Source: Rhina ancylostomus
Lineage: Eukaryota
Assembly (NCBI GenBank): GCA_030265395.1
Contig: JARFYF010000017.1
Location: 33,833,339 to 33,897,338, forward strand
DNA length: 64,000 bases
Direction of reading: 5' to 3'
Shown: positions 1-64,000 of the stretch, piece after piece
How positions within the stretch are numbered: position 1 is the first letter of the stretch
How the letters are laid out: each line of letters starts with the position of its first letter
Program-made: the position numbers and the translations under genes
Notes under the pieces: generated by a model
What the model was told of the DNA's origin: nothing
The model's database searches: none
Seen by the model: the letters and a program-made list of their open reading frames with translations, nothing else

Positions 1-330
1 TTGTATAAGATAGTTGGTATTTGAATTTGTTAACTCATAAGGAAGCGTTAATTTTCAATTGGTAGTGCCAGTTATCTAATCCTGATATTTGAACTGTGAT
101 AATTTTTCTCTTTCCTTTTTTAAATATAGTCTTTACCATTTACAGCATTCATGTGCACCTTAGGCAGCTGTCCATATTGGGTAGTTGATATTACTGTGGA
201 GATCAAGTACAGACAAAATGTTTATAATGCAAAATATCCACTGGCAATTTTTAATACATTTTTTCGCCCTGCTATGTTGGTCCTTTTCGAGTTGGTTAGG
301 ATGAGGATTTCCATGATCTCCATGTAAAAT

Positions 331-760
331 AAAGAGTTTTATTTGTGTTGTGCCTTTCATGACCTCAGCACATCTCAAAATGCTTTACATGTTAATTAAG
401 TACTTCTTAAGTGTAGTCACAATTGCAGGCAATATACCAGTTAATATATGTGCAGTGGCTCCCTCAAACACTATTATGCTCTTAATTAGATAATATGTTT
501 TCAGTATTGGACGAGAGACAAGTATTTTCCAGGATGCCAGGGATGACTCCATTGCTTTTCCTTGAAATAATGTCATGGGATATTTTGTGTCACTTGAGAG
601 AGCAGAATAAGTGTTAATTTGATTTCTCATTTAAAATTCTACACCATCAGCATTCCAGCTCTCTCTTATTTCTTTTCTGGAGTATAATCCCTGATTTTTG
701 TTTTGCTGTAATCTCTGAAGTTGGATTTGAACCTACAACCTTTCCAATTTGGAGTCAAAG
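331..760 (-). mobile_element. Old Deu-domain SINE (SacSINE1/AmnSINE1-like)
   Basis: Runs gcctttcatgacctcagcacatctcaaaatgctttaca...aagtgtagtcac...gtcatgggatattttg...ttgaacctacaacc follow the recalled reverse-complement DeuSINE consensus, ending in a B-box-like ttgaacc. Paralogous to the copies at ~19285, ~38060 and ~61000. Confidence 0.7.
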
Positions 761-1963
761 TTGACAAGTGCAGTAAAATAATCCTATTAAAGTCAACTTT
801 GGCACATTTAGTTGTTCAGTTCTTAGAATGCACGCATGAAGTCAGATGTGGAGAAATCTGAACTTGTGAGCACAAAGAATCACTGAAAGAATAAATTAAC
901 GAACACCTGGCAAATTAAAACATTGTGAACTTATTGATTTTTTTTCTCCTGCAAAATTCTTCACTAAGACTGTGATACTGATTTGAACAAACTGAGGATT
1001 CCTATTCCCCACTGTTAGAGGAATGGCATTATTAGTTGTACAGTTGCTTCCTCCCTTCCCAGTACTAATAATACCATTCACTTAGCCACAAAGATGATAA
1101 GTGGTGGGTATTGCGCTTTCATAAATATATTAAAGAAAAATTTCAATTTTTAAACAGGACTTTCACATCTTTCTCTGGTAAATGGGAATGAATTTAAAAT
1201 AAAATGTAAATTTTGCAGAAGTGCATACCATCAAAGCTAGCTTCAAAATTCAAATGTTAAATTAAAATGTTGCTAATTATCATCCTGAGACTTAAATATT
1301 TGGGGAAGAAATTTTCCATCTTTTCAGCAAGACTGTTTAAAAAAATTGCTAGCAAATTGGTGGTTCATGTTACACCCCAACAGATCTTTCATTTCCATTG
1401 CAGTTGGGATTTCAGCCACTAAGGATTAAGTTACTGTGGTAAGCACTCCCACCAGAGCACTTATGCTCAATCAGGGTTCATCTGCTCAATAGAGTTTCTG
1501 GCCTGCAATGAAGTTAGATGTTTTGAAAAGCTTTGCCCTCCCAAAACTACCAAGATTCCATCTTTAAGACAAGTTGGAATGGTGAAGAATACTAATCATC
1601 CCAAGATATGTTAAAACAGAATAAAATTGTACAGCTATACCCACCAGAATAATTTGTTAAAATGTGAAGTAAGATGAATGTTATTTTGTATCTTCAAAAT
1701 GCAATGACTTTGGATCCATACTTAAGCCAAGAAATTTGAAAAGCTTAAGAGTAACCTCAGAAAATAGCTATTGCTTTAGGCAGCCTAAAAATACCAACAA
1801 TATAAAGCATTCTGCATTTNNNNNNNNNNNNNNNNNNNNNNNNNNNNNNNNNNNNNNNNNNNNNNNNNNNNNNNNNNNNNNNNNNNNNNNNNNNNNNNNN
1901 NNNNNNNNNNNNNNNNNNNNNNNNNNNNNNNNNNNNNNNNNNNNNNNNNNNNNNNNNNNNNNN

Positions 1964-2216
1964 CTGAGATACAGTGAAAATCTTTGTTTTGCATGGCATC
2001 CAGACAGATCATTTCCAAACATAAGTACATTGAGGTAGTATGAAAAGGAAAAGCAATAAAAGAATGCTGAATATTGTGTTACAGTTACAGAGAAAGTGCA
2101 GTGCAGGTAGACAAACAAGGTGCAAGGGCCATGATGAGGTAGATTGAGAGAGCAAGAGTTCATCTTTATTGTACAAGAGGTCTGTTCAAAAATCTTAAAA
2201 CATCGGGATAGAAGCA
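1964..2216 (-). mobile_element. Rex1/Babar-type LINE 3' fragment next to an assembly gap
   Basis: gatacagtgaaaa..ttgttttgcatg..ccagacagatcat...gtctgttcaa..gggatagaagc resembles the 3' UTR/ORF2 end of the better-supported copies at 22708 and 38720. Confidence 0.55.
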
Positions 2217-2239
2217 GAATCTAAATCCAGGAACTTCGT

Positions 2240-2372
2240 ACCAACAGCACAGTGGAAGGTTGGCAACAGTTCAAGATGCTATTTACTGCCAATTTCTCGA
2301 GGACAATTAAAGATGGTCAATAAATATTGGCCTTGCCAGCGACACCAAGATCCTGAAAATGAATATAAAAAG
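2240..2372 (+). mobile_element. L2-clade LINE/SINE 3' tail
   Basis: cagttcaagatg...gacaattaaagatggtcaataaatattggccttgccagcgacaccaagatcc..gaatataaaaa; the same tail ends the L2 at ~13910-14012. Confidence 0.65.
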
Positions 2373-2624
2373 AGTATTAGCAGGTTCTTCAGCTGATGAA
2401 GTGAGGACTATAGATAACTGGCCAAGCTCAATCATATCTTATTTCAAAGTCCTCTCATAGCAGGAGTGAACTTGGCTAATTTATCCTTTCCTCAGAAGGT
2501 GCTGAGGTTAATTGTGGCCTTGCGAACAGCTGAAAATGTTTAACTCAACATAAACAAGTTATTGCATCGGGGAGCTTCTCAGATGGCTGCCATAATTTCT
2601 TTAGGTGCCTTATAAAAGCAACTT

Positions 2625-2750
2625 CTGTGAAGAAGAAAGGTCACCAACCCAAAGTATTAACTTGTATTTTGACTCTCTTCAGCTCCTGCACCCAAACCCA
2701 TTGAAAGCTGTTTGACTCGCTGAGATTTTCCAGCCATTTCTGATTTTAAT
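2625..2750 (+). mobile_element. Highly degenerate copy of the Penelope-like terminal-repeat family
   Basis: gaaaggtcaccaacccaaagtattaact and gctgtttgactcgctgagattttccagccatttctgatttta align by eye to the arms at 31820-31915 and 52090-52197. Confidence 0.5.
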
Positions 2751-3426
2751 GCATCAGCTGCTTAAACTTGCATATTAATATCTGTTGTTATGATCTTTAA
2801 GCATGGAAACAAAAGAATTTGAGATTTTCTGTAACAGATGGAAAAGAATTTTGTATTATAAATTTTGTATCAAAAACTTAACATTTCTCTGGTATTAGGT
2901 TAATGACTTCTGTTGTAATTTATAAGATTAATCTGGGCTTGAAGTTTTCACTTTTTTGTCAAAAATGACATTTATTTCCCATTTGGAAATTTATTTGATA
3001 TAATTGAGTGGCTTTCTTGAGCAATACTCAAGCCAGTATGACTAGACTGGCAGCCATTTTATTCCAACAGCTCGGTAGTCATTATTAATGATTTTTTTTT
3101 GGTCTTGATTTAAATATCTGATGAAGACTACTATTTAGAAGATTTGCATTGCCGGTACAAAGACTGGCTCTCATTGCCTCTGGATCTGGAGTTTGAATCA
3201 CTTATGCACCAACTGTCTAATGCTTTTCAACATTGACATTCTCTTAAAGTTGTACTTCTCTTGGTGGTTTTGCCATAGGGAGGTTGCCACTGTTTGAAGC
3301 ACATGCTCCATTCAATGAAACTTAAATGAAAAACTAGCAAAAGTACAGAATACAATAGTTTACCATTTCTTGGATGCTGGATCGAATAATTTTACTGTTA
3401 TGTTTAAGACATTTAATATTTTATCA

Positions 3427-3572
3427 AAATCAGACAGTGTGGTATCATANNNNNNNNNNNNNNNNNNNNNNNNNNNNNNNNNNNNNNNNNNNNNNNNNNN
3501 NNNNNNNNNNNNNNNNNNNNNNNNNNNNNNNNNNNNNNNNNNNNNNNNNAAATCAGACAGTGTGGTATCATA
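3427..3572. other. 100-N gap flanked by a 23-bp direct repeat
   Basis: aaatcagacagtgtggtatcata at 3427-3449 and 3550-3572. Confidence 0.9.
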
Positions 3573-5356
3573 AAGGTTTAGTAAAGAAGCTTGTAACTTA
3601 TTTATCAAGCTATTTCTTTTTCTGTTTGATCACACTGGCAGTTGTGCACTCTGTCAGATAAGTAGCACTTTGTATGGACAGCATGAGACAGGAGCATGGG
3701 GATGTAGTGTGCTAATAGATACACTCACATAATCTTCTGCAGAATTCTCTGACAGATATTTTCTTTTGTTCTTTGTTTCAACCCATGATCTGCCATGGAT
3801 CTGTGACATCTTTTGTTGGAGATCAAACAAGCTAGTGACACCTGATTACATTGTACAGGTTGTTTACAGTTGCATTCTCAAGGACCCCTAGACAAGATGG
3901 AATAGTTCACCTGAAGTAATTAAATTTGCACCTGGGATACCAGTCCTGACAAGAATGCAGGGGATTTTGGGTAACCATCCCCTTAAGCAGCTTTTACCAG
4001 GTACAAAAGGATAGAAGCTTGTAGATTGGTAAGCAGTGTTATTACTATATGCCACTCAGATTTGACAGTTGCTCAACAAAGCCAAGTACAATAGACTATC
4101 AATATGAAAGACATGGCGCCAGGCCTTTAGTCCAATAGCCAAAGGGCACCAAAGTGCTTGGACAAACATTGGATTGGTGCCTAACTAAATTCTATTTGCT
4201 TCCATGAATTTGTTTTTCTGAAAGCATCACAGTAATGCCAAAATGTTGTTACATCTATCAATGTGGGTCCTGTGATGATTTGTGTCTCCACAGTGCTAAG
4301 AGCTGACCTGTCCCAATTGACAGTCATGCTATATTACATAGGTTGGATTAAGTAATTATTTCTAGCCCACTGACTACAAGTAAGATTAATAGATTTTGAA
4401 AGGACTTTAATGGAAATCTGACCCATCTGGCTCTAGCATTATTCCTTATTTACCACACTCTCATCTTGCTCACCTTTGGGCTATAGCATAGTGTAATTTA
4501 TGTTTGTTTTGCCATATGAGAGGCTAAAGGTCAGTTTTAATGAGCTAGGTAAGGTTCTGCTTAAGATTGAAAAACACTGCATAGAGGTCAGTCTGTAAAT
4601 GTTGCTGGCAAACCTCATATTTCAGTAAAGAAAACTTTGGGTGTTAGGTAGGGGAAGATAGTAAACTTAATTTATTTTTAACAAATAAAATTAGTTTTAG
4701 CAGATTAATCCATAGAGATTTCAATGTTTTGTATTACTTTTGTTTTCTACATTGTGTCAAGTTGTTCTTTATTGTGATTTGCAAGAAAAGTAAAAGCTTA
4801 GCAGTTTATTATTTGGTTCCCAGAATGCATTTTTTCAAGGATAATTTGCTCTTCAGCCAGGGTTATATGTAGTGACATTCTCACAAAGCAATAGTTCATT
4901 CAGTTGGAAAAAAAACAAATCACACACTAGTTCTTCTGACATAAGTTGTGTTGCTTTTGGTCATACATTGGTTGCTATTTAACTTTATTAAAGTTCTGGT
5001 TGAGTAAATATTCTTTTGGAAAATACTAGCTTGGGATTCAAACTACATAAGTTTTCATAAAAATGCATTCCCTTGGGTTGTTTATTTGTGATTGTTAAAG
5101 AATGAGTTGCTGAGGTAATAATGGTAACTAAGAGTGTTTTTTAATCATTTTCTTTTATGAATTCTGGGTGTACAGTGATCATTTTGAAAATCTTTCAAAC
5201 TGCTATGATTATATCTACTTTGCAAATGTAATATGCAAACCAGTAATTGTAAATGTTCAGTAAAAATAAACTTGTACACATTTGACCAAATTTCCTAATT
5301 ATGGCCAGGGAAAGTAGTCAACATTATGAATTTATTGAATTATAATTTATCCCTGG

Positions 5357-5390
5357 AGATGCATATTGGTATGACAGATGCATATTGGTA
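5357..5390 (+). repeat. Short direct duplication (15-bp unit, period 19)
   Basis: agatgcatattggta at 5357-5371 and 5376-5390, separated by tgac. Confidence 0.9.
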
Positions 5391-6414
5391 GCCACAAAAG
5401 AGTGTGTGATTCTCTGCTGCAGTCTTTGAACCTTTCAAAGTATATTTAACAATATTCAAAGTAAAAATTGTATTTGAATGCATGTTGTTATCTTTGGCAA
5501 TGTAATATTTTTGGAGAAAAACATTGTGCTTTTGAAGATATCCAAGCTTTGAGTCCTGTTTTTCACAATGTTACTGTTAAAGGGAAGTCAGTTTCTTGAG
5601 GGGTAGTTGGGAGAATGAGTGAGTCTGCAAAAAAAATTATTGAAACAAAACAGTTTCTTGTAAAGCTGTGGATGAGAAATTATAAAACACTGATTTTAAA
5701 ATGTGCTGCAATACTAAACTGCTATCTTTACTCTTGAGGCCTTTATTCCTTTTATTTGGCTAATTTTTTTGAGAACGTGCATTCATTTTGCCAGTCCTTT
5801 TAAACTAGTGGCCCGGATACAGGGCGGGCCAGCCAACAAAGAGAATAATTGTGTAATAATAACATACATGCATAAAAATTTCTTATAGGGGTCATTCTGT
5901 AAGCTGCTACATAACTGGTTGCAGGAGCTGAATCATTGGATGATGAGATATAAACAGTCAGAGAAAAAATGTTGAAGACTGTGCTTTAAATAGGAACAGA
6001 TGAATTTGGTTGAGAGAAAAATGAGCACAGATGGTGTTGAAAGGTGGCAGAATTAATTGCTTTGGAGACTGCTTGTATACTCCTTATAAACTATACCTTT
6101 TTCCTTTTAATGATTAAGTTATACTTATGTCTATATTTTCATGTTGCTTCATTTTTTCAATTAAATCCAGGGAAAATTGTTAAGAATTCTTTAAAACTTT
6201 TATATTTAAACATTTTAAGTGACTAGTATTATAGCAACAGTAGTGGCATTTATATGAAAGACTTAAGAGTAGATTTGTGTACAAATCTCTTACCGATTTG
6301 AGGTGACTGAAGTAACATAATGATGTACTAACCTTTCCAGATTTATTTAACTAATACCGCTACACAATTCTGTATCCATTACATTGTGGCCATTTAGCTC
6401 TTGTGAGCAGCTTC

Positions 6415-6945
6415 ACAATTCAATAAGGCCATGTTGAACCTTCTGCTTCAACAAATGCCTTTCGGCACTATCCCCATATCCCTTCATTCTCTATGTACTA
6501 TTAAATAATGTCAGAGAATTTCAAAGTTTTGCTATCATTTGATTGAACATATTTTCCTTGTCTCAAACCTAAATTACAAAGCCTTGATATTCTGAGTCTG
6601 ATCATAGTTCTAGACTCACAAACATAGCATGTCCTCTTAGTTTCTACCCTGTTGTTTCTTAATTTTCTATCTTGCAATGTGATCACTTCGCATCCTTTGA
6701 AGCTCTGAGGAATGAAGGTGTACTCACTTGCCGCTCTTTGTACTATCCCCTCATCTTAGAAATTAGTCAATCTTTTTGGTTTATCTCTAAGTCTAAGGCA
6801 AGTATATCCTTCCTTGGGTAAGGATGCTTAAATTCTACAGTAATCCAAATAAGGTCCCACTAAACCCCTGTATAATTGCACTGTTATTTCTGCATATATT
6901 CCAATCCCTTTGTAATAAAAGCTAAGATACAATTGTTTTCTCATC
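6415..6945 (-). mobile_element. Decayed CR1/HER1-like LINE 3' fragment
   Basis: ccccatatcccttcattc.., aatccaaataaggtcccactaaacccctgtataattgca and ccaatccctttgtaataaaagctaa follow the reverse complement of CR1 ORF2 3' end. Confidence 0.55.
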
Positions 6946-7424
6946 AACTGTATATAAGGATTCCTTCAACAAATTAAAAAAAAATTCCCATCCACAATGG
7001 GATTGTTCAAGTGACATCAAAATTTTAGTAGTTTCTTTCCCTACGGGTCCAAACTGCCATCCACATATAAAGTAATTGTAGTTGTCAGTGAGTAAATATA
7101 CTTTAATTCTGCCATCATTAGACTGGATTCGAGCTAGATGTCAGTTATTGAACAAAGGTACGGTGTCCTTTTGAACAATTTGGACCCTTGATTTGGCTTA
7201 TTGAACATATATTTTTTTAAAAATTATGTTTAAATAAATCTCATGGCCTGGTGGACAATCTCTTTTGTTCTGACCTTATTTGCATCCATTCTATATCAAT
7301 AGATCTTTTGATGTTCTAAGTATTTTTCCCTAAACTGCTTTGTCATCTCTATGGGTATTTTCAAAAACCTTCTCAAACCCTTTCTTATTATTTGTAATAC
7401 TTTTAAGTTATAATGGAATAGAAG

Positions 7425-7776
7425 GAAGGCATTTGGCTCATTGCTTTATGATGGATTCCAGGACAGCAGTCCTATCATTCTCATTACCTCTTTCCCTTTT
7501 TCCATGTACACCTGAATTTCTACTCTCCCACACATCCATCAACTCCCCCTTGACTCTTTTTGCCATTAACCTACACAAAATGGTAATTAACAATGGGCAA
7601 TTAATCTACCAGGAGGCCATTGGGAACTGGGTGAAAACCGGAGCCCCTGGAAGAAACACAACCAGTCACAGAGAGAACGTTCAAGCACTACAAAGACACC
7701 ACCTAAGGACAGGATTGAATCCCAGCCTCTGGAGCTGCGAGGCAGCAGCATTAACTGTTGAGGCACTATGCCACCC
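7425..7776 (-). mobile_element. tRNA-derived V-type (HE1-like) SINE
   Basis: Minus strand starts gggtggcatagtg...gctgctgcctcgcagctccagaggctgggattcaatcc (A/B-box head), followed by the V-domain gtttcttccaggggctccggttt. Paralog of 12797-13062. Explains spurious ORF 7340..7969. Confidence 0.75.
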
Positions 7777-8121
7777 ACCTTGTTTGCTCACCAATAATTT
7801 TATTATGAAAGCCCATTGTCTTTACAGCTTTATTAAATACCCTTGGAGATTTATCAAGCTAAAGCAATATATTTGTAAGTATCCTTGTGGTGATTGCTTT
7901 GTTTCTTGGATCATGACGATGCTAAACTTGTTTTGTGCTGTTCCAAAGATTTTCATAGTGTTGTTTTAATAAATATTAGGAATCTTAAAGTAAAGTAAAA
8001 TCTCATTCATTAATATAATAGTAACAAATATGGATTATTGTTATCAAGTAATTATATACAAGCCCCAGGGAACAGTTAAGTTGGTGGTAGAAGACAATCT
8101 CGAGTTAAAGGGGGTTTAAGT

Positions 8122-8140
8122 GTGTCACTAGAGGGCACTG
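8122..8140 (+). promoter_or_regulatory. CTCF-like motif
   Basis: gtgtCACTAGAGGGCACTG matches positions 5-19 of the CTCF consensus (CCASYAGRKGGCRSY) and lies in apparently non-repeat sequence. Confidence 0.5.
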
Positions 8141-9524
8141 GAACATCATGGTGCAGGACAAGGCCCAGTCTCCTGCTTTCCAATTTTCTGAGCTGATTGA
8201 GTCTTTGACGTAAGGTATTTTGTTTTATTATCGAGGGCATGGTGTAATGTATTCATCTCCATTCAAGGCTGCCATTAAATGCCCAGAACATGCCCTTCTC
8301 ACAGTTATGCCCTGTTAACTATACTGATTTGGTATAATAATTAGCTGGATTTAACACTAACTATGGTAGCAACTGACACCTAAAATTTTCCCATTGTTTT
8401 GAATACGTGACAAGAGTGTACATTCTGTGAAATAAATTAAGGAGGTCAGAAACCTGTTCTCTTTATCTGCAGTGCTATTTTCTGCATCATTGTTTTAAAA
8501 GGAATATATTAACTTTCTTCTGTATTTGTGTTATGATTCTACTGCTTAGTCTGCATAGGCTGTTGTTCGCATTTAAAGACAGTGTTAATCTTTCATCGTT
8601 GACAATGCTTTGAAAGGTAAGAATTAACCTGAAATATAACACCTGTTTTATTTTGCTTCTCTCCAATCTGTATATGAGAACAAATTCCAGTGATCCAATT
8701 ACACTGAAAAAGCAACAATCCTCTCTTAGTCAAAAATACTCCACAGTTAGTTGAAATAGTACAATTAACAATTTAAGGGTCAGCTCACCTTCATTTATTT
8801 GTCTATATCTACCTTTCTATAACTAACTTGGAAAGATTAAATAATTCAGTGCTACTGTATGACATACTTTGGTGTTAAGCAGCTTATTGTCTATCACTGT
8901 TCCTCTGAGCCACAGCATTCCATATAATTGTTTTTGTACTTTTATCAAAGAAAATAATTTTAAAATTCGGTTAACAAATTAGACATATTATGCTAGTCAG
9001 AGATTTATAATGTAATAACACTTAGAGGCTGCATTGTTGTACATACATGACAGCTACTGGACAGTTGCTAAAATTTCATGCTTGGACTTTTGATGAATCC
9101 ATATTCTAGCTGGCAAAATGAGCATAGAAAGTTGTCTTAAAACTATGGTTCTGTCCTTGTTGGTGCCTCTGGAATTGTCATGTGGCATAGGGAGCTTGTT
9201 TCCAAATTTTATACGGTACTATTTGTACAGCAACAATTTATTATTGGTGTCTGATAGCAAAAAACGTTTAATGATATTTAAACCTATATAAATGGTTTAA
9301 TTAACTCACTGTCCCTTTTTAAACTTGTTCTTGTAAGTGGCTGCCTTTGTTTATAAATTACACAGCATGGTTAACAATACTTGTCGGTGGTAGTCTTGTC
9401 AGAGTCTTTAACTTGATACTAGCAAAGTTAGTCATTTATTTAGGTGCTATTAAAAACAGATTAGTAAGCATGTAGCTTGATAATGTACATTGATAACATA
9501 ATTCTTTTTTTGTACAGTAATTAT

Positions 9525-10204
9525 GGCCTGGACCTTGCTGGTAAATACCAGAAGTTTCAAGTGGAACTTCCCAGATTTATGTACTTAAATGGAGATAAGT
9601 TTTGGATTTCCTTGCATGTGTTGTCGAACTTGGAATTCTCAAACTACTGACAGATTTGGAATGCCCAATCTGATACTTCACAAAGCTTAATCTTGCTGAG
9701 ATTCTTGAGCAGTTACATTGGGGAAATCATAGTTTTAATCGTCAGATTAGACCTGGTGTAGGATCCACCTAACTATTGGTTTTAATTAAGATTATGGGGT
9801 AGTGGATAAAGGGGAGGCAAGATTTTTAAATTATTTTTGTTTAGTTTGATACTTTTAACTAAAATGCTTTTGGGTGTTTTTAGCTAATTTTATTTTTTTT
9901 AAAAAAACTATGTGCACCATTTTAATTGTTTTAAATGCCAGAGCCATACAATGATATTTATAACCTCCTTTCTGTAATGACAACTGGCAAAGATAAATGA
10001 CAGACTTTGCCAGTGGATAAAGCATTCTTGAGTGAACTCCTTTACTGTGCTGTTGAAGACTCCACCGCCACTTGGGCACTACTCTCACCACACTGCTCGA
10101 GTCCAGGAGGCTTGGGGCCAGCTAGTTAGACCCTCCTCATTGGCACAAGGTAAACACAGAGAACACAGGCAGTGATAATGACCCTTTGCCAGCAAGATCT
10201 AGCC
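9525..10204. mobile_element. Putative old MITE / non-autonomous DNA transposon
   Basis: Imperfect terminal inverted repeats: ggcctggaccttgctggtaaa (9525-9545) and tttgccagcaagatctagcc (10185-10204), about 16/20 complementary. No ORF inside. Confidence 0.45.
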
Positions 10205-11989
10205 AGTCATTTCCATACATTTTCAAAATTTAGTTTCTGTACAATAATGGCAAAGTTAAGTATTCTAAAATGTACATAATTTATGGAATCATAACTCATG
10301 ATATCTTAAAAAGAGAAAAATATCAAATTCTAAGTAACTGCAGGCATACTTTGCTATACATATGATAGTACCATGGCTCAGATGTTTTTCAAATACAGAA
10401 GCAATCTGGAACTGGCTTTTACGGTGAAGAGAGCAGAAAGAACTTCAAAACTGTTTTCCAAGAATAACAGAGACCTAACTCACTGCAATAATTAATTTCT
10501 ATCAGAAGGCAGACCNNNNNNNNNNTTGAATGTGTTTTGGAAGCATTCTCTTTTCTCATTATTTCAATAAAGTATAAACTTTGAAATTGAAATTTCAGGT
10601 GCTGTATGAATAATAAGAAAAATGAAATTTCCCTGCCCATTGTGTACATATGGAAATTTAACACATCCTTGTGCCTTTCCATTTTTTTTGAAATGAGAAA
10701 TTGGCTTGGTGTTTTGAGGTTAGTCACTTTCCTAGCATAGGAAATGCACCTGCTTCCAACATTTACTGAAGGCACATGGCTTCTGTTAACAAAAGGAGTG
10801 CACCTGCTAAAAGAGGATGCACAAATGTGAAGAGAACTTGAAAATAGATTATGCTGTCAAGACACTTAGAATGATACCATAGCTTTATTGATAGTGTCTG
10901 TTGGGGTGAGGCTCAGGGGCATAATACCAGCAAAAAGAGGTCTCATAAAAATTATCTATCATTTTAACTTCCTATTATCATTACTTAAAGTGTTAAATCA
11001 TGTGTGACAAATCTAACGCTGAACTGTGCAAGTAGATTGTCGATACTATTTCATTAACATGTAGCAAGGTAAGTGAATGATCTTCCCTTAAGTTAAAATG
11101 ATTTGCAGATATTTAGTATAAAATGGTATACCTTAGAATCAGGAACTTCCAAGGCAAAACATTTTTGATACAAAACAAAATTTAGTTTTAATGTAAATGA
11201 ACTTTTATCCTCCTTGGGCTAGATAAACTTAATTCGCATATGCATTACAGCTTTTGTGTGGGAACCAGAAACTGAAGCTTTTGATAAATGGGAAGGGGCA
11301 AAGGCATTTGACTTGGAACACAAAACCTATTTAATAGCAGTACAGGAAAGAATATAAAGCGTTGTTTTCTTAGGTTACTGTTTTTCTGTTATTTGATTGA
11401 GGGCTACAATGATGACCAGCATGACCTGACTGCACTTACTTCCTTGGGCTGAATGTCTCTATAGATTGTAACTCAGAAGTTGTCAGCTTTGAGGATCTGT
11501 GCAGGCCTAAGGCTGTGCTGTGTGGACAGATTTGTTCAGGTGTGAATTATCACTCTGACGCACATTGCAGGAATCCTTTTTCTACTTTTCATAACACACA
11601 TCCATTGCAGTGTTTGTGCATGAGACACATATTAACTTCATTGGACTACTTTGGGCTGTGGTGAATACTCAAGTACAACTTGCTCCCAATGCTATTGACC
11701 TCCTGTGGATGATTTGCAGTTCATCTTTACCTCTACAGCAGAACAAGGAACAATTTTTTTTTGGAAAAAGATTAGTTTCGTGCTGCGCTTCAAGTTAAGA
11801 TGGCCTAAAGGCACGTCAGATATCTTACCAAATGCCTTACCAAGGAAAGGTAGACTTACCAGTAGACTCCTAAAGACAAAATGCTGAGTTTTATTGATGT
11901 GAATCTTCTGGATTTTATTTTTCTAAGAATCAGCCCAGCAGCTCAAAACTGGGTATCAGCAGCACCACCAGTACTGGTTGACTTAAAGT

Positions 11990-14012
11990 ATTTGAAAGCT
12001 ATTCCAGGAACAGAATCAAGTATATCTAAAAACTGAGCTGCAAACCTTCACACAGGACCACTTACATGCTTAACACAAAGCACCATGCAATAGAAAAAGC
12101 TGTATGATCAAAGCTCTGAGCCACCACATCCAGTTGTGAATGGTGGTTAACACTAACAATAGGAGGAAACTCCAAAAACATGCTCATGTTTCAACAATAG
12201 CAGAGCCCCGCATATGAGTAGCAAAGACTAGACCAGCATTTGCAACTGAGTGACAGATCCATATTGGGTTCCTTCTGACATACTGACTAGCATAGAAGAC
12301 AAACCAATTTAGTTCACTCCAAATAATATCAAGAAACCCAGAAGAGCAAAGACTGGGTTGTGGTGAAGATTCATCACACGGCTGTAGTGGTGAAGATTTA
12401 TGCTGTATCATTCTAATACATTTCTGACCCAGCTATTACAAGTGCAGTTACAGTGCTGGCATCTGCTGGACGATATGGAAAGATGTCCAATTATGTGCTA
12501 TTTACAAAAATCAGGATAAATACAATCTTGCTCAATTGCCAAGCAGTATACTCTCCATCATCAGTAAGCTGATGGAAGGTATATCAACAGTACTGTTCAA
12601 CTCTGGATTGTGCTATACCTTTGGCCCAAAGAGGGGCCAAAGAACTGAGTTCCAGAGCCCTTGACATCAAGGCAGCATATGTTGAATATGCCCTCAAGCA
12701 GCCTTGGTAAAATTGAAGTCAATAGGAATTGACACAAAATCACTCTACTGGTTAGAGTCATACTTAATAAGAAGGAAGCTGGCCAGCCTGAGAATATTTT
12801 TAAATTTTATCTTTTATTTTAAATTTTTATTTACAGCGTGGTAACAGGCCCTTCCGGCCCAACGAGTCCATGCCGCCCATTTTAAACCCCAAATTAACCT
12901 ACCTGTACGCCTTTGAAATGTGGGAGGAAACCGGAGCACCCAGAGGAAACCCACGCAGACACGAGAGAACATACAAACTCCTTACAGGCAGTGGCGGGAA
13001 TCGAACCTGGGTCGCTGGTGCTGTAATAGAGTCGTGCTAACCACTGTGCTACCGTGCCACCCTTGCAAGCATCTTTGCAGGAATTTCTCAGGGCACTATC
13101 CTTGGCCCAAACACCTTCACTTATGTTATCAATGGCAATCCTTCTTCATGAAGTAAGCAGTGGGGATGCACTGGTAGCGCAACACTGATGTTCTTCTTTC
13201 ATTCTCAATTCCTCAGAAAGTGAAGCAATCCACAACTTATACAATATTCAGGCAAGATCTGATGTGTGGCATCAAAATTACTTGCCACTTAAATGCCCAG
13301 CAATTGCCATTTACCCTATGAGTGATTCCAACCATTTACGTCTGGCATTCAACAGCAGTGCTATTACCAAGTCTTCGACACACTGAAGTAGCTAGGTGGT
13401 TGGGAGATATCAGTGGCCAGAAACTTAGCTGTATCTATGACAGGAGTGCCATGACTACAAGAGCAAGTCAGAGGCTATCTATCCTATGGCAGTGACCCTT
13501 GATCTGACTTCCAAAAGCCTTATCACCATCTTCAAGGTAAAATTGTGATGCAAACTTATCTGGATAAATCTAACTCAGACAACACCCAAAGCTCATCACC
13601 ATCTGGGACAAGGTAGCCTGCTTGATTGATGCCCCTTCTACCACCCTAAAAGTTCACCCTCTTTCCACCACCAGTACTCTAAGGTTGCAAGTCTGTACCA
13701 TGTAAAATAATTGCAAAAATTACTCGCCAGGGCTTCTTCGACAGCACCCCTTAAATTTGTAACCTCTACCATGAAGAAGAATAAAGGCAGGAAGGCCACC
13801 TATAGGTTTTCATCCAAATAAAATACTTTCCAGACTTTGGAATATCTTGCCATTCCTCCACAATTGGTGGAACAAAGTTATGGATGCTCTTCCTTCACAA
13901 GCAGAACTTCAGCAGTCCAAGAGGCAGCTCAGAACCACTCTCTCTAGGGCAGGTAGGAATGGGCAATATACATTCTTGGCAGTGACACCCCCAATTTATA
14001 ACTGAGTAATAA
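11990..14012 (+). mobile_element. Decayed L2-clade LINE (ORF2 3' part plus tail), interrupted by a SINE
   Basis: gatcaaagctctg..ccacatccagttgtgaatggtgg, cccttgacatcaaggcagcat (ALDIKAAF-like), gcagga..ctcagggcactatccttggccca (GVPQGSVLGP-like) and tail ctagggcaggtaggaatgggcaata. Confidence 0.75.
12797..13062 (-). mobile_element. Young tRNA-derived V-type (HE1-like) SINE nested in the L2
   Basis: Minus strand: gggtggcacggTAGCACAGTGGttagc (A box) ... GGTTCGATTCC (B box) ... gcgtgggtttcctctgggtgctccggtttcctcccaca (V domain) ... gttgggccggaagggcctgtt (CR1-like tail) + A-rich end. Many CpGs retained. Confidence 0.88.
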
Positions 14013-15094
14013 AATATGTCTGCACTGAATTAGCTGAAAAATTGGATGCAGTTTTATATTTCAAAGAAAAAGAAAAATGTTACTTTTGATGAATTAATTT
14101 TAAATAAAATTTCTCATTCTAAATCCAGTTTAACATATTTACAGAGCTGTTCTATGAACTTAAGTGCTGCTAAATTTGCTGTACTCCTTCCCAGGATAGG
14201 AAAATATGTGTTGGTCTCTGAAGCTGTGAACGACTACTTATTTATTCAGTCGCCCATCTGGTATAGCTTGACTTAACTTTTTTTTTGTGGAATTTGCGAG
14301 TAGCTTGATGTATTTGACATCTGCATGACAGCTTCCTTGTATTTGAAAGGTGCAGTATGCTGCAATAACCCTGCTGTGTATATTTGTCTATGCATCAAGC
14401 TGAGGAGCAGCACTTAGCCATAAATGACAATCAAATGTGAGCAAGTACTAAAATTCAAGTGCATTTTCTTGTTGTTATTTTGGTATAGGTTGGATTTTTG
14501 ACATGGACAGTGACATGTGTCATAATTTCTATGGCCTCCATAATTTTTTTGTACTCATAAGCTGTATGGAATGATGAAAGCTATAGAACTGCAACATAGT
14601 GGAATTATTTATTTGCAGTTTAACATTTTATTATAAATTTTAACTGCATTTGTAATGAAACCACAATTATTTAGTTATCTTATGAGTAAGAAAGAATTAC
14701 CAATTAAATACCTGTTTTGACCAGGTGTAGCACTGCATTGCAACTCAGACCGGACTGGCACAACTTTACAATTTCATTTTGGCCATCTACCATGTTTCTT
14801 TGAAAGTATAAAGTCTCAAATAGAGTGCAGTACCTTCCACAAAAGAACTAGAGTGCCAGTTGTTCTGACCTTATTTGGCAATTCTGAGCATACAGCTTAG
14901 GTGAGATAATGGTTGAAACTTGGGTAAGTCATGCAAGAAGTAATACATAGTTATGAGAAAGCCTAATAAGGACCTTTTTAAAAAAAAATGCTAATTGTAC
15001 AAATATTGATTTGATGTTACTTGCACAAAATTCTACCATGCACGCAAGAACACTGATGCTAAAACTTTAATCTTTGTATTCTATTTAGCCACAG

Positions 15095-15995
15095 GATTTA
15101 CTTGAATTTGGAAAAGCATGGACTTATTAAGGACAGAAAACATGACTTTGTGTGGGGGGGAAGGCCTGTTTCACAAATTTGATTGAGTTGTTTGAGGAAG
15201 TGACAAAGATGATTAATAAAAGCAGGACAGTGAATACTGGTCTACATGGACTTTATTATAGCATTTGACGAGGTCCCTCGTGGTAGGCTGGTCCAGAAAA
15301 TTAAGTCACATGAGATCCACGGTAAGTTGGACCCAAAATTGTCTAGGTCATGTAAGGAAGTGGTAAAGGGGTGTTTTTCTGACTTTCATCACTGGTCAGT
15401 GACCTCATTGGTCCCATTGGATATAAAAGTGAGTATAAAAGTTGAGAAGTCATGCTGCAGCTGAATAAAAACTGGTTAGGACACCAAGGATGTGGAAGCT
15501 TTGGTGAGTGTGCAGAGGTTCATCAGGATGTTGTCTGGACTGGAGTGCATTAGCTATAAGGAGAACTTGGACAAATTCGGATTGTTTTTTCTGGAGTATT
15601 GGAGGCTGAGAGCAACCTGATAGAAGTATATAAAATTATGAGAGGCATAGGTACGGTAGATAGTCAGAATCTTTTTGTAATGGGTAGAAATGTCAAGTAC
15701 TAGAGGGCATAGGTTTAAGGTGAGAGGGAGAAAAGTTTAAAGGAGAATTGTGAGGTAAGTGTTTTTGCTCAGAGAGTGGTAGGTGCCGAGAACGTGCTGC
15801 CAGGGAAGGTGGTAGAAGCAAATACAATGGCAATATTTAAGGGGCATTTAGACAGACACATGAATAGGCAGGGAATGGAGGGATATGGATCATGTGCAGG
15901 CAGATGGGATTAGTTGAGATTGACATAATGGTCAACCCAGTCATGTTGGGCTAAAGGACCTGTTCCTGTGCTATACCTTTCTGTTCTATGTTCTA
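15095..15995 (+). mobile_element. CR1/HER1-like LINE, internally deleted ORF2 3' region and tail
   Basis: ORF 15246 reads MDFIIAFDEVPRGRLVQKIKSHEIHG (CR1 RT motif YMDFSKAFDKVPHGRLV). Ends gggctaaaggacctgttcctgtgct..ttctatgttcta, a typical CR1 tail. Confidence 0.88.
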
Positions 15996-17296
15996 AATTG
16001 GAGGGCTGAGGCCTGCTTGAACATTGGTTAAAGGATTCCATCTTACCTAGCCCATTGCCAGGGAATCCAAGGTTTTCATCTTCCTCCAAGTATGTGCCTT
16101 CTTTAAATGACTTATAGATATGCTATCATTCTATCTCAGAGGAAGGATGGGATTCCCTTTTTGCTAAAAGTGCACCCCCAATATTTGAATACAATTAACA
16201 GAGTATTTTAGTTATTGAGTTCTATTTTGAGTTATAAAATTGTGAGATTTTTTAATAGTGAATTACATGGTTAAAATTTTGCACAGCACATTTGTATGTT
16301 GTTGTATATTTTAAATCTGTTCCATTTGTTGTGAAACTTTGATTTCAAGAGATTGAAATCTTCCACTGGAGGTGAATCAGAGAAAGTTGTGGTTTTAGTC
16401 ACAGAAAAATCTTTTATAACATTTGTTTTTACATGTGTAAACTCTCATCAGTTGGTCGGCATGCCAAAATGATACTATATTTATTTCCTTGTATTTCATT
16501 GTTGCTTACAATGTTCATATGTCAAAAATTCCATGTAGGGTTCACTACGCTGAAAAAAAAACAAATTAGTAGAAACCTTTACTTATACAGTATGCCTGTG
16601 ATAAATCAGTATGCATCTGTCAGGGAGCTGAATGGTGAGCACCATCTCTTCACCACTCAATGTAAATTCCAGGCCAATATTTATATGAATTAAGCCAATA
16701 TTAGATTTTCAGTAGAACCTCTACATCCATTGTTGATTCTGTGCTTTTCATTTAGATGAAATGCAACCTTACCTCTTGCCTATTTATCCTTGTATTCAGT
16801 ACATCTCCAAAACTGTTTTATAGCAGGATTATTAACATTTGCCTCACTCTGTTGTCAATTTAAGCATTATAAATTTTTTTACGTCGATGCTGGCTGGAGG
16901 GAAACTAGCTAGCTTAATCACATTTCCCAGATCTTGGTGCGTATCTTTGTAGGTTACAGTGCTAAGTGCCATTAAAGTATTGCAAGTCTAATGTTCCTAC
17001 CACTCGTTTTCTTAGGTAATTAAGTTCCAGACCCCTCACCACTCCAGATGATTTTTCCCCCCCTTTAACCTTTCTACCAATTAGTTTAAACCTATGATCC
17101 TGGTTGTTGACCTCCTCTGCTAAGATAAATCCACTCCGTTTCAAACCCTCAATTTTATGCACCTCAGTTAAATCTCCCCTTCCAAACAACACAACCCCAG
17201 CCTCTCTGCACTTTCCTCAGAGCTAAGATTCCCTAGTCCTGAAGTAACAATCTCATTAATCTCATTTATGTCCCTTTCCAGTACTATTATATCCTT

Positions 17297-17580
17297 GAGA
17301 AACAAAAGACTGCAGATGCTGGAATCTCGATGAAAAACACTATGATGCTGGAGGAACTCAGCAGGCTAGGCAGCATCTTTGGAGAAACGCAGGTGGTCAA
17401 CATTTCGCGCCAGGATCCTTCTTCAGGACTCATCAATATTTCGGGTTAGGACCCTTCTTCAGGACCTGACCTGTCCTGTCCTGAAGAAGGGTCTTGACCC
17501 AAAACATTGACCGCCTGCTGTTCTCCATGGATACTACCTGGCCTGCTGAGTTCCTCCAGCATCATAGTGTTTTTCAACTA
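17297..17580. mobile_element. Fold-back element, probably derived from Penelope-like terminal repeats, with three hammerhead-like motifs and a TSD
   Basis: 17331-17366 is the perfect 36-bp reverse complement of 17541-17576, and imperfect pairing extends to ~100 bp. Flanked by the direct repeat tatatcctt (17288-17296 / 17581-17589). Confidence 0.8.
17432..17465 (-). ncRNA. Minimal type I hammerhead-ribozyme-like motif with complete core
   Basis: Minus strand reads GUC-CUGAAGA-A-GGGU(CCUA)ACCC-GAAA-UAUU-GAU: helix I GUC/GAU, CUGANGA and GAAA cores, 4-bp helix II, palindromic helix III remnant. Activity untested. Confidence 0.55.
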
Positions 17581-18567
17581 TATATCCTTATTGGAATGCA
17601 GTGATCTTAACAGAAAACAGTATTCTACCTGTTGTCTCACTACTTTATAAATTTCTCTGCTCTTTAATGAATCAAAGAAAGAATCAAATATGCTGCCTGA
17701 ATTGTCTTGTCTTGACTCCTTTGTTCCTCTACATTTCTTCTCGGTATTCTATCAGTTATTGCATCTGTTGGTTTGTTTTCTTCTATAGATTGAAGTCTAT
17801 TTGTCTGTTTTATTTTTACCTGACCAAGCCACTGACATCTTCCTGTAGTCTACAGATTTCTTCCTGTCTATAAATTGCACAATTTGTTTCTCAGCTCTGT
17901 TTCTCTGATCAGATCATTTCCCTATTTTGATCATTTTGTTCATTCAATAAAATTGTTTCAGTTCCAGGAAAGTTGTCAAAGTTGACTTTTTCTGATTACA
18001 AGCTTCCATTGTCTGAATTTCTTCACTGCATTTAAGAAGAAATATTAATTCTCGGGCAGAAAGGTGTCATATCATGTGGGCTGCCCATCCGCAGTGTGAG
18101 ACAAGACCCAATCCATTTTAACAACTGGGCATGATTAACCTTCTACTGAGTAGCTGTATGTCCGAAAATTGTCCAGAGGCAATTTGTGGATTCTAATGGT
18201 TGATTGGCTAAGGGTCACCAAGGTAGTAATTAGACAAGTCACCACATAGGATACGTGGTATTTTTGAAGGATTGAAGGAGTGGGGATTTCATGGCAGCAA
18301 TGGCCCAAATTTTATTTGTTTGTCCAAACGAAGCATTACTTCTCCTGCTGGACTTAATTCAGTTCAGTAACAGGTATATTTGCATTGAAGTCCTGATGAT
18401 GCCAGAGGATGCTGATTTACTGATCAGAGGCTCCTATAAGTCAGGTGAGTGTCCAACCACCCAAAAAAATGACTCTGGATCAAAAAAAATGGTATTCACT
18501 TCTGTGGGTGGTGGGGGGGGGGCTTGGTCCATGATGGTGGTGTGAGTGGATAATTTCTTCATGATGG

Positions 18568-18683
18568 AAAAGCAAAAACTGCAGTTGGTGGAAATCAGAA
18601 ATAAGATTAGAAAATATTGGAAATGGAAATAGACTGCATTTGTGGTAAGAGAAACAGAGTTAATGTTTCAGGTTGATGATCTG
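18568..18683 (-). mobile_element. Single arm of the Penelope-like terminal-repeat family
   Basis: aaaagcaaaaactgcag..ggaaatcagaaata..gagaaacagagttaatgtttcaggttgatga parallels the left arms at 17301 and 51992. Confidence 0.6.
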
Positions 18684-19284
18684 AAAATTTACCCTTATAA
18701 CTTATAATATTTTTTTCAACTTTTGAAGATAAAGGTTATGAATGCACACTATAGCACAAATTTACTTTGGCAATTTAAATTGTGTAGATAGGTATGTTGG
18801 CCCAGGGTATGAATCAGTGCAAAAGTAAGAAGATGCCAGAATTGAATTGTGATCTGTTCCATATTTACCAATCTCAGCAAGGTGGTCTTAAGGAGGATGC
18901 ACAAATAGTTTTGGGATCTCAAGAGTATGGACAAAAATACTTCTGATTGCTACCCAGCAACTCCAGGTAAAAACACTGGAAAGGAGATGTGGAAGGAAAG
19001 TCCTGTGTTAGATTATGGTGGCCTGTATGGTTCAAAGTTTAAGCTCATACTTGAAGGATGGTCATTTGGCAAAAGTACTGTAAAACTAACAGCTAATATG
19101 AAACTATGCCAAGAATGTGTCAGGAGGGTAGGGATTAAGGAGAAAAGGAAAACAACTGGAAATAATCAAAGTGGGAAAACCAGCAGAATTTATATGTACA
19201 ATTTAAATTTTTGCCCTAATAATCAATTGCCTTACTACCCATTCAAACTAATGATTTAATTTTTGTTACTTTTTAAGTGCAACT

Positions 19285-19465
19285 AAGACAGAAAATGATT
19301 TCACATCCTTGGGATGTCCCAAAGCAGTTAACAGCCAGTGAAACGTTTTTGTGGTGTCATCACTGCTGCACTAGGGAAACATGGGCAGCTAATTTGTGCA
19401 CAGCAAAGCCAAACAAAAACTAACCAGCCATCTGTTTTTTTTAAGTAGTGGAAATGTTGGTTGTT
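19285..19465 (-). mobile_element. Deu-domain SINE 3' fragment
   Basis: gggatgtcccaaagcagttaacagccagtgaa..gcagctaatttgtgcacagcaa matches the copy at 331-760. Confidence 0.6.
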
Positions 19466-22400
19466 TTAATTATCCAAATATATCCTTGCTCTTTGTTTTA
19501 AACAAAATATATTGGAATATAAATAAATTTTAATAAATGCTACACTGGACATTTAATTCAAAGTTTGAGATGAGGATTTTACAGTATATTTAAAACATTA
19601 GATCTGTGCTGTACTGTAGCGAAATCATGCTGTGAAATGGCAGTCAACTCAGTTTTATAAAACCTTAATATTTCTGAGGGAAATTTTTTCAAGCATAAGA
19701 AAATTGAGGAAATATAGTTCAAATTTTAGTTAAATAGGTGGCTGTCTTTCTCTGTGTTGTGTGTCAAATGTGTGGGATTAAGGCAAGAAACAGGAAATCC
19801 ATTGCTATCTGCTATTAAATAGCCATTTTAGCAATAAACAAAATAATTCAATCAGGAGTTAAAGTACCACCAAAGAGAAGTCAGCAAAACTTTGGTGAAG
19901 CCAGTGCAGTACTCTTTGTGTTTCAAAATTTAGCAATGTTCTGTGAGTCCCAAAGAAAAATAAGTCTTTAATGCACAATTAAATTGCTTTTGGCAGAAAT
20001 CTCCTGTATTAGTATGCCTTAGAAAAGTATGATTTCAAATGACAACTCTGTTCATTTTTTATAATGCATGTTCATACATTAGAAGTAAAAATCACTGAAT
20101 ATTCCACAGAGATGGACTTGTTTCTTTCATGTTAGCCTTTAATATGGATAAATCCACTGTGGCATAGTAATTGTAAATGACGAAGGTTACTCAAATTGTA
20201 GGTTGTTGATGAGTCTATTTAACATAATTTTGCAACAGTTATGTTCCTGAATTTTTAAATGGACATTATAATCAAGTAGCCTTATCAGTAACCATGATTA
20301 CTAGGAAACGATCTTCCATAAGGCCATTACTATTATTTGGTCATATTGACCTCCTTTTCTATGAATCCTGTGGAAAATTAAGAGAGTGAATAGCAAGGAC
20401 AATCCATTAGACCTTGATTTAGGAAGTAGAATAAAATGTAATCTACAGAGATCATACTACTCTATATCTCATCCTTTTCTGTCACTATTTCACATTTCAT
20501 AATAAGCTTCACACTTTTGTACACAATAATTGTGCTGTAGTGTTGCTCAGGATTGTGCTTAAAATCTAAATTGAAAATTGCCTGAAATAATGGCACTAAA
20601 AGGTGACTTTAAATACCTTAAGACATAATGTAGGAGATGCCTTATTTTATTATTTCAAAACTCCAACATGGAGTAATTGGGATTGTTGGCACCTTTTGTC
20701 CCATCAAGATCCATAAAATATTGTCATGTGCACTTTTGTGTCATGCATTGTGTCATTGGCTAGTGGGGAATGAGTGGACGGCAGGCAATGATGTTGCCAT
20801 TTTGGACCTCAACACTCCAGATAAACACCCACTCTTTGAGCAAGTGAATACACATTAGGAAACATGAAGGAATTCTATCATTTAAAAGCTCACGTTCTGT
20901 TAAAAGGTTAGTTGCTGATTGATTCCTTAAGTCCGTAGCTGGTGTTCTCTATATAATTGCTGCTTTTTACAGTTATGTCTTGTTGCAACTTTTTGTTGGG
21001 AATGCTGTGATGGATGTTGAACGACAATTTGCAGATTTGAAGACTTTTACATGAGGGTATATGGTAGGCATTCTTCATGAAATCTGACATAACTGGCAGA
21101 ATGAGCAGAATAAAAAGAAAGTAGAAAGAGAGGATCCTGGCAAAAATTTGTACCTTATTAGGCAGTTAAGGAAACAAACTTCCTATCTAAACCTCAGCAA
21201 GGTGAAATTGAGTCAGACAACTGCATTTCAATAAAAAAAATTCTTCCTGAAAACTGCCACCACTGCATCTACAACTGCAGCCTCAATGAAGGGAAAATAC
21301 AGCTGCACGAGTGGCAAAGTTGGCTACCAAGGAAATGTAGAGTGTCAGACTCCAAGTATCCATGTGAAGTTATTTGCAAAATGTTGTGATTTGCTTTGCA
21401 CTGTTATGTAAGGGAGGTCATTGGGGAAAAACTCTTGCTGATATGGAAAGCACTTGAGAAGCAAGAGAATGAAGCACGGGTGGAGAGAAAGAAAGAGGAA
21501 GAGAACAAGTAATCTCGACAACCTTTCCCTGACAGTCTGTTCATAAATATGGTACTGAATAGTCACTACCTCAGTTTTCTGAGAACTGTATTATCTTGGC
21601 TGGTAACAGTTCAGGATTGCTGTGGACAAGTAACAATAAAGGTATCGTTGAAGTGAGAGGGAAAGAATCAGGTTTTTGATCCATGGGTCTATTACCAGTT
21701 ATTGAAGTGAATCACTATCCATTTAACTTATTGACTTTCTTGTGATACAGTATGCCTCTGACTGACTGTGCTGCTTTGTCAGTGTCGTATGTTGGTTTGG
21801 ATTGTTCAGCAACCAAGAAGGATTCTCCTCCTGAAATATCTAGCTGGTGCTTGGTCTCATGCCATTTGTCTGACCATGTGAAGGCCCTGACCATTGTATT
21901 CCTTATGTGCAGGGTCATTAACTGTAAATCGGTTCTTTGGGCATCACTCCTGTTGTTGACATCCCACAGTTATCTGCTCTCACTCCAGTATATCTATGGA
22001 ATGCCTTTTTGTCCACTGCAGAAATAGGACATCTCTCCTACTTTGGGACTCGTCCATCAAGGTCATCACAATAAAGTCTGGAAATCATGCAGCTTGCTCT
22101 CTCCTATGTTGTAGTGTTCATCAATCTTTTCCATTATCAGAATCACTTGTAGAATTATTGATTACTCCTGCTAATGTGATAGCCAATTAACAGCAACTTA
22201 TCTGCAGCCTGGGTCAACAATAATTAAAATGAGCAGGCGGCACAAAATTAGTTTGCTGCTTACATTGGAACCAATAGATGTGACGTGGTCACCCATCATC
22301 CATCACTGTTCTGACTTCCCTTTTTGGACTCTATCAAATGTAGGTCCTTGGGAGCCATATTAATTATAAAATTTTAATTCTGAAGGACAGTGAAAGATAT

Positions 22401-22491
22401 TTGGCAGTATGAATGATAAAAAAACAATAATAACGTACTGTGCTGTTTTACTTTAAAATTAATTTATTTCATTATCTCCCTTTTCTAACAG

Positions 22492-22569
22492 AGGCAGAAG
22501 CTGCTAAGAGAGATTGAAGACCAGAAGCTTCCATATTTAACACCCAAAGATGTGGAGTTTGAACAGCTG
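22492..22569 (+). CDS. FTO: FTO exon 2 (78 nt, phase 0-0)
   Basis: Pyrimidine tract + CAG acceptor (..ttttctaacag) and GTATGT donor. Translates [26 protein letters not shown], matching human exon 2 ([26 protein letters not shown]) in length and in the LPYLTPKD motif. Confidence 0.96.
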
Positions 22570-22707
22570 GTATGTTAATATGCTATGAGACTGCAAAGTG
22601 CACTTAATTATTGTAAATATTCCACTATTGCCCAATAACCATTACCACACAGAGTTTATGACATCAGAAAACACCTTTTTAAATTCAACTTTGATATAAT
22701 GCTGAAT

Positions 22708-23620
22708 GTCAAGTTGAGTTTATTGTCATGTACGGTGAGGTACAGATGCAATGAAATGCTTGCAGCAGCATCACAGGCACGTAGGTACAAACAACACATA
22801 AATACACAAATTTTACATAAGTTATGCAATACAGTGAAGAGCAAGAGAGAAAAATACTGTACAAAAACCAGACCTTAGTGCAAAAAAAAGACAAGTCTAT
22901 GGTAGTGCAAGAGGTAGTCCCTAGTGTTCCATTGCTGAAGTAGGGTTAGGGATGTTTAGGTTGGTTCAAGAACTGATGGTTGTAGGAAAGTAGCTGATCC
23001 TGAACCAGGTGCTGTGGGACTTGGCTTCTGCACCTCTTGCCTGATGGTAACGGTGAGAAGAGGGCATAACCCGGACACTGGGAATCCTTGATGATAGATG
23101 CCACCTTAAGGCAGTGCCTTCTGTAGATGCTGTCAGTAGTGGGGAGGGCTGTGTCTGTGATGGACCAGGCTGTATTCACTACTCTCTGCAGCCTCCTGTG
23201 TTCCAGTGCTTTGGAATTGCCATATCAGGCCATTATGCATCCAGTCAGGACATTTTCAATAGTGCATGTGTTTGTATTTGAGAGTATTTGGTGACATGCC
23301 AAATCTCCCTAAGCTTCTAAGAAAGTAGAAGCACTGGCACACTGTCTTCTTGATTAAATCTGTGTGTTGGGCCCATGACAGGTAATCTGAGATGTTAATT
23401 TGAAGCTGCTTACTCTCTCGACCTCTAACCCACTAATAAGAACTGGTGGATGGTCTCCCAACTTCCCCTGTCTGAAGTTAACGATTAGCTCCTTGGTTTT
23501 GTTGACGTTAAGCGTGATGTTGTTATTGCGATACTACTCAACGAGATATTCTATCTCACTTTGACTCATTCAGTCAACAGCAGTGATATTGTCAGCGAAT
23601 TTATAGATGGTATTGGAAAT
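22708..23620 (-). mobile_element. Rex1/Babar-type LINE, decayed RT and C-terminus
   Basis: ORF 22946..23179 reads ITDTALPTTDSIYRRHCLKVASIIKDSQCPGYALFSPLPSGKR (Rex1-type C-terminus). Minus strand near 23470-23510 gives LNVNKTKELIVNFR, and near 23590-23605 gives YKFAD. Confidence 0.85.
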
Positions 23621-23814
23621 ATAATGAATATGTTAGGTAGCATTAAATCCTGATATGATATCTGGTAGGATTTTTGCATTGCACTTATCAATGTAGCAAG
23701 ATAAAAGCCTTATAGGGCAAGAGGTAATACACCTACTCCTAAGTACTGCTGTGTGAGTTCACTCTTAGGACTGTTGGTCATTTGATTTATAAATTATTAG
23801 GTTATTAGGCCACT

Positions 23815-23990
23815 ATAAATGATTAGGCTGATGTTCTACATCAGCTCGACCTTCCTGTCAACAGTCCCCTGTTCTCTTAATTCCCTTAGTATCTAAAAAT
23901 CTATTAATTTCTGCCTTGGATATATTTAATGATGGAGCTTCTACAGATTTAGAATAAGGTATTACGAACAATTGCAAGTGAAAAGGCATG
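23815..23990 (-). mobile_element. CR1-like LINE 3' tail fragment
   Basis: ORF 23858..24163 ends VEAPSLNISKAEINRFLDTKGIK, the typical CR1 ORF2 terminus. Confidence 0.7.
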
Positions 23991-24129
23991 TTTAGTTTTG
24001 TGAAATGCAACAACCGTGCTTCTTGTACAATATACATAAAGAATTCTGTTTTCACGTTGCTAGTACGGATTTCAGGCAATGCTTTCAATGAGGGGAGTAG
24101 CATGTTGCTTAACCTCTTAGCTCTGTTAC

Positions 24130-24350
24130 AAAAGCAAAATACGGCAGATAGCTTTCTCATCACAGAAGCTGCCCTGTTTTCTGAGTATTTCCAGCATTTT
24201 ATTTTTTTTATTTCAAATCAATGACTGGTTGTTAGAACTAATGAAAGGTCATTGCACAGAGAAGCTAAATTTATTTTCCTCCCCATTGATGATGACTAAT
24301 CTGAGTTGTTCCAGCAATTTGTGTTTGTGTTTTGAATTTCCAGTATATGC
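24130..24350 (+). mobile_element. Degenerate tandem copy of the Penelope-like terminal-repeat family
   Basis: aaaagcaaaatacggcagat, ctgagtatttccagcatttt, ctaatgaaaggtcatt (mutated CUGAUGA core) and a second ctgagttgttccagcaattt. Confidence 0.55.
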
Positions 24351-24759
24351 TTAAATATTGCACTGCTTTTTTTTGCAATTATACAAAAAGTTGTTCTAAA
24401 AGTAGTCATAGAATGTTCATTGGAATCTATTACTTTAAAACAAATTTACCATCAGAAAAATGTTCAAATTAATCATATCCTATCATCTTTGTACTGCTGC
24501 AGTAAATCTATCAGATATATTGATAAGAGAGTTGTTGCCTCACATCACTCACTCAGTAAGTAGTGAAATCCACATTTAATACTTCGAATACTTATTAATT
24601 TTTTAACTTATTATCATGTAATGCATAGGTACTGCAGGGACTCTCAATCTCTCCTTGCATTTTTAGCATTATCCAGAGAAATGTGCGGTATACTGAAGAG
24701 CTTTTGGAAGATGTGTATTAATTGAAAAGTGTAATGGAAAACATTTTTTCTCTGTTTAG

Positions 24760-25402
24760 TCAAAGGCTAAATATTCCAAATTACACTTGAGACAAGCCAG
24801 CTGTGTACCTGAGGAAATTCATCAAAAAGTTCGGCAAGGATTGACAGCTCTGCGAGATTACAAATGTTTTGCACAAGATCTTGTTCAAATAAAAGGCAAA
24901 GATGTTCTTACACCAGTTTATCGACTACTTGTAGGAAACCCAGGCCACACATATCGCTACTTGGACACAAGGCTGTTTGCAATACCTTGGCCAACCCATG
25001 GTGTTGAGGTGAAGTACAGCAGTGATGAAATAGGTAAAGCCTGCCAAGCTATTAAAGATCTTAATGAATACTTTCATGGGGAAGCAGTGAAGATTTTGTT
25101 AGATCATTATTCAGCTGCGAATAAGGAAATGGGATTTGTGGAGAAGACAACAACTTCTACTTCAGTTGAGGGCTCTGAGAGTGTGAAAGGAGTTCATTAC
25201 AGTCAACAAAACAATGCTGATACTGTGCTAAAAAATAGAACTTCCTTTAATGTGGCTCTTTTGAACTACATGGACCCTTCAAAAATGAAATACTTAAAAG
25301 AGGAACCTTATTTTGGAATGGGAAAGATGGCTGTGAGTTGGCATCATGATGAGAACCTGGTGGAAAGGTCAACTGTTGCAGTGTATAACTACAGCTGTGA
25401 TG
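24760..25402 (+). CDS. FTO: FTO exon 3 (643 nt, phase 0-1); AlkB-like catalytic domain including the HxD iron-binding motif
   Basis: Acceptor ..tctgtttag, donor GTATGT at 25403. In frame with ORF 24787..25512. Contains KYSKL, GKDVLTPVYRLLVGNPGHTYRYLDTRLFAIPWP and LLNYMDP..YLKEEPYFGMGKMAVSWHHDENLVERSTVAVYNYSC, all diagnostic of FTO. Confidence 0.98.
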
Positions 25403-26866
25403 GTATGTATGGAAAGGAGTGGAGAATTACCGCATTACTACTTGCTGTTTTAATGTTTCCACCCCCTGAAGCTTGCTTCACACACAGAGGCTGTACACCT
25501 GCAAACTTGTAAACTAATTTAGATTTACTGTTTGCTAATTGTTTTAGAGTGCTGGAGAAATGTTAAATCGACATGTGTGGGCATACATGTTTCTGTATTT
25601 TATGGAATCCATTTTGTTTACATAAGTTGCCCTATACTTTTTATGCGTGCAGTGCTTGTGTGTACTGTAATTACCTAACTGGTTGGATGCCAAGAATATA
25701 AAATCTGTAACAAAAATTTCATTGCTGGGTCCCTCAGGTGCACATTTCAACTCGTATAAATGCTTTTATTGTCATTGACATCATCGTCTCTATTGGAGTG
25801 ATTTGTCAAAAATGAACTAGCAGTTGCTGCATGCTGATTTTATTACCATATACTTTGCTTTCAAGATACTACTTGGGTTAGCTTTGAACAGAAGTACTTC
25901 GTTTGGTTTCTACCATTGTTTGTAATATGCTTTCTTTGGTTTCTGTCGAAGGAACCCAGACATTACAAACAAATCTTTGACAAATGGTATGCCACATTTT
26001 TCATGCAAGTTAATCAAAAGAACACAGTTTTGGTTTATTTTATCTTCAAAATCATAATAATCTATCTTATTTGTTGTCCGTAATTATAGGAGCTTTTAAA
26101 TGCCTAACCTGTGTGCTTTGCTTGAACTTTGGGTTATAACGATAAAACTTTTTGGGGGAGAAAAGAAACTCAAAAAAATAACTCATTTTAACGAGCACAT
26201 TCCAAAGGTGCTGGATTTATTAGGAAACTCCAGGAAACCTTGATTGAAATTACTCTTTTTGATTGTAGTTCTGTATTTTATTGGTGCCATATTGGGAACA
26301 GTGTTGCAGTTGGACGATGTCTGCCAAAAGTTAGGGAAGTTCTGTCAAACAGACATCTAGTTAGCCCACAGAGGTTTCTTGCTGTACTTGTTATACTCCA
26401 TTCTGTTAAAGTACCTTCAGAGCAGTGTTGTTTGTATATTTTGTTCTATCACTACTGTGAAATTATGTTCTAAATTTTATGAGCAAGAACTTCAACAAAA
26501 TCCACTAAGAAACTTGCTATTGTGAGAGGCATTTTTTTTATTTGCATGCTCTAAGCTCAAACTATAGAGTATCCAAGATTGCAGCAGGCAATTGGGGCTT
26601 TTCATTATGTTTTTATTTACAGTTGAGCATAACTGAGATCACGACAGATTACAGTGCATATGTTAGACAATCGGACATTCTGATGTGAGGTTTCTGCAAT
26701 GCATGAAATCCCTAATCACTTAAGCACTGACTAAATTCATTAGTCTGCTTTATGTAATCTGCTTCTGAATATGCAGCTTGTCTCCAAAGGAGACGTATAT
26801 TTTACTGAGGTTTTTGAGGTTCTACTAAATCAATTTTACTCAACTCTTGCCCTTTCTCCTATACAG

Positions 26867-27016
26867 ATTTAGGACCTGCCTCAGATGAAAGCAACAAGAA
26901 CTCGGTTGAGGGCAGAGACCCAGCACTTTGGCATGTTGGCCTAAAAATAGCCTGGGACATTGCAACACCAGGGCTGGCATTGCCACTATACCCTGGCGAC
27001 TGTTACTTCATGCTTG
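26867..27016 (+). CDS. FTO: FTO exon 4 (150 nt, phase 1-1)
   Basis: Acceptor ..cctttctcctatacag, donor GTAACT. Translates (D)LGPASDESNKNSVEGRDPALWHVGLKIAWDIATPGLALPLYPGDCYFML, matching human [36 protein letters not shown]. Confidence 0.97.
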
Positions 27017-29289
27017 GTAACTTTCTTTTTAGCACTCTACCTATTGAGTTTTCCCAGTTCCCATGAATTACTCTGGGTAGTGCAGGTCAAGGAATTCAAA
27101 GGTTGCCTTAATAAAATCTGCAGGTATTCTAATCTTGTTTTTTTTAATGTAAAATATATGGGAACGGCTTCACTTATGATACTGTGCTTGTGATAGCTTC
27201 TGATATCCAAACCATTGTAGTAAAAGGACACAACATCAGGCGGTGGTTGGGAACTTTCCTCTGTTCAAAAAAATAACAAGAATTTGCATTGTTTATGAAG
27301 AAATTGTAATCTTTCTGACCACCTTTGGGTGATGTGTTCTTCATCACAGTCAACTAATCTAAAATTTTATTATAAGTCACATTTACCCATGTAAATACCT
27401 TCAGTGAAAAGAAGTGTTAGTACTATGAACTAATATTGTTAATCAGTCATTAAGTTGGAATGAAGCAGTTTGATATGAGTATTCTCATTCAATGTGTGTA
27501 GTTGGGATATGAGACAAAATGAAATTGTCCCGCTGTGCCATACCATGGGTAGAAATTTTGCTTTGAAACAAATGGTAATTTGAACTTCATGGTTTTTTTA
27601 TATACAAAGGAAACAGTTTCACTTAATTAACAATAAAATATTGGTCTGCAGAGGAAGTGTGTACTGGGTCCTGCTGTCTCAGATGCAGGTTCCAGTGTGT
27701 CTGATACATGAGTTGTTCTGTGTGAGCCATAAATTCACACACACACACTAAGAAGGTGTGTGAAAGGTTTAATGCGTACTGTGCCTAGAAGTCTAGTTAA
27801 ATAGGACTGTTATAGATTCAGTGCTAAAGAATGTGAATATTGTCCTCTCCTAAATACTTGGAACAATGATGCTTCATCTATACTTACCCATGTTGACATT
27901 TGGTCCGTTAGAGAGGAAATCAACATAGAGGTTTAGAAGTGATAACAGAGTGATGACTATGTGCTTACCCTGGTTATGACCTTGTCACGGAGACACTTAT
28001 GCTATCAAATATCAGCCCCCAGTCAACTCATATGTATCAATACTTTTTTTAACAAAATGGGGCTTTGGTATATTTTTGATGGGGCTTGAACTTTGCAGTG
28101 ATTTTAATAAAGTAATTACGGAATGGAATAGGTAAATGAGTCCATACTTAGGAATCATAGGTAAATGTGACACTTAGTTGGTGATTTAAATAAATAGTAT
28201 AACCAAAAACATATGGGACATTTGTAGTTCTAAAACAAAACAAGTTTTTAAAAAATGCATACTTTTTTTCCCTAATTTATAGTTTCCCACATAGTTCCCT
28301 GATTGAGAGATGGTGCTGACATATGTGTTACATGCCAGTTTGTAATGGATCAGGGCATCCTATACCATTCAGGATTGACATAATATTCTTCTTATTTGGG
28401 TGAGCAATTTTTTTTGGCCACAAAGAATGAAGACAAAGGATATTCGCACAGGAAACCTGGAATTGTGGGCTTCTGGATGTCTGGTGAAGCGCAACATGTC
28501 TTATAAGTTTTCTCAACATATTACTTGACTAACCAATTGCTGTTTTGGTTAGCAAGCTGGCAAGAAAGCAGCCGAGGAATAAATGTCAAGTTTGTAGGAG
28601 ATAGCAGTAAAGGTGACAAGTGAAATTGAAAGTTGTGGAGAGGATATGGAACGGTTGAGATTATGGGGAGTGGGCATGGATGGGAGAGACAAAGTTTAGG
28701 GGAGTGGAGGTGATGTGCATAGGATTTGAAGATTGCTGACCAGGGGATTCTGAGAACAAGAGGGCAATGGGTGTCGAAGCTCAGTGTAACCGAGATGCTC
28801 AGTATGCATTGGAGATAATGGGTAAGAGGAAAGGTGGAAAACATGAGGGAAAAGTGGGAATTCATTGATTTCAGTGTGAAAAACATTGGGTGTTTGTGGG
28901 GAAAAAGAGAAACCAGACATTGCAGCATCTGCAAAAAGGTTAGTTGAATGCTTATGTTTAAATCTGTAGTGGTCTGAGGAAACTGAGACATTTTAAAGAT
29001 TAGGTAATTATGAAAATGTGGGGTAGTTAGTTCTGTGCTCAAAGGTAGAATTATAGGGGCGGGAAAGGAAGAAGAAAAGTCTCTCTGAAGTAGAATGTTG
29101 CATGAGTAAGCTCTAGGGAACAGAGAAAAGCACTGTCAGCCCAATCAAGACACTTATCCCATGGATCTGATTCTTGCCTTTTTATCTGGTGAGTTTCAAG
29201 ATCTATGGGTCTTCAAGGGTTAAAAACAAAACATAGTTAAATGAAAGTGTACACCCTCCTTAAAAGAAAATTTATTGACCAACCTTATG

Positions 29290-29510
29290 AGAAACGTGGA
29301 GAGTGGAATAGAGACTTTATGAGAAGCAGGGTGTTTGTGGGAAACCATGGACTCAGTGGATACCAGTCACTGTCCTATCCCTTGAAATGGAGGTAGTCTA
29401 GGAAGGGAAGGCAAGAGTTAGATGGACCAGGTGAAAGTAAAAGCAGTGTGGGAATTGGCAGCAGCAGTGATAGAACTGTAGGTTCTGTTTGAGAATAAGA
29501 AGCAGTACCT
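29290..29510 (-). mobile_element. Penelope-like retroelement reverse-transcriptase fossil
   Basis: Minus-strand peptides across frameshifts: GTASYSQTE, ANSHTAFTFTWSI, LPFLD, SISRDR, HPASHKVSIPLSTFL. They are colinear with recalled PLE RT motifs (NFHP.L.FTWSIS..SLPFLD..V.I...HP..CK.SIPFSQFLR). Confidence 0.65.
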
Positions 29511-30539
29511 CCCTGCTCACCCACCTTTCCCAGCTGACCCACCTTCATTAAAAGTGGGCGGGCAGAACAATAAGAACTTTACCAGCGGCCTTCATGATCC
29601 ATCTGTGTTTAGAGATTAAATGTCCAGCCCGTCCCTCCCACCCCCTATCTTGGACTGTGCTCCATTATTCTAAAAGATCGTTCCTCAACCATTGATAATG
29701 TATAGCAATCCATCATATGGAAACTTTGAAGGAACTTGTACCTTTTCCCCTCACTTCCACCATAACATCTAATTTTAAATGTTCTGAATTGATTTTTGAA
29801 TTATACCTGTGGCAAACTCAGTTAATTGCATTTGCCTAAATATGAAAACTGCAAAGTTACCAAATTTTAACTATGTTAACTGATTAGCTTTGAGTTTCAT
29901 GAAAGGTATGAAGATGCCAATATGGGAGCAATCTGAATGGATAATTTGAATGAATATTGATACACTGCTAGAAACTAGTAAATATGTTTAACAGGAAAAA
30001 TCTGGAGGCTATTTCAAAATTTGCTTTTGGCTCAGTCAAAACCAAACAAGTTTTTTAATCTATTCGCAATAGTTAGAACTTAAAACAACTATAAGTTCCT
30101 GTCAAATATNNNNNNTTAAGCAATTCACTATGGTTAGTAACCTAAGTTGCCTTAAATGATTTTCACACTGCATTCCACACACTTTCTACACTGTAAATTG
30201 TTTTTATTGAAGAGTAATTATAACTCCTGAATGTTGTATTTTTTTTTATTCAAATTATGCAGTTTTCCTTAACATGCAACATCTGCTGAAAAGATTACAC
30301 TTACAAAACTAAGCCCAGAGGACCGTAGATGCTTGTAGCACAAGGAGGCCATTTAGCCTATTGTATCTACACCATCTTTTTGCTAAAGTAATTCAAAACA
30401 AATCCCACTGGGGTACCTTAGGGCAAAATAGCTAACATTTTTACCCCATTTATTTGGTGTATACTAGTAACTGCCATTTTTCAATCATTGCTGGCCTGTT
30501 AAGTTTAAAGGTGACAAATCATTGGAATCAAATCCAAAG

Positions 30540-30840
30540 GATTGCATGAGCCCTCATTTAGAAAGGCACAGATCAACCAGGGATAGACAGCATGGATTTG
30601 TTATGACTAATTTGATGGAATATTTTTGTAATGATTTAGACTGACATATAAGGGGGTGCATATGGGCCGGGGAGGTGGTTCTGGGGACGATGATGTTAGC
30701 AGATGCTAGGAAAAAAAGTTGGCATAGTTGACAATGAGAAGAAAAGCTTTAGATTGCTAGAAGATATAGGGGGTTTGATCAATTGAGCACAAAAGTGGCA
30801 AATTTAATCTAGAGATAATGCATTTGTGGAAGTGTTACAA
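30540..30840 (+). mobile_element. Very decayed CR1-like RT fragment
   Basis: agacagcatggatttgtt (QHGFV), gactaatttgatggaatatttt (TNL.E.F), gcagatgctagga..ttgg (ADDTK-like). Confidence 0.55.
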
Positions 30841-31769
30841 CCGAAGAAAACCTTTTGAGCCAGGTAAGACCTTGATATTCCAATTTTCTGTCTTTCTTGA
30901 AGACATGGTTTTTATTCATGGCAGGCACACTTAGATTTCAGTGTTAGCCAAACTCAGACAATGCCTTGATTACTCAACAGTCAAGATTAATTTTTCAACC
31001 GTTGAGTTTATAAGTCATCTAAAACATTGTTGGTTTCCACTAGCTTATTTATAAGTTGTACAATTATAAGATGAGATGTTTACTTGATACTGAGAGAACG
31101 AACTTGATTCTTTGTCAGGCATTGTGACTTAAATATTCAATTACCTCACTTGATCCTGTGAACTGCCAAGTCTGTCTTCTATCTTATGTTGGAGGGACTA
31201 TATCCTTGTTTGGCAAACTAAATCTACATATAGATCATTGATGTTACTTAGCTTGAGATCTTAGCATTATTTTATACAATGTAATGAAGATTATTTTTGA
31301 CTGGACTGCTAATATTTGAATTTTTTGTAATGTAATATTGCCCAGCTTTTAATTCTAAAGAGCAAATAATGGTAAATTGTAAACATGTGTATCCTCATCT
31401 AAAGATGAATAATTTATCTTTGCAGACCTAATCAAATAACCCTGTAAGTTGCACGTAAACTGCAGTTTTGCCTTTCTAGTCGATAGTTATGTTACAGTTT
31501 CAACTGATATATGCTGTGAATACAGGAAGACAAGAATAGAAGAGTGAAGGAGGGTGAGGCTGAGACACACATCCAACCCTCTACAGTGTGTGCTAGTTTT
31601 CTTTCTGCCTGTTTCAATGTACTGCTGTTAATCAAGATCACCTTTTACTTTGTACATCACCCTCATTGATTGTTCTAGTCATCAAAAAAGTTGTTCATCA
31701 AGAGGAATATGTGCCTAAAGCAATATTGCATATTGTGAATACTGAAGGGGTCCAGGAAAAGATAGAAGA

Positions 31770-31915
31770 AATGTTTGATGTCTGAGACCCTTATAGGGGT
31801 CTATACTCTTATGCCCAGTCTGACAAAGGGTCTTGGACCTGAAACGTTATCTCTGTTTCTCTTTCCATAACTGTTGCCTGATCTCTTAAGTGTTTCTAGC
31901 ATTTTCTGTTCTTGA
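31770..31915 (+). mobile_element. Penelope-like terminal-repeat copy with mutated hammerhead-like core
   Basis: 31820-31848 reads CTGACAA-A-GGGTC(TTG)GACCT-GAAACGTT, followed by the family arm ctctgtttctctttcca..gttgcctgatct..tttctagcattttctg. A short inverted remnant lies at ~31770-31793. Confidence 0.65.
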
Positions 31916-32184
31916 AATAAATTGATTTGGAAATGAATAACAAACAACATTTTAAGCTTTCACCTTTGATTTAGTGTTGCAGTTGAGTGACAGAAATGCA
32001 TTCACAAAGAAGACCTGGTCATCAAGATCAGAATCTAATCTGATAACATTGAATTAATGTATCTGATACACCTGAGGGGCTTATTGCACGAGATGATCAT
32101 TAATTACTTGGGATGTCTGACTATCCACGAATATTAAGAGTTATCATTATACAAAAACAAGTAAAACAAGGTTGAGAGCAGTAT

Positions 32185-32470
32185 GTTAGGGGTTAAGGAT
32201 GATCTACTTCCACATCAGATCTGTGGGTCCTGTGGTGATTGAAAAGGCCAAAGTGGAATGAATTTCAACATCACACCTCCTTTGCTGAATGATGGCTCCT
32301 TAGAGATTGAGTATTTTCCAGGGTCTTGTTGTGCAACTATACTGTCAGAGGATGGCATTGTACAGCATGGGAAGGTTCGTAGAGGCCCTTTTGTTTTGAG
32401 GGTATGGAGTGCAAGGCCCAGTGAATGAAATGATCATGACTTGGAGCTCAGCTTCTTTGTGCACATACAA
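32185..32470 (-). mobile_element. Possible RTE-clade LINE 3' remnant
   Basis: aggatgatctacttccac..gtgggtcctgtggtgattgaaaaggccaa resembles a recalled reverse-complement RTE 3' end. Highly diverged. Confidence 0.35.
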
Positions 32471-34611
32471 TCCTTGAAACATTTAAGCAAAAGATTATTC
32501 AAAACTATGTTTTGGTATCTGTGTTTCTATCAGTCCTTGTTCACCACTGTGACTAATAATAAATTTAAATTCAAATATAAAAGTAAACTAAATATAGAAC
32601 TGTACTTAATATTAGAAGTGTAAACCATTCACTCTCATGTTCCAGAAATTAACTTTAGACATACAGTATATAATAATGCTTTCAGGCTGTGTTATTTCTT
32701 TGGCAATAAGATGTATCTCCTCCTTGTGCGCCTTCTCCCTATTCGTGACCTTTTTCTGATTATTTCAACCCAGGATTATGGTGAAGAGTTCTCCTCAAAT
32801 TTGCTGCCTTAGTTTTTATTCTATACCTGCTTTATATTGGCAAGAAACAACAGACACCAGAAGCACTCACTTTTTGAAATGTTTCTAACACCAATGAATA
32901 ATTAAGTATTTGCCAAAAGTTGTCTGGAGTAATTTTCACACTGGTACAATTCACAATCACTTTTTAACTGTGTGTTATGCTAATCTATTTAATAAAACAT
33001 TACACCAGGCATGTGCTCAGTGACTTCAATGGGCAATGATTCTTTCTTGTTTGCTGACATCTTGAAGGTCTTTTGGGGTCAAAATTGTGAAAATTCTTTT
33101 TAAACTCAATTCAGCACTTCACAGTGAAATGCATTTTCAAATAAATGTCAGCATCTTAATCATAATTAATCCTTAAATTGAAAGTGCTATATCTTGCATA
33201 TAGACATTTGAACAGATGGGTATTTTGGTATTTAATAAAGTTGTCAATTGGAGAATATAATTTGAAGAAATAAACAATGAACTCTTCCAATCATGAAACC
33301 TAATTCATAGTACATAGGGAATGAGTATATGTAGATGAATGTTATTGTATGTTTCCTGTTTTCTTATAATTACAAATATATCAAAACACAAGCTAGTTTT
33401 AAAACTATAATATTTTGTAATTCCCCAAGTAAATCATGATGTTTAGTTCTAGTACGTTTTGTATTGGCCCTTAACAGTTTATATTTAAAACATCATAGTA
33501 TAATCTGAAGGATGCCTCAGAATTTCAATACAAATGGATATGCTGGGTTGAAGGGCTTATTTCTAAGTTGTAAAGTTTGGGCTACCTTCTTTGCCACATT
33601 ATTTCCTAGTAAGTTTATTTTATTTATTATCTAACTAAATAGAGTGATTTGGGGGAAAAAAGGAAAATGTAGATGCCAGAACAATGGTTTATTTGACAAT
33701 TATGTGTTTTGATCATGAGAAATGGACCAGGATTAGAGAGATTTTTTTTCAATAATGCTAGATGACTGAAGGTGTCCTGTTTTACAGCTATTTTCCTTAG
33801 ATAAAGATTAGACTCTGGCCATTCCTGATCCACACATGGATTATTACAGCCCATTTGCCCCTGTCTACTAGTTTGTTAATGCTAAATGCAAAAAAAAAGT
33901 AAGTTTTTGCATGATGTTCACAGATTGTGATTTAGTAGAGGAGACAAAGTGCAATTGAAGAATGATTGCCCATCGCATAAACATGTTAATGTCTTCATCA
34001 GCTCTCAATGCAAAGTTGCGAAATTAATACATGTAAATACACTAACTATATTATAAGAATAATTAGTAAAGTTGGAATATTTGAGAACTGCAAAGCAGTG
34101 CTGTAAATAAGAGTCTTTCTGCAGTAATGTGGAGCCAGTGAAAGAATTATAAAAATTGGTCACAGTTGAAAGTGTGAAGAGAAAAGGAAAAAGAGAAACA
34201 ATTACTGGATAGATATGTCATAATGCTTCTTCACTGCACTGAATATTTCTGAATAGAGGATTGTCCTGTTAAAAGTTTCTCATTGTGACTGAAGATATTT
34301 TTTTTGCAATTTAATGATGATTGATAAAGTGCCATCATGAAAATAAGGATCACATTCATTTTTTTAAAATACTTATTTTAACTACATGCCTCCCAGCCAA
34401 TTCTGATCCTTTAGTATTCTACACATTTTCAATTGATTTCCTGATATCCCTGATCCTACAGGTTCAGGTATATATTGAAGTATGACTCTTGTTTGATTTA
34501 TCTGTTGTGTGCATTGTACAGTACCTAATTTTCTATCTTCAAAGATTAAATTTCATGTTTAATATTTTTACATGGATTAAATATGATTTGTGTCTTATAA
34601 TCTGTTCTTAG

Positions 34612-34691
34612 ATGATCTTAATATGACCCATCAACATTGTGTGCTGTCTGGAATGCAATCTCGATTCAGCTCTACCCACAGAGTGGCAGAG
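34612..34691 (+). CDS. FTO: FTO exon 5 (80 nt, phase 1-0); distal iron-ligand His and 2-oxoglutarate-binding Arg residues
   Basis: Acceptor ..tctgttcttag, donor GTAAGA. Translates (D)[26 protein letters not shown] versus human [27 protein letters not shown]. Confidence 0.97.
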
Positions 34692-35294
34692 GTAAGATTG
34701 GATGTTAAAATGTACTTGCTATATTTATGCTCTGTTACTGAAATGTCTTTTTTGACCTGGTAACACAATTGTCAGAGTCATGCACCATATGAATATTAAA
34801 AGGTGCATCTGCAGTCTGCAGTTCTGAAGTCTATTTCTCTCAGCTATTGTGACCTAATACACTATAAACCTGAAAATTGAATAAAAGATTATTTTGATAC
34901 CCAGGTGCTTTATTCAAGATTAAATTGTATATTATATGTGTGTCACTAAACACATGACCCAATAAAGCTAGATCAGCTATTTGTTAAATCTCTGTTAACA
35001 TATCCTACTTTTTATTAAATGATCTGAAGCGAGGATAGAAAATTGAGGTATATAAAGAGATTTTTAATGTACTTATGACAAGAACAAAATAATGTTTCCT
35101 TACTATTTATTCCAATTTGGCATATGACATTAAATTTTATTGTGTGATAACTAGAACTAAAGGTTAAATTTAAATTTTGAATGACTTCTGTGTCAAGCAG
35201 CTAATAATAAGATTGGGTTCCCCCACAGCATTATCAATTTGAGGGCTAAGCCATTTTAATGGTTCATCCAAAAAAAAATTGGTGGGCTGCTGTT

Positions 35295-35632
35295 ATATAC
35301 AAAACTATTTAGGGGCATAAATAGGATAGGTAGTAAGAAATGTTTCCTCATAGCAAAGGTGTATAAAGTCAGAGAGCATAGTCTTAAGATAAGGAGGTGG
35401 AGCTTAGAGGGCATCTGGAAATTTTTTTTTCACCCAGAGGGTGTTTGGAATCTGGAATGCACTACTGGTGAGTTGGTGGAAGCAGAGACTCTCACAACAT
35501 TTAAAAAGTATCTTGGTGAGTACTTGAAGCAACAAGGCATAGAAGGCTACAGGCCAAGTACTGGAGAATGGGGTTTTGAGAGATGGGTCAGCATGAATGT
35601 GGTGGGCCGAAAGGCTCATTTCTATGCTGTGA
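35295..35632 (+). mobile_element. CR1-like LINE 3' fragment
   Basis: ORF 35359 reads HSLKIR..FFF..VWNL..LVEAETLTTFKKYL. Tail gtggtgggccgaaaggctc..tatgctgt. Confidence 0.8.
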
Positions 35633-38059
35633 ATTAATTGGAGAACAAGGTTTCAAATGAAGGCACATTTACTCACCTCAAATCAAGATGAACTTTCGTT
35701 TGCTGGAAATTCTTGTGACTTTGAGCTGTAACCTGAACAAGGCACGAGCTTCATGATTTAGTGGTTCAATGGCAATGATCCTCTCATGTAGTTAAGGACA
35801 TGCAGGTTGGTCATTTTCCCCACTAATGGCAGGTGAATAATCATACAGGCAGTGCAGCAGGCTTAAGAGGAAATGACTAAAGCTAGCAATGTCAGATTGA
35901 CCCGGGTTGCTGCAGTGTATCAAGTGCTTCAGTGCTCTAACCCAGACAAAAAGGGTGAATATAATCTCTTGCTGCCTCTGATTACTTGCACTAATTGCCA
36001 TATCAGCCTCTCACTTCATTATCCATATACCTCTCAACACTGATGTGCATACTTTCCCTTCCATCATATTGGAGCAGTGAATAAACTTCCTCCTTCTATC
36101 GAATCACATCCTCATTGGCCGCTAATATTTGCTGGTAATATGTGGAATACATTTCAATCTTATGCCATCTGCTTTGTTGTCTGCTTTGTGCACGTGACTG
36201 TTCACAGCTTGTTTCTTTCTCCCTCCCACTATGCCGCTCCACAAATTTGGCAACTCATTTTTTTTCCCAAGTTCTACACAGTACCTTACTTGGATTCCTT
36301 TACCAATTCAAGACTCCACCAGGAAGGGGGCCAGGTGGAGGAAGAATGTGCAGCGATGGATAACTTGTCAAGCATCAGTAGCTGTAAGGCTATAGCCATA
36401 CTTAAGAATGTGCCTGCCGTTACTTTTACCTGTAACTTTTCGAAAGCCAATTATCCTTAAGATAATGTTACAACATAGTTTGCTGAAAGTTCTTTCCTAT
36501 TGTTATCTTTTAGTGCCATTCTAACTTTTGCTTCTTTCCCCTTTCTACTAATCCAAATGTATGCTTTGCTCTATGATGCTTCTAAAATACTTAATAATGG
36601 TGAGCCCTTTTTGACAAGCATCAACACTTGCTTTCTCTCTTTTAAGCATAGCAACCGGAATTCCAATAATGAATTACAGGCCAAGCAGAAGAATCAGAAA
36701 GCACATGTAGAAGGAGCAGGCTGGTGACTGCTCTCAAGAGTACAAGCTTGAGTCCTTCCATTAAAGAGAACAGAGAAGCAACTTGAGGGGAGAAGCCTTC
36801 AAAAGAAAGCTGCTATTTGACCACCAGCAAGTGTCAATATATTTGACAAGCTAATTAGGAACTGCAATTTTCAAATCTGAGCAGTCCAACTTCTCTCCAG
36901 TAGAGAGTTAAAATTGGCCCCACTGTGTTAATGAACCTCAAATATCTGTTATGTGAATCTGGAGCTCAGCTAACTTGCATCAAATAAATCCTTCATAGGA
37001 ACATTTTACCAAAATAACTGAAGTAGATTTAGTGCTCAACTTTGACATTTAAGTATCAGGAAAGTGAACTGAATCTAGTTTAAATAGATTATGAATGATA
37101 TTACAAGTTTGTTTCAACTGGTAACCTCAAACTTCAAAAATGTAGCTGCTTTTAATAGTCAAACGATGTTCCAGTGAGTTTATAGTTATAGAAGCTGATG
37201 TGATTTCTAATATCTTAGTCTTCAGACAAGTGAAAAAAGTTAGCAAGGCTAAAAAAGTCAGATTATCATGTGTCCTTTCTGTGGCACCTAGAAGGTGCAA
37301 GGAGATAGACAAGGATGTTCCTNNNNNNNNNNGTTTGAAGCAACATTTAAAAGAAGTTCACATTTAGTTCCTTGTATATACTGAGCAAACTGTTATAAGA
37401 TGTTGTGACAGAAGGAGCAAAAATTGGCAGGTGTATATACTGCATAAAAAGGACTAATCATATAGAACAGGCCATCCTTGACCATTGTGTAATTTACTAA
37501 TAATTCTATGTTTACAGAAAATATTGGTTGGTTATCTAAAAAGGATACACTTACAATTTCCAATTTATTTCCTCTGAATATCTGTTCTTTAAGTCTCACA
37601 CTTTCTTTTGGACCTCAGCTTCCAAGTTCCTCCAGAGCTGTTTCTTTTTCCTTAAGATGTGAATCCAGGAATGCCTTGTGTTTGTAATTAATTAGTTTCT
37701 AGATCTCCCAGCTATTTCCATCAAACCAGACCTGGTGCTTTCTGGTAGAGAAATCAAGAGTCCTTTTGTGGGTGCTAATTATGGTGGACTTCAGAGCTGT
37801 CTGGGTGTTGTGAGCATTTTTGAAGTTTCATTTCGCTGCAAGTAGTAAAGTTATGTCTGAGGAAAGCATTCTAACTAGAACGTATCTAAAGCCTTTGCGA
37901 GATCCAATATATATGACTGTTGCTTAATGTCTTTTAGAAGTGGACACAATTGGTTATGATGGTGTGAACTTTGGGAGGGAGACATTTCCCAATCTCTTAT
38001 AGTTTAAAAGAATACTCAGCAATTTTTTTCTACCAAAGTGAGTAAATGAGCTGTTAACC

Positions 38060-38340
38060 TTTTGAAAGAGACATTAAACTGAGGTTCTAACTGTACCTTG
38101 TTGATGGCACTACTTCAAAAAAAACAGGGAATTATCCCTGGTATCCTGGTTAATGTTTCCCTTGACTTACATTACTGAAACAGGTTATCTGGTCATAGTC
38201 ATCCTGTTGTATGTGAAATCTTGCTACATACAAATTTTCTGCTACATTTCTTACATTACAAACATTATTTCACTTGCAAGGCACTGTATGCTTTGTGATG
38301 TCATGAAAGGTGTCATATGAATGCAAGTCTTTTTTTGCTT
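38060..38340 (+). mobile_element. Deu-domain SINE fragment
   Basis: gagacattaaactgagg..atggcactacttcaaa..cagggaattatccctggtatcctgg..gttatctggtcat..atgaaaggtgtcatatgaatgcaagtctttt is the reverse complement of the 331-760 family. Confidence 0.72.
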
Positions 38341-38630
38341 TTGTACACTTTTGTTTGATTATGATTAAAGAACAAGAGATGTGAGCTACCTTGCATGATG
38401 TAAGCATACTGGGGAGGTTACCTGCCAATGTTATGATATACAGATATGTCTGCAAATGAGAAGCTGGGGTGGGGGGGGGGTGGTCAAGTAGATTGCTTCC
38501 TCATGCAGGTTTGTTTACTTCTTGCAGGGATAATCTGGCAGTAATTTCTTTCTCTGGATAGTCAACAAACAGCAGAATAGATTCGTCAGTTGAGGGATGT
38601 GATAGTTGATTAGCAGAGGGGTCCATGAGT

Positions 38631-38724
38631 AAAGCAGAAAATGCTGGAGATACTCAGCAAGTCAGGTCACATTCGTGAGAAGAGAAACAGAATTAACATT
38701 TCAGGTTGGAGACTTTGTTCAGAA
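38631..38724 (-). mobile_element. Single arm of the Penelope-like terminal-repeat family
   Basis: aaagcagaaaatgctggagatactcagcaagtcagg..gagaaacagaattaacatttcaggtt..ttcagaa. Confidence 0.68.
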
Positions 38725-39468
38725 TCAGGTTTATTATCACTGACATATGTCATGAAATTTGTTTTTTGGCAGCAGTACTGTGCAAGACATAAAGACATAA
38801 ACATTACATAAGTTACAAAAATAAATAAATAGTGCAAGAGAGGAATAACGAGGTAGTGTTCATGGACTGTTCAGAAATCTGATGGCGGAGGGGAAGAAGC
38901 TGTTCCTGAAACATTGAGTGTGGGTCTTCAGGCTNNNNNNNNNNNNNNNNNNNNNNNNNNNNNNNNNNNNNNNNNNNNNNNNNNNNNNNNNNNNNNNNNN
39001 NNNNNNNNNNNNNNNNNNNNNNNNNNNNNNNNNNNNNNNNNNNNNNNNNNNNNNNNNNNNNNNNNNNNNNNNNNNNNNNNNNNNNNNNNNNNNNNNNNNN
39101 NNNNNNNNNNNNNNNNNNNNNNNNNNNNNNNNNNNNNNNNNNNNNNNNNNNNNNNNNNNNNNNNNNNNNNNNNNNNNNNNNNNNNNNNNNNNNNNNNNNN
39201 NNNNNNNNNNNNNNNNNNNNNNNNNNNNNNNNNNNNNNNNNNNNNNNNNNNNNNNNNNNNNNNNNNNNNNNNNNNNNNNNNNNNNNNNNNNNNNNNNNNN
39301 NNNNNNNNNNNNNNNNNNNNNNNNNNNNNNNNNNNNNNNNNNNNNNNNNNNNNNNNNNNNNNNNNNNNNNNNNNNCCTTTCCACTGCTGATCCCTCAATG
39401 AAGACTGGTGTGTGTTCCCTCGACTTCCCCTTCCTGAAGTCCATAATCAATTCCTTGGTCTTGCTGAG
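38720..39468 (-). mobile_element. Young Rex1/Babar-type LINE fragment spanning an assembly gap
   Basis: ORF 38860..39513 reads SKTKELIMDFRKGKSREHTPVFIEGSAVER...LKTHTQCFRNSFFPSAIRFLN. The 3' tail starts agaatcaggtttattatcactgac. Confidence 0.87.
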
Positions 39469-41354
39469 TATGTTAGAACTAAGGGTCCATGATATTGTTT
39501 GATCTGAAACCATAGACTTTGTGATGTTCCGTCTTCAGTAAATCTGCTTTGCAATTAAGATGAGAAATACTCTAGAATGCTAACAGGACAGAGTTTTGCT
39601 GTTAGACTGTAAGACTAACCTGCAGTGCAGTTTCACAAATATTAGCAATGGTTGTTACAGTTAGTGGTGAAAACTGAAATAGCAAGAGCCCTGATGATGC
39701 TTTTATTTTTCCTTTTTAAATTTGATACCGATTGTTTTATGCTACTTCCAAAGGCATTATGAGTCAGGCATTTTTTTTACTTTACAAGCATTTTTCTGGC
39801 GTCAAATGATCCATTTTTTAAAAAAATGACTTCATAACTTGTTAAAGTTAGACTTTAATTCACATTCTCTTGCATAACTACTCCAATACCAGTTTGTTAA
39901 TTGATGACAGTTATAAATGCTTGCTTTAATGGATTGCCAACTGGAAACTATTTTAGTCAGTGTTAAAATTAACCAGATTTCTGTGTGAACTGCAACCAAA
40001 GTGATCTTGATTGTTCAAATTTATGCTGAAAGACTAAGATTTTTAAATGTGTATAATACCTTGAATGTTACTTTATTTGAATTTTTACACTTTATAATTA
40101 ATTTGCTGAGGAATGACACCATGCTGTGTCGATACCCTATTTCAATAATGTCTTAATGAGTTGTTATGCACTCATAACCCAGAGCCTGTTCCTTTTGATG
40201 TTTTAATTTTTTCCAGCAATCCAAGTTTTTATGAGAACCTGGAGTGCAGAGCTTGATGGACCTTATTTCATCACAAGCAGTACAAGTTGAAAAAATAGAA
40301 ATAAATAGTGTAGTCTATAAAATACTTATATGTGGCAACTAACAAGCAATGGTTGGAATTGTCTTGTACTTTCTTCAGTGGCATAGCAAACCATATGACA
40401 AATTTTGTGCAATTTATAGGAGTCATTGAACCTTGAAGATTGTGTAAGTGTCTTCAATATATTTCTATTGTTGGCATCATTTACTCTTTATAGAATATTA
40501 CAGCACATTGGAAACCACACGGCCCATTGCACCTGCTTTGGCTTTCTGGAAGCACCATCCAAGTACTCCACATGGATCTGAGTTTTTCCTTCCATGCCTC
40601 TTTCAACATGAAGACCATTTAATTCTGTGTCATCACCAGCCTAAAGTTCTTATCATATCTGGGCTTAACTTTTTAAATAATTTCCTTCCTGGATTCCTAA
40701 CATCTCTAGTAGCTTAAATGCTCAGACATTGTCCTCAACGCCTTCACGTGGCTTTCTGACTTGTATGCAAGAAGATGTAAAATCATTGTATTAAACCCGA
40801 AACTATGTTCCATCTTGTATTTAGATTCTCCAGTTCTTGTCTTTTATCTGCCTGTCCTCATTCCACACTGGTATTACCAGTAGATATCACACGACAGCCC
40901 ACAGCTCTTCACTCCTTCCTTATTTTCCTTTGTCTTTCTACTTCATTTTGTAAATGTATTCCGAAAGCTGATCATTTTAACTAAGCCTTTATGAATTGAT
41001 ATCTATTTTATCTATTTAAATATTTTTCCTTCCGTTCTGCAGTGACAGAGATTCTTTAGAAATCTGCCACTGTTCTGCCACATATTGAAAAATTCAACAT
41101 ATGCAAATTATAAGTTAATGATGACAGAGTCCTTATGAGAACCATAAGAAGTGTAAGGCCAGCTACCTGGTCTATTGAATAAGGCTCATTCAATGTTTTT
41201 GATATTAGGAATCTTGAACAGAAGTGCTCACAATACTCCACAGCCATGGTGTTTCTTGGCAGAGACAAGAATATTGAAAGGGGAAAGCCTTCATTAATTT
41301 AGGACAAACAAATAATGTTGGAGATATCCCAAGTTCTTCCTTCACAGTTGCCTC

Positions 41355-41515
41355 TACCCGTGTCTTTTAGAGAATGAAATCTGCCATTCTTATCAAGCTT
41401 AGTTCCACCAGTGTGGTTGATTCTTAACTGTTCTCTCACTTTAGAGGTAACTAGGGATAGACAATAAATGTCAGCTTTGCCAGCTGTGTCAATGACCAAT
41501 GAATTTTAAAAAAAG
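41355..41515 (+). mobile_element. 3' half of a tRNA-SINE with L2-type tail
   Basis: tttagagaatgaaatctgccattctta..gtgtggttgattcttaactg..tagggatagacaataaatg; same family as 63648-63960. Confidence 0.6.
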
Positions 41516-42162
41516 AGATAGGCATCTATCAGGAAGAAATGGGAACAAGTGTTTTGGTGTTAAAAGGGATTTGAGCTATGAAATTGAATTAAATAATATG
41601 CCAAGCTTATGCACAACCTAAATTAGTGAATAAATGGCCAAATCAAGGGGAAAGAGTACCAAAACTGGAAATTACAGCTAAGGCTAAAACTGATGGCTTT
41701 GGTCTTGATGTTCAACTGGATAAAGTAGACTCCTCCAGCATTTAGTATCAGGTCACAAGTGGGAAAGCATTTCATAATGTGTTGGTTACATACTTAAGAA
41801 AATACAGCATACCTCAGTACTTGAAATTTTTTAAAATACTGCATTTAAAATTAAATAGTAATGTTTAAAAGGGAATGGTTTTAATGTCATTGACTGAATA
41901 GAGCACAGTGAATAGCTGTACATAAGATGCATCTGAACTACATATAAGTCAGCAGAGTTGTGATTTTTAAAGCTGCTTGTTTTCTACATTTTTATTCTTA
42001 GATGTAATATTTTGTCATAATGATTTTACTGGATGTGGTTATTGCTTCTGGCCAAATAATTTTGAAATCAGAAGAATACCACAACCAAATTACTAATTAA
42101 TTCCAAATTTTTCTCTCAAGTCAAATTCTAGTCAATGTACAGTGAAATTATGTGTCTTACAG

Positions 42163-42306
42163 TGTTCAAGTGGTACGTTGGACTATATCTTTGGACGATG
42201 CGATGTAGCCATGAAGAACCTGCAAAAAGATTCAACACTGGGCATTTCCTTCCTAACTTCCTTGGACCTTGAATTTGTGAGACAAACAGAAGAGATCCAC
42301 AATGAG
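42163..42306 (+). CDS. FTO: FTO exon 6 (144 nt, phase 0-0); start of C-terminal helical domain
   Basis: Acceptor ..tgtgtcttacag, donor GTAAAA. Translates CSSGTLDYIFGRCDVAMKNL...RQTEEIHNE versus human [20 protein letters not shown]...KQGEEIHNE. Confidence 0.97.
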
Positions 42307-45300
42307 GTAAAAACAATTCCGTATGTAATAACTTTTTCTTGATTACCTAATAACTGTCAGTAACAAGTTAAATTGTTTGCAGTTAAATGTACTATGCTAC
42401 ATAGCTGTCTAGACACAGATTGCCAAATGACAATGAATATTCCACACACAAAAATAATTTCTTTCAGGCTTAAAAAATATGGTCATGTTAAGGCCAAGAG
42501 TAAATCCCGTGTGAAACTCAGATGATTCAGAGACCAGGCTGATGTTGGTTAAAATGCTTTTAGAAATTAAATGATCAGTAAAGTTGTCCCTTTATCTGGA
42601 ATATATTGAGGGTACTACAAATAGCAAGTTGAAATGCAGAAACAACAGTCTTGATTTTAACCTATTAGGAAATGTAATGTGCATGGGCCACTCTGTGAAT
42701 CTTTCTACCCACTCTTGTAGCTTGGGCCGCTAATTTTTTAGTTCCTGCAGGATAGAAACATGATTTCAGCTAGGAGGAAACCACTGCTGGGAAACTGAAA
42801 GGACAGTTCACTGTGAAAAAGTAACTATAGTTTGAGGCAACTGAGGCTTCATAAAGAAGCCTCTTCAAAATTAAAATTCACCTGGGTTTTTTGGCCACCA
42901 CCCTGCTTGTGGCTAGATTAAGCATTGAATTTGAGGAGTGAGTGGGATTTTATTGGTCTTTTAGTTAAAATTCTGTTTGGTTCTAGATGGTGTCAGCACC
43001 TTTATGCAAAAATAGCAAGATAATTCATTTGAATGGAGATGAATGGCTGTGATGGAGAATGGTAACATTAAAATAATGTACATTTTTAAATTTGATTTTA
43101 ATTGAGTGAATTAGTTTTTATTTATTAATTATTTTTAAAATGGTTTGATTTTCTGTGACTTCTGTATTTAAATAANNNNNNNNNNNNNNNNNNNNNNNNN
43201 NNNNNNNNNNNNNNNNNNNNNNNNNNNNNNNNNNNNNNNNNNNNNNNNNNNNNNNNNNNNNNNNNNNNNNNNNNNTTAAATAATGTGCTGAAGCATTTGT
43301 TTCAGCTTCGATACTGGTAAAGCTAGGGCCATGGGTTTGCTGACTGTTAACCTTTTTGCAGTGGAGTTGGAAATGAAATTACTCTTGTCCACTCACATGG
43401 CAGCACTACATTGCACAAAGCTCTGCCCCCACGTAAGGCCTCACCATTTTGGATCTGGACCTTGATTACCAGCAATTTGACATGAGGAGGGGATTTGTGT
43501 GTCACTCATGAGTGTGAACTGCTTGCTGGTGGCAGCAATTTCTGACCCATTGTGCTTAAGTTCTCATTTTTCTGGCATCGGTCCATGTCCCAATGCAAAA
43601 TGCATTTAGATGTCCATATTATCTGTCAAGGAATGGTGTGGTGAGTTTGCAAATTTGCTTTAAACACCCTACAGGCTTNNNNNNNNNNTTTGTTTAATCT
43701 ACTTTATTTAATCTTTTTATTACAATTGAGACTTTTGATGCTGGCCTTCTATCTAATGAAATTCAGATATAATTAATGTTGGGAAATGGATCTTGTGATA
43801 TAATTCAGGTAGCACACTGCCAATTCATGAAGACTGGTTACTCTGAGTCAAAATCATTTTGAACACAGTGTCATTTGTGCCATGATAGCTTTCTTTGATG
43901 GAGTCAAGGGCAATTTCTACATAATACTATGGCAGAGCAGAGATTTGTTCATATTTGTCGGAGATATTGCAGCACTCAGCACCCTTGGTGCACTTCATTG
44001 TCTCAAGGTCTGGAAAGATCTAAAGGAACAAAAAATGATTATGTGGAAGGAACAAGGGCCACTGTCATTGTTGCTTGCAATCAAGTAGCTGAAGTTTCAG
44101 AGAGAACTTAGTAATTGTCCTAGATAAGCCTCAACATGAGAACGATGAACTAGCCTACTGACTGATGGCCCCTTTGAGTTTTATTGTTTCTGTGCAAGAT
44201 TGTCTGCCCTTGACTTTACCACAATAAAACGACAGCATTTTTGAACAACTGCAAAGCCAAATAATTTTGTTATCTAAGGTGTTTGAGTTTGAACTGCTAC
44301 ACTTACAACTGTTCAAATCATGAGCCTTTTTATATATTACTCTCTTTAACTTGAATTGAAGTTGGTCCTTGGACAGTGTTTAGAAATATGACAGAGTGCA
44401 GACTTGCACTGAAAGGTCACCAGTTATTTCTGCAGTGTTGGAAATGACAGATTGGGCTGTTGGCTGCAGGTTACCCAGGAGAGTCTCATTTCTTGATTTT
44501 TGATTTATTGACTCTTGGTGGCAAACGAGGCATTGTCTTTGGTTTTTTTTCCGACTTTACAATGAGTCCTGCTGATGGACTGTACAGAAAGCTCCTAATG
44601 TGTTTGAATGAGCATTCAAATACAGCAAGCTGAAGGAATTACCAGGCTCTTAGATAGTTACCACAGGGCACTATTACGGAATATGTTGTTATCTGTGTAG
44701 GTGGCTGGTGAACATGTGGTCAGTAATAATTTATAATAAAATATATGATCTGCCGTGCTTGATTGATTGGTGGACCTCTGAGCCAGCTGGACCATGCTTT
44801 CTGGACCTAGCCAACCTGCAGCTCTGGGGTATAGCTAAAAGCATGCTAGATATTGATTCCGTACTCATCAGTTACCACTTTATGGTCCTCTGAAAATTAG
44901 CTTGTGAGCAGTGCACTGTAGAAAAATTTCAGCTGCTTGCATTGAAAGGGATAATGGCAGTTAGGTACAAGATTTGTTGTTCAGAATATTGGTCTGCAAT
45001 AGTCACAGCATGGGTAATGTATGTTGCAGCATGTCAGAATAGAATATCAATTCAGCTGATAGTTTTGCAGGTATAAAGGAAATTAAATATGGATTACCTG
45101 AGCGGGTGGCCTTCATTCAGCAAGGTTTGTAAATAATTGGCTCAGCTTGTCATGCACGCTAAATGCTATGCACTCTTGTACCTGACCTTCGATATTTAAT
45201 CCTGACTAAAAACCTGAGCTTCCGCCTTTAATCAATGATTGTTTCTGTTGTGCAAACCGATAGAGTTGTTCAGAAAAGCATGCTGAGTTTTACAATTCAT

Positions 45301-46542
45301 TACTGTGAGCTCTAACTGGGTAAGTGTTATTTAGAGTTTATCTTCATTAACATCCATGCTTGGTATTTGTAATTTACCATGCCACAAAAGCAAAGCAAGC
45401 AGACAACCTTTTGAAAACTGGATATTAATAATAAAATAAATTTGTCATGTTTCAAATGATTTTAACCTAATTTGTTCAATCATTATCCTTTCATTTGGTG
45501 TTGGAGCATTTCTTGCAGGCAGTAGTTAACATCAAATGCATTTTGATAACAGGTGGAAATTGATTCTTCAGCATGCTTGGAGTCAATTTCATTTATTGTT
45601 GTTACTAAGTTCAATCACTTGTCTAAATCATTAAAACATTTTAAGACTGTGCAACTAATTCCTGAATTCTGGATGAAGAGCAAAACACTCTTTAAGCTGA
45701 ATCTCAATCATTTTGGAAACAAAAGCAGATTGTTTCTTCAGTGTTCACAAATTGAAAAAATTGAGTTACTGTGGTAGTGTGGTCCAAGTTTCCTCCTTTC
45801 AAATTGTGGCCTGGTTTTTGGTATGTCAAAACTTCCACCTTCCATAAAGCAATGTCCAGGAAGTTTCCTGATCATTTAGCCTTTGGATCATTAACATATT
45901 AACAATCTCCACGTCCACATTTACAGTATACACCTAGATTGAAACAACGATTTGCTGCAGTACACCTATGATCAGTTACACATGTCATTTTGAATTAAAG
46001 TGTAAATATATCTTTCTGCTAATCTTATATTAAAAACTAGATACTAAAGACATGCAGAAATTCTGTTATTTAATGTGGTGCAATTGATGCAAAATACATT
46101 AAAGGAAGTTTGTTTCTCATTCACATAACTACTGAAATAATTACATTAACAGGAGATAAATAAAAACTGTTCAGATAGATACTGAATACGGACAAGGATT
46201 CCAAATGTCATTATTGGGGCAATCTGGTGAGCAGTGGGGTGTTTAAGGCATGTTGCCATTGAATGTTTGCCAACAGAATTTGGTACTACTTAAGAATCAA
46301 GGAGGGTGCAGGATTCCAACAAATATTATTAAAATGAACTGTATCTTCCAACAATTATCCAAATAGTATCATTATATATAAATAATGTTTCACCCAGTTT
46401 GTTTTCAACTCAGTTGCTGACACCATGGTGTTTTGTTCTTGTCCTCTTGAGTTCCTGCTGTCAATATCATTCATGAATTGTTTACCAGGAGGTATATGAG
46501 GCTCCTGGTATAATGTATATTGTGAACAATTTCTAACTGAGT

Positions 46543-46872
46543 GTGCGGTAACACAGCAGTTAGTGCAGCTCCAGTGACCTTGCTTCAATCCTGATCTTGA
46601 GTGCTGGTGATGAGGAGTTAGCATGTTCTTTTTGTGATAACATGGGTTTCTTCTGATTCCTCCAGTTTCCACCCACATCCCAAAGTCATGGGGATTGCCA
46701 CTATAAATGGCTCTATGGGTAGGTTAATGGCAAAAAGAATCAGAGGGACTTGATGTGTGAGAGAGGATGGAGCAGGGGTACAGTAAAATAATGAAGGGGG
46801 AATAGGATTTATTGGATTGCTTCCTTGGGAGCCAGCATGGACTCAGTGGTTACAATGGCTTCCTTCTGTGTA
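46543..46872 (+). mobile_element. V-type (HE1-like) SINE
   Basis: gcggtaacacagcagttagtgcagctccagtgacct..ttcaatcc head, catgggtttcttctg..ctccagtttccacccacatcccaaag V domain, gccagcatggactcagtgg..aatggcttccttctgtg tail. Confidence 0.75.
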
Positions 46873-47797
46873 ATTCAAACTGGAAGATGAAATACAGAGC
46901 GGGGATTCTCTTAGGGCACCTCTGTAGAGAAAGTGTAGATCTTCACAGAACTTGAATCATGGTTGAGATTAGCACCAATTGACAGTGAATTTCTGGTACA
47001 AATCTTTGTCAGTATTATCAAGATGTAGGAAGACAATACACTACTGTGTATAATTATACTCTCTTGTGCCTACTTCTATATCTTAATGTCGTAAACCTCC
47101 AATGAAAGTGCAATTATTGCAATACCCAAAATATATACTATTCACCAGGAATTAAGTGAAATTAACTCACTTTTATGTTTTTTTTTAAGCATGTTGTCAC
47201 AGGTCTGGTGTAGAAATCCTATCTCAATTTCATTAGTACTAACATCATTTACACCACAGAATCGACATGTTTGCTTCATAATTTCATTTTATGTTGTATT
47301 TTGATTGTATATGTTTTGATAATTGGGAAATAGTAATAGCATTAACTAAATATATGTAATCTACAGATATAGTGGAAATGTTGTTAATACAAGTTAGTTT
47401 CCATCTTTATCCTATTAACAACCTGCCTTCATGGCCTAGAACTACCAGACCACATGTATAAAATTCTTTCCAAGATGCACTGGACCAAACCTTGGTTGTG
47501 TCCAGATGTACAGCTCCATTCCTCTGGCATTATTCTTGAAATAAAGAAACTAGTTCTGCTGTAATCTTCAACCAATTGACTGTAAGTCTTGCTGCCAATT
47601 GCATATTTTTTGCAGCTGTGTTGTTAAACTCCTCCTGATTCCAAACTGTTCTTTGCCTAATGCAGAGCTCAAGTACAAACAGATTGAAATCTTACACCAG
47701 AAATTCATTGCTGCATGCTAGTTTGTACTGTTCTTCCAACTACTGTATTCCTATAGGTATTTTTTTACTGGATCCTTTTTGAATACATTATTATATA

Positions 47798-48120
47798 CCA
47801 TAGAATACCATAGAACCATAGAACAATACAGGCCCTTCGGCCCACCATGTTGTGCCGCCCATCAAACCACACCTCACACTATCTANNNNNNNNNNNNNNN
47901 NNNNNNNNNNNNNNNNNNNNNNNNNNNNNNNNNNNNNNNNNNNNNNNNNNNNNNNNNNNNNNNNNNNNNNNNNNNNNNNNNNNNNCCCTTCACAAAGCCA
48001 TGCTGGCTGCCCCTAATCAGTCCATGACTCTCTAGGTGTTCATATATCTTATCCCTCAGAATTCTCTCTAACAGCTTACCCACCACAGACGTGAGACTCA
48101 CCGGTCTGTAATTCCCTGGG
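47798..48120 (-). mobile_element. Young CR1-like LINE whose middle lies in a gap
   Basis: Tail repeats ccatagaa(tac)/ccatagaa left of the gap. Right of the gap the minus strand reads an undisrupted PGNYRPVSLTSVVGKLLERILRDKIYEHLESHGLIRGSQHGFVK. Confidence 0.9.
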
Positions 48121-48254
48121 AAATATTTGGATGCATCCTTTAACAGATTTGGGGACAAGCATTTGGAAATAAAATTCATACAAACATAATTAAATATTGA
48201 ATCACTTATCACAGTGTACACAATAAAAATATATCAGACAATTTAAGTAAGTAA

Positions 48255-49410
48255 TTTTGTTGAGGTCCCACTGGTAGGCTGGTCCAGAAGGTTCAAAGCA
48301 AATGAGATCTAAGGCAAGCTGGCTAATTGGAGCCAAAATTGGCTTGGTAATAGGAGGCAGAGGATGGTGGTGAAAGGATTCTTTTCTGATTGGAAGTCTG
48401 CGACTCGTGGTATACCACAGGGATTAGTACTGGGACTTTTGTTGTTTGTGATATAGATTAACGACTTGGATGTGAATATAACAGGAAACATTAGTAAGTT
48501 TCTGGATGACACAAAAAATGGTGATGTTGTGGAGATTGAGGAAGGTTGTTTAAGGCCACAGGAGGGTGCACTGTAGATCAGATGGAAAGTTGAGCAGAGC
48601 ATTGGCATATGGAATTTAATTCCAACAAATGCAAGATGATGCATTTTGGGAAGTCGAATTAGGGTAAGACATGTACAGTAAATGGTAGGGAACCTAGGAA
48701 TATTGATGAACAGAGAAACCTGGAGGTTCAAGTCCATTGTTCCTTGAAAGTGGCAATGGAAATCAATAAGACAATGAAGAAGGCATCTCGCATGTTGCCT
48801 TCATAGGTAGGGGCAGAGAATATAAGTGTTTGGATTTTTTTGCAACTTTACAAAACACTGGTTAGGCCACATTTGGAGTATTATGTGCATTTCTGGCTAC
48901 ACTATAGGAATGATATGATTGTGCCGGAGAGAGTGCAGAGGAAACTCACCAGGATGGTGGGTTGGAGGACTAGTTATGGGGAAAGAATGGATAGGCTGGA
49001 CTTGTTTTCCTTTGAGTAAATGAGGCTTAAGGGTGACCTTATTGAAGTGTATAAGAATATGAGAGGCAGAGATAGGGCAGATAGTCAAAATCTTATTCCC
49101 GTGCTGGGGTATCAAAAACAAGAGGGCATAGAATTGAAGGTGAGAGGAAGGAGTTTTAAAGGGGTTCTGAGGGATAAGTTTTTTTTTACACAGAAGTGGT
49201 TGCTATGTGGAACATGCTGGCAGAGGAGGTGATGGAATCAGATATAATTACTATGTTTAAAAGCTGTTTTGACAGATGCTTACAGAGGCAAGGTGTAGAA
49301 GGATATGGTCCTAATGCAGGCCAATGGGATTAGTGTAGATGGGCAAAAACGTTGGCCTGAATGTGGTGGGCCAAAGGAACTGTTTCTTTGCTATATGACT
49401 GTGTATGCAA
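48255..49410 (+). mobile_element. CR1/HER1-like LINE 3' ~1.15 kb (RT to tail), decayed
   Basis: ggtataccacagggattagtactggga (GIPQG.VLG), aagtttctggatgacacaaaa (KF.DDTK), RLKGDLIEVYK, and tail gtggtgggccaaagga..gctatatgactgtgtatg. Confidence 0.9.
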
Positions 49411-50439
49411 TGACTTATGGTATAGCATGAGCTTGCATCAATAACTATGATGGGAACTATTTTCAGACAGAATTTCTGTTTGAATTTAGTGGGAGTGGTT
49501 TTATTAAAGAAAATTGAAGGCAAAACATTGAAGTGCATTTCGATTCATATAGCTTAATTGCATAGTTATACTTTGTATATGTCACTAATCTTGTCATGAT
49601 GTCTCTTTGAACAAAGTTGTTCTTCTGCATTGCTAAATTTTGCACTAAAATATCAAACACATCTATAATCCTAGTGAGTGGAGGAACAGTGCAATCTGGC
49701 TTGGGCTAATGAACCTCTGAGGTAAGATTGTTTGAAATTTATCACTGGGCTGTTTGTCAGAAAGGTTGGAAGCAGTAATTTTAACAATGCAATGGATACT
49801 GTTTTTTTAAATTTGTTCAATTTTGCCAAAACATTGGATCTTAAATTCAATTGAATTGTTTGCCTACATGTGCAATAGCAGTGTGGGATATTATCTATTG
49901 TTTATAATGTGCTGGAACATACTGACCATCTGCGCCTACTTTTCCTGCATATGGTGGGCTGAACAAGCTAACCCTCCATATTTGACAGGCTTCTGGTGAA
50001 GTGAGTGGGCTCCAAGTGGTGAGTAGCTCTTCAGCATCATATCTTGACATGTTGTCTCCTGAATTCCCTCACAGCCTTTGACAGATCACCAGCTGGCAAA
50101 GGCTTTTTAACTATTAAATCTCTCTGTTAGTTGGGGACATTTTTAAAAGCTATTCAAATAGATTTAAATGTTTTTAAAAGTGATTACAAATATAATAAAA
50201 CACTCAAAAGTAATGTAAAATAACTAAAGCAAAATAAGAAAAGAACTAACCTGCATTTTATTTTTCTCACTTGTTTTGCTTAAAGGAACTANNNNNNNNN
50301 NNNNNNNNNNNNNNNNNNNNNNNNNNNNNNNNNNNNNNNNNNNNNNNNNNNNNNNNNNNNNNNNNNNNNNNNNNNNNNNNNNNNNNNNNNNTTTTTCTTA
50401 AAGGAACTAGACACTTTAACCCATCAGTTACATGCCAAC

Positions 50440-50710
50440 TCCCAGCAGATCAATCCTATTCACCCCACTCCCCACCTTTATTCCCCTGTAACCTCTTCTC
50501 ACATATGCTTGACAACTCTGATTCTTTTTTCCATTTACCTACATTAATGGCAATATCCAGTGTTCAATTAACCTACCAGGATATCTTTGGATTGTGGGAG
50601 GAAACCTGTGCTTTGGGTGAAATCCACCAGTTATAGGGCAAAAATGCAACCTCCACACAGGCATCACCCAAGATCATGATTGAACCCCAGTGGCCAGTGC
50701 CATGGAATAG
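50440..50710 (-). mobile_element. V-type SINE, decayed
   Basis: caattaacctacca..atctttggattgtgggaggaaacc..aatgcaacctccacacaggca..attgaacccc, paralogous to 7425-7776 and 12797-13062. Confidence 0.7.
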
Positions 50711-51991
50711 CAATAGCAATGCCGTCACATNNNNNNNNNNGTCAGTGACTCCAGTCAAAATAATGAAGACATCATTCCAGTGCCAGCTCTTCCTGGCATA
50801 AAACAGATTCAGAATGCATCCAGGTCCCTCCTTGTCATGTCACGGCTTTGCTCAGTGGCAAGTTCAGCAGAGGAATGGACTGTGGTTTCACTGACATTGA
50901 CTTGCAGTAAATCTCAAATTGCAACCCCCACTCCCGCCCAAAGACTGTTTCATTGAAATTGTGTGTTATTCATCCAGAGTAGAGACCCATTTTACTCCAT
51001 CTTTCTTCATTAGAGAACTCTCTTGAACCAGGATTCAACCTAGAGAATCTTTGCTACCCTACTTTTAATGCAAGTATATTCTTCCTTAAACTATATGGTA
51101 ACTGTACTTAGTGCTCTATGTGATTTCACCAATAACTCTGTAGGGTTGCAGGAAGATAACCTATAAAAATAGCTAAAGGCATATCCTCATTGCACTCTGC
51201 TTCCAAAATTCATTTCCTTTGAAATTATTTCCTCACATTATATGTGAAATGGTCATGCCTTTGCAACCATCATGATCTGACCGAATGGAAGGCAATGTCG
51301 GTAATGGAATGCTAAGTGCTTATGCAACAGATGGAACTGAGCATCCACTAATTCCCTTCGATTTATTCAAGACTAACCTATTTAATATTTGGTAGTTTTA
51401 AAGGAAGATTTCTGAGTGTGTAGTAACATTCCATTATTTAGAATTATTTGGAGCTCCGATTGCTTTGTTGTCATATTGCTCTTCATTTCTGCTCATTTTT
51501 TTTCAGATGCCCTGTTAGCACTTATTTTTCAGTCACTGGAGTTTGAGGATATCTCCATGCTGCCATAAGTGATAAGATATCTGACCTCTAAGCCATCTCA
51601 TAAATGACTGCAAATTTACAAGTGCAACTGTTGGTAGAAACTAGACTAATATTACACCATGTGTTGGTCATTGTTTAAATCCTGATTACTTTCTGCTATT
51701 GTGATAACAAAACTCAGAGCATTGGTATGTCAGTCGTAGTATGACAAGGAGGTTATGTCTTTTCCATTGTATTGATTAAAGGGAAACTGGGGCAGTGTAG
51801 TTCATATTAACAGTGACAGCAATTTTCCAAGTATAAATACTGAAAAGGAGAATCTGGATTTGCAAACTTCCATCCTCTCTCTTTTAATTTTGCAAAGCAC
51901 AGGCATAGCTATCAGTATTTGTACTGGTGGTTTATTTTTCCCAAAATGTTGTATACTTGATTGTGTATACTAATATGTCATTACTAGTAGT

Positions 51992-52197
51992 ACAGAAACC
52001 AAAGGTTCTAGAAATCTGCAGCAGGTCAGATAACATTTGTGGAGGCAGAAACAGAATTAATATTTCAGTTTGATGACCTTTCATCAGTTCTGATTAATCG
52101 CAACACCAACTGTTTCACTATCTACAGATGTTGGCTGAATATTTCCAGCATTTTCTGTTTCATTTTAGATTTCCAGCATCTGTAGTATTTGGTTTAA
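51992..52197. mobile_element. Fold-back copy of the Penelope-like terminal-repeat family
   Basis: Left arm gcaggtcagataacatttgtggaggcagaaacag and right arm ctgtttcactatctacagatgtt..atttccagcattttctg are inverted. Minus strand 52059-52087 reads CTGATGA-A-AGGTCATCAAACT-GAAA-TATT. Confidence 0.72.
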
Positions 52198-52369
52198 TGA
52201 AGGTGTAATTTTCTGATTTCACATTATTAGTGCACAATTAAACAATGCAGGAAAGACAGCACAAAGCGACTGGATCATTTATTTTCATTGACATTTAGCA
52301 CAACTCCCAAGTTACTTAGGACACAGTGGCAACTATTAATAAAACTGCAACCTTTACAACTAGTGAGGA

Positions 52370-52505
52370 GGATAGAAACATGAGTCTTCCATTCTGCTCT
52401 TCAGGCCTGTTCTACCATTCCATTTAATCATGGTTGACTTGCACCTCAACTCCACTGAAATATTTTTAAGCTAAACCTCTTCATAATCCTTTTCAACAAA
52501 ATATG
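52370..52505 (-). mobile_element. CR1-like tail fragment
   Basis: ccattctgctcttcaggcctgttctaccattccatttaatcatggttgacttgcacctcaactcca. Confidence 0.55.
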
Positions 52506-52617
52506 GAAGTGTTACTTGCTTGTACTGCCAAGATTTTAACACAGACAAATTTAGTAGGTAACCTACTCATACGATTAGATCTTTGTAGATTGTGATAGCA
52601 GTTTTAAGATCTTAAAT

Positions 52618-52760
52618 TAAAAGCAGGATGTGCTGGAAATACACAAGTCTGTCAGCATTTGCGAAAGTGAAACCGACTAGCTTCTCTTTTGGGCACAGAG
52701 CCTTATGGATACCGGTGGACTTGATTATGTTTTGTTTCTGATTTCCATCCTTTGCTGCTC
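52618..52760. mobile_element. Very degenerate two-armed copy of the Penelope-like terminal-repeat family
   Basis: aaaagcagga.gtgctggaaatacac..tcagcatttg on the left, ttttgtttctgatttcca on the right. Confidence 0.4.
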
Positions 52761-52921
52761 ATAATTAATAACGTTATTTAGAACATAGAGCTGCATAGAA
52801 CATAGAGAATGATTTATTTACCAAGTCAGTGCTGATGTGAAAATAGTGCTCTCTTTACACAATAGATTTGTTGTGGTTAGACATTTCTTATTTGAAGTGG
52901 AATGATGTTTTCTTGCTGCAG

Positions 52922-53041
52922 GTGGAGTTTGAGTGGTTGCGGCAATTTTGGTTTCAAGGAAAACGTTCTGCAAAACAGAGTGACTGGTGGTTTGGACCGA
53001 TGGCTGTGCTGGAGAATTGCTGGAAAGAAATGGAGCAAATG
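52922..53041 (+). CDS. FTO: FTO exon 7 (120 nt, phase 0-0)
   Basis: Acceptor ..ttttcttgctgcag, donor GTGAGT. Translates [40 protein letters not shown] versus human [40 protein letters not shown]. Confidence 0.97.
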
Positions 53042-53979
53042 GTGAGTAATTCTTTGTATTTTATTTGATCCAGCATTGCTTCTTCTTGGGCCTTATTTGA
53101 AATAAAAGTACAATGTGCAGTTCAGACTGACGTATTTTCAACTATGGATTATCCCTGTTATTGAAACAGTATAAACACATTGAAAATTAAGTTAAGAATC
53201 AAAGTGGTAAAAGAGTCCTCTTTAAGCTCTTTTTGTTATTTGTAAGACAGCCATGTGACTTTAGAGGGAAAAAAGTTTGATGTCAACAGACCTTCCAACA
53301 AACATAAATTAAGAGATAAAAATATCTCAGTTTTTTTTTTCTAATTTAGTTGTTACTACCTTTGCTGTGTAACATATTTGGTCAGAACTTAATGTAACAA
53401 TGACCCCTTTCAACAATTTGTACATTGGTGACAATTGACAGCTTTTCATCTCAGTATCCATATAGGCTTTGGTAAGGTTTTGCTGAACGAGGGCCCTTGG
53501 CAATGGTCAGTGTAAGTGCAGAATTTAAACAGCAGAGGACACTATTGCACCAATAGTGCACTGGAGCAACATCACTTAGAGATCAGAAAAACAAACTGCC
53601 ACTTAACAGCATAAGATTGTGATCTATCACCTGAAATGGTCTTGCTCACATTTTCACATGGTCATCCATTTCCTGGGAACTTGTAAAATAATGAAAGAGT
53701 TGCCTTGATTGACAGGAGTAGGTTTCAGAAATAAAATGAGATAGAAATATCAATGGTAAATTTGGTTCAGTTAACATTTCCAACATGTGCACATGCTTCA
53801 TATTTGTAATTTAAACTGAACCAAATTAGTAATGTACGCAAGGGATACTATTAAAGGACTATATTTAGGCCAGATTGTGAGAGCAAATGTAATTATTGAA
53901 GATTCAAACATTCCAATTTCTCATATGGATTTTGATTTCAAACTAAATAGGACAATATTTAAAAGATAATTGAAAAGTT

Positions 53980-54125
53980 TTGTTTTATTCATTCTTGTTT
54001 TGGGATATGGGTGTCACTGGCAAGACCATCATTTATTGCCAACGGAATTGCACTCGAAGGTGAGCTGCCATCTTGAACTGAGTGACTTTTTGAGCTAATT
54101 CAGAAGGCAGTTAAGGCCACATTGA
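53980..54125 (-). mobile_element. L2-type 3' tail
   Basis: ttattcattct..gggatatgggtgtcactggcaagaccatcatttattgcc..gagctgccatcttgaac is the reverse complement of the 2240-2372 tail. Confidence 0.68.
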
Positions 54126-57100
54126 GCAAAATAGTTAGCAAAATTTGATGTGTGTCTCTATACTTTACTGAGTACAAGAGCGTTCTGTATATTTGTGCCT
54201 CAGTGTGAATCCTTTTTTCTACAATTTCAGTAATATCAAGTAAATTGAGGATTGAGTTGATCTAAATGGTGACAATTAAATCATTCAGATATTTCTGATT
54301 CACACATGATACTGTAAAGAAGTTGATTTTATTGTTGGCATTGTAAGTTGCGACATCATAGTATAACTGATGGGATGGAGGATTCAGTCCCTACACTATG
54401 ATCTAAGTTGCATAGCTATGAAAAAAACACTCAGAACTTTTTTGCAAAAAGGGAGGCAATCAATCAGAGGTAATTCACATCCATGGACTAATTTGACATA
54501 CATTCTTTCAGCTAGTTTATAACTAGTGTTATAGGAAATCTGGCAGCAGGTAGCCTGTTTGTAATCTCTGCTGCAAAAGGTGAGTAGTTATTGGGATCAG
54601 AACAGAAGAGTAATAAAGGGCAACATTCATGTACCGTGAACAAAAACTCACTGTGTCAAACCAGGTTAATGTTTTCTTGACTTTAATTTTGAAAAGTTTA
54701 CACTTGGGCTCTAATGATTTACCAACAGGAGTCCACTGGAGACAAAACTGGGATGTGGATATTTTGATTTTTGTTTGTGTGTATTTGCTTTGTGATTTTG
54801 AAGTCTGGAGTTTGCTTTGCCTAAAGGAAACATGGAGCTTGCACACATTGTAGCTTGCCCTGAAGAACTAAATTTTAGATCATTTCAATAGTATCTTTAA
54901 TAGCATTTTCACTACTAATTTGGTAAGTAACAATGTTATTCATGTAAAATAAATTCTTTCATTTTTCTAAGTCCTTATGTAATTCTGCAGTAGTTTTCCA
55001 AGTTTAATAGCAGGTTCATTTTTGGAGATTGGAAGCTAATTATAATGGTAATTAGATTTCTATTACAATGGATGATCAGTCTCCCTTTCTCTAAAAATCA
55101 TATCAGTTGCCTGTAAAATTTTAAGATGTGCTAACATAGGAGAGAAGCAAATGAATGCTGTGTCATGCCTTATTAACAGGGATGCTTAGTGAAAAAAATG
55201 GCAGAGCAGTCGCTTTAGCAGAATCTCTCAGGGATGTACAGTGTACACCACTTTAGATGAGTTGCCACATTTTGGTGCTTATTATCGTTGCTAACTTTTT
55301 TTTACAGCATCATTCAAATTTGAAATGTGTGCTATCTCATTTACTTTATGAAAAGTTAAACCTATCAAGAGTCAAAATTCTTTTCACTTTAGTTGCCCTT
55401 CTAAAAGTAAATGTCTTTGGTAGTTGGGCTCCAGTGACATTATAATTAGAAGACCCTTGTTGGAGGAGTCCCTGCCACTGGTGGCATTGAGGGAGTTTAT
55501 CTGAAACATAGAAAGGGTTAATGAGTTTATTAATTCAGTCTCCTTGCACTGTCACTGAGAGTTTCCTCCATGCCAAACCATATGGGATCCCAAGAATCAA
55601 CATTTAAACAAAAAAAATCAAAGTGAGAGGACAAGAGAATGCATTGGATTTTTGAGTTAACCAGATTCCTCTAATCTTTTTAAAAAAAATATGTGTACAA
55701 CTGATGAAATTAACTAGTTAAAAGAACATTCGTGTGTCTGAGTGTAATGTATAATGACTGATATAATGCCTGTGTTGGACACCAATTTTATCATGTTAGC
55801 TGTCAGATATTAGGATGTTAGTTTGCCATGTAGTACTGTGAGGATTGTGGATACTTCTTCAAACAACCAATAGGATGATAATGGGACTGGGTGCCCCATT
55901 TGTGCAAGAGCACAGTGACCATGTAGAGCTCTATATTGGATTTGGCTCTCTCACAAGCATTTGGTACTTTTAAGCATGCATTCATTAGAAGAAGCCATTA
56001 TGCTAATCCAGTGAGTTGCTATGTGATAGCCACATGCTGCTTTACATGCTTTTCTTCTATTTGTGCTACAGGAAAGGTTTAAAAGTTCACCATCTCTGTT
56101 ATTGACCTACATTTGCTGAAATTTTAAAACCATCATCAATCAAACTTGCCACTGCTTTTTCACATATCACCATCTCCCTACGGTCTATGTAAGGTACTCT
56201 AGATTGCTTCAGTAAAGTCAGTTTTGCAGAGTGAATCCTTCTTATTATCATATTCAACTGTACAATAATGGCAGTTGGTCTTGCCAGCCGGCATGTAGAA
56301 TATTAAGCAGCTGTAGCTGAACAGGTTTATGGATAGATGAAAGAAATAAGATGGAAATTAAGGAAGTAAAATAAGAAATTAATATAAGGTGGCTATAAAA
56401 ATATTGGGAGTCAAGTGAGTAAAGTGAGCTGCCACTTAAGGTTTCACTTGGCTGGATTTGAAAGGTATTGGTGTGTACATTCATTTTAAATTAAATGTGC
56501 CAAGTTGGGAAAATGTTTATCTGTAAAAAAAAATATACATACCACAGGTTATGGTTTATATCATGGTACAAGATCGATGGTATTTTGACATAAATAAAAC
56601 ATGTTAAGTGATGCTGTAATGAATAGAAAGTATTTTCAAATTCTCGAAAAGGATTATCATATAACAAAGGTTGGATAAAAGTAGGTTTTATTATTTATAT
56701 ATGAGAAATTGCTTTCTTCCATTGAAATTTTTTAAAAATGCAGTAAATCCTTCAGAAGTGATTAGCAGTTTCCTGTGGAATCCTGGGGAAGAGATGACCA
56801 TGCANNNNNNNNNNNNNNNNNNNNNNNNNNNNNNNNNNNNNNNNNNNNNNNNNNNNNNNNNNNNNNNNNNNNNNNNNNNNNNNNNNNNNNNNNNNNNNNN
56901 NNNNCCATGCACCTCAGCTTCACAAGCCCTACATGATGTGTCTCGATTAGCTTTTGAATCCTGAGTTTTCTTGACATTTTGCTGAATGCAAACATGCTTT
57001 CTGTCACATAACATCTTAAGGAACAGTATTTGATGAACTGCAGTGCCAAATATCAGGGATAATTTCAACAGTATTCTGTATATGAACTATAAAAATAGAG

Positions 57101-60100
57101 CCTATCTGATCCTGAAAATGTGGCAGACATGTTATTGTAGTACCTCTGAGATAATGAGACAGGTTTTTTTAAAATGTTATTGGTCGAACTCAACTATGGT
57201 TCAGTAGATTATGTAATAATTTTAAGGAAAGTATTTGGACAATACTTCACTCCCTAAAGCTAATTAAATTCCTACAAAAATTAGTATTTCTTGATTTTTG
57301 CACAGATTTTGAAGCAAAATGAAGTTATTATACACTCTGACTGCTTGTTTGATTAGCTTTTTAATTCCATAACCTTAAATTCATTTTTAATATGGCTTAG
57401 GATGGAGATTTAAATTGGATGGGACTAGGTAGAGATTCCGCTACTAAAACTAAAGAGCAAATATTGAGAACTGCCTCTTTCCTGGGCTTAACTGAGAGTC
57501 CATGCTCCAAACATTAACAAATTAGATTGGGCACAGCCATTCTGTCAGATTCATGAAAAGGGTTTACAAAGCAAGCTTTTCTTTATAACATGAACATTTT
57601 TACTTGTGTTTTAAAAACTATTTTAAAGTATTATGTAACTTGAAATATTTGATTGTCAATCCATTGATGGCCTTTTTTGTGATAGGCTTCATTGCTATCA
57701 AAATAATGTTTTCAAACAAAATTAACTTGAAAAATCCAACATAGTGGTTGTATGGAAAAAATCATGTGATCTGCAGACAGATTTCAGCTATTTGTTTGGG
57801 AGAAAATTATTATTAAATTTCTAATTTCAAGGTGCCATGGTTCTTGAAAGCACAAGTCAAGAATAGATATTTTATTTACCATATTCTAATGGCACTATTT
57901 ATTCCTGGCATTTTATCTCCCTATGGACAGTTCTCCCCCCACAGTTTTCACTGTTGTGATGTAAATGTTGAACCTTCCATTAAAATGACATCCAGATAAA
58001 GCATCAAGCATTTTTGCAAAATTTTATCCTATGAAATGATGAGCTATTAGATGAATGATGCATTTATTGAAAGATGAAGGTTAAGTAAATGTTTGTGCCT
58101 CATAAAAGGCATCTGAGATTGAAGCATTATCAGGTGTGAGATTAAGATAGCCGTCAATACCATTCAAAGATAGTTACCTTTCAAAAGAACCTATACAAGC
58201 TTTGCTTTCTGAGTAAAAGAGGTAACATAAAAAGCCAGAATCTCTTGTGAGATGATTGAGACTTGCTGTGGCTGTTCCTAGATGCATAGGATAGCAATCC
58301 GTCTCCTAGGATCTGTAATCATGCAAACCAAAAGGCAACTAAAATTCACATCAGCTGGAAAATGTACACAATCTGCAGAGTTTAAAAACAGATTTGCTGT
58401 ATGCAAAAGTAAATTGCAAAGAAATGCAAGTTAAATATTTTGCTTATATATTGAGCAGAGACTATTTCAGTAAATTAAAATTAATTGTCACATCTTTAAA
58501 TATATAGTGTTGAGCCATTGTGGCTGTTTTATTAGGAGCTCTGTTAACATTTATTTGCTTATAGGAATCAAAGAATAACAAGTTTTTGAATATTTTGCTC
58601 CATTTTATAGTGTGTAACCACTGCATAATTAGCATTGGTAGTGTTTAGTTTGATTATAATCCTGTAGTATTTTGATAAATAGTAGTTTCACAGCTAGCAA
58701 TATTTCCTTTACAAAGTCAGTGATGAAAGTCACTGAATGAAAAGCCAGTAGGAAGTAGCAAGCTAGTGTAATTCACAATATTACTAGTAGCGCATCTGCA
58801 GAATGTTGCTGCAATCAGTCAGGATAATGCAAATTGTGAAAATGCCTACCTGATTGTAACAGACTGCTTTAAGAAAAATATTTAAGTGAATTCTTGTTCC
58901 CTTAAGCTGTTTTGGTCTGTAGCTTTGGACCTCCAGACGAGGTGTTGAATACCATCCTACTGAGAATACATAGATGACAATATCTGTAAAGGCATCAGAG
59001 TAAACCATTGCATACGGTTGACTTCTATTGTTTAATTCTCTAGTTAATAGCCATTTCTTGTGGTCAGAGAGAATATGCAGCATTCACAAATATCTTGATT
59101 ATGTATCATTACTTATAGAGAAAGCTGTATGCTAAATGAGATTGACCAATCGTTATTGAGACTAATGTCATTTAAAATGTGCTCACCACTACTGAGCTTG
59201 TTAGGAAAAAAGCTAAAACTGATTAAAATGGCTCTCAGCCCTTGTATATTTGACAGCTTTTGATGGTCGAGAGTGTATTAATTTCCAGCTTAGCTGCTAT
59301 TGGCGCTTTGGACAGGTCCCAGGGAAGAATATGAGATTGACCAGGTTTTCCCACTGTGCCAGAAATCTTTTGCAGACACAAAGCAGTACTCTTGTACTTA
59401 GTAGAAGAACAGATAAGGGTTTTCTTGTTGCCATTTAAGTTTTAGCACTAATGCTTTTCTCTGAAAGCTCTTCCCTGGGATGTTGAAAGGGAATTTGCTG
59501 TTTGATTTTTCAAAGGATTTACAAAATGTGGAATAATTAGCTTAAGCTAAAGAGATAAATTGTAAACTATCTAAATAGAAACAATAAAGTTATCACTATC
59601 TTTAGTAAATTAAAAAGTTGTGCATGGGCTAGTCAGAAGCACATACCTCTAATGGTGTAATCACTCAATTTAGACTACAACAAAGGGTAACAATGAGATC
59701 GGAATCACAGACAATTTTCAAGCCAGTTTTTCTCTCATGGTAGTAGGGATGCAGAGTGCCCTGTGCCTCCCCGATGGTGAGTCAAGATTAAAAATGAACT
59801 GCTGGAGATGTGGATAAGGAAAGCAAAAGCTCGAAACAGGAAATGTCAAGTATTGAACATGTTGTTGTAGATGACTACCTCGGAGCTTGATCCTTATCAG
59901 GCTGCAAGAATGGTTGTGAAGCAAAGACCTTTAGATGGAAAGCTGGTCAGTGAAAAATTGCTTCAGGTGGAGCACCTTGGCTTTTCCATGTGACCTATGG
60001 CTCCACAAACACTCTCTGCTTAATGCATCTTCTTTCAGATTTTGTTTCCACATTAACCTTTCTAAAGGCAGACAAGTTCCTTTAGGAAAAAAAGGAAATA

Positions 60101-60989
60101 GCTGTTGCAAAAAAAACAATTACTGTTCATGATAAATGTGAATTTAATTACCACATAAAATAAATTAATTCATTAATATAATGGTGCAGATTTTCATTTG
60201 ATATTCACCGGTAAAACAGGTGGTCAGGATGATAAAATTTAATGTTGTGAATCTACTCTTGTGCTTAAAACTGCTATCCAGTACCAATGGTCATTAAAAG
60301 AATAGCCTGATACTCAACTGATCCAAAACACCAAATTTATGTCTTATATATTACATATTGCTGTAGTACATACAATGATTTTCCTATTCTTGTTTCTCAT
60401 GATATTTCAGCATTTTCCATGAGAAATATTTCAGAAAGCTGAGTATCTGAAAGATGGAATTAACATTCTCAGTTAAGAGACAAGATTACTGAAGTTCCTT
60501 GCGATTCTGAATAAACATTGACACCACTGACATTCTCTCTTAATTGCAGGGCTTTGTAACACCTGTGAGTCACTTATTTTGTTTGTGCCCTCAACTAATC
60601 AGAACTGACAGCAGGTTGAAAGTGGCTTCCAAAAATCTGATTTCTCCATTCAGAATTATGTGCGGTTGTTTTGGTTAGGCATCAAGTTTTGAAGTGGAAG
60701 AAATGATTCTGGATTTACTGGCCCATTTAAATTTCATGGACTACTTCTACACCAACTTAAGTGCTGTAAGATCAGACTATAAAGTTCATGGAGGCCAATG
60801 TGGGACCAGGTCCCAGACAGCAATTTGCAAACATTTAGATTAACAATTGTATTAAAGGGAAAGTATATCCATTTGAAATGCTCCATCATCTTAGAATTTA
60901 TGAATTAAATATATTTAAAGCATGAAATATATACATAATATATATTGTGTGTATATAATATTTTTCATATTTAAAACAGATTATATCAT

Positions 60990-61765
60990 TGATGTAGCAC
61001 CTTTTGTGCAGGAGATCGAGGGACATCAAATAGGAACTTAGAAAAGGAAGAAATCAAGGATTGATAGGAGTGGTTAAATTTAATTTTTAAAAGAAGTGTA
61101 ATGGAAGAACTTGTAATGTAGGAAACTTGCCCATAAACAGCAATGAGATAATTAGGTAATTAGTTTTAATAGACATAAGGATGTACAAAATAGAAGCAAT
61201 AGTAGGCTATTCAATGAATGTACTCAGTGACTGAGCCTCCATAGTCCTCTTGATAGAAAATTCCAAAGATTCACAACCCCCTGTGTGAAATAATTTCTCC
61301 ACATCTCGGTCCTGAATGATTGATCCCTATTTTGAAATAGGGATCCTAGTCTGAGGCACCACAGTGAGGGGAACACAATCTCTGCATCCTACTTTATCAA
61401 GTTCCATAAGAATTTTGTATGTTTCGTTGAAATTGCCTCTCATTCTTTTAAACTTGAGGGATAAACCCAGTAGGCTTGGCCTTACTGATTTTGGTAGAGG
61501 AATAAATGTTTGCTAGAATATCAGTGAGAACTCCTCTGCTTTTTATGTAGAATAGAGTTGTGAGATCTTCCACTATTAACAGAAAGGAGAGACAGTACCT
61601 CAGATTATTGTCTCCTCTCGAGATGATACCACCAAAGGTGCAGCAATCCCTCAGCTCTTCTACGGGAGTGTCAGTTGTGATTATGTACACAAGTCTGTGG
61701 AGCAAGGCATGTATCCCTGACCTTCTGATTGAGAGGAGAGAATGCAACCACAGAACTGCTTTTAT
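60990..61765 (-). mobile_element. Deu-domain SINE interrupted by a CR1 fragment (~61170-61485)
   Basis: ttgtaatgtaggaaac..aaacagcaatgagataat breaks off, CR1-like ttccaaagattcacaaccc..attgcctctcattctttta follows, then the SINE resumes at ttggtagaggaataaat..gagaactcctctgct..gtgcagcaatccctcag..gaccttctgattgagagg. Confidence 0.72.
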
Positions 61766-61974
61766 CCCTGAGGCACTGGGCTCCACAGAGAGAAGAAAGA
61801 GATAAGTTGCTTCATGGAAGATTTGCTGATATCATTAAAGCACAAAATGTTTAAATGGATGTGGAATATGGTTAGGAAGTGGGTTTGATGGAAACTTTAA
61901 AAAAAATGTGTTTTATTGTTTGGACTGATGTGTCCCTCAGGAGTGATACTGGAACCACTAGCTTTATATGCATC

Positions 61975-62075
61975 TCAAAACGGAGGCTCATCACCAAGGG
62001 CAATTAGAGATGGGAAAAATATGCTGTCTTTGGCAGTGTGCCCAGATCCCATAAAATAAAGGTATAAAAGAAAAA
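61975..62075 (+). mobile_element. L2-type 3' tail
   Basis: ggctcatcaccaagggcaattagagatggga..gctgtctttggcagtgtgcccagatccca. Confidence 0.65.
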
Positions 62076-62204
62076 AATTTTAAAGTTTAGATATTTATGT
62101 ACTGGTGGCATATGGAATAAGAAGCTGAGAAAGACCATGGATATGTGAGATGAACAACATTAAAATAGCAATAGAAGTGATGCCATAGAGAGGGAACAGA
62201 AAAC

Positions 62205-63470
62205 AAAGTAAGAATAAACAGTAATTTTAGGGTTGAAAGGCTATGATTAGTGAGGTGCCAGAGGGATCAGTGCTGGGGCCTCATCTGTTCGCATCGTGCA
62301 TTTGGATAAGGAAACCAAGTATAACCTATCCAAGTTTGCTGATGATACAAAGCTGGNNNNNNNNNNNNNNNNNNNNNNNNNNNNNNNNNNNNNNNNNNNN
62401 NNNNNNNCGGGCTTGTTGGATATGGAAATGCTAAGTGAATTGGCAATAATGTGGCAGTTGGATTTTATTGTGGGAAAAATGTGGAGTCATCCATTTTGGT
62501 AGAACAAAATAGAAAAGCAGGGGTATTTTTTAAATGATGAGGGATTGAAAAACATAATAACATTTCCATCATAGCTCTACCAAAATGGAGATCCCTATAT
62601 ATGGGTGAATTGGAGAAGAAAATTGCACACACGCATCAAAATGAATTATGATTAACTGAAGGGTTGGAAGTGATTTTAGTTGAATGTAAACAGGGTAGTA
62701 GATTACCTGTTTAGATGTTATATGAAATTTAATGTGCAAAATGTGATGCATTTTGGAAAGGCATAAATGATAAGGGCATACAAATTGCAAGATGAAATTA
62801 AGGACTCAGTGATTCAAAAACGCAAATCTTCATGGATGAGAGAATACTTTATATTCATTGAAGCCTAATGGATCTGAGAATATATATGTAGATATATAAA
62901 ATATAAAAAGTAATGCATTAAATAATGAAAGGTTATTTGGGTAAAATCCATAAAGCTGCCCCCCAGCAAGGCTTTCTCCAATCACTTTACTGTTGTGTAC
63001 TGCATTACTGCCAACATTGAAACATACCTCAATTCTGATGTTTGTTATGTCCTGTTATAGAATGGTATCATGGCATATAAGAGGTTGAAAAATGTTGATA
63101 CAGAGAAACTTTAATTACGAGAAGAAACTTTACAAACTGAGATCAGTGGAAATTAAGAAAATATATTGGAGGGGAGTTCAAAGTGAAAGGCTTTTGATGA
63201 AGTAAATAGTGGAATAACTTTTCCACTATTGTTGGTCAATCGCAAAATCATGAATTTATGATCAAAAGAACAATGGGGAGATTAGGAAGACTTTTTATTG
63301 CATTTGTAAAACTGTGGGGGACAAAAACTGGCAGATGTAGAAGCCAAAACAGATTTTAAAAACAAAAGTATATTTGAAACCATATAGAAATTGGGCCAAG
63401 GAATGAAATGGAAGAATGTGGTGTTGATGTGATGAACTAAACAGCCTCATTTAATGTTATAAAATTCTAT
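62205..63470 (+). mobile_element. Decayed CR1-like LINE fragments (probably more than one insertion)
   Basis: ORFs 62243 and 62296 give SEVPEGSVLGP and SKFADDTKL. Further degenerate CR1-like 3' sequence at ~63050-63470. Confidence 0.7.
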
Positions 63471-63647
63471 TAAGTTCTACTTAAAAACAACTTCTGATTT
63501 TTAACTGTAATGCTTGTTGTGAGAAAAGGGCAAACTTGCTGCCCTGCCATATTCTGGTGAGAATGGATTATCTTCTCTCTGAATTTTATTTATCTCCATG
63601 CATGGCAGCACCTGGCTTCTGTTGTCGGACAAAGCTTTGCAGAATTT

Positions 63648-63960
63648 GGGGGTAGTATTAGCACTGTTGTTATGTTACTGGACTTGTACTTGAGAGGCCT
63701 GATTGATCATCTGGAGAGATGAATTTAAATCCACCATGATTGCTGGGGAATTTCAATTAAGGCAATTAAATTATCTTTGGAGTATTAAAATGGTGTCAGT
63801 AGTAGTGACCAGCTTGCCACAATAACCATCTGGTTCACTAATATCTTTTAGAGAAGGAAATCTGCCACTCTTACCTGGCCTGACCTTACATGTCTCTGGA
63901 CCCACAGCAACGTGATTGAATCTGAACTGCTGTCTGAAATAGCCGAGCTAATCACAAATT
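63648..63960 (+). mobile_element. tRNA-derived SINE (elasmobranch type), decayed
   Basis: gttatgttactggact..gaggcctg..gaatttaaatccacca head, then ccatctggttcactaatatcttttagagaaggaaatctgcc..gacccacagcaacgtgattga body. Confidence 0.7.
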
Positions 63961-64000
63961 GCTATGATACAGAATGATTTGACACAAATCACCCAGCATC

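Follow-up and report, generated by a model that had tools for sequence, protein, structure and literature searches.

Insertions of Penelope-like elements (PLEs) have been described as comprising an inverted, 5'-truncated copy together with a tail of 30-40 bp at one end (PMC8557442), and in rotifers a 31-bp tail, target duplications of 8-10 bp and palindromes at head-to-head junctions have been reported (PMC3846280). Dual minimal hammerheads are known to occur on opposite strands, 100-700 bp apart (PMC4209133), and G12 is the proposed general base of the hammerhead (PMC6155905). In the anole, the PLE protein was found to cut and extend both strands of AT-rich DNA, to start at two sites that bound the tail and to insert uncut RNA (PMC11167929).

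Here, we analyzed an insertion in contig JARFYF010000017.1 of Rhina ancylostomus, lying within a stretch of 64,000 nucleotides (hereafter the window, to whose first letter all positions refer). With a probability of roughly 0.85, the element is a single old PLE insertion consisting of two head-to-head copies of little more than the 3' terminal repeat. Its anatomy, family membership and decay are directly visible in the window, and we regard it as an ordinary, decayed and extremely 5'-truncated PLE insertion.

Structure and boundaries of the insertion

The element occupies positions 17297-17576 and is 280 bp long. An earlier note, made from the letters alone, had recognized the insertion and given its size as ~284 bp; the shorter length follows because the target duplication reaches 14/13 bp and the right arm ends exactly there. 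The flanking duplication noticed at that time is confirmed, with 9 bp exact (17288-17296 and 17581-17589) or, when one indel is allowed in the alignment of the flanks, an AT-rich left copy of 14 bp (17283-17296, plus strand) and a right copy one base shorter (13 bp, 17577-17589, plus strand). None of the 13 runs of N in the window assembly lies within 6 kb of the element.

Two inverted arms of 99 bp face each other with 15 mismatches. The left arm (17331-17429) is an element 3' end whose RNA sense is on the minus strand, and the right arm (17478-17576, plus strand) is an element 3' end without a tail. All 15 mismatches fall in the inner 63 bp, while the outer 36 bp (17331-17366 and 17541-17576) are perfectly complementary, as had been stated before for arms of ~100 bp. 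A perfect run of this length has a P value of 0.009 under plain decay and of 0.09 with five CpG-type changes set aside. Arm-to-arm conversion or the absence of CpG in the outer part are possible causes.

The most telling feature had been overlooked in the earlier description. The left arm alone has a 34-bp extension (17297-17330, minus strand) with no partner on the right, which we read as the PLE tail as defined in PMC8557442 and PMC3846280, and the PLE reading is therefore strengthened. This tail is an imperfect repeat, with a period of 29 bp, of the TCCAGCAT box in the arm (17352-17331 and 17323-17297, minus strand). Both 3' ends of the element have their own copy of this box, which begins 22-27 nt away and is a candidate start signal for the reverse transcriptase. 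Measured from helix II, the two ends of the element are at 88 and 122 nt, and the start sites of the anole element at 111-118 nt (PMC11167929). The same relation between box and tail, with a period of 28 bp, is seen at 52141-52179.

At the centre, positions 17466-17477 form a head-to-head junction between two 5'-truncated ends, made up of 12 bp of stutter with a 5-bp period (iterated CCTG-W). Three hammerhead motifs surround it, and all of them are found where the earlier note had placed them. Motif 1 (17432-17465, minus strand, antisense to FTO) is a duplicate with a 36-bp period and the only one of the three with the full consensus. Motif 2 (17396-17429, minus strand) has an intact core and helix I, and two of the four pairs of its helix II are broken. 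Motif 3 (17478-17511, plus strand, FTO sense) has G12 changed to A, and its positions 15.2/16.2 are unpaired. All three segments end 3-4 nt upstream of the hammerhead core.

The folding energy of the element is -170.9 kcal/mol on the plus strand and -177.4 kcal/mol on the minus strand (z -18.4 and -15.8, respectively), and no shuffled sequence was as stable on either strand (0/100 each). A miRNA precursor was rejected as a candidate, with scores of 17-21 bits against cut-offs of 78-100.

Location in FTO and in an older LINE

FTO is on the plus strand of the window. Its exon 2 (about 22492-22569, plus strand) sets the strand and the intron, and exon 3 starts at 24760. Exon 3 shares 97% identity with Pristis pectinata, compared with 85-86% for Mobula and Hemitrygon, which makes the host a sawfish-like ray. 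The element lies 4.9 kb upstream of exon 2. The assignment to intron 1, given in the earlier note, is made from position, because FTO exon 1 was not found in window positions 1-22490; no CpG island was found there either. The window appears to start inside FTO intron 1.

The insertion was received by an older LINE relic, which flank alignments place at 16907-17282 on the minus strand and which probably continues to the right of 17590. The left flank matches another LINE relic at 15100-15995 (E 8.5e-5). For the right flank alone, the match to the relic at 48200-49500 was not significant; when the two flanks are rejoined into an empty site, the alignment to that same relic spans the junction with a score of 50, the shuffle maximum being 51. 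We infer the empty site from LINE relics only. Among 12 LINE fragments scanned with Pfam, a single neighbouring one had a weak RT match (E 0.0015). By its motifs, the host relic would be CR1-like. The earlier claim of a one-piece insertion into an older CR1 thus stands in two respects, a single event with target duplication and an older LINE as its recipient, and the name CR1 is putative.

Some further repeats were observed in the window. LINE relics with RT-like motifs are present at 15040-15995, 35296-35629 and 47987-49400, and at 48.2 kb a minus-strand RT piece adjoins a plus-strand continuation, as in a 5'-inverted insertion. SINE-like repeats at 12820-13070 and 7590-7770 presumably resemble known elasmobranch SINEs. 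No tRNA gene, and hence no tRNA-SINE head, was detected. A bacterial promoter scan remained at chance level and is not relevant to a vertebrate. Copies of the element numbered 0 in bacterial and archaeal genomes (two scans), and the phage collection gave no match.

A family of related copies in the window and in other rays

A profile of five arms identified 12 segments in the window, six of them at places outside the profile set (E 3e-11 to 5e-3), and the same profile found 0 segments in the reversed window. Including the element, the window contains eight family loci, and the seven others are decayed and belong to an older subfamily. One of them, at 51985-52200, has head-to-head arms and a one-sided homologous tail and is an older element of the same plan. 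Its centre (~52083-52095) consists of 5-bp arms around 2 bp at the hammerhead 5' edge, the tail is found only on the plus-sense arm, and most of one motif is deleted. Another, at 24153-24352, is a rearranged relic with a sense arm, an antisense motif remnant, a palindromic centre (~24227-24241), a sense motif, an arm and a tail. Further decayed relatives are located at 2633-2746, 18570-18700, 31745-31911, 38630-38728 and 52600-52710. In the relative at 31820, CG is kept at positions 15.2/16.2, and a degraded antisense partner may lie upstream of it.

A tail is present in four of 11 window arms and absent in seven; three of the four tail calls have P < 0.001 and one has P 0.007 against shuffles, and two of the four are the references themselves. 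The head-to-head centres at 17.47, 52.09 and 24.23 kb all lie at the hammerhead 5' edge.

Translated antisense copies of the element were also detected by protein search, where they form the N-termini of four Pristis gene models and one Mobula gene model. The affected models are TRPV3-like, chondroadherin-like, JAM-like and PTPMT1 isoforms. In two of these copies, the match breaks off at one and the same codon of the antisense motif, suggesting that a cryptic splice donor is located there. One Pristis copy starts at the base matching 17297 and has 82% identity over 45 residues. At the residue where motif 3 has Leu, Ser is present in all four Pristis copies, as would be expected if they kept G12; this is judged from amino acids and not from DNA. 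At the codon covering position 15.2, two Pristis copies have Val and two have Ile; this split, again read from amino acids rather than DNA, would match the prediction of CpG decay (see below). The tandem motif is absent, at the amino-acid level, in both Pristis copies that read through that position, and is therefore not shared by the family in general. In one Pristis copy, the sequence beyond the motif corresponds to neither a further motif nor the inverted arm.

No RT or GIY-YIG domain was found among the 20 gap-free ORFs scanned (of 36 window ORFs of at least 90 aa). Protein searches with the translated arms likewise gave no link to RT or GIY-YIG, which is weak evidence either way. In the sense frames, a search of 1.84 billion protein representatives returned four matches, all of them spurious repeats, and these repeat proteins were rejected as relatives (34-43% identity summed over many stretches). 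The five antisense-frame matches are host genes.

The PLE marks observed are thus an inverted head-to-head copy, the 34-bp one-sided tail, a terminal hammerhead, duplication of an AT-rich site and dispersal in multiple copies. The origin from a PLE terminal repeat proposed in the earlier note is upheld, as the minimal hammerheads, target duplication, head-to-head ends and one-sided tail match the published PLE signature. Against it count the missing link to an RT or GIY-YIG sequence, a 14-bp duplication that exceeds the 8-10 bp of rotifers (PMC3846280) and a perfect outer 36 bp that plain decay does not explain.

The same head-to-head plan could also belong to a non-autonomous fold-back unit, i.e., a hairpin that is transcribed and moved whole by PLE protein in a MITE-like manner. 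Such a unit would account for centres at the same place, the hammerhead 5' edge, at 17.47, 52.09 and 24.23 kb and for the lack of coding sequence near any relic, and pLTRs alone have been reported to drive insertion in trans (PMC3846280). We nevertheless consider it improbable. The centres differ between loci (a 12-bp stutter here versus 2 bp elsewhere), solo arms exist in the window, and the Pristis copy that continues past the motif enters neither a second motif nor an inverted arm. In addition, a hairpin RNA of -171 kcal/mol would probably be a poor template.

Hammerhead motifs and their decay

The bare pattern CUGANGA...GAAA has six matches in the window, which is not significant (8/100 shuffles reach six). 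Because this core pattern is not rare, we used a strict descriptor built from the published consensus of minimal PLE hammerheads (PMC4209133 supplement). A search with a minimal type I hammerhead descriptor had been suggested in the earlier note, and it gave exactly one match in the 64-kb window, motif 1 at 17432-17465 (minus strand), and 0 matches in 200 dinucleotide shuffles. This motif has the core CUGANGA, an extra base, a helix II closed by G-C, GAAA, the palindromic pair, UH and helix I. The defects that had been described in the other two copies were both recovered: motif 2 passes the descriptor only with two helix II mismatches, and motif 3 passes only with G12 relaxed and 15.2/16.2 free. 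With G12 changed to A and 15.2/16.2 unpaired, motif 3 is predicted to be dead. The hammerhead families of Rfam gave no match at E values up to 10 in 16800-18100 and no match at the gathering score in the whole window, and other Rfam matches were only weak ones of the hairpin type.

Positions 15.2/16.2 read TA, TG and CA in the three motifs. The CpG observed/expected ratio of the window is 0.17, and given this depletion, these readings fit the decay of a CG palindrome. TA is also found as a natural palindromic variant in the published alignment (PMC4209133 supplement). The three motifs differ among themselves at 5-7 of 34 positions.

Two pairs show compensatory change between two subfamilies. 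Pair 10.1-11.1 is G-C in three, A-U in three, G-U in one and broken in two of nine rows, and pair 2.1-1.1 is C-G in three, U-A in three and broken in two of eight rows. The rows are hand-registered decayed copies; two rows were dropped as out of register, another lacked its 5' part and a further one its 3' part. This covariation in helices I and II is only suggestive because it amounts to single events, one per pair between the two subfamilies, read by hand. The motifs are whole across their cleavage site, and therefore the template RNA was uncut there.

Predicted cleavage

The earlier note had suggested that the tandem pair might form a double hammerhead in cis. Its linker is only 2 nt long, the inner helix I would require a 2-nt loop, and the helix II of motif 2 is broken. 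Even for the isolated 92-nt minus-strand RNA, the predicted probability of the full double hammerhead is 3.6e-11, so this suggestion is not sustained; the monomer (4.8e-3) and a hybrid of the two motifs (2.4e-3) are less rare. For the whole element RNA, the respective values are 7.8e-6 for the monomer, 6.8e-30 for the hybrid and 1e-37 for the double hammerhead. In FTO-sense read-through RNA, the pairing probability of helices I and II of motif 3 is 0.0. On either strand, the blocking arm is transcribed before the motif. The folding model ignores tertiary contacts and proteins, so that the hybrid might still form in a short antisense RNA.

A working antisense ribozyme, in which the minus-strand tandem would cleave in cis, either in the double-hammerhead form or in a hybrid form that combines core 1 with the cleavage site of motif 2, is in our view very improbable. 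Core 1 and its helix II are intact, the two motifs can be drawn with a 4-bp helix III (A-U, U-G, A-U, U-A) and a lengthened helix I between them, and this hybrid costs only 3.7 kcal/mol in the isolated 92-nt RNA. Metazoan minimal hammerheads are also thought to act as dimers (PMC4209133). However, the full double form is predicted at P 3.6e-11 in isolation and the hybrid at P 6.8e-30 in the whole element, and the tandem is antisense to FTO, with no sign of an antisense start within the junction. Experience with related motifs points the same way: even designed dimers and trimers cut poorly (PMC4209133), the motif of the anole PLE requires its protein (PMC11167929), and eight of nine frog retrozyme dimers did not cleave (bioRxiv 10.64898/2026.07.22.740005).

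According to the folding model, the element probably does not cleave itself in read-through RNA. It would be inert today, as the G12A motif is the only one in FTO pre-mRNA and is trapped there within a long hairpin. The hammerhead motifs are real but inherited, and probably inactive in this copy.

Other possible origins

The element is short and non-coding, with inverted arms and a flanking duplication, and could on this account be taken for a DNA-transposon MITE whose arms are terminal inverted repeats and whose hammerheads are incidental. Its asymmetric ends largely refute this: the true ends are not mutual inverted repeats, the left having 34 extra bp. Target duplications of the common MITE superfamilies are 2, 3, 4, 8 or 9-11 bp long, and a duplication of 13-14 bp fits none of them. 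Moreover, solo arms occur, as do arms both with and without a tail, and the motif passes the full descriptor and covaries. A MITE with no link to PLEs, which the earlier note had named as a competing origin, thus agrees with neither the differing termini nor the 13-14-bp duplication, and we judge it extremely improbable.

Hardly any credence can be given to a non-LTR retrozyme spreading through circular RNA, the retrozyme-like unit of the earlier note: two hammerhead motifs do stand in tandem, and animal retrozymes, found in the one cartilaginous fish sampled, have been argued to derive from PLE termini, but they are described as head-to-tail tandems with a complete motif per unit and a consensus of 51-972 bp (bioRxiv 10.64898/2026.07.22.740005), whereas the tandem unit of the element measures 36 bp, one tandem motif is broken, the main layout is inverted rather than a head-to-tail array of complete hammerheads, and both Pristis copies that read through the position lack the tandem.

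Proposed mechanism of insertion

If the element is a PLE insertion, the PLE protein would have cut an AT-rich site with a 14-nt stagger, leaving two 3' ends. The left 3' end would have primed cDNA at the outer of two start sites, giving rise to the tail. The right arm has two possible sources: the second nick may have primed synthesis at the inner start site, or the first cDNA may have folded back on itself. Twin priming is favoured for the right arm because solo tail-less arms end at about the same place, although one copy cannot separate it from fold-back. Synthesis may have halted at the short palindrome that the family has at the hammerhead 5' edge, and the ends may then have been joined with stuttering, which would give a junction with a 5-bp period as from end-joining or aborted fold-back. 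The 36-bp duplicate of the motif could stem from one 36-nt jump back in synthesis or from later slippage, and the 5-7 differences per 34 positions among the motifs do not separate the two.

A broader proposal is tentative and, as a whole, unlikely. In this view, ray genomes would harbour PLE mini-elements in very high abundance, head-to-head and devoid of ORFs, in which the mechanism of insertion is recorded. The tail would be an old duplication of the TCCAGCAT signal by which the reverse transcriptase is positioned, cDNA would be primed from both target nicks, one at each box, and the cDNAs would anneal at the palindrome at the hammerhead 5' edge. The hammerhead region would then serve as a programmed stop-and-join site for DNA synthesis and not as a cutter. 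If this is true, the many genomic copies make the stop-and-join reading of the mini-elements testable without bench work.

The element itself has little import, being a decayed repeat whose intact motif is oriented opposite to FTO transcription. Its family is of modest value: the many short head-to-head copies, some with a tail and some without, offer natural material for studying how inverted insertions of PLEs are made. In addition, the antisense strand adds repeat-derived N-termini to ray gene models, which is relevant to annotators. In the literature searched, we found no description of this family in cartilaginous fish; the retrozyme preprint, with one such fish, may include it.

Comparison with known systems

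The non-LTR retrozymes (bioRxiv 10.64898/2026.07.22.740005) share with the element a non-coding state, an origin from PLE termini and a type I hammerhead. They are described as head-to-tail with intact motifs, whereas the element consists of an inverted pair and a 36-bp local duplication.

The Poseidon element PAc of Anolis carolinensis (PMC11167929) resembles the element in its two 3' ends, which lie ~90-120 nt beyond helix II and are separated by the length of a tail, and in its uncut motif and AT-rich target. PAc is a full element with a tested protein, while the ray element is known from sequence alone and no start of a PLE ORF is seen in its arm.

The EN+ PLEs with inverted pLTRs (Penelope/Poseidon and Neptune; PMC8557442, PMC3846280) have the same head-to-head 3' ends, the same 30-40-bp tail at one end, the same palindrome or filler at the junction, and the same target duplication at an AT-rich site. 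The element differs from them in having no ORF remnant, arms of only 99 bp, a 14-bp duplication and one extra motif copy. Its clade within the PLEs cannot be placed without an RT.

The minimal type I hammerheads of metazoan PLEs (Cervera and De la Pena 2014, PMC4209133) agree with the motifs found here in the 3-bp helix I, CUGANGA with one extra base, G10.1-C11.1, the absence of helix III, the palindromic 15.2/16.2 and the close pairs on opposite strands; the element differs in its helix II of 4 bp and in that two of its three motif copies are broken. The part of the supplementary alignment of PMC4209133 examined here lists no cartilaginous fish. The kind of element is known, and the family extends minimal PLE hammerheads to rays.
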